A stretch of 25,618 bases of DNA from IMG/VR virus record IMGVR_UViG_3300030372_003609, positions 1-25,618 of that record; one strand, written 5' to 3'. Positions 1-25,618 of the stretch are shown one piece after another; the first letter of the stretch is position 1, and every line of letters starts with the position of its first letter. Made by a program: the position numbers and the translations under genes. This stretch comes from a virus. Lineage: Duplodnaviria > Caudoviricetes. The notes under the pieces are model-generated. The model worked only from the letters and a program-made list of their open reading frames with translations, had not been told where the DNA came from and made no database searches.

Positions 1-2
1 AT

Positions 3-1133
3 GAATTATTAAAAACTGAAGAGGATGACCCTCCTGATTCTGTTCCCTTTGCTTTACCTGATGGAGAAAATAATGCAGGGACTGGCGGCAATTACACTGT
101 TCTTTTATTTAAATTTTCTAATGGTGAAATACTTAGAAATCATTACAGCACTGATGACGAAGGTGCGGCTGATCCGAGATCGGTAAAACATTTTGGTGGT
201 GTTGAAGGGCACAGGGGGCCGTTGTTTTGGTCGTGTGGGTACAATAGATTGAAAAATGTTGGGACTGGGGACGGAAAAATATATAAAGACTACACTATAG
301 CTAGCGACTCTAAAAATTTAAGGACTCTAAAAGAGGCAGATAACATTACAATTAGAGGCAACAGTTTAAACCAAGAGTGGACCACGACCGCCGCTTCTGG
401 TGTGTCTGGTTATTCAGATAGCAGGATAGCCGTAGTTCAAGATGGATTAATAAAAGAAAAAACAAATTTAGAAGTTGTTGAAGTAGCAACTTCCACTTCT
501 TCTGGTACTACGGTAAACACTGTAGACTCAGCCCCTACTATAAATACAACCGTCGATACTTTAACAACGACCCAAATTACTCCGCCAAGTGGTACAGGTA
601 TGTCTTTAAGTACAAAGACTTACACGGTTAGGGAGCTATCAACTGAGGTGTTACAACAACAAGCGGATGCGTGGAAAGGGGGCTCAGATATAGACCTTGT
701 TTACCATGAAGTTGAGAATACTTCAGGCACTAATGTCTGGGTTATTGGGGTAGCGAGCACACCTGCGGACACATCTGTTACGTTAACGGCTATTGTAGGA
801 GCCTCTAAGTACACCGGAGTTAAAAACTTATCTGCTTCAAGTGTGTCTTTATATAAATCCCACGCTTCTGGGAACCATAAGTATTTAGAATCTGCTGATT
901 CAGATGCCTCTACTAATAACGTGTATGTATCTTCCGCCACAACAGCGAGGACTTTTATTACCACTACTGGAACTCCTATTCATGTTTATTCAGAATCGGG
1001 TTCCACGACATCTAAATTTTTGAAGACTACTCTAACTGACGGAGCTTCAACTACTCTAGTTACCGCTGTAAATACCACAGCTTCAACTGTCCAAACAATT
1101 GACGGATCTGCCAAAGTGCTAAAGGCTCCTTAG
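3..1133 (+). CDS. Thr/Ser-rich virion structural protein (tail fibre/appendage-like), 5' truncated
   Basis: The frame is open from position 3 (ELLKTEEDDPP...) through the track's TTG at 222 to TAG at 1131-1133, so the gene starts left of the window. Very Thr/Ser/Val-rich, beta-strand-like, next to structural and lysis genes. Confidence 0.55.
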   Translation, partial: ELLKTEEDDPPDSVPFALPDGENNAGTGGNYTVLLFKFSNGEILRNHYSTDDEGAADPRSVKHFGGVEGHRGPLFWSCGYNRLKNVGTGDGKIYKDYTIASDSKNLRTLKEADNITIRGNSLNQEWTTTAASGVSGYSDSRIAVVQDGLIKEKTNLEVVEVATSTSSGTTVNTVDSAPTINTTVDTLTTTQITPPSGTGMSLSTKTYTVRELSTEVLQQQADAWKGGSDIDLVYHEVENTSGTNVWVIGVASTPADTSVTLTAIVGASKYTGVKNLSASSVSLYKSHASGNHKYLESADSDASTNNVYVSSATTARTFITTTGTPIHVYSESGSTTSKFLKTTLTDGASTTLVTAVNTTASTVQTIDGSAKVLKAP

Positions 1134-1167
1134 TTGACCTAACACTGTTTCAAGCTTACATTGTAGC
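1134..1167 (+). promoter_or_regulatory. sigma70-like promoter, likely leaderless transcript
   Basis: TTGACC (1134-1139), 17 nt spacer, TACATT (1157-1162), 5 nt, then ATG at 1168. No Shine-Dalgarno. Confidence 0.6.
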
Positions 1168-2124
1168 ATGGCTACATTGACTGTTGCGGGAGTTGAAGAT
1201 GTTTTATCTGATTATAAATCAGCAGGAGGTTCTTTTATAAAAGAACTTAATCTTGTTATGCCCCGCTTGTTTTCTATGGGTATGTGGAGGGATTTAGTTT
1301 ATGAAACTACTATATCCACTACCGACGGAAATTTTACTCTGCCTGAAGATGCGGAGTCTGTTATTTCAGTTTTAATTGATAATGACCCCGCTAAAGCAAG
1401 GTCAATGTTCCATGATTACAGATTAACAGGCAGGAACAATGATGGAACAACTTTAGCTACATATGGAATAGTCGATGACGGTTTTGTCCCAACAATAAAT
1501 GAACTTGAGTCCAGTAAAACGTACTCAGTATGCGCTAAACCTATAAGTCCAAAGACCACGCTACCTGACAATATGGGGGCAACTATAACTGTAACAGGAC
1601 TAGATAACTCGTCCACTCCTGTAGTTAAATCTGAAACGCTAACTATGACGGGGCAGACGGTGATAACATCATCGACCACGTTTACAACTATATCTGAGAT
1701 TCGCAACGGGGATAGTGTTCTTCCTGACCCTGTAAAGATTCTGGCTAAGAATACGACAGATGCGACGGACACTTTAGACTTGGCGGACGTTCAACAATCA
1801 AATCATATAAACAGATTTCGTAGGTATAGAGTGGGGAATGATTTAGATGGAACTAAAATAACACTCAGGGTTCTTGTAAAGAGAAGATTTAATAAACTAC
1901 TTAACTACACCGACCCAGTTTATCCAAGTAATTTAAACGCAATTAAAAATGCTCTTTTAGGAAACATCGCTGAAGATAACGCTGATCTTGAAAGAGCTTC
2001 TTATCATTGGGGGTTGTGCCAACAACTTCTCGAATCTGAGCTGGACGCATATAGGGGGGCGGCAAAACCTACAATTAATTTTGATCCATCTGGATCTGGG
2101 TCACGAGTACCAAATTTACTTTAA
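1168..2124 (+). CDS. Probable tail tubular/head-tail adaptor protein
   Basis: 318 aa. Helical N-terminus, 'FTLPEDAESVISV' motif, beta-rich middle and helical C-terminus (AIKNALLG...LLESEL), an architecture like podoviral adaptor proteins. Function inferred. Confidence 0.5.
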   Translation: MATLTVAGVEDVLSDYKSAGGSFIKELNLVMPRLFSMGMWRDLVYETTISTTDGNFTLPEDAESVISVLIDNDPAKARSMFHDYRLTGRNNDGTTLATYGIVDDGFVPTINELESSKTYSVCAKPISPKTTLPDNMGATITVTGLDNSSTPVVKSETLTMTGQTVITSSTTFTTISEIRNGDSVLPDPVKILAKNTTDATDTLDLADVQQSNHINRFRRYRVGNDLDGTKITLRVLVKRRFNKLLNYTDPVYPSNLNAIKNALLGNIAEDNADLERASYHWGLCQQLLESELDAYRGAAKPTINFDPSGSGSRVPNLL

Positions 2125-2136
2125 CTTTAAAAAAAC

Positions 2137-2316
2137 ATGATTGAATTTATTACAACAAATCACGAACAGCTTTTAACAATTGTTGCTGGAGTTGTTGCGG
2201 TAGCATCTGCTATATGCGCTCTGACTCCAACGCCAAAAGATGACGGGGTTGTGAGAAAGATATACGCTCTCGTTGAGTGGATGGCTCTCAATGTAGGAAA
2301 AGCAAAAGACAAGTGA
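2137..2316 (+). CDS. Holin-like small membrane protein (59 aa), not in ORF track
   Basis: MIEFITTNHEQLLTIVAGVVAVASAICALTPTPKDDGVVRKIYALVEWMALNVGKAKDK: one clear TM helix followed by TPTPKDD...ALNVGKAK, a motif I recognise from small phage lysis-region membrane proteins. Confidence 0.75.
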   Translation: MIEFITTNHEQLLTIVAGVVAVASAICALTPTPKDDGVVRKIYALVEWMALNVGKAKDK

Positions 2317-2504
2317 AGATATTCCGTTTACTCGGCTCTGCTTTAGAAGCTCTTGTTCTATATCTGCAATATCGACGAAACAAATATATAGATGAAATTG
2401 AGGATGAAATTGATAGTCTTGCCCGTAATGGTTCTGCTTCTGCAAAGTTGCGTATCGAAAGACTGGGCCAACGACTCAAGCGTGAACGAGAGCGCACTAT
2501 ATGA
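2313..2504 (+). CDS. Putative inner-membrane spanin (Rz-like)
   Basis: GTG at 2313 overlaps the holin stop (GTGA). N-terminal hydrophobic stretch (IFRLLGSALEALVLYL) then a charged helical segment. Overlapped by a lipoprotein gene in another frame. Confidence 0.55.
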   Translation: MKIFRLLGSALEALVLYLQYRRNKYIDEIEDEIDSLARNGSASAKLRIERLGQRLKRERERTI

Positions 2505-2634
2505 CCCCCCAACAGTGACTTTAATAGAAGGTCTTGATTATCAATTCAAAGAAGGAATTCTGAAGGGGCGGAAAAATCATAAGTATCACAGCAACTACTC
2601 TTATTTAAGAGCTATAACCATAGGTAGCAAATGA
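2404..2634 (+). CDS. Putative outer-membrane spanin lipoprotein (Rz1-like)
   Basis: MKLIVLPVMVLLLQS-C is a signal peptide II with a lipobox. Starts inside the Rz-like gene in a different frame (alternative ATG at 2392). Confidence 0.65.
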   Translation: MKLIVLPVMVLLLQSCVSKDWANDSSVNESALYDPPTVTLIEGLDYQFKEGILKGRKNHKYHSNYSYLRAITIGSK

Positions 2635-2804
2635 ACTCTTCAAAAGTATTGGATACTTTATTAGGTACAATAACTCCCACGTTAGCGGTGGCGGCGTCTT
2701 TTCAAGAGCAGTTAGAATATTGGCTACGCATATCCTCTTTAATTTTAGGTATACTGGTAGCTTCGGTTTCTTTATACAGGTTATTATTTAAGTACAAAAA
2801 ATGA
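2631..2804 (+). CDS. Second holin-like membrane protein (57 aa), not in ORF track
   Basis: MNSSKVLDTLLGTITPTLAVAASFQEQLEYWLRISSLILGILVASVSLYRLLFKYKK: 1-2 TM segments and a basic C-terminus. ATGA overlaps with both neighbours, directly before the endolysin. Confidence 0.7.
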   Translation: MNSSKVLDTLLGTITPTLAVAASFQEQLEYWLRISSLILGILVASVSLYRLLFKYKK

Positions 2805-3346
2805 TAGGAATATGCATAGGCCACAGTAGGCGGGGCGACAAAGGGGCATACACCACACCCCCCGATTCTATAAGTGAATATGATTTTAATAAAGCTCTAG
2901 TTCCTCTTATAGTTCCTTATTTAGAAGTTCCTTATAGAGTGTACGACGATTATCAGGCTTCAAGTTATGTGGGGGCTGTAAACTTTATATCTAGAAAATT
3001 AAAAGAGGACGGAGCAACCGCTTGTGTTGAGTTGCATTTTAATGCGGCAAGCCCTTCTGCCAATGGGCATGAGTGGCTTTATTGGGAGACAAGCACGGGA
3101 GGAAAACGGCTAGCTAAATCTTTTAAAGATACTATGGATACAGAGTACCCTGAACTTGTGTCAAGGGGGGCTAAAAGCAGGACGCATCGGCAGAGAGGTA
3201 GTTTGTTTTTAAGAAAGACTCCATGCTACGCCTGTATTGCGGAACCTTTCTTCGGATCAAATAGCACTGATGTAGGCGTAATCATGTCCGATTTAAGTCG
3301 ATTAGCCAGCGTGTATGCCGAGGGTATAAATAAATTTTATGCGTAA
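2801..3346 (+). CDS. Endolysin, N-acetylmuramoyl-L-alanine amidase (Amidase_3)
   Basis: Zn ligand motifs ICIGH...SEYDFN...ELHFNA and catalytic IAEPFF. Catalytic domain only. Confidence 0.9.
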   Translation: MIGICIGHSRRGDKGAYTTPPDSISEYDFNKALVPLIVPYLEVPYRVYDDYQASSYVGAVNFISRKLKEDGATACVELHFNAASPSANGHEWLYWETSTGGKRLAKSFKDTMDTEYPELVSRGAKSRTHRQRGSLFLRKTPCYACIAEPFFGSNSTDVGVIMSDLSRLASVYAEGINKFYA

Positions 3347-3639
3347 TGGACCTACCAAAAACAATTCGCATAGCTGGACAGAGGGTTCGGATATGCATTG
3401 TCGATTTAAGCGACGAGGATGTTTTTGGTTATTATAGCCACGACCGTAAAATAATATTCCTCTCCCATATTTTAGACGAGAAGGATCTTTTGAGCACACT
3501 CAGGCATGAGTTAATGGAGGCTAGTTTATGTATATCTGGTGTTGGCTTCTGTGAATCTTTTGAGCAGGAAGCTGTTGTACGATGTATGGACGAAGTTTTC
3601 TTTCCTGCTTACGAGCGGCTCTTAAAATTAATTGCGTAG
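3346..3639 (+). CDS. Small zincin-like phage protein with degenerate metal motif (HELME)
   Basis: 'GYY...IIFL...STLRHELMEA...EQEAVV' matches the minimal phage HExxH family layout, but the second His is Glu. Confidence 0.55.
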   Translation: MDLPKTIRIAGQRVRICIVDLSDEDVFGYYSHDRKIIFLSHILDEKDLLSTLRHELMEASLCISGVGFCESFEQEAVVRCMDEVFFPAYERLLKLIA

Positions 3640-3642
3640 CGC

Positions 3643-4167
3643 ATGGACCCCCCATCCCCCCAATTTAAAAAAGACAAAAAGATGATTGTCTTTTATCCGA
3701 ACTCGGACAATATAAAAGAAGCCTTTGAGCGCACACAAAAGCTGGGGGTTCTCCCTAACTCATTTACAAAAGGTAGGGGGAGGATGACTGGGTTTCTCGG
3801 AGAAGTTGCTTTTGAATTATTATACCCCGACTCTGAATACGTGGGAGACACTTGTTATACTTATGACTACACAATGGGGAGGAGGAAAATAGATGTTAAA
3901 TCAAAGGCTTGTATGGGTAAACCTTTACCTCATTACACAGCATCCGTTAACACTAAAGATAAAAAACTTAATGCCACTACTTACTTTTTTGTGCGAGTCC
4001 GAAAAGATCTAACCAGAGTATGGTTACTGGGCTGGGCGTCTAAGCAAAAAATGCAAACCAAAGCCGACTATAAAAAGCGGGGGGAAAAAGATGAGTTCGG
4101 ATTTACTTACAAAGTAGATGGATATCATTTACCTATCCAGCATCTTCGCCGACCTGATTCTCTTTAG
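3643..4167 (+). CDS. PD-(D/E)xK restriction-endonuclease-fold protein
   Basis: GFLGEVAF...YDY...IDVKSK catalytic-type spacing. The 3' end overlaps the convergent primase-helicase gene by 35 bp. Confidence 0.6.
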   Translation: MDPPSPQFKKDKKMIVFYPNSDNIKEAFERTQKLGVLPNSFTKGRGRMTGFLGEVAFELLYPDSEYVGDTCYTYDYTMGRRKIDVKSKACMGKPLPHYTASVNTKDKKLNATTYFFVRVRKDLTRVWLLGWASKQKMQTKADYKKRGEKDEFGFTYKVDGYHLPIQHLRRPDSL

Positions 4168-6313
4168 TTCGAGCTCCTCCTATGTCATATTTTTCACTGA
4201 CATCTATAATCAATATTTTACCCCCGCCAGTCCCTTCTGATTTCACAGGCCGAATACTCTTACTGGTTTTACACAATTCTTCAATGTACGTAACATCTCT
4301 CCGTAGTGCGTCGAGGTTACCTCCGATTGCCCCTCCCACAAAGGTTTTAATCATTACCTGAAGTTCAATAAAAGTACCACGCCACTCCTTTTTTTCTGGC
4401 GCATTTTCCCTAAACCCTTTTGAAAAGAGGTCTAGAATTTCGGCGGCCCTTGCTCTGGATGAGCTGTCATAAGCGGCGGCTGACAAAGTAGGGTCAATGA
4501 AGCTAGTAACACCAAACCTATCATCTCCCTTAATTTCGTCTGGTATACCAAAGTCTTTTAGAAAGGCCAAATAGTAAGGAAGCTCTTTTTTTATTGTTGC
4601 CTCAAGGGATTTCTTATTTGGAAATTCAAAAGGTTTATCTGTTATTCTAAAAGCGATGATCTTATCACGATTACTAGAATCCAAGTTAGGAATAACGGAC
4701 ATACTATTTGGGTCGTCGTTCAAACTTATAATTGCCCGCCCTGCCCAAGGGAGAGACAACTGATCACCATACTTAGGCATAAGATCCATCCTAGGGTTAG
4801 CAGTAGATCGTTTAAGCATTTCAGTGAGCTTTCTTTGTTCTACTGGATTTGCGGCACTCGTAGTGTCATCAATAACCCAGCAAGCAACTCTACCCATTTC
4901 TTTGTTAAACTTTGTTTGTCCTGATAAGTAGTCACTTCCGTCGGCATATCCCCCCACAGTCGGAGCTATCACTTTTGTTGATAGTAATGTTTTACCTCGT
5001 TTCGACGGCCCACATAGAACCAGAGTTTGCCCTTGATCTAGCCTTGAGTTCAATATCGCTTCGTAAAATCTTTTATGCCACGCCCAAAAAGTAAACACGG
5101 CTGGCAAACTTGATTCAGGGCTGTCTACAAACATATGAGTCATTAGCTTGTATAGGAAAGGCCAATTTTTTATATCCCCACTATCAGCCGCTTCAATAGG
5201 TTGTATGTTTGTTGTGTTTAATATTTTCTGCCCGTTCCATTCTATGACCCTTTCATCTTTCTTAAATACGACGGGAGCCATTTCAGCAACTCTATTCTTT
5301 TGGCTTATAACTAAAATAGCGTCCTCAACTTCTGATAAGTGTTCTCCTTTCTTCGCTCCTTTAAACCTAAAACCTCTTTTCCTCAACTCCAATACTAATT
5401 GGTCTCTTGGAATCATTTGAGGGAAACCGTCAATAAGAGCGTAGAAATGCTTCCCATTAAACCAATACTGGTCCAAAAGATCCCCCATCTTTTGTTGCTC
5501 AAATTCTTCAACAAACTTAGTTCCGAATACATCCCTCCACGACATCCATCCTTTCGACCTGTCCGAAAAAACCAGCATCCCGTCTTCAAAAACCTGACAC
5601 CCTTCCCTATCAATACCATCGTTTATCCAAAACAGCGGCCCCCTAGCCCCAACTTCAAATTCACCAATCCATCTATTAGGAAATCTTTTTTCTACTTCTT
5701 TACCCACGATTTCTATAGGTATAGAAGTATCCTTTGTTTTTGGGGTGTGCTTTTGAGCCGCCTTTATTAGGGCTGTCTGAACTATAGCATTAGGGACAAC
5801 CCCGCCCAGATCCACAATGTCTTCACCAAGAGCAAAATATTGAGAGGCACTTTCAGATTTAGAATCATACCCTGCAAATATTTTATCAAATCCTAGCACC
5901 CTCTTTAGCTCTTTAATAAAATAAGGGTATATTTCAGGGGCCACGGATACAGGAGTTTCGTAAACAAAACCAAGTCTAATGTACCCGCTGTATGTCTTAG
6001 CTCGCCATGCGGGTAAAGCTTTAGGGCATTTAGCTAAAATAATATCATCAACAGTCCCCCAGTCGATTGGGGCATCACAGTCTATTATTATTCCAGAAGC
6101 TTTATATATTTTGTTTTCAGAGTCTATTCTTCTGTTTGGGTTCAGTCCTTCGCAACAGCTTATAAAGTAGTTGTCTGTTTTCTTGTCAGCACACCATGCC
6201 CTGAAGTCTGCTTTGTCTCTAAACTTAGGGACATTTTTTTGGGGTAGTGAAAAAATATCATCAAACCCTTTTGCTTCTTCTGCTCGTAAGTTTTTTAAAT
6301 ATCGGTACTTCAT
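4133..6313 (-). CDS. Primase-helicase (AEP-like N-terminus, SF3/DUF5906-like P-loop NTPase)
   Basis: IIIDCD and KTYSGYIRL in the N-terminus. Walker A GPSKRGKT, Walker B VIDD, sensor ISLN. Coupled to polA. Confidence 0.75.
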   Translation of the reverse strand: MKYRYLKNLRAEEAKGFDDIFSLPQKNVPKFRDKADFRAWCADKKTDNYFISCCEGLNPNRRIDSENKIYKASGIIIDCDAPIDWGTVDDIILAKCPKALPAWRAKTYSGYIRLGFVYETPVSVAPEIYPYFIKELKRVLGFDKIFAGYDSKSESASQYFALGEDIVDLGGVVPNAIVQTALIKAAQKHTPKTKDTSIPIEIVGKEVEKRFPNRWIGEFEVGARGPLFWINDGIDREGCQVFEDGMLVFSDRSKGWMSWRDVFGTKFVEEFEQQKMGDLLDQYWFNGKHFYALIDGFPQMIPRDQLVLELRKRGFRFKGAKKGEHLSEVEDAILVISQKNRVAEMAPVVFKKDERVIEWNGQKILNTTNIQPIEAADSGDIKNWPFLYKLMTHMFVDSPESSLPAVFTFWAWHKRFYEAILNSRLDQGQTLVLCGPSKRGKTLLSTKVIAPTVGGYADGSDYLSGQTKFNKEMGRVACWVIDDTTSAANPVEQRKLTEMLKRSTANPRMDLMPKYGDQLSLPWAGRAIISLNDDPNSMSVIPNLDSSNRDKIIAFRITDKPFEFPNKKSLEATIKKELPYYLAFLKDFGIPDEIKGDDRFGVTSFIDPTLSAAAYDSSSRARAAEILDLFSKGFRENAPEKKEWRGTFIELQVMIKTFVGGAIGGNLDALRRDVTYIEELCKTSKSIRPVKSEGTGGGKILIIDVSEKYDIGGARTKENQVGEDAG

Positions 6314-8076
6314 TTTTCGTATCTAGTTAGTATTTCTCCTTCAGCTTGTAGAGGTATGTCGGGGATCCATTCTGGGGGTTTAGACATTATATTAACTATA
6401 TTTTTATATGCCTCTTCTGCCTTGTCTTCATCTTCTTCTATAACCACTTCATCATGTACGTGGAAAATTATTTTATGCCCCTTTTTGTTAAGCCTCACCA
6501 TCATCTCAGAAAATATATCACGGGCAAGAGCTTGAGATAAGTTCTCAGCCACAAGACCGCCCCACAAACGGACAGGAAGTTTTTTCCCATTCTTTGGGAT
6601 CGCCGCAATATAATCATTAAATGAACTTCTTACTCCCGCAACTTTCTTAATCCTCCCGTAATTTATATCCCTACCACTTGGAAGGGGGTATACTAAATCT
6701 ACTTTAGCTAAGTGAACTTTTTTAATTTTATCATTTAGTCTATGCCAGTACCCTTTTATCTTTGGCATATAGTGTCTGTATCTCCCTATACCTTCTCTTG
6801 CTTGATCTACACTAAAGCCAGTCATACTTGCAAACCTATCTACTCCTACGCCGTAGCCACACCCTAAAACTAAAGCTTTAACTGTATGCCTAAGTTTAGG
6901 ATCTTCCTTTTTAAGTAGCCCTTTCTCTCTACCCCACATCTTAAATCGAATAGCAAAAGCTTCATATATGTCATCAGTGTTCGCAATCTCAGCTAACATA
7001 TTTTTATCTTCCGCCAACCAACATAAAGTTCTAACTTCGATTTGAGATAAGTCTACAACGATTAGTTTTCTGCCTTCTTTAGGAGCAATCAAATGTCTTA
7101 GGTTTGCTCCGAACATTTCTTCACGAGGTAAGTTCTGTAAATTCAAATTACCTCCCGACCCACTGAATCTTCCAGTGTGTGCTCCAAAATACATGATGCC
7201 CCCATAGAATCTAGAGTCTGGCATAGTTGCGTAATCAAAAGACTCAAGTTTCTTTTTAATGGCATTTATCCTTCTCCAGTCTCTAACTGATGTGATCCAT
7301 TTATGCTTTTCACTATGGTAGTCAATCCACTCTTGTGCTTTTTCATCTGTAGCCGCAAGGCTCGCAGGGGGCTCCAAGCCTACGAGCCGACATTGGTTAT
7401 CGAATGCCGCCCGACTCAATAAAGGTTTTTCTTCCACCCACGGAATATTTTGTTCCGCTTCAAATAACTTTAATTTTATATTCTCTAATTGAATCTTTAA
7501 AAGACTCTGATCTATAGGAATCCCTCCCTGAACTATTTTCCTGTTTAAATTACTTATTTCTTTTTCTGAGTCAGGCCACTGAACACTATACTTTTCCCAT
7601 AGGTCTAAGCACAACTCACTGTCTTTTAGTGCATACTCACTAACCTCTTCTTTAAATTCGTCGGTCATGTTATTCCATTTTTTGCCCGACATATTATCTC
7701 TTGTAGATTTGTCTACGGTTAAACCGAAAGCTTCTGCGGTTGCGTTCTTTAAAGACCTTGGAAGTCTACAATAAGCGGCCATGTCCGCTGTACAATACCA
7801 CGCTTTGACTTTGTAATAATCCCACCACCCCCGCTCGATTCCAAACAGGTACAAAGTCTCATCAAAAGATGCATTGTGACTAAGGACAATTGAGTCCTCT
7901 ATAAGAGACCAATCAAACTCTTTGGGGTGTCCTACAAATTTGTACCCGTTATCCCCGACAACTGAAACCATGTATGCTTCAAAATTAGGGTGACTAAAAT
8001 ACCCTAATGGACCTAAAGTTTTAATACTACATTCCTTGTCGTAATAAGTTTCAAAGTCGAGTGCGTAAGTAACCAT
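6310..8076 (-). CDS. polA: DNA polymerase family A with 3'-5' exonuclease
   Basis: Exo I LDFETY, Exo II HNASFD, Exo III YALKD, TGRFS, NLQNLP, motif A DLSQIEVR, motif B KALVLGCGYG, motif C HVHDEV. Confidence 0.95.
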   Translation of the reverse strand: MVTYALDFETYYDKECSIKTLGPLGYFSHPNFEAYMVSVVGDNGYKFVGHPKEFDWSLIEDSIVLSHNASFDETLYLFGIERGWWDYYKVKAWYCTADMAAYCRLPRSLKNATAEAFGLTVDKSTRDNMSGKKWNNMTDEFKEEVSEYALKDSELCLDLWEKYSVQWPDSEKEISNLNRKIVQGGIPIDQSLLKIQLENIKLKLFEAEQNIPWVEEKPLLSRAAFDNQCRLVGLEPPASLAATDEKAQEWIDYHSEKHKWITSVRDWRRINAIKKKLESFDYATMPDSRFYGGIMYFGAHTGRFSGSGGNLNLQNLPREEMFGANLRHLIAPKEGRKLIVVDLSQIEVRTLCWLAEDKNMLAEIANTDDIYEAFAIRFKMWGREKGLLKKEDPKLRHTVKALVLGCGYGVGVDRFASMTGFSVDQAREGIGRYRHYMPKIKGYWHRLNDKIKKVHLAKVDLVYPLPSGRDINYGRIKKVAGVRSSFNDYIAAIPKNGKKLPVRLWGGLVAENLSQALARDIFSEMMVRLNKKGHKIIFHVHDEVVIEEDEDKAEEAYKNIVNIMSKPPEWIPDIPLQAEGEILTRYEK

Positions 8077-8083
8077 AAAATTA

Positions 8084-8164
8084 TTGGGAGCTTTTATGCG
8101 ATTACTCCCAAGGCGATGATAGTTAACCAGCCCCCACCAAACATAGTGGCCGCCGCAATGCCTA
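8084..8164 (-). ncRNA. Candidate structured cis-regulatory RNA upstream of polA
   Basis: Stems AGGC/GCCU, CCACUA/UGGUGG and UUGGGAG/CUCCCAA, plus a possible 5-bp pseudoknot UGCGG/UCGCA. Ends 7 nt before the polA AUG. Family not recognised. Confidence 0.45.
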
Positions 8165-8174
8165 ATTTCCCAGA

Positions 8175-8357
8175 CTATATTTCTATTTCTGTCTGTACAA
8201 TTATTTGTTTAAGCTGTGATTCCAAAGACTCCTTAATTACTTTAGTAGCCTCCAGATCTAATTTTGAGTTCTCAATAGCGTCGGCCATTTTTTCAATGGC
8301 AGTAGTGAGATTCTCAATTTCCCTTTCTAGAATAGTTGCTTGATTTAAACCACTCAT
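8175..8357 (-). CDS. Small coiled-coil hypothetical protein
   Basis: 60 aa with a heptad pattern. ATGA-type overlap with the upstream SSB-like gene. Confidence 0.65.
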   Translation of the reverse strand: MSGLNQATILEREIENLTTAIEKMADAIENSKLDLEATKVIKESLESQLKQIIVQTEIEI

Positions 8358-9013
8358 GACACAAACCCTTTAATAAATTCAGCCACAGCTTTGCTAGGCT
8401 CTTCATTTGTTATTGTAAGTGACGGAGCAAACCAAGTATATTTACCACGGCTTATAGACGAAGACTGGAAATTCCAAACCCTTGTGTGGATTGGAGTCTT
8501 CTTATTAAACACGGAGAATGTCGCCAGCCTTTTAAAGGTCTGCCTATATGCGTCTTTAGCCACATTAATGCGACCCATTGCATAATTACTATCTCCGATA
8601 GGGAAAGGGAATGTTTCCACATCATCCCCACCTTGGAATAGCAGAGTTATTTCAGCAAACTCAAGGATCGGGTGATCACTTGCCATCGCCAGTTCATGTT
8701 TTTGTTCCGTCGTATTAGCAATACTAGGAACCTCATCCGAGTCAAATGGGATGTCCTCTCTCCATGCTTTGACAGCCATGAGAGGAATCACCTTGATTGG
8801 CTCTTCCGCTTCAGCGAGTACAATCCTTTTATCCAAAGCTATCGAGCCATATGGTAATGGCTTGCCTTCAGAGTCAGTCATGTCACTTGTTTTTTGAACT
8901 ACATTAACTCTAGGGATATCAATATCCGTAGATTCTAATGTTGATGACAAATCGCTTTGTGGGGCGATTGTCGCTGTTGGAACTTCTGCGAGTTCTGCTT
9001 TTTCTTTGCTCAT
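8354..9013 (-). CDS. Putative single-stranded DNA-binding protein
   Basis: 'DIDIPRVNVVQ' N-terminal motif and aromatic C-terminal strand (KYTWFAP). Lies between the exonuclease and polA, where SSB usually sits in such modules. Confidence 0.5.
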   Translation of the reverse strand: MSKEKAELAEVPTATIAPQSDLSSTLESTDIDIPRVNVVQKTSDMTDSEGKPLPYGSIALDKRIVLAEAEEPIKVIPLMAVKAWREDIPFDSDEVPSIANTTEQKHELAMASDHPILEFAEITLLFQGGDDVETFPFPIGDSNYAMGRINVAKDAYRQTFKRLATFSVFNKKTPIHTRVWNFQSSSISRGKYTWFAPSLTITNEEPSKAVAEFIKGFVS

Positions 9014-9023
9014 ATTTCTATGC

Positions 9024-9044
9024 TTCTTGTTTCTTGTTTCTTGT
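9024..9044. repeat. Tandem 7-mer x3 (TTCTTGT; ACAAGAA on the coding strand)
   Basis: Three exact copies in the 36-nt gap upstream of the SSB-like gene. Confidence 0.85.
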
Positions 9045-9049
9045 TGCCC

Positions 9050-10159
9050 CTAAGACAGCGTGTGTCTAGGGGGAGATACTTCGACGATACCGACGCTATT
9101 GCACTGGTCAATAAACTCGTCCTGTAATTTTTTCTTCTCGCCTTTTCCCGCTTTGTCGGAAACGGCTTTTGCAATTTTAGATAACGGCAAGTTAACTTCT
9201 TGAAGGATTTCCTCTTGTGATAATCCAAACTCTTGTGCGATTTTAACCATAGTCTGGTTATCCGTTATTTTTTTCGTGCTCCCCATTTTTTTTAATTTGA
9301 GTGTGGGAAATTCTGCCCCCTCTTTAGCTAATTCAACCGCCCGCTTTTTAAATTTGTCCGCCCAGTTAGATACAATTTTTGATATAACCCAGAGCTGTTC
9401 AATTATTTGTGGGTCTTCCGTGTAATCAAAATCAACATCAGGGAGGCTAGGGTCAATCTTTTTAGCTACGTCCACTACCAGTCCGCCTAGTGCGGGGCAG
9501 ACATCTTCATATCTGCAAAATCTGCAATTAACTGTTGGTGTTAACTCGTCAAGGGAAGGAGTTCCCGCCCCCCATTTTGGGCGAACTCTCTCCGCATTAA
9601 GTATAACATTTGATAAATCATCTACAAGATCTTCAAGGTTCTCTCTTTTAAAACTGTCCGTCAGTATTTCATTCCGCTGTGGAATAAAGAAAACAAAATC
9701 TATTCTTTCTAACTGAGGGAATCTCTGGAAACAGCCAACAGTATATGCCTTAGCTTGATAGTTATCTTTCGGCGAATCAATTTTAGATATTCCTGTTTTG
9801 TAGTCGGCCAGTACTCCAACTTTGTCATAGATGTGTAAAGAGTCACAAGTTCCAAAAGTCGATGTTCCTTTTAACTCGATATCTAAAACGACTTCAGCAA
9901 AGCTTTCGGTTAACTCAAGTTCTGAGTAATTAGTTAAGTACTGTTCCTGATCTGCTACAATTTCCTCATATATAGAAACCTCTTCTTCAGATTGTAAGTT
10001 GCTTGGGTCAAGAATTTCTATTGCTTCGTGTATTCGTGTCCCCATCTCAGCGGCGGCGTTTGTACCTTCCCGCCCGTGATACCCGCTACAGCCCGCACAA
10101 TACTTTAAACTAGATGGTGAAAATTCGGCGTGTCCCCTGTCGGCGTGGTTTACATTCAT
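9050..10159 (-). CDS. Cas4-like / DUF2800-type PD-(D/E)xK exonuclease
   Basis: HAEFSPSSLKYC, GTRIH, GTCD, DYKTG, YQAKAY, CRFCRYEDVCP. Start re-called to ATG 10159 because the track's TTG at 10195 coincides with a -35 box. Confidence 0.85.
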   Translation of the reverse strand: MNVNHADRGHAEFSPSSLKYCAGCSGYHGREGTNAAAEMGTRIHEAIEILDPSNLQSEEEVSIYEEIVADQEQYLTNYSELELTESFAEVVLDIELKGTSTFGTCDSLHIYDKVGVLADYKTGISKIDSPKDNYQAKAYTVGCFQRFPQLERIDFVFFIPQRNEILTDSFKRENLEDLVDDLSNVILNAERVRPKWGAGTPSLDELTPTVNCRFCRYEDVCPALGGLVVDVAKKIDPSLPDVDFDYTEDPQIIEQLWVISKIVSNWADKFKKRAVELAKEGAEFPTLKLKKMGSTKKITDNQTMVKIAQEFGLSQEEILQEVNLPLSKIAKAVSDKAGKGEKKKLQDEFIDQCNSVGIVEVSPPRHTLS

Positions 10160-10195
10160 GGCGGAGATCTTATCATCTCCGTTATTTAAGATCAA
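10160..10195 (-). promoter_or_regulatory. sigma70-like extended -10 promoter (leaderless) with overlapping inverted repeat
   Basis: Minus strand: TTGATC (10195-10190), 17 nt, TG-n-TAAGAT (10172-10167), 7 nt, ATG 10159. CGGAGAT-N6-ATCTCCG palindrome at 10162-10181. Confidence 0.65.
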
Positions 10196-10213
10196 TTAAA
10201 TTTCCAATAATTT

Positions 10214-10726
10214 TTAACCATCCTTCTTTTGATAGAGGTACATAGCGATTAAATAAGCGTCAATCATACCGTCGTGTGGAGTACGGCATCTTTTGTTTTT
10301 CAACCAATTTTCATCGGGAGCTAGTGCCGTGGCGACCTCCAGAGCACGGATTTTAGTTTGCCCTTTTGGTCTATTGCCCAGCATGGCCTTCTGCCACTTA
10401 TGTACTGATACTCTGCTAGTTTCATATTCTCCAGTTTCCGCCATGCCAACAAGCTTCCCAAAACTCAGTGCCATAGACCTCACTGCTTGTGAGCTTTTAG
10501 CGTGGGCTAGAGGTTCCTCTATAGCCAAAGTTGGTCGGGCATTGGTGAAATCATCCAGCTTCTCAATCCAAAACTTTACTCGCAGTGTATCCACTTCTCT
10601 TTTTTTAGATCTGTTCAAAGTAGGCATTGCAGTCTTATCGATAATCTTTCCGTCTCGACCCGATATAGCACACAAGCCTCCGTCTAATCCATTATCTATC
10701 CCGACTATCAATTTACTTTTCCACAA
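10214..10726 (-). CDS. RuvC-like Holliday junction resolvase
   Basis: IVGIDNG...AIEEP...SFG...WQK...DGMIDAYLIA acidic catalytic residues. Exact start uncertain. Confidence 0.85.
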   Translation of the reverse strand: MWKSKLIVGIDNGLDGGLCAISGRDGKIIDKTAMPTLNRSKKREVDTLRVKFWIEKLDDFTNARPTLAIEEPLAHAKSSQAVRSMALSFGKLVGMAETGEYETSRVSVHKWQKAMLGNRPKGQTKIRALEVATALAPDENWLKNKRCRTPHDGMIDAYLIAMYLYQKKDG

Positions 10727-11042
10727 TTCCAGTGTCTAAAAAACACGGAGCAGATGGTCCTAAATTAGAATTTATTAATTGTTCTAGTGCAATCTCAGAA
10801 GCATCTAAGCTTAAACCGTGCTTGTTTTGAAACAGAGACAGAACCGCTTCACTGCTGTAACAGGCCACTGGGGGTCGGTCTGCGTGTTCGACAATTCCTA
10901 AAAGAGCGTCTTCAAGTTGTTTAAAAAAAATAACCTCCCGAAATTTGCCCGCTCCCGATTGTATAGGGGTCTGAGTCCTTTTTGCATACGGGTCCGATGA
11001 GGGGTTGTAATCCCAAGTAAAGTCTTCAAAATTATTTTTCAT
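10713..11042 (-). CDS. Conserved-looking phage hypothetical protein
   Basis: 'LEDALLGIVE...VACYS...GPSAPCFL' pattern. ATG at 11042 overlaps the upstream gene's end (track start 11063). Confidence 0.6.
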   Translation of the reverse strand: MKNNFEDFTWDYNPSSDPYAKRTQTPIQSGAGKFREVIFFKQLEDALLGIVEHADRPPVACYSSEAVLSLFQNKHGLSLDASEIALEQLINSNLGPSAPCFLDTGIVEK

Positions 11043-11535
11043 TGGAGTCAGGCGGAACATCAATCACTTTGCTTTTTGAGATGCGTTTCCCTTTGTGATT
11101 ATTAAGGATGTTTATGTCAATTTGCTGTTTCCCACACCCCTGATCTTTTTCAAGTCCGAGGTTTCTCCTAATCATTTGGTCGAGCATTATTAGTTCTCTT
11201 ATGTTTTTTGCGTACTGTAATCTGCTTAAACTATTTTTATATATCGTCATTGCGGTTGCCGCCGCATAGTTAGCATATTGTTGGGCGGGGTCTCCTTGTG
11301 CCTCTGAAACCTTCTTTATTTTTTCATGCTCATTTTCTATATCTTTTAATTCTGCAAGAGCTTTAGCATTTCTCTTATCTTTAATGTCAACCCCCATCTC
11401 TTTCAACCAGCGATATATAGTAGGTCTAGATCTATTCACCATACCCCCAATTGTTGTTGGCTCGGCTCCACTTGCGTAAAGCTTAACGACTTTTTCTTTA
11501 AGCTCTTGCAGGTCTTCTTTCTGTTTACTACTCAT
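11032..11535 (-). CDS. HTH DNA-binding protein, candidate terminase small subunit
   Basis: N-terminal HTH (EPTTIGGMVNRSRPTIYRWLK), helical middle, C-terminal 'IDINIL' strand. Head-to-head with terL. Confidence 0.55.
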   Translation of the reverse strand: MSSKQKEDLQELKEKVVKLYASGAEPTTIGGMVNRSRPTIYRWLKEMGVDIKDKRNAKALAELKDIENEHEKIKKVSEAQGDPAQQYANYAAATAMTIYKNSLSRLQYAKNIRELIMLDQMIRRNLGLEKDQGCGKQQIDINILNNHKGKRISKSKVIDVPPDSNEK

Positions 11536-11572
11536 AATATAGATATTACTTTAATAATATGCCTTTAAACAA
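11524..11572. promoter_or_regulatory. Overlapping divergent sigma70-like promoters
   Basis: Plus: TTTACT (11524-11529), 17 nt, TACTTT (11547-11552), 6 nt, ATG 11559. Minus: TTGTTT (11572-11567), 18 nt, TAATAT (11548-11543), 7 nt, ATG 11535. Confidence 0.5.
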
Positions 11573-13358
11573 TTCGCCTATCAAGCAGTTACTAGATCCT
11601 AAACTAGAACCAGCCGTTAGTTCAGATGGGAAAGAAATACAAGTAGGGGATTTTTTAATTCCGTTAGGAACCACATTAACGGCATTACTCTTTGGTTTTA
11701 AACAACATGAAGAAACAGATAAAAAAGAGTACTATTTTTGGCGGTTGTGCGACGAGCTTTGGAACAACGACGATCTCCCAGAACCTTTAATGATTAAGCA
11801 TCCTTGGGCGGAGGAAATGATTCGTGCGGCTCTCGAAAACAAATACTTATCTGTTGGGGGTAGTGCGTCTTCTGGCAAGTCACATACAATGGCCGCATGG
11901 GGTATTATAAATTGGTTAAGTCAGCCGAGGGACACTCTTGTTCTGATGACGTCCACCACTCTACGTGAGGCCCGTAAACGTATCTGGGGAAGTGTTATGT
12001 CTTTATTGTCCGTGATTAATGACGCTCCAATCAGGATCCGAGATTCGATTGGAAATGCCGCCTATATAAATGAGAAAGGAAATCTTATAGAGAGAGCAGG
12101 GCTTTCTTTGATATCTGCTGAAAAATCTAAAACTAAAGAAGCGGTTGGTAAATTCATTGGTATTAAACAGAAGCGGGTTATTTTAATTGGGGACGAGCTT
12201 TCTGAATTATCTGAAGCTATCTTGCAAGCGGGGTTAACCAACCTATCCAAAAACCCGTCGTTTCAAATGATAGGGATGAGCAACCCGAACAGCCGCTTTG
12301 ATGCCTTTGGCGTTTGGTCCGAACCCTACAGTGGCTGGGATTCTGTAGATACCAATACCGCAGACAATTGGAAAACAAAATGGGGGGGTTACTATTTACG
12401 GTTGGATGGGGAGCGGTCTCCGAACATTCTGGCGGGCGAAACAATTTACCCGTGGCTACCTACCATTGAGAAGATAACTGAGGATAAGAGTTTGTTAGGT
12501 GTCGAGAGCAGGGGTTATATGAGGATGGTGCGGGCTGTATTTTTTGATAGTGACGAGACAACGGGAATATATACTGAAAACGAAATATCATCGAGTGGTT
12601 CGATGGGGTCCGTGGAGTGGTCTTCAAATCCTATAAAGTTGTGTGGCATTGACCCCGCTTTTACAAATGGGGGAGACCGCACAATTATGTACACCGCTAA
12701 ATGCGGGTATGATCGATCAGGCCATTATGTAATCGAGTTTGGAGATTATTTTCATTTGAATGACGACGCTACAAACAAAGCAGTTCCGAGGACGTATCAA
12801 ATTGTTAGACAGATCAAAGAGAAATGTGAGAAGATGAAAATTCTTCCAGAGAATGTTAGTGTCGATGCCACTGGTGCGGGGGCTCCTTTTTGTGATGTGT
12901 TAGCTGGGGAGTGGTCTAATAAGTTCATGCGTATAAGCTTTGGCGGCAAGGCGAGTGACAAGCGGGTCAGTGCTAATAGCCAGTTAACAGGGGTGGAACT
13001 ATATATGAATCGAGTGTCTGAATTGTGGTTTGTAGGTAAGGAGTTAATGCGTACCCGCCAAATATTCGGAGTTAAATCTGATCTTGCCCAAGAAATAACT
13101 GCACGAAATTATGACATGGTAAAGAGCGGAGGTCTCCGCATGAAGATTGAATCGAAGCCCGAATTCAAGAGTCGATTTGGTAAAAGCCCCGACTTAGCTG
13201 ATGCGGCTTTCTTAGCATTAGATTGTGCTAGACAAAGGTTAGGTTTAGTTGCAGTAGATCCAATTGATGATGACCCTAACGGAATGCCAAGGAAAAGGCA
13301 GTCAATTAAGTCTTTAAGGGGGGCTTTAGAGAATTCAGAGGCTGTCTTGATTGATTGA
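11559..13358 (+). CDS. terL: Terminase large subunit
   Basis: Walker A GSASSGKS, Walker B ILIGDE, coupling motif MSNP, RNase H-like nuclease GIDPA...VDATG...SPDLADA. Confidence 0.92.
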   Translation: MPLNNSPIKQLLDPKLEPAVSSDGKEIQVGDFLIPLGTTLTALLFGFKQHEETDKKEYYFWRLCDELWNNDDLPEPLMIKHPWAEEMIRAALENKYLSVGGSASSGKSHTMAAWGIINWLSQPRDTLVLMTSTTLREARKRIWGSVMSLLSVINDAPIRIRDSIGNAAYINEKGNLIERAGLSLISAEKSKTKEAVGKFIGIKQKRVILIGDELSELSEAILQAGLTNLSKNPSFQMIGMSNPNSRFDAFGVWSEPYSGWDSVDTNTADNWKTKWGGYYLRLDGERSPNILAGETIYPWLPTIEKITEDKSLLGVESRGYMRMVRAVFFDSDETTGIYTENEISSSGSMGSVEWSSNPIKLCGIDPAFTNGGDRTIMYTAKCGYDRSGHYVIEFGDYFHLNDDATNKAVPRTYQIVRQIKEKCEKMKILPENVSVDATGAGAPFCDVLAGEWSNKFMRISFGGKASDKRVSANSQLTGVELYMNRVSELWFVGKELMRTRQIFGVKSDLAQEITARNYDMVKSGGLRMKIESKPEFKSRFGKSPDLADAAFLALDCARQRLGLVAVDPIDDDPNGMPRKRQSIKSLRGALENSEAVLID

Positions 13359-13390
13359 CTTTTGTTAAGTAAAGTCTTATAATTTACGTT
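13355..13390 (+). promoter_or_regulatory. Near-consensus sigma70 promoter, likely leaderless transcript
   Basis: TTGACT (13355-13360), 17 nt, TATAAT (13378-13383), 7 nt, ATG 13391. Confidence 0.75.
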
Positions 13391-14131
13391 ATGGCTATCA
13401 ATACGAACATGGTTGTAAGTTCCGCCGACCAGTCTCCTGAAGAGAAGGAACTTCTTTCTGGATTAGGGACTGCTGGGGCCCCCAAAAAAAAGAACGATCT
13501 GCTTGAAAGGATCCGATTGGCTAAAAAGGGAATAGTCAAAGTTGACCCAACTGACGGAGGTACAGACAAATACGAGACGGACGAAGAGGCCGCTAAAAGT
13601 TTTTTGCAGACGGAAGAAGTGCAACAACAACAACTACCTGAAGCCCGCCGTGCTTTATCAGATCGTCTTGCATCCTCCTTATTGATTAAAGATCCTACGC
13701 AACGGCAAGAGGCCGTATCAGGATTACAAAAAGAGGGGGAAGCGTTAGGCATACTCAAAGATCAGTTTCAAAAAGTAGCGGGTGATTACTCTTCCGCTAT
13801 GGAAAAACAAATAGGCACTCCTCAACGAGAAGAAAGAACTAGATCTTTTTTAGAGGAAATGCGTAACAAAAGTTTAGGCCAAAGAAGGAGAAAAACTTAC
13901 AGCCGTTTTGGTGACTTAAAACTAGCTAGAAAATATAGAAGAGCAGGTTTTGACAAAGCGGCTCAAGCTGTTGCAATGAGAGGAGCTTTAAAGCAACAAG
14001 AAATGCCCGCACCGTCAATAGCTACACCTCAGTTTTTAAAAGCTAAAGAAGATGTTGTTCGGGAGAAAGCTGAAATGCAGACTTTGCAGAAAAGACTTAT
14101 GGAAAGATTACTAGGTCAAATAGACAATTAA
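13391..14131 (+). CDS. Probable internal virion (ejection) protein 1
   Basis: 246 aa, helical, Q/E/K/R-rich. First of three tandem genes of rising size ending in a giant protein, as in podoviral core-protein clusters. Confidence 0.45.
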   Translation: MAINTNMVVSSADQSPEEKELLSGLGTAGAPKKKNDLLERIRLAKKGIVKVDPTDGGTDKYETDEEAAKSFLQTEEVQQQQLPEARRALSDRLASSLLIKDPTQRQEAVSGLQKEGEALGILKDQFQKVAGDYSSAMEKQIGTPQREERTRSFLEEMRNKSLGQRRRKTYSRFGDLKLARKYRRAGFDKAAQAVAMRGALKQQEMPAPSIATPQFLKAKEDVVREKAEMQTLQKRLMERLLGQIDN

Positions 14132-14132
14132 T

Positions 14133-15119
14133 ATGGCTCTCGAAGATTTATATAATCAAGATATAGCACCACTTAAAAATACTTATGGGTTAAGTGGGGA
14201 GGAGGCTTCTTACATTTCCAGTATGAGAAGTGCTGATGTGATGCCTGAAGTAGGTAATGTTATTAAACTACAAGGAGCTATTCAAAGTCAGAAAATGAAT
14301 GAGCTGGCTTTTAAAAGATCTAAGTTCGAGTTTAAAAAAGAAAAAGAAAAAGCCCAAAGGGACGCCGAGTACATCGGCAAAGCGGATAATTTATTCCAGC
14401 AGTTCGACGACATTATTAATAATTCAAAAGATTCTTTTGAAGGTATGCAACAGATGTCTAACTGGGCTATGCAAAATGCAAAACAATTAAGTGAGCACGA
14501 TGTGACTAAGGCAATATACAATGCCGCAATCAATAGATTAAAATCGAAACAAGCTGAAAAAGACTACGGTTTAAAACAGCAGGACCGCTTAGATAGAAAC
14601 ACGGGGCAAGCTTTCAACATTGCTAATTATGGAGACGCTGAGGCAGTAGAGCGCATGATAAATGCTGACGGAGAAATTACTCCTAATGAGGAAGCCGCTC
14701 ATTTATTTGCTCTTCAGCGGGAGCAAGAAAAAAAGGAGGGTAAGGATATATCAAAGGCTCAAGCTGAACATGAATCCCGTGCCAGAAATTATGCCCTCGC
14801 AAAAGAAGCCATTAGTCTGGATGCGGCTCCTCTAGATGCCCAAATAAAAGAATTTAAAGCCATCCTTGAGGAGGCCCCCGTAGAGCCTGACCCTGCTGAT
14901 GATACAAATCAGACATATATAAAAAATTACAGTGGGGTCAAAAGTCAGTTGAGGGCCTTTGGCGGGACGGCTGAGACAGACCCAGAAGATTTTTTGCGGG
15001 GCTTGATTAAGAAGCGTGAAAAACTTAACGAAGAATTGAAAGCCGCCTTTTTAAGATTCTCAAAAAAAATACCTAAACCATCTGCGGGGTCAGGCATTAG
15101 CTCAAAAGACAAACCATAA
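14133..15119 (+). CDS. Probable internal virion (ejection) protein 2
   Basis: 328 aa, helical/coiled-coil, 1 nt after the previous stop. Confidence 0.45.
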   Translation: MALEDLYNQDIAPLKNTYGLSGEEASYISSMRSADVMPEVGNVIKLQGAIQSQKMNELAFKRSKFEFKKEKEKAQRDAEYIGKADNLFQQFDDIINNSKDSFEGMQQMSNWAMQNAKQLSEHDVTKAIYNAAINRLKSKQAEKDYGLKQQDRLDRNTGQAFNIANYGDAEAVERMINADGEITPNEEAAHLFALQREQEKKEGKDISKAQAEHESRARNYALAKEAISLDAAPLDAQIKEFKAILEEAPVEPDPADDTNQTYIKNYSGVKSQLRAFGGTAETDPEDFLRGLIKKREKLNEELKAAFLRFSKKIPKPSAGSGISSKDKP

Positions 15120-15146
15120 TTTAACATCATCTAATATTTTTCTGCC

Positions 15147-18100
15147 ATGCCAGAAGATTCATTATTATCTCAGTTTTTAGCGGAGCCTACTCCAACTACC
15201 GTTGAGGAGGTTCCATACTCCACTTGGTCACAAGAAAATATTTTTGACGACCCCATTGAAAGCTATTCAAAATATATGGATCACATACGGGGGCAGTATG
15301 TTGATGCGGGGGAATATAGTGCCGATGTTGAAAAGGAGATAAATCAAAATTTTTATGGGGAGCTAGTAAAACAAAAGTTAATCGACCCAGATAAGATAGA
15401 GGATTTTTATGAGGTTGATGCGAAGATAAGGAGATTTTCTTTACCTGATTTTGATGATCAGGTTGAAAACCTTTTTAAGGAAGACGGGCTTAGGAATCAG
15501 GAAAGAAAAATTCTTGAGGAAGAGGATAGGGAAATATTTAAAGATTATTTAGCTAAGGTTAATGCACGGGAAGAAGTCCCCGAAGAACAGCAAAAGCTAG
15601 TTAAAGAAACATTTCGTGAAAACAGAAACCAACTTTTAAAACAACAATTTTACAGGAAGGAAATAGATGCCGCTGTCCTTGAAGAGAAGGACGGTAAATT
15701 TACTTTTTTTGGCGGGCGTGTTCCAGACGGGAAATCCTATATGGATGTTTTAAGAGAGTCGGAAGGGGCGGGGGTCAGGATATCTGATTTACCACACCTA
15801 ATAGAAGCTCAAAAAAAACTACCTTCTTTCAAAAATTTATCTAGGGCAGACGCTATGGGGATGTCCGCTTTAGAAGGAGAGATCTCCGCTATTCTTAATA
15901 AAGACGAATCGATTAGAGAAAAATTATTAGGGCTGGCCCGATCTAAAGTAGAAGCTGAGGATGGATTTTGGGATGATGTCAAAGATGTTGGAGTAGGTTT
16001 CTTTGACTTCGCACAATCTTTTGTTTTGGGGGTGGGCAAACCCGTCGCTTCTTTTTTTGGCAAGGATGTTAGTGGTATTGAAGAACTTCAAAAAGGGGCT
16101 AATGCACAAAGAGCTATACGCCATTATTCAAAGTCGGGCGCAAATAGAGATGATGTAGTTGCCGACCTCGCTATTCAAGTCGGGGCTTCTTTAGAAGATG
16201 TTGGAAAAGTTGTGGACCAGATGGCTTTGGATGAAGCGGAGTTCAAATTCTATGAGGATGATCTTAAATTAAACATCAGGCAAGGAGTTTATAAACAACC
16301 CAAAATACATAGTTCTCTATTGCACCAACCAAAACTACTGGACAAAGCTATTACAGAGGCGGGGCTGGATTCTGATGTTGCCGAAAGTTTAAGGGCGTCC
16401 AGAGAAATTTATGCCGTTGAAGATTTTGATAGAGTAAATAAACTTTTGCAAGAGGACGGGGATACCGCAGATGATTGGAATGAATTTTACCTTGAGCATA
16501 AAAAGCAAGGGCTAGATGATCATAAGGTATTAGAAAAGTTTGCCGAGCAGTACGACTTTAATTCTTTTATAGATAAAGCCGAAGGCATTGCCTACTCTCT
16601 TTATTCGGGGACTGTGGGAGCCGCATCAGTTGTCATAGGAGCTATTGCAGGAGCTGATGGTTTAAAGAACTACGGCGTAGAAGTAATCAACAACGAGCAA
16701 AAGCGAAGACAAGTAGGAGGAGTATTCGGAGTCCAATATGGGTCTATGTATGATCTCGCAACTACTGCGGTTCCTATGATCACCGATATGGTGGCTACTG
16801 TATTTTTATCTAAATTCACAGCGGGTGCTGGGGGTGCTATATATGCAGGAGCTAAGGCAAGCTCGGTGTCGGCATTTCGAGGTGTCGTGAAAAATTTTGT
16901 TAAGGGAAATTTAAAGGCAACTGGAGGAGCCACGTATAAAGAGGTTGCTGAAAAACTATTTAAAGACGGGGCAATTAAAAATTTAGATGACGCTTATGGG
17001 ATAGTTAAAAACTACAACTCTAAAATGGCGCATAGAATAGGGGTTGCCCCCGCTGTTTTTGTCCCCGCCGCACATAGATCTGGGGCGCACACATACGCCG
17101 CCGTCAATACTTTAATGACTGAGAAGTTAACAAAAGAGCATAAGAATGCCGATGGTACGTGGCAAGATGGCTGGAGTGAAAAACGGGTTAAAGAAGAAGC
17201 ACATAAAAATGGACTGTCTGGTCTTTTCTTTGCTGGGGGTTTTACTGGATTACTTACCGCAGGATTTGGTTTACTGGGGAATGGGGGTTTTGAAACGGCC
17301 TTTTTAAGGAATGCATCTTTTAGGCAGTTGAAGCGTGTAGGAAAAGATATGTTAAATAGGGAGATTTCTAATGAGGCTTTCGGTAAAGCTATTCACAAAT
17401 CTTTCAAGACGGCGTTGGCAAAGCACGGAGCCGACGGGCTATCTAAAGTTTTTAAAGGTGCTGTGAGTGAGGGTATAGAAGAGAGTATAGATGAATTTGT
17501 TAATTCTATTATTCAGGATGTTATAACGGATGAGAACACTCCGATGATGGAGAGACTAAACCAGTCACTCCATGCTTTTTACTTGGGCGGTATGTTAGGA
17601 GGAGGGGGTGTTGCAATAAACAGAATTGCAAAAACAGTAGCCCCAGACAGATTTTTAGACAAAAAAGCCGCCGCAGATTTTGAAACCGAAATACTGGAGC
17701 AGTACCAGAAAGATGTTCAAGGCAACAAAGAACTCATAGAGGCGGGAGCTCCTAAAACAGCAGAGGCGGCGAGGGAGGTTTTAAGTCGCTACGCCCGTGC
17801 CGAACCTTCTGCGGAAGAGGCGGCGGCTAAGGTAGTGGAGCCTATTGCAGAAGAAGCTTCAGCAGAAGAAACTAAAAGGATTAACAGTGATTTAAAAGAT
17901 GTAGATAGGGAGGACGTAGAAGCCGCTGTTGATGCCGAGCTTGAGCCATCTCAAAAAGCCAACAATCCTGTCGATCCAGAGATAGCTGTTTCTGAAGACG
18001 CCCAAGAAATACTAAAAGAAAATAATGCCGATAGCGGCGAAGCTTTAGGAAAAATTTTAAAACCCCACTACGCCCCATCACCACAGGACGTATCAGATAA

Positions 18101-21100
18101 ACATACTGAAAGGTCTAAAGAGATAAGGAGCAGGGCTGAGGCGTGGGAAATTATAAATAGAATAAAAGATCCTACAGAAAGAAAGGAGGCTATGGAGAAG
18201 GCTAAAGAGTTAGGCTTTGGTCCTTTATCTCCAGCCAAGGCAAAGGCCGCTTTAGAAAAATTAAAAAAACAAACTGCGAAAGAGCTGGAGGCTATTAAAC
18301 AAGCTGAGAAGGATGGCCTTACTGAGGAGGACATGAATATCGTAGAGACGCTTGCTTCTGAAGGAGTGTCCAAAAGTTTAACACCAGAGTCTTTAAGTGA
18401 GCTGGGGGTTAAACCAAGCAAATCCGATCCCGCATTTATCAAGGTTCTTGAGAAAAAAGTTAAGGAAAGAATTAATTCTAAGTATCCAACCAAGCCCGTG
18501 CGTATGCCAGAAGGCGGGTACGGGATACCTAGAGCGGACGGCCAAGGAACTTTAAAAGTTCAGTCAAACGGCGTGGGTGTATTCAACAACGATCCCGACT
18601 CAATGATTACTCTCCTCCAATTGGGGATACCAGTTGAGACGGACAGCGTAACAGAAAAAACAAACCCCGCATTTAAGTGGGAAAAGAAGGGGGATAAATT
18701 TATTCTTCGTGATGTTATGGTTCGTGAGTCTGGGGGGATGATCTCTGCTACTACCTCTAACTCTAATGTCGCCGTATTGGAAGAAGATCATACAGATCTA
18801 ATTGAATCCGCCAAGCAACTCAATGAATTGGGCGATACGGACAACCCCAACCTTGATGTGAAAATCAGGAGTCCTTTTGACAGGAGAAAAAAAATTACAA
18901 TACGGGAATTAATCGAGGCGTCAAAAGACCCAGTAGAACTTAAAAAACTTCTAGCGAAATCGGACCAAAAAGTTGATGATCTGGACAAACCATTTTTTGA
19001 TTCTGCGGTCACTTACCTCAGCGTTCAACTCCAATTAAGATTTAGAAATTATGCCGAAGCTTTGGGGCGGGGGCTCGCTGTTGATTTAAACTTTACGGCC
19101 AGTGATGTTGCGTCAGAAGTAATAAACAAATTATATAAGCAACAACAGCTTAGAAAAGATTACCAAGTTAGAGCAACTGTTGAAAGTATAGATACAGACC
19201 GCACCACGAAGGTAGATTTAAATGAGGATGTAGACAGGACACAAGCGTCGGAAGATACCTACATCCCAATTAACCCAGCGGAAGACTCATCTCTAAGTGA
19301 GCCCGCTGTTGTCCGTGAATATTTATCACAACAACAGGAGACAGCGGGAGCCGCTTTAGAGTCTGATCCTGAAATGACTCAGGCTTTGCGGGCGGCTATG
19401 GCCGAGGCAGGACACGCCTATGCGGATAAACTTTCTGGGGAGGCACTGTTTGCCGCCCATGTTAGTCAATTAGCCAGAGAGGGGTCTTTCAATAAAGAAA
19501 AAAGTATTTATAGTTTTCATGCTCGATTAAAATCGGGGGAGTTCCAAAAATCAAAAGCTTTAAGCGACGCTTTATTCTTCTTAAATTTATCGCACACTTT
19601 TAATAGGGCGAAAGACCAAACACCTATAACCCGCAAAGAGGCCGCTTTAAGAATAAAACAAAAATTAGAAGAGCTCACAGGAAAAAAGGTTTTAGAATCA
19701 GAAGCTAAATATTTTTACCAAGGAATTAAAAAACAAGTAAATAAGTTTCTTCAACGGGCGGTTGCTGACAAAAGATCACGGAAGGTTATAGAGGCCGCTA
19801 ACGACGCTGAAGTTGAAGAGCTGGGTCTTATTAATAGATCCTCTGATAGTGTTATAGAAGCCCTTGAAAAAATAGCTTCAGGAAAAAATAAAGTTCAGGC
19901 AATCATTGCTAGAATGTTGCTCCACAACAGAGCTCTATTAAAAACTATAGAGTTCACTCTTGAAAAATCATCGGCAACTTATGCTGGAAAATACTTCATA
20001 GACAATACAGGTAAAGGCCATGTTGTGATAAACCTAAGTAGAACAGGAGGAAGAGGTGTTGCGGATACACTTCTTCATGAGTTCATCCACGCCTTCTCTT
20101 CACGAATAACACAACTAGATCCAAGCCAAAGATCGGCTGAAGAAAACAATGCCATTGCTAGGCTTGAAGGTCTTTTAAAGATCATCAAAAAACAAGCGTA
20201 TGCAGATAAAGCTCCTGCCAGCATTTTAGATGGGTTGGCTAATGTTGATGAATTTATATCATACTTCCTGACATCTCCTAAATTTCAAGCCTACATCAAG
20301 GGCATGAGGTTAAAGGAGACGGAAGGGCGCAACTTCTTTGACAGAGTAATCGATGCCATTGCCCGCCTATTCCGTCAGCCTACAAATGAAAGAGAATACA
20401 ATGCGGCCTTGAGGGACGTACTTGATATTACCAAACGAGGTATGCTTGTCAGGGAGCCCGACTCAAGTGCAGGATTCAGGAATCAGGTTGCAGATGGTAT
20501 GGAGCAGTCTCAGCAGGAAAGAGATGAGATCTCTAAATTAACAGGGATGCAAGCTGATATCAGAGACATACAAATGCTGGACGAAAAAGCGGCTGAGTTA
20601 GAAAACTATGTAGGGAATTTCGTTCCGTCAGAGGTGGCCGTATTCTCAGACAGCACTTTACCTACTATCGCCCGCTGGGACCCAAAGACTCAATCAATAC
20701 AATTTAATGGTAGGCGGGCGGCGGCTTTTTTAAATGAAGCACTGGCTAACAACGGGGGGTATCCTATAAATGAGGAGCAGGTTATTGCTATGATAATCAA
20801 TGAGGAGCTGGCGCACGGGGCGTCGTTTGCGTCTTTAAGTAAAGACAGCATTAATACTCTTATTGATTCATTGGATGAAGCTGAGAGTAAAAGAATTATT
20901 GAGGAATATTATCCAGAGGAAGAACAAGCAGACGCTTTGAAGAGGCTTGAAAGTGATGACCCTCAAGTTGTCAGAAATGAGAAGTATGTTCTTGCGGAAG
21001 AATCGTTGCGCCTGTTCTTCCAAAAGAAAACAAGAGGAACAACCACAGAGCAAGAAGTGGCTTTTCTGATTGAGTCCCCTAACAATTTAGAAATATTTAA

Positions 21101-24100
21101 ACAGTATCTCAAGAACACCTTTAAGAGACTTAGCTTCCATAGAGAAGAGAAGGACATTTCTCCTGAGATGAGGAATGCTCTCAAGAGAGTTCTGATAGAG
21201 GTTCGACGCATGGAGTCACGGTATAGGACTTCGATGAATGGGATGTACTTTGATGTGGGCAATCCTAACGCTACCGTTGATCAGCTTATCGCCCAGCTAT
21301 CCAGAAATAAATCAGTAGACCTTTTAGAAGAGGAGGATATTATCCCCGACCTAGAAACAAGAGTAGGTACGACGGCGGTTATAACCGCCCCTTTAAGAGT
21401 AGATGAATTAAAGAATCTATCTAAACAGCAGATGGTTAAGCGAGCTACCTCTGCTAAATACATCCATTTGCAACAAGCTTTCGATGACATATCTGAAGCA
21501 TATGGGTTAGATATAGAAACAAGGAGTCCGTTAATAGGGGGTTACCTAGAACCAGTTGATGCAACAGACCCCGCTCATGAAGGAAAAACAGAGGAAGAAC
21601 TAAGACAGTTAGCAACTTTATCTACTGAAGTTCCTGAACGAGTTTTTGTTGAAGGAGCAACCGAGGAAGAGTTAAAAGAAGTAGCCTTGCTAATTAAAGT
21701 TCTGGCTCCAGAGGTACAGCACTCTACTTTGTTGGTCGCATACCAAGATGAAGCAGAAGGAGCACAAGAAATAGAGGTGCGCATAAAAGCAAAGGGAGCT
21801 GAAAAAGCTAGGCTGATGGGTGAAGACTGGTTAAAAGATAAGAATGCAGGAGGCTTTTCTTTTGATCCTACAACTAGAGAGATAAATACTTTATTGCTTG
21901 AGCCTTTTGAAGAGGGGGATCCTTCGGTTGACGAACAACTAAATACATGGAATACTTTTGTAGATGAGCAAAAACAAAAAGGGAACATCTTCAAGAACGC
22001 CCAATCAGAAACAACCTATGTCTCGGCCCAGTTTGTCGGCGGAAAGCCTGAAGAAGTTCGAGGAGAGGTGCAGAGAATTAGGGATAAAGCACGTAAAGAA
22101 AACAACTCGGCCCTTCTTGAGGTTTCAGAGAGAGCCCTCACCCGAATAGATCACGAAATAAAAGGGGAGGTCATCAGGAAGAAAGCGGATTCTATTTTAG
22201 AAACAAGAGAACTTTCTCCCTTATCTTCAACTGAAGTAGCTAAGGCCGCCGAAGGCGAATCGTTTGCAACGATAAGAGACTTTGGAAAATTTATTGATGA
22301 CCGTTTTGAATCTATTAAAGGGACTCGTCAGTTAAGTGAACAGCCCGACGAAGGTATAGACGACCGTGCGGCTGAAGCGGCGCAAGCTTTGGTTGACGAT
22401 GTCTTGACTGGGCTTTCTCAATCAGGGAGTGGCATGGGATGGTATGATGCCAGAGTCGAAGCCACGCTCCACGAACTAACAAAGTTATACCCTGAACTTG
22501 CGGAAGATCAAAACGAGCTGGCTATTTTTGTTGGCATCCTTGCCACTACCAGCCAAGGCGAACCTGTAATTACAAATTTTAAAAACGCATCGAGAGTATA
22601 CGAAGACTATAAAGCTACGGGTAAATTATCCCATGACTACGCCTTTGGGACAGCCGCCGACGCCGTAAATAAGAACCTTAAATTCATGCAGGATCTTATA
22701 GACCGATATCAACGGGAAACAGGTCTAGGGAAAGAATACTTCCGTGAGTTTATGGACAGTGAAATTTTAGGTGGGGGGATTCGAGATATGTTTGGAGACA
22801 CTCCATCGGGGGTAACTCTTACCGACAAAGTCGTAGGTGCTAGAATGCTCGGACCTAAGATAGGATCTTTCTTTAATAATCTGAGAGGTAGATTCGACAC
22901 CATAACTATGGACTTGTGGTACACCAGAACCATGCACCGTTACATTGGAAACTCAGTCCTAGAAAATGATACCGATCAAATAATTAATGCCACTAACAAG
23001 TTTATAGAAGCTTTGCGGGGGTCTGAGAGATCTTATGATTTAGATCCTGTAGAACTTGAGGCTATGGGATTTGAAGATTTATTCAGAGAAGCAAAGAAGG
23101 TTTTCAACTTATGGTCTTCAGGAAAACTTCCAGAAGCTGGCGGAGTAACATTTAAAGAATACCCTGACGGATCTAAAATAGAAAAAGCCGCAAGAACAAT
23201 TACCACGACTGCGGGAATGAAGGCCGCTCCTAAGAATAAAGCGCACTCTTTATTCTTTGAAAAAATTGTAAGAGAAGCTCAAAGCCAGTTGAAAGATTTA
23301 GGTCTCCCGCTTAATGCCGCTGACATACAAGCAATCCTTTGGTTTAGAGAGAAGAATCTTTTCTTAGGATTAGGTTTAGCTAACAGTGCCTCCGCCCCCG
23401 CCGACTATCTTGATGCCGCTATGGTATTGAGAAGAGAGAAAGCACAAGAGACCGATGAGCAAACAGAAGAACCTGTACCTCCTGCACTAGAGACACGCTT
23501 CGGTGCGGGCAAGTTCCCTTCAGACCACACAGGTCTAAAGAAACTTGTTGAAGAAGATAAGGTTAGTGGCTCGGCAGGAATTCCAAAAGGTAAAGAGGGA
23601 CAGAGAGTTAAGTACTCTCATACTAATATTACATTAGGTCGTAAGAGTAGGGAAGGGGGTTCAGCTTATGATCCAAACTACCCAGTAGGTGTCATGCCTT
23701 ACTCGCTACAATTAGATAAGAAGTACAACGCATTTAATGTCAGACTTAAAGATGTTGACGACATTGTTCTTCAAGAGGGTAAGTACAATCAGTTTTTGGA
23801 CAATGGTCAAAAGTACGAGCTTCAGACGGATATGGATATTGAAGATGTCTTGTCTCAAATCAATAGTCCAAGATCAGACGAATTGAAGAAGATCCCTATG
23901 GTTGATTTCTTATTAATGAATCCAGAACTAAGGGGCAAGGAAAAGATTCCAGCGGGTACTGTTGTTTATGCACAAGGAGCAAAACAAGTTGTGGGTGGGC
24001 CAGCAGGAACTTTGGTTTCATATAATAAAGACATAAACTTAAAAGACACAAAAGGTTGGACATCTATAGTTTATAATCCAGCACTGGGTAATTATATGTA

Positions 24101-25618
24101 TCCAGTTACTGGAGAAAAAGGTTCAGCTAATTTTGAAATAAATAAAGAACTACTGGGGGCAGATGAAGTGATAATGGTCAGTGATTTAGGTAAACAAACT
24201 AAAGCTGAAGGAATCAACTTCATGTTGCTGGCTAAAGGTGCAAGGTTCAAGGATCTTACAGATCAAGAAGTAGAGGAAAACAGAAGCTCTAACATAGTCA
24301 TAGATCGTTTAAAAAATAAAGAAGCTATACCTCTGGAAGCTTCAACTGAAGCCCCCGTACTTGAAACAAGAATAGGGGCCGATGAGATTTTAGCTAAACT
24401 AAACAGAGCAGAGATTAATCAACTGGGTAAGAAAAGGATGACTCCCGCAGGGAAGCCTATGACGGGTACTGTTATATCTAAAGAGAACCTTGCAGAGATT
24501 TGGCAACAAGGTTTTGAAAAGAGGAAAAAAAAGTACAACGAAGCTAGAAAGAGGATAGCAGAAAAAACTGGTTTCTGGCTTCCTGAACTAACCATCGATA
24601 GATATGCCCCCACTCCCGCTTCTACCTTAGAGCTATTCAAGCTGGCGGACATTGCTCAATGGCATTTGGACATGGCTAACTTTGTAATACCAGAAGGCTA
24701 CGACACGATTGCATTTGTTCCGTGCGCCGCTACCAAACCTTGGTGCGGAGCCCTAGATGAAAATACTCTACATAGTAAAGCACACCGTATGTTATATCCA
24801 TCCTATAATAGGGTGCGGGAGATGTTTGATAAAGGAGCGGTAGGAAAGAATTTTAAAAGAGTATACTTTGTAACGATATCAGAACCACTGGGCGTTGTAC
24901 CTCAAGACAGGTGGCACAACTTCCCGCCCTATGATAACTCAGGACTATTCACTAGCCCGCCTCAACAATCAGGGTTCCCTACTAAATACTGGCTAAACCT
25001 CCCAAAAGAAAAAGGAGGAACAGGAGCTAAACAATTATTCCCGTTTGATGAAAAGGCATACAACAAAGCCATAGATATTCTAGGCAATGTTATTGCTAAT
25101 TTTGTTCAGACAAATAAAGAGAATAACCCAGACTTAAAAGTTATTAGCTTCGTTAAGGACGACAAGAAAAAAGGTTCTCATGAGCTGATGGTGGACGCCG
25201 CTTCAAAATTTGCAGGAGAGCCTATCGTTTCCGAAGATAACAATTATGCTAAACGTGCTGTTTCAAATACACCGCCTGAAGCTCTTCTGAAAAAAGTTTT
25301 AGGACTCGAAGGGCGGGTAGAATATGATCCGAACTTTGAAGTGGATAGGACAGAAATAATTGCTAGGTCTCCGCTACCAACTGAACCCCCCGCACTTGAA
25401 ACAAGGTTCGGTGCTAAAGATGCTGAGTGGATGGAGTTAGCTCAAGATCCTGAAAAGAATTTTAAACGTCTTGAGGAACTTGATGAGGAGGCGGCCACCG
25501 CCGCAGGGTATACGAACATTGGGGTTAGAGCAGGTAGTTACACAAAAGGTGGTCATATGGGTCTACCAAGTACGCAGTCTAATTTTGGAGCGGGGTATTA
25601 CATGATGGAAGGAGATGA
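15147..25618 (+). CDS. Giant multidomain polyvalent/internal virion protein (at least 3490 aa, 3' truncated)
   Basis: Manual translation from ATG 15147 (MPEDSLLSQF...) finds no stop up to the window end (...NFGAGYYMMEGD). Contains Gly-rich hydrophobic segments, EGIEE, HEFIH, GPK..TMDLW..QAILW, PCAATKPW..SEPLGVVP and repeated LETRxG linkers. Confidence 0.93.
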   Translation, partial: MPEDSLLSQFLAEPTPTTVEEVPYSTWSQENIFDDPIESYSKYMDHIRGQYVDAGEYSADVEKEINQNFYGELVKQKLIDPDKIEDFYEVDAKIRRFSLPDFDDQVENLFKEDGLRNQERKILEEEDREIFKDYLAKVNAREEVPEEQQKLVKETFRENRNQLLKQQFYRKEIDAAVLEEKDGKFTFFGGRVPDGKSYMDVLRESEGAGVRISDLPHLIEAQKKLPSFKNLSRADAMGMSALEGEISAILNKDESIREKLLGLARSKVEAEDGFWDDVKDVGVGFFDFAQSFVLGVGKPVASFFGKDVSGIEELQKGANAQRAIRHYSKSGANRDDVVADLAIQVGASLEDVGKVVDQMALDEAEFKFYEDDLKLNIRQGVYKQPKIHSSLLHQPKLLDKAITEAGLDSDVAESLRASREIYAVEDFDRVNKLLQEDGDTADDWNEFYLEHKKQGLDDHKVLEKFAEQYDFNSFIDKAEGIAYSLYSGTVGAASVVIGAIAGADGLKNYGVEVINNEQKRRQVGGVFGVQYGSMYDLATTAVPMITDMVATVFLSKFTAGAGGAIYAGAKASSVSAFRGVVKNFVKGNLKATGGATYKEVAEKLFKDGAIKNLDDAYGIVKNYNSKMAHRIGVAPAVFVPAAHRSGAHTYAAVNTLMTEKLTKEHKNADGTWQDGWSEKRVKEEAHKNGLSGLFFAGGFTGLLTAGFGLLGNGGFETAFLRNASFRQLKRVGKDMLNREISNEAFGKAIHKSFKTALAKHGADGLSKVFKGAVSEGIEESIDEFVNSIIQDVITDENTPMMERLNQSLHAFYLGGMLGGGGVAINRIAKTVAPDRFLDKKAAADFETEILEQYQKDVQGNKELIEAGAPKTAEAAREVLSRYARAEPSAEEAAAKVVEPIAEEASAEETKRINSDLKDVDREDVEAAVDAELEPSQKANNPVDPEIAVSEDAQEILKENNADSGEALGKILKPHYAPSPQDVSDKHTERSKEIRSRAEAWEIINRIKDPTERKEAMEKAKELGFGPLSPAKAKAALEKLKKQTAKELEAIKQAEKDGLTEEDMNIVETLASEGVSKSLTPESLSELGVKPSKSDPAFIKVLEKKVKERINSKYPTKPVRMPEGGYGIPRADGQGTLKVQSNGVGVFNNDPDSMITLLQLGIPVETDSVTEKTNPAFKWEKKGDKFILRDVMVRESGGMISATTSNSNVAVLEEDHTDLIESAKQLNELGDTDNPNLDVKIRSPFDRRKKITIRELIEASKDPVELKKLLAKSDQKVDDLDKPFFDSAVTYLSVQLQLRFRNYAEALGRGLAVDLNFTASDVASEVINKLYKQQQLRKDYQVRATVESIDTDRTTKVDLNEDVDRTQASEDTYIPINPAEDSSLSEPAVVREYLSQQQETAGAALESDPEMTQALRAAMAEAGHAYADKLSGEALFAAHVSQLAREGSFNKEKSIYSFHARLKSGEFQKSKALSDALFFLNLSHTFNRAKDQTPITRKEAALRIKQKLEELTGKKVLESEAKYFYQGIKKQVNKFLQRAVADKRSRKVIEAANDAEVEELGLINRSSDSVIEALEKIASGKNKVQAIIARMLLHNRALLKTIEFTLEKSSATYAGKYFIDNTGKGHVVINLSRTGGRGVADTLLHEFIHAFSSRITQLDPSQRSAEENNAIARLEGLLKIIKKQAYADKAPASILDGLANVDEFISYFLTSPKFQAYIKGMRLKETEGRNFFDRVIDAIARLFRQPTNEREYNAALRDVLDITKRGMLVREPDSSAGFRNQVADGMEQSQQERDEISKLTGMQADIRDIQMLDEKAAELENYVGNFVPSEVAVFSDSTLPTIARWDPKTQSIQFNGRRAAAFLNEALANNGGYPINEEQVIAMIINEELAHGASFASLSKDSINTLIDSLDEAESKRIIEEYYPEEEQADALKRLESDDPQVVRNEKYVLAEESLRLFFQKKTRGTTTEQEVAFLIESPNNLEIFKQYLKNTFKRLSFHREEKDISPEMRNALKRVLIEVRRMESRYRTSMNGMYFDVGNPNATVDQLIAQLSRNKSVDLLEEEDIIPDLETRVGTTAVITAPLRVDELKNLSKQQMVKRATSAKYIHLQQAFDDISEAYGLDIETRSPLIGGYLEPVDATDPAHEGKTEEELRQLATLSTEVPERVFVEGATEEELKEVALLIKVLAPEVQHSTLLVAYQDEAEGAQEIEVRIKAKGAEKARLMGEDWLKDKNAGGFSFDPTTREINTLLLEPFEEGDPSVDEQLNTWNTFVDEQKQKGNIFKNAQSETTYVSAQFVGGKPEEVRGEVQRIRDKARKENNSALLEVSERALTRIDHEIKGEVIRKKADSILETRELSPLSSTEVAKAAEGESFATIRDFGKFIDDRFESIKGTRQLSEQPDEGIDDRAAEAAQALVDDVLTGLSQSGSGMGWYDARVEATLHELTKLYPELAEDQNELAIFVGILATTSQGEPVITNFKNASRVYEDYKATGKLSHDYAFGTAADAVNKNLKFMQDLIDRYQRETGLGKEYFREFMDSEILGGGIRDMFGDTPSGVTLTDKVVGARMLGPKIGSFFNNLRGRFDTITMDLWYTRTMHRYIGNSVLENDTDQIINATNKFIEALRGSERSYDLDPVELEAMGFEDLFREAKKVFNLWSSGKLPEAGGVTFKEYPDGSKIEKAARTITTTAGMKAAPKNKAHSLFFEKIVREAQSQLKDLGLPLNAADIQAILWFREKNLFLGLGLANSASAPADYLDAAMVLRREKAQETDEQTEEPVPPALETRFGAGKFPSDHTGLKKLVEEDKVSGSAGIPKGKEGQRVKYSHTNITLGRKSREGGSAYDPNYPVGVMPYSLQLDKKYNAFNVRLKDVDDIVLQEGKYNQFLDNGQKYELQTDMDIEDVLSQINSPRSDELKKIPMVDFLLMNPELRGKEKIPAGTVVYAQGAKQVVGGPAGTLVSYNKDINLKDTKGWTSIVYNPALGNYMYPVTGEKGSANFEINKELLGADEVIMVSDLGKQTKAEGINFMLLAKGARFKDLTDQEVEENRSSNIVIDRLKNKEAIPLEASTEAPVLETRIGADEILAKLNRAEINQLGKKRMTPAGKPMTGTVISKENLAEIWQQGFEKRKKKYNEARKRIAEKTGFWLPELTIDRYAPTPASTLELFKLADIAQWHLDMANFVIPEGYDTIAFVPCAATKPWCGALDENTLHSKAHRMLYPSYNRVREMFDKGAVGKNFKRVYFVTISEPLGVVPQDRWHNFPPYDNSGLFTSPPQQSGFPTKYWLNLPKEKGGTGAKQLFPFDEKAYNKAIDILGNVIANFVQTNKENNPDLKVISFVKDDKKKGSHELMVDAASKFAGEPIVSEDNNYAKRAVSNTPPEALLKKVLGLEGRVEYDPNFEVDRTEIIARSPLPTEPPALETRFGAKDAEWMELAQDPEKNFKRLEELDEEAATAAGYTNIGVRAGSYTKGGHMGLPSTQSNFGAGYYMMEGD
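21345..25415 (+). repeat. Dispersed in-frame linker repeat P-x-L-E-T-R-[FIV]-G (4 copies)
   Basis: PDLETRVGT 21345-21371, PALETRFGA 23481-23507, PVLETRIGA 24354-24380, PALETRFGA 25389-25415. Confidence 0.9.

Follow-up and report, generated by a model that had tools for sequence, protein, structure and literature searches.

A recurring junction peptide and a candidate protease domain in a giant polyvalent protein of marine phages

Architecture of the giant protein and its cargo

The stretch of DNA analysed here (25,618 nucleotides, hereafter the window) encodes a phage DNA polymerase A, an exonuclease, a resolvase, an amidase and a terminase. The terminase large subunit gene (11559–13358, + strand) is followed by two small unannotated open reading frames (ORFs; 13391–15119) and by the gene for a giant polyvalent protein (15147–25616, + strand). 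This ORF is open at the 3′ end of the window, which holds the first 3490 of 4832 amino acids; the full-length version, P0001, comes from an uncultured marine phage and has no mismatch to the window across these 3490 residues. Pfam scans of the whole giant protein returned no family, and a search of viral contigs for close relatives, with the zincin region as query, found none. Three protein searches (79 distinct proteins) and added loci yielded 198 related sequences. In 186 of them both conserved blocks served as anchors, and removal of near-duplicates left 107 orthologues. These share the end of a conserved N-block (residues 1–2045; 15147–21281, + strand), which aligns to the orthologues at about 22–80% identity, and a conserved C-block of about 1100 residues, with 22–3,125 residues of variable cargo in between. 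The giant protein is thus a large chain of several unrelated domains that vary between relatives, as expected of a polyvalent protein.

Two zincin-like sites lie in the distal N-block region, both upstream of the first copy of the junction motif described below. The Z1 domain (19836–20423, + strand) contains HEFIH (20076–20090) and E1702, the HExxH and downstream Glu of the zincin-like metallopeptidase (MPTase) domains of polyvalent proteins, and is homologous to podophage ejection proteins (9sfn_G, E 2.9e-12; 8vb2_A, E 9.1e-9). In BFVD, the fold of a Z1–Z2 model matches LPD/ART-PolyVal proteins and phage internal core proteins. Because of this homology and these model matches, the giant protein is probably a virion ejection protein, and from the neighbouring terminase gene and the ejection-protein matches we infer packaging in the virion and delivery with the DNA. 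The Z2 domain, our candidate cis protease (20559–21305, + strand), contains EELAH (20802–20816), with Glu in place of the first His of the canonical motif, and E1952 (21000–21002). The predicted catalytic E1887, second His H1890 and third-ligand E1952, which lies on a later helix, are all present in an alignment that was chosen for an intact xExxH.

In the Z2 model (pLDDT 81), a helix and three strands precede the EExxH helix, and the Glu sits on a helix further on; this is the element order of zincins. Its structural matches to mini-zincins and ArdC are weak: the α/β part aligns to both, the matches being 2ejq (Z 5.5, rmsd 2.6 over 70 residues), 6sna (Z 5.2, rmsd 4.9 over 127), 1xm5 (Z 4.9) and 3e11 (Z 4.8, rmsd 3.2 over 85), and globin-like entries score equal or higher. 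The available part of one study describes 2ejq and 3e11 as mini-zincins (PMC3890501). Neither model matched a PDB entry at E ≤ 0.001 in Foldseek, and the sequence relatives of Z1 were also absent among the matches listed. Profile comparison of Z1 with Z2 gave no significant match; Z2 has no sequence relative among solved structures, and a tblastn search with Z2 found none among cultured phage records.

Among 103 scored orthologues, Z1 reads HExxH...E in 78 and EExxH in 25 (for example, L094, L101 and P0009), and it is never degenerate when present. Among 106 scored orthologues, Z2 has [EH]ExxH and the downstream Glu in 86 (EExxH in 78, HExxH in eight) and deviates in 20. Of the eight proteins whose Z2 reads HExxH, seven have a Z1 of the EExxH form and one lacks Z1. 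The first ligand thus toggles between His and Glu in both domains.

Four in-frame copies of P-x-L-E-T-R-[FIV]-G follow on the + strand: PDLETRVG at the end of the N-block (copy 1, 21345–21368), PALETRFG (copy 2, 23481–23504), PVLETRIG (copy 3, 24354–24377) and PALETRFG again (copy 4, 25389–25412). All four were reported in the original prediction, which had also quoted the codons of copies 2 and 4 correctly. A fifth copy, VLYTRFGA, is located at residue 3726 of P0001, beyond the window, and the C-block follows it. Copy 3 is deleted in P0002 and kept in its close relative L180. When the 3490 residues were shuffled 1000 times, the gapped pattern at six of eight positions occurred at most twice (four times observed), and a four-residue word at most four times (five observed). 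The four copies are thus real and not a product of chance. The only other LETR in the six frames of the window belongs to the weak ILETRE at 22194, which had been proposed as a further site; the three close orthologues read VLAKRD, ILEKRT and VLEKRK there, and we dropped it from the pattern. The two-domain model places the first motif, undocked, in a tail predicted with low confidence.

The motif copies delimit four stretches of cargo within the window, all on the + strand. Cargo A+B (21369–23480), which holds the non-conserved ILETRE, combines a domain of about 280 residues without assigned function and a DUF7178-like domain, and is a single unit in all four close relatives. The DUF7178-like domain (22215–23480) is the commonest cargo, being found in many orthologues (clusters F0, F2, F3, F7 and F16); its GPK...F.NNL.G...T.D.W pattern presumably recalls HhH-type DNA glycosylase folds. 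Cargo C (23505–24353) has no family match, its best Atlas score of 0.81 being a lead only, and stands directly behind the N-block in other lineages. A 126-residue unit that is a motif-flanked cassette in L098 (9587–9964) and P0051 also occurs at residues 2948–3068 of P0002, and lies within cargo C without motifs in P0002–P0004; it has no Pfam match and looks ASCH/PUA-like. Cargo D (24378–25388) resembles DUF5591 and archaeosine synthase (ArcS) in weak matches (E 0.0054; E 7.4e-5, far below the cut-off) and has no solved relative; its likeness suggests that it may act on modified guanines or tRNA. Cargo E, about 300 residues in total, begins at 25413–25616 and clusters with ART-PolyVal cassettes (family F1). 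Its fragment inside the window has no Pfam match, and PF18760 matches the P0009 member of F1 with E 1.2e-11.

The original prediction had called these segments enzyme cassettes. Their cassette nature is borne out by the comparisons below; the word enzyme is backed by weak family matches, in three of the five cargo domains. Between the motifs of 62 cargo-bearing proteins we counted 132 segments, which form 59 clusters in varying order. The cargo identified comprises ART-PolyVal (PF18760 above the cut-off in P0009, P0020 and P0054), GNAT (in L098), DUF7178 and DUF5591/ArcS-like domains, and most segments match nothing. Typical effector domains of polyvalent proteins, namely ART-PolyVal and GNAT, are thus present in the orthologues.

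A family of junction motifs between exchangeable cassettes

The peptide of the window belongs, as a dialect, to a wider motif of the family, L-x-[ST]-x-Φ-G-[AS], which flanks the variable region on both sides and also stands between cassettes. At 103 distinct high-scoring sites, which were picked by a matrix, Leu occurs in 100, Ser or Thr in 103 and Gly in 88, and Pro is enriched 2.7-fold upstream. Lineages use their own dialects (LETRFG, LQSRYG, LESRFG, LYSAP, LGSGLG and LYSELG). An orthologue of 5725 residues (P0056) has several LRSDLG joints and extra Z1-like matches within its cargo region. The matrix was seeded with 29 C-junction words picked by a loose pattern written after the motifs had been seen. 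In 71 proteins (four of 75 were dropped for partial anchors), it scored at least 12 at 22 of the 3,100 positions of the N-junction, 30 of the 53,924 internal ones and 2 of the 236,361 in the conserved blocks; other ORFs gave one such score in 253,244 residues. As in self-processing viral polyproteins, one consensus thus marks the junctions between modules. Furthermore, of 76 sites other than the C-junction word, 70 fall in the same position-4 class as that word in their own protein (null mean 39.6, maximum 54), a figure inflated by kinship; two of the six exceptions look like donor words. A test of the best shared 7-mer between the two junctions of each protein reached p ≤ 0.05 in only 33 of 62 proteins, and an unguided expectation-maximization motif search in windows around the C-junction settled on the beginning of the C-block and was discarded.

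Among the 86 proteins with an intact Z2 site, 31 have no motif scoring at least 12, and 18 cargo-bearing and six empty proteins score below 9 at both junctions; many of these are dialects missed by the matrix. In 25 Z2-intact proteins, the match is at the C-junction only. Because so many intact proteins have either no scored motif or only this one, the oldest role of the motif may have been to separate the C-block, the release of each cassette being optional. One clade (L093, L097, L103–L105 and P0064) has an intact Z2 and no linker at the junction of the N- and C-blocks. These six proteins carry no cargo there and share a conserved word, [LI]-[RQ]-[RQ]-R-[FY]-[AT]-A, which may represent a diverged motif or belong to a helix; compared with the window, the five L loci have N-blocks longer by 300–600 residues.

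The original prediction that the motif is a joint for swapping cassettes, placed at domain boundaries, held up in the comparison of orthologues that it had proposed: the cassettes vary, the motif is enriched at the junctions and the breakpoints cluster at it. An all-against-all BLAST with motifs masked defined 118 internal breakpoint clusters in 46 proteins, 88 of them in proteins with an internal motif. Of these 88, 38 fall within 15 residues of a motif, against a mean of 4.1 and a maximum of 12 in 2000 null replicates; the remaining 50 coincide with variants below the score threshold or lie within a cassette. Seen from the motifs, 35 of the 47 internal copies have a breakpoint. The backbones of P0001 and P0005 share 35–40% identity and their cargo D shares 75%, carrying the dialect of its host at both ends. 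In P0013 (residues 2212–2245), a short remnant of the start of an ART cassette between the host word LASAP and a donor-like LQSGWG is a visible insertion scar. In closely similar contigs from other marine runs (X2, X3, X6, X8 and X9), the match to the window begins at 21370–21371, directly after the codons of copy 1, and contigs turn to other sequence at 23450, 24352 and 25414; further loose ends lie away from motifs, and these contigs provide loose ends only, with no joints across cassettes.

These breakpoints would also be expected if the motif were a mere flexible linker and a DNA recombination joint copied between cassettes, because crossovers map beside its codons and copying yields shared dialects. 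The silent sites bear on this reading. When copies within a genome are compared, five genomes show no more identical codons than chance would give (32 of 108, against 33.7), the window shows slightly more (16 of 34, against 10.7), and two genomes, whose copies are near-identical DNA, show far more (17 of 21 and 39 of 51, against 6.7 and 11.7). This pattern indicates that the peptide is selected and that its copies have sometimes been copied recently. The near-identical copies favour the linker and joint reading, but in the five genomes the residues are kept with saturated silent sites, which agrees with the selection on the peptide that had been proposed for this locus, and the exact peptide is kept by empty alleles: four with an intact Z2 (P0015, P0055, L179 and P0070) retain one copy. 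Nor is the motif conserved as DNA in the manner of an integron-like recombination site, being at chance in five of eight genomes, raised in two and slightly raised in the window, and no linked integrase was recognized when 44 of 50 ORFs of a near-complete relative were compared with PHROGs, many ORFs having no match. We consider a mere linker and joint very improbable, also in view of the substitution pattern described next.

Loss of the motif together with the Z2 site

Within a clade of 35 sequences (support 100), the Z2 site has been lost four times, with different substitutions each time (NEEIGR/K, RRQVGH/A, NEQIG[QN]/K and NKxxGx/K). The C-junction reads LES[RQ]FG in all 16 Z2-intact and none of the 19 Z2-dead sequences, three of which keep near-intact words (IQSQFG twice and TESQFG). 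The trees came from FastTree and, for the counts of changes and of independent pairs, from a quick LG+G4 run. By parsimony, the motif positions L, E, S, F and G changed 22 times on dead branches (length 4.36) and not once on intact branches (4.07); the corresponding binomial p of 5e-7 treats positions as independent, and the definition of decay was set after the data were seen. The next six residues changed 13 times on dead and 12 times on intact branches. Residues adjacent to the motif were therefore not relaxed, contrary to what a linker whose loss with Z2 reflects coincidental relaxed selection would predict. Independent pairs, three on well-supported branches and four on all, are all concordant (sign test p 0.25). 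The co-loss of the consensus with a protease-like site in the same chain is thus perfect on only three or four independent events, all in one clade, and one loss (L183/L184/L186) and an intact control (L127) were collected after the idea of co-loss arose. Outside this clade, L106 (QExxH and Glu), once considered Z2-dead, is now ambiguous. The Z2-dead lineages still carry 570–810 residues of cargo, fused without linkers, indicating that processing is dispensable for some phages.

The converse cases concern Z1. In P0020, P0021 and P0054, Z1 is deleted and no HExxH is left anywhere in the protein, but Z2 and three or four motifs are kept; in P0062, Z1 is deleted and Z2 is kept, with weak motif matches (scores 9–10). 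In the Z2-dead sequences, Z1 remains HExxH, and the mini-zincin is unchanged in the three Z2-dead genomes checked. This double dissociation, in which the motif decays with Z2 and persists where Z1 is deleted, points to Z2 as the candidate cutter. The cleavage predicted originally is thus indirectly supported by the co-loss of the motif and a predicted catalytic site, but the cutter would be the EExxH domain at residues 1886–1952 rather than the canonical HExxH zincin.

The same observations bear on the alternative that the motif is the cleavage site of another protease, such as Z1, the mini-zincin, an unrecognized head protease or a host protease. Z1 has a zincin-type site in every orthologue that retains it, and the gene for the stand-alone mini-zincin (3346–3639, + strand), which reads HELMEA (HExxE) in the window and close relatives and HExxH in more distant ones, is conserved in relatives; both were weighed as rival cutters. 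However, motifs persist without Z1 and decay where Z1 and the mini-zincin are intact, and no other ORF of a 98% complete relative contains the motif. The prohead protease, also suggested originally, was not recognized in the near-complete relative, a weak negative since the portal and capsid were likewise unrecognized there. We regard cutting by another protease as quite improbable.

The main rival holds that the Z2 metal site binds the motif without cutting it, the motif being a docking or threading signal that orders a beads-on-a-string protein at packaging or ejection. Docking accounts for the co-loss equally well, the Z2 site of the window is EExxH and not HExxH, and the N4 virion RNA polymerase (vRNAP), which has an HExxH domain, is one chain of loosely linked domains, according to the available part of its description (PMC13434306). 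By contrast, none of the 86 site-intact proteins lacks the predicted general-base Glu, which was lost alongside the ligands in three of the four dead lineages, and under docking a single binding site must serve up to five copies per chain. We therefore consider docking unlikely.

A proposed mode of action and its relation to known systems

Our preferred reading is that the motif is a joint of swappable modules and likely a site recognized and cut by Z2, to which we give a probability of roughly two in three; self-cutting at the joints is likely because relatives lose the peptide wherever the neighbouring predicted metal-protease site is lost. Recognition of the motif by Z2 is supported by co-evolution, and we infer that Z2 is an active metallopeptidase that cuts rather than just binds. 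Z2, with its EExxH...E site, would act in cis and cut its own chain at every motif copy, either inside the head or following ejection, freeing the cargo domains or enzymes and the C-block as separate proteins. The protein would be packaged and ejected, and its cargo would act on the host early in infection. A cassette that lands between motifs would inherit this release route. Since a new cassette works best when flanked by motifs and the motif copies offer short DNA similarity, the copies would favour crossovers and the peptide would double as a recombination joint.

In its broadest form, which we give an even chance, this proposal describes a programmable polyprotein magazine: a non-canonical EExxH zincin cuts its chain at a lineage-specific six-residue code, any effector placed between two copies is packaged, injected and then set free, and protease and code evolve, and are lost, as a pair. 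If so, phage polyvalent proteins would have their first matched protease–site pair, and multi-protein delivery would have a natural plug-in system. It would explain how marine phages exchange injected effectors without breaking a structural ejection protein, and the motif would supply a rule for excising cargo domains in annotation. The locus offers a candidate enzyme, a 250-residue domain with three mutable residues, and a candidate substrate, a six-residue peptide with natural dialects, together with natural loss-of-function alleles. With enzyme, substrate and dead alleles so defined, the proposal of self-processing made in 2017 becomes testable with a small recombinant construct. From that year on, zincins have been proposed to carry out self-processing, with neither site nor cutter specified, and reports describe some related proteins as uncut.

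In the mostly open-access literature searched, we found neither a published description of such a junction motif nor a published protease–site pairing for such proteins, and the available parts of PMC7824862, PMC9503650, PMC11440229 and a phi24B preprint name no cleavage motif for them. The crAss-like phage phi14:2 (gp65–67) likewise has a huge virion protein with a zincin that is thought to be cut into parts, and the zincin may help to activate the polymerase (bioRxiv 10.1101/2020.03.07.982082, available part). Unlike phi14:2, the giant protein described here has no detected RNA polymerase (no family match), and its array is variable, whereas the phi14:2 parts are fixed and the available text names no cleavage site. 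The phage P1 proteins DdrB and DarA are similar in being head-packaged, proteolytically processed anti-defence proteins, DdrB having a C-terminal MPTase; unlike at this locus, a single processing event and no repeated motif or cassette array are reported for them in the available part of PMC5512222. The podophage ejection proteins, PhiM1 gp48 (PDB 8vb2) and that of PDB 9sfn, share with the giant protein the stretch homologous to Z1. In contrast to it, their solved chains have 1263–1337 residues, and N4 vRNAP (gp50) is a single uncut beads-on-a-string chain in the available part of PMC13434306. N4 vRNAP and ArdC, which have related domains, are reported as unprocessed (PMC5512222), and the protease site of ArdC is dispensable in conjugation, according to the available part of PMC7213743.

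The closest likeness is to phage-type polyvalent proteins, which were defined by Iyer et al. in 2017 together with the proposal of MPTase autoproteolysis (PMC5512222). They are similarly very large and multidomain, are encoded near packaging genes, and combine an MPTase with ART-PolyVal-type cargo. The peptidase section of that paper describes HExxH and HExxxH variants and not EExxH; its available text names no cleavage motif and uses the word 'linker' 0 times, and its supplements may bear on novelty. Self-processing polyvalent proteins are thus known as a general idea (PMC5512222), and the candidate protease–site pair appears to be new. Unlike the polyvalent proteins described there, the giant protein has a defined junction peptide, a bounded array of cassettes and a pattern of co-loss that singles out one EExxH domain.
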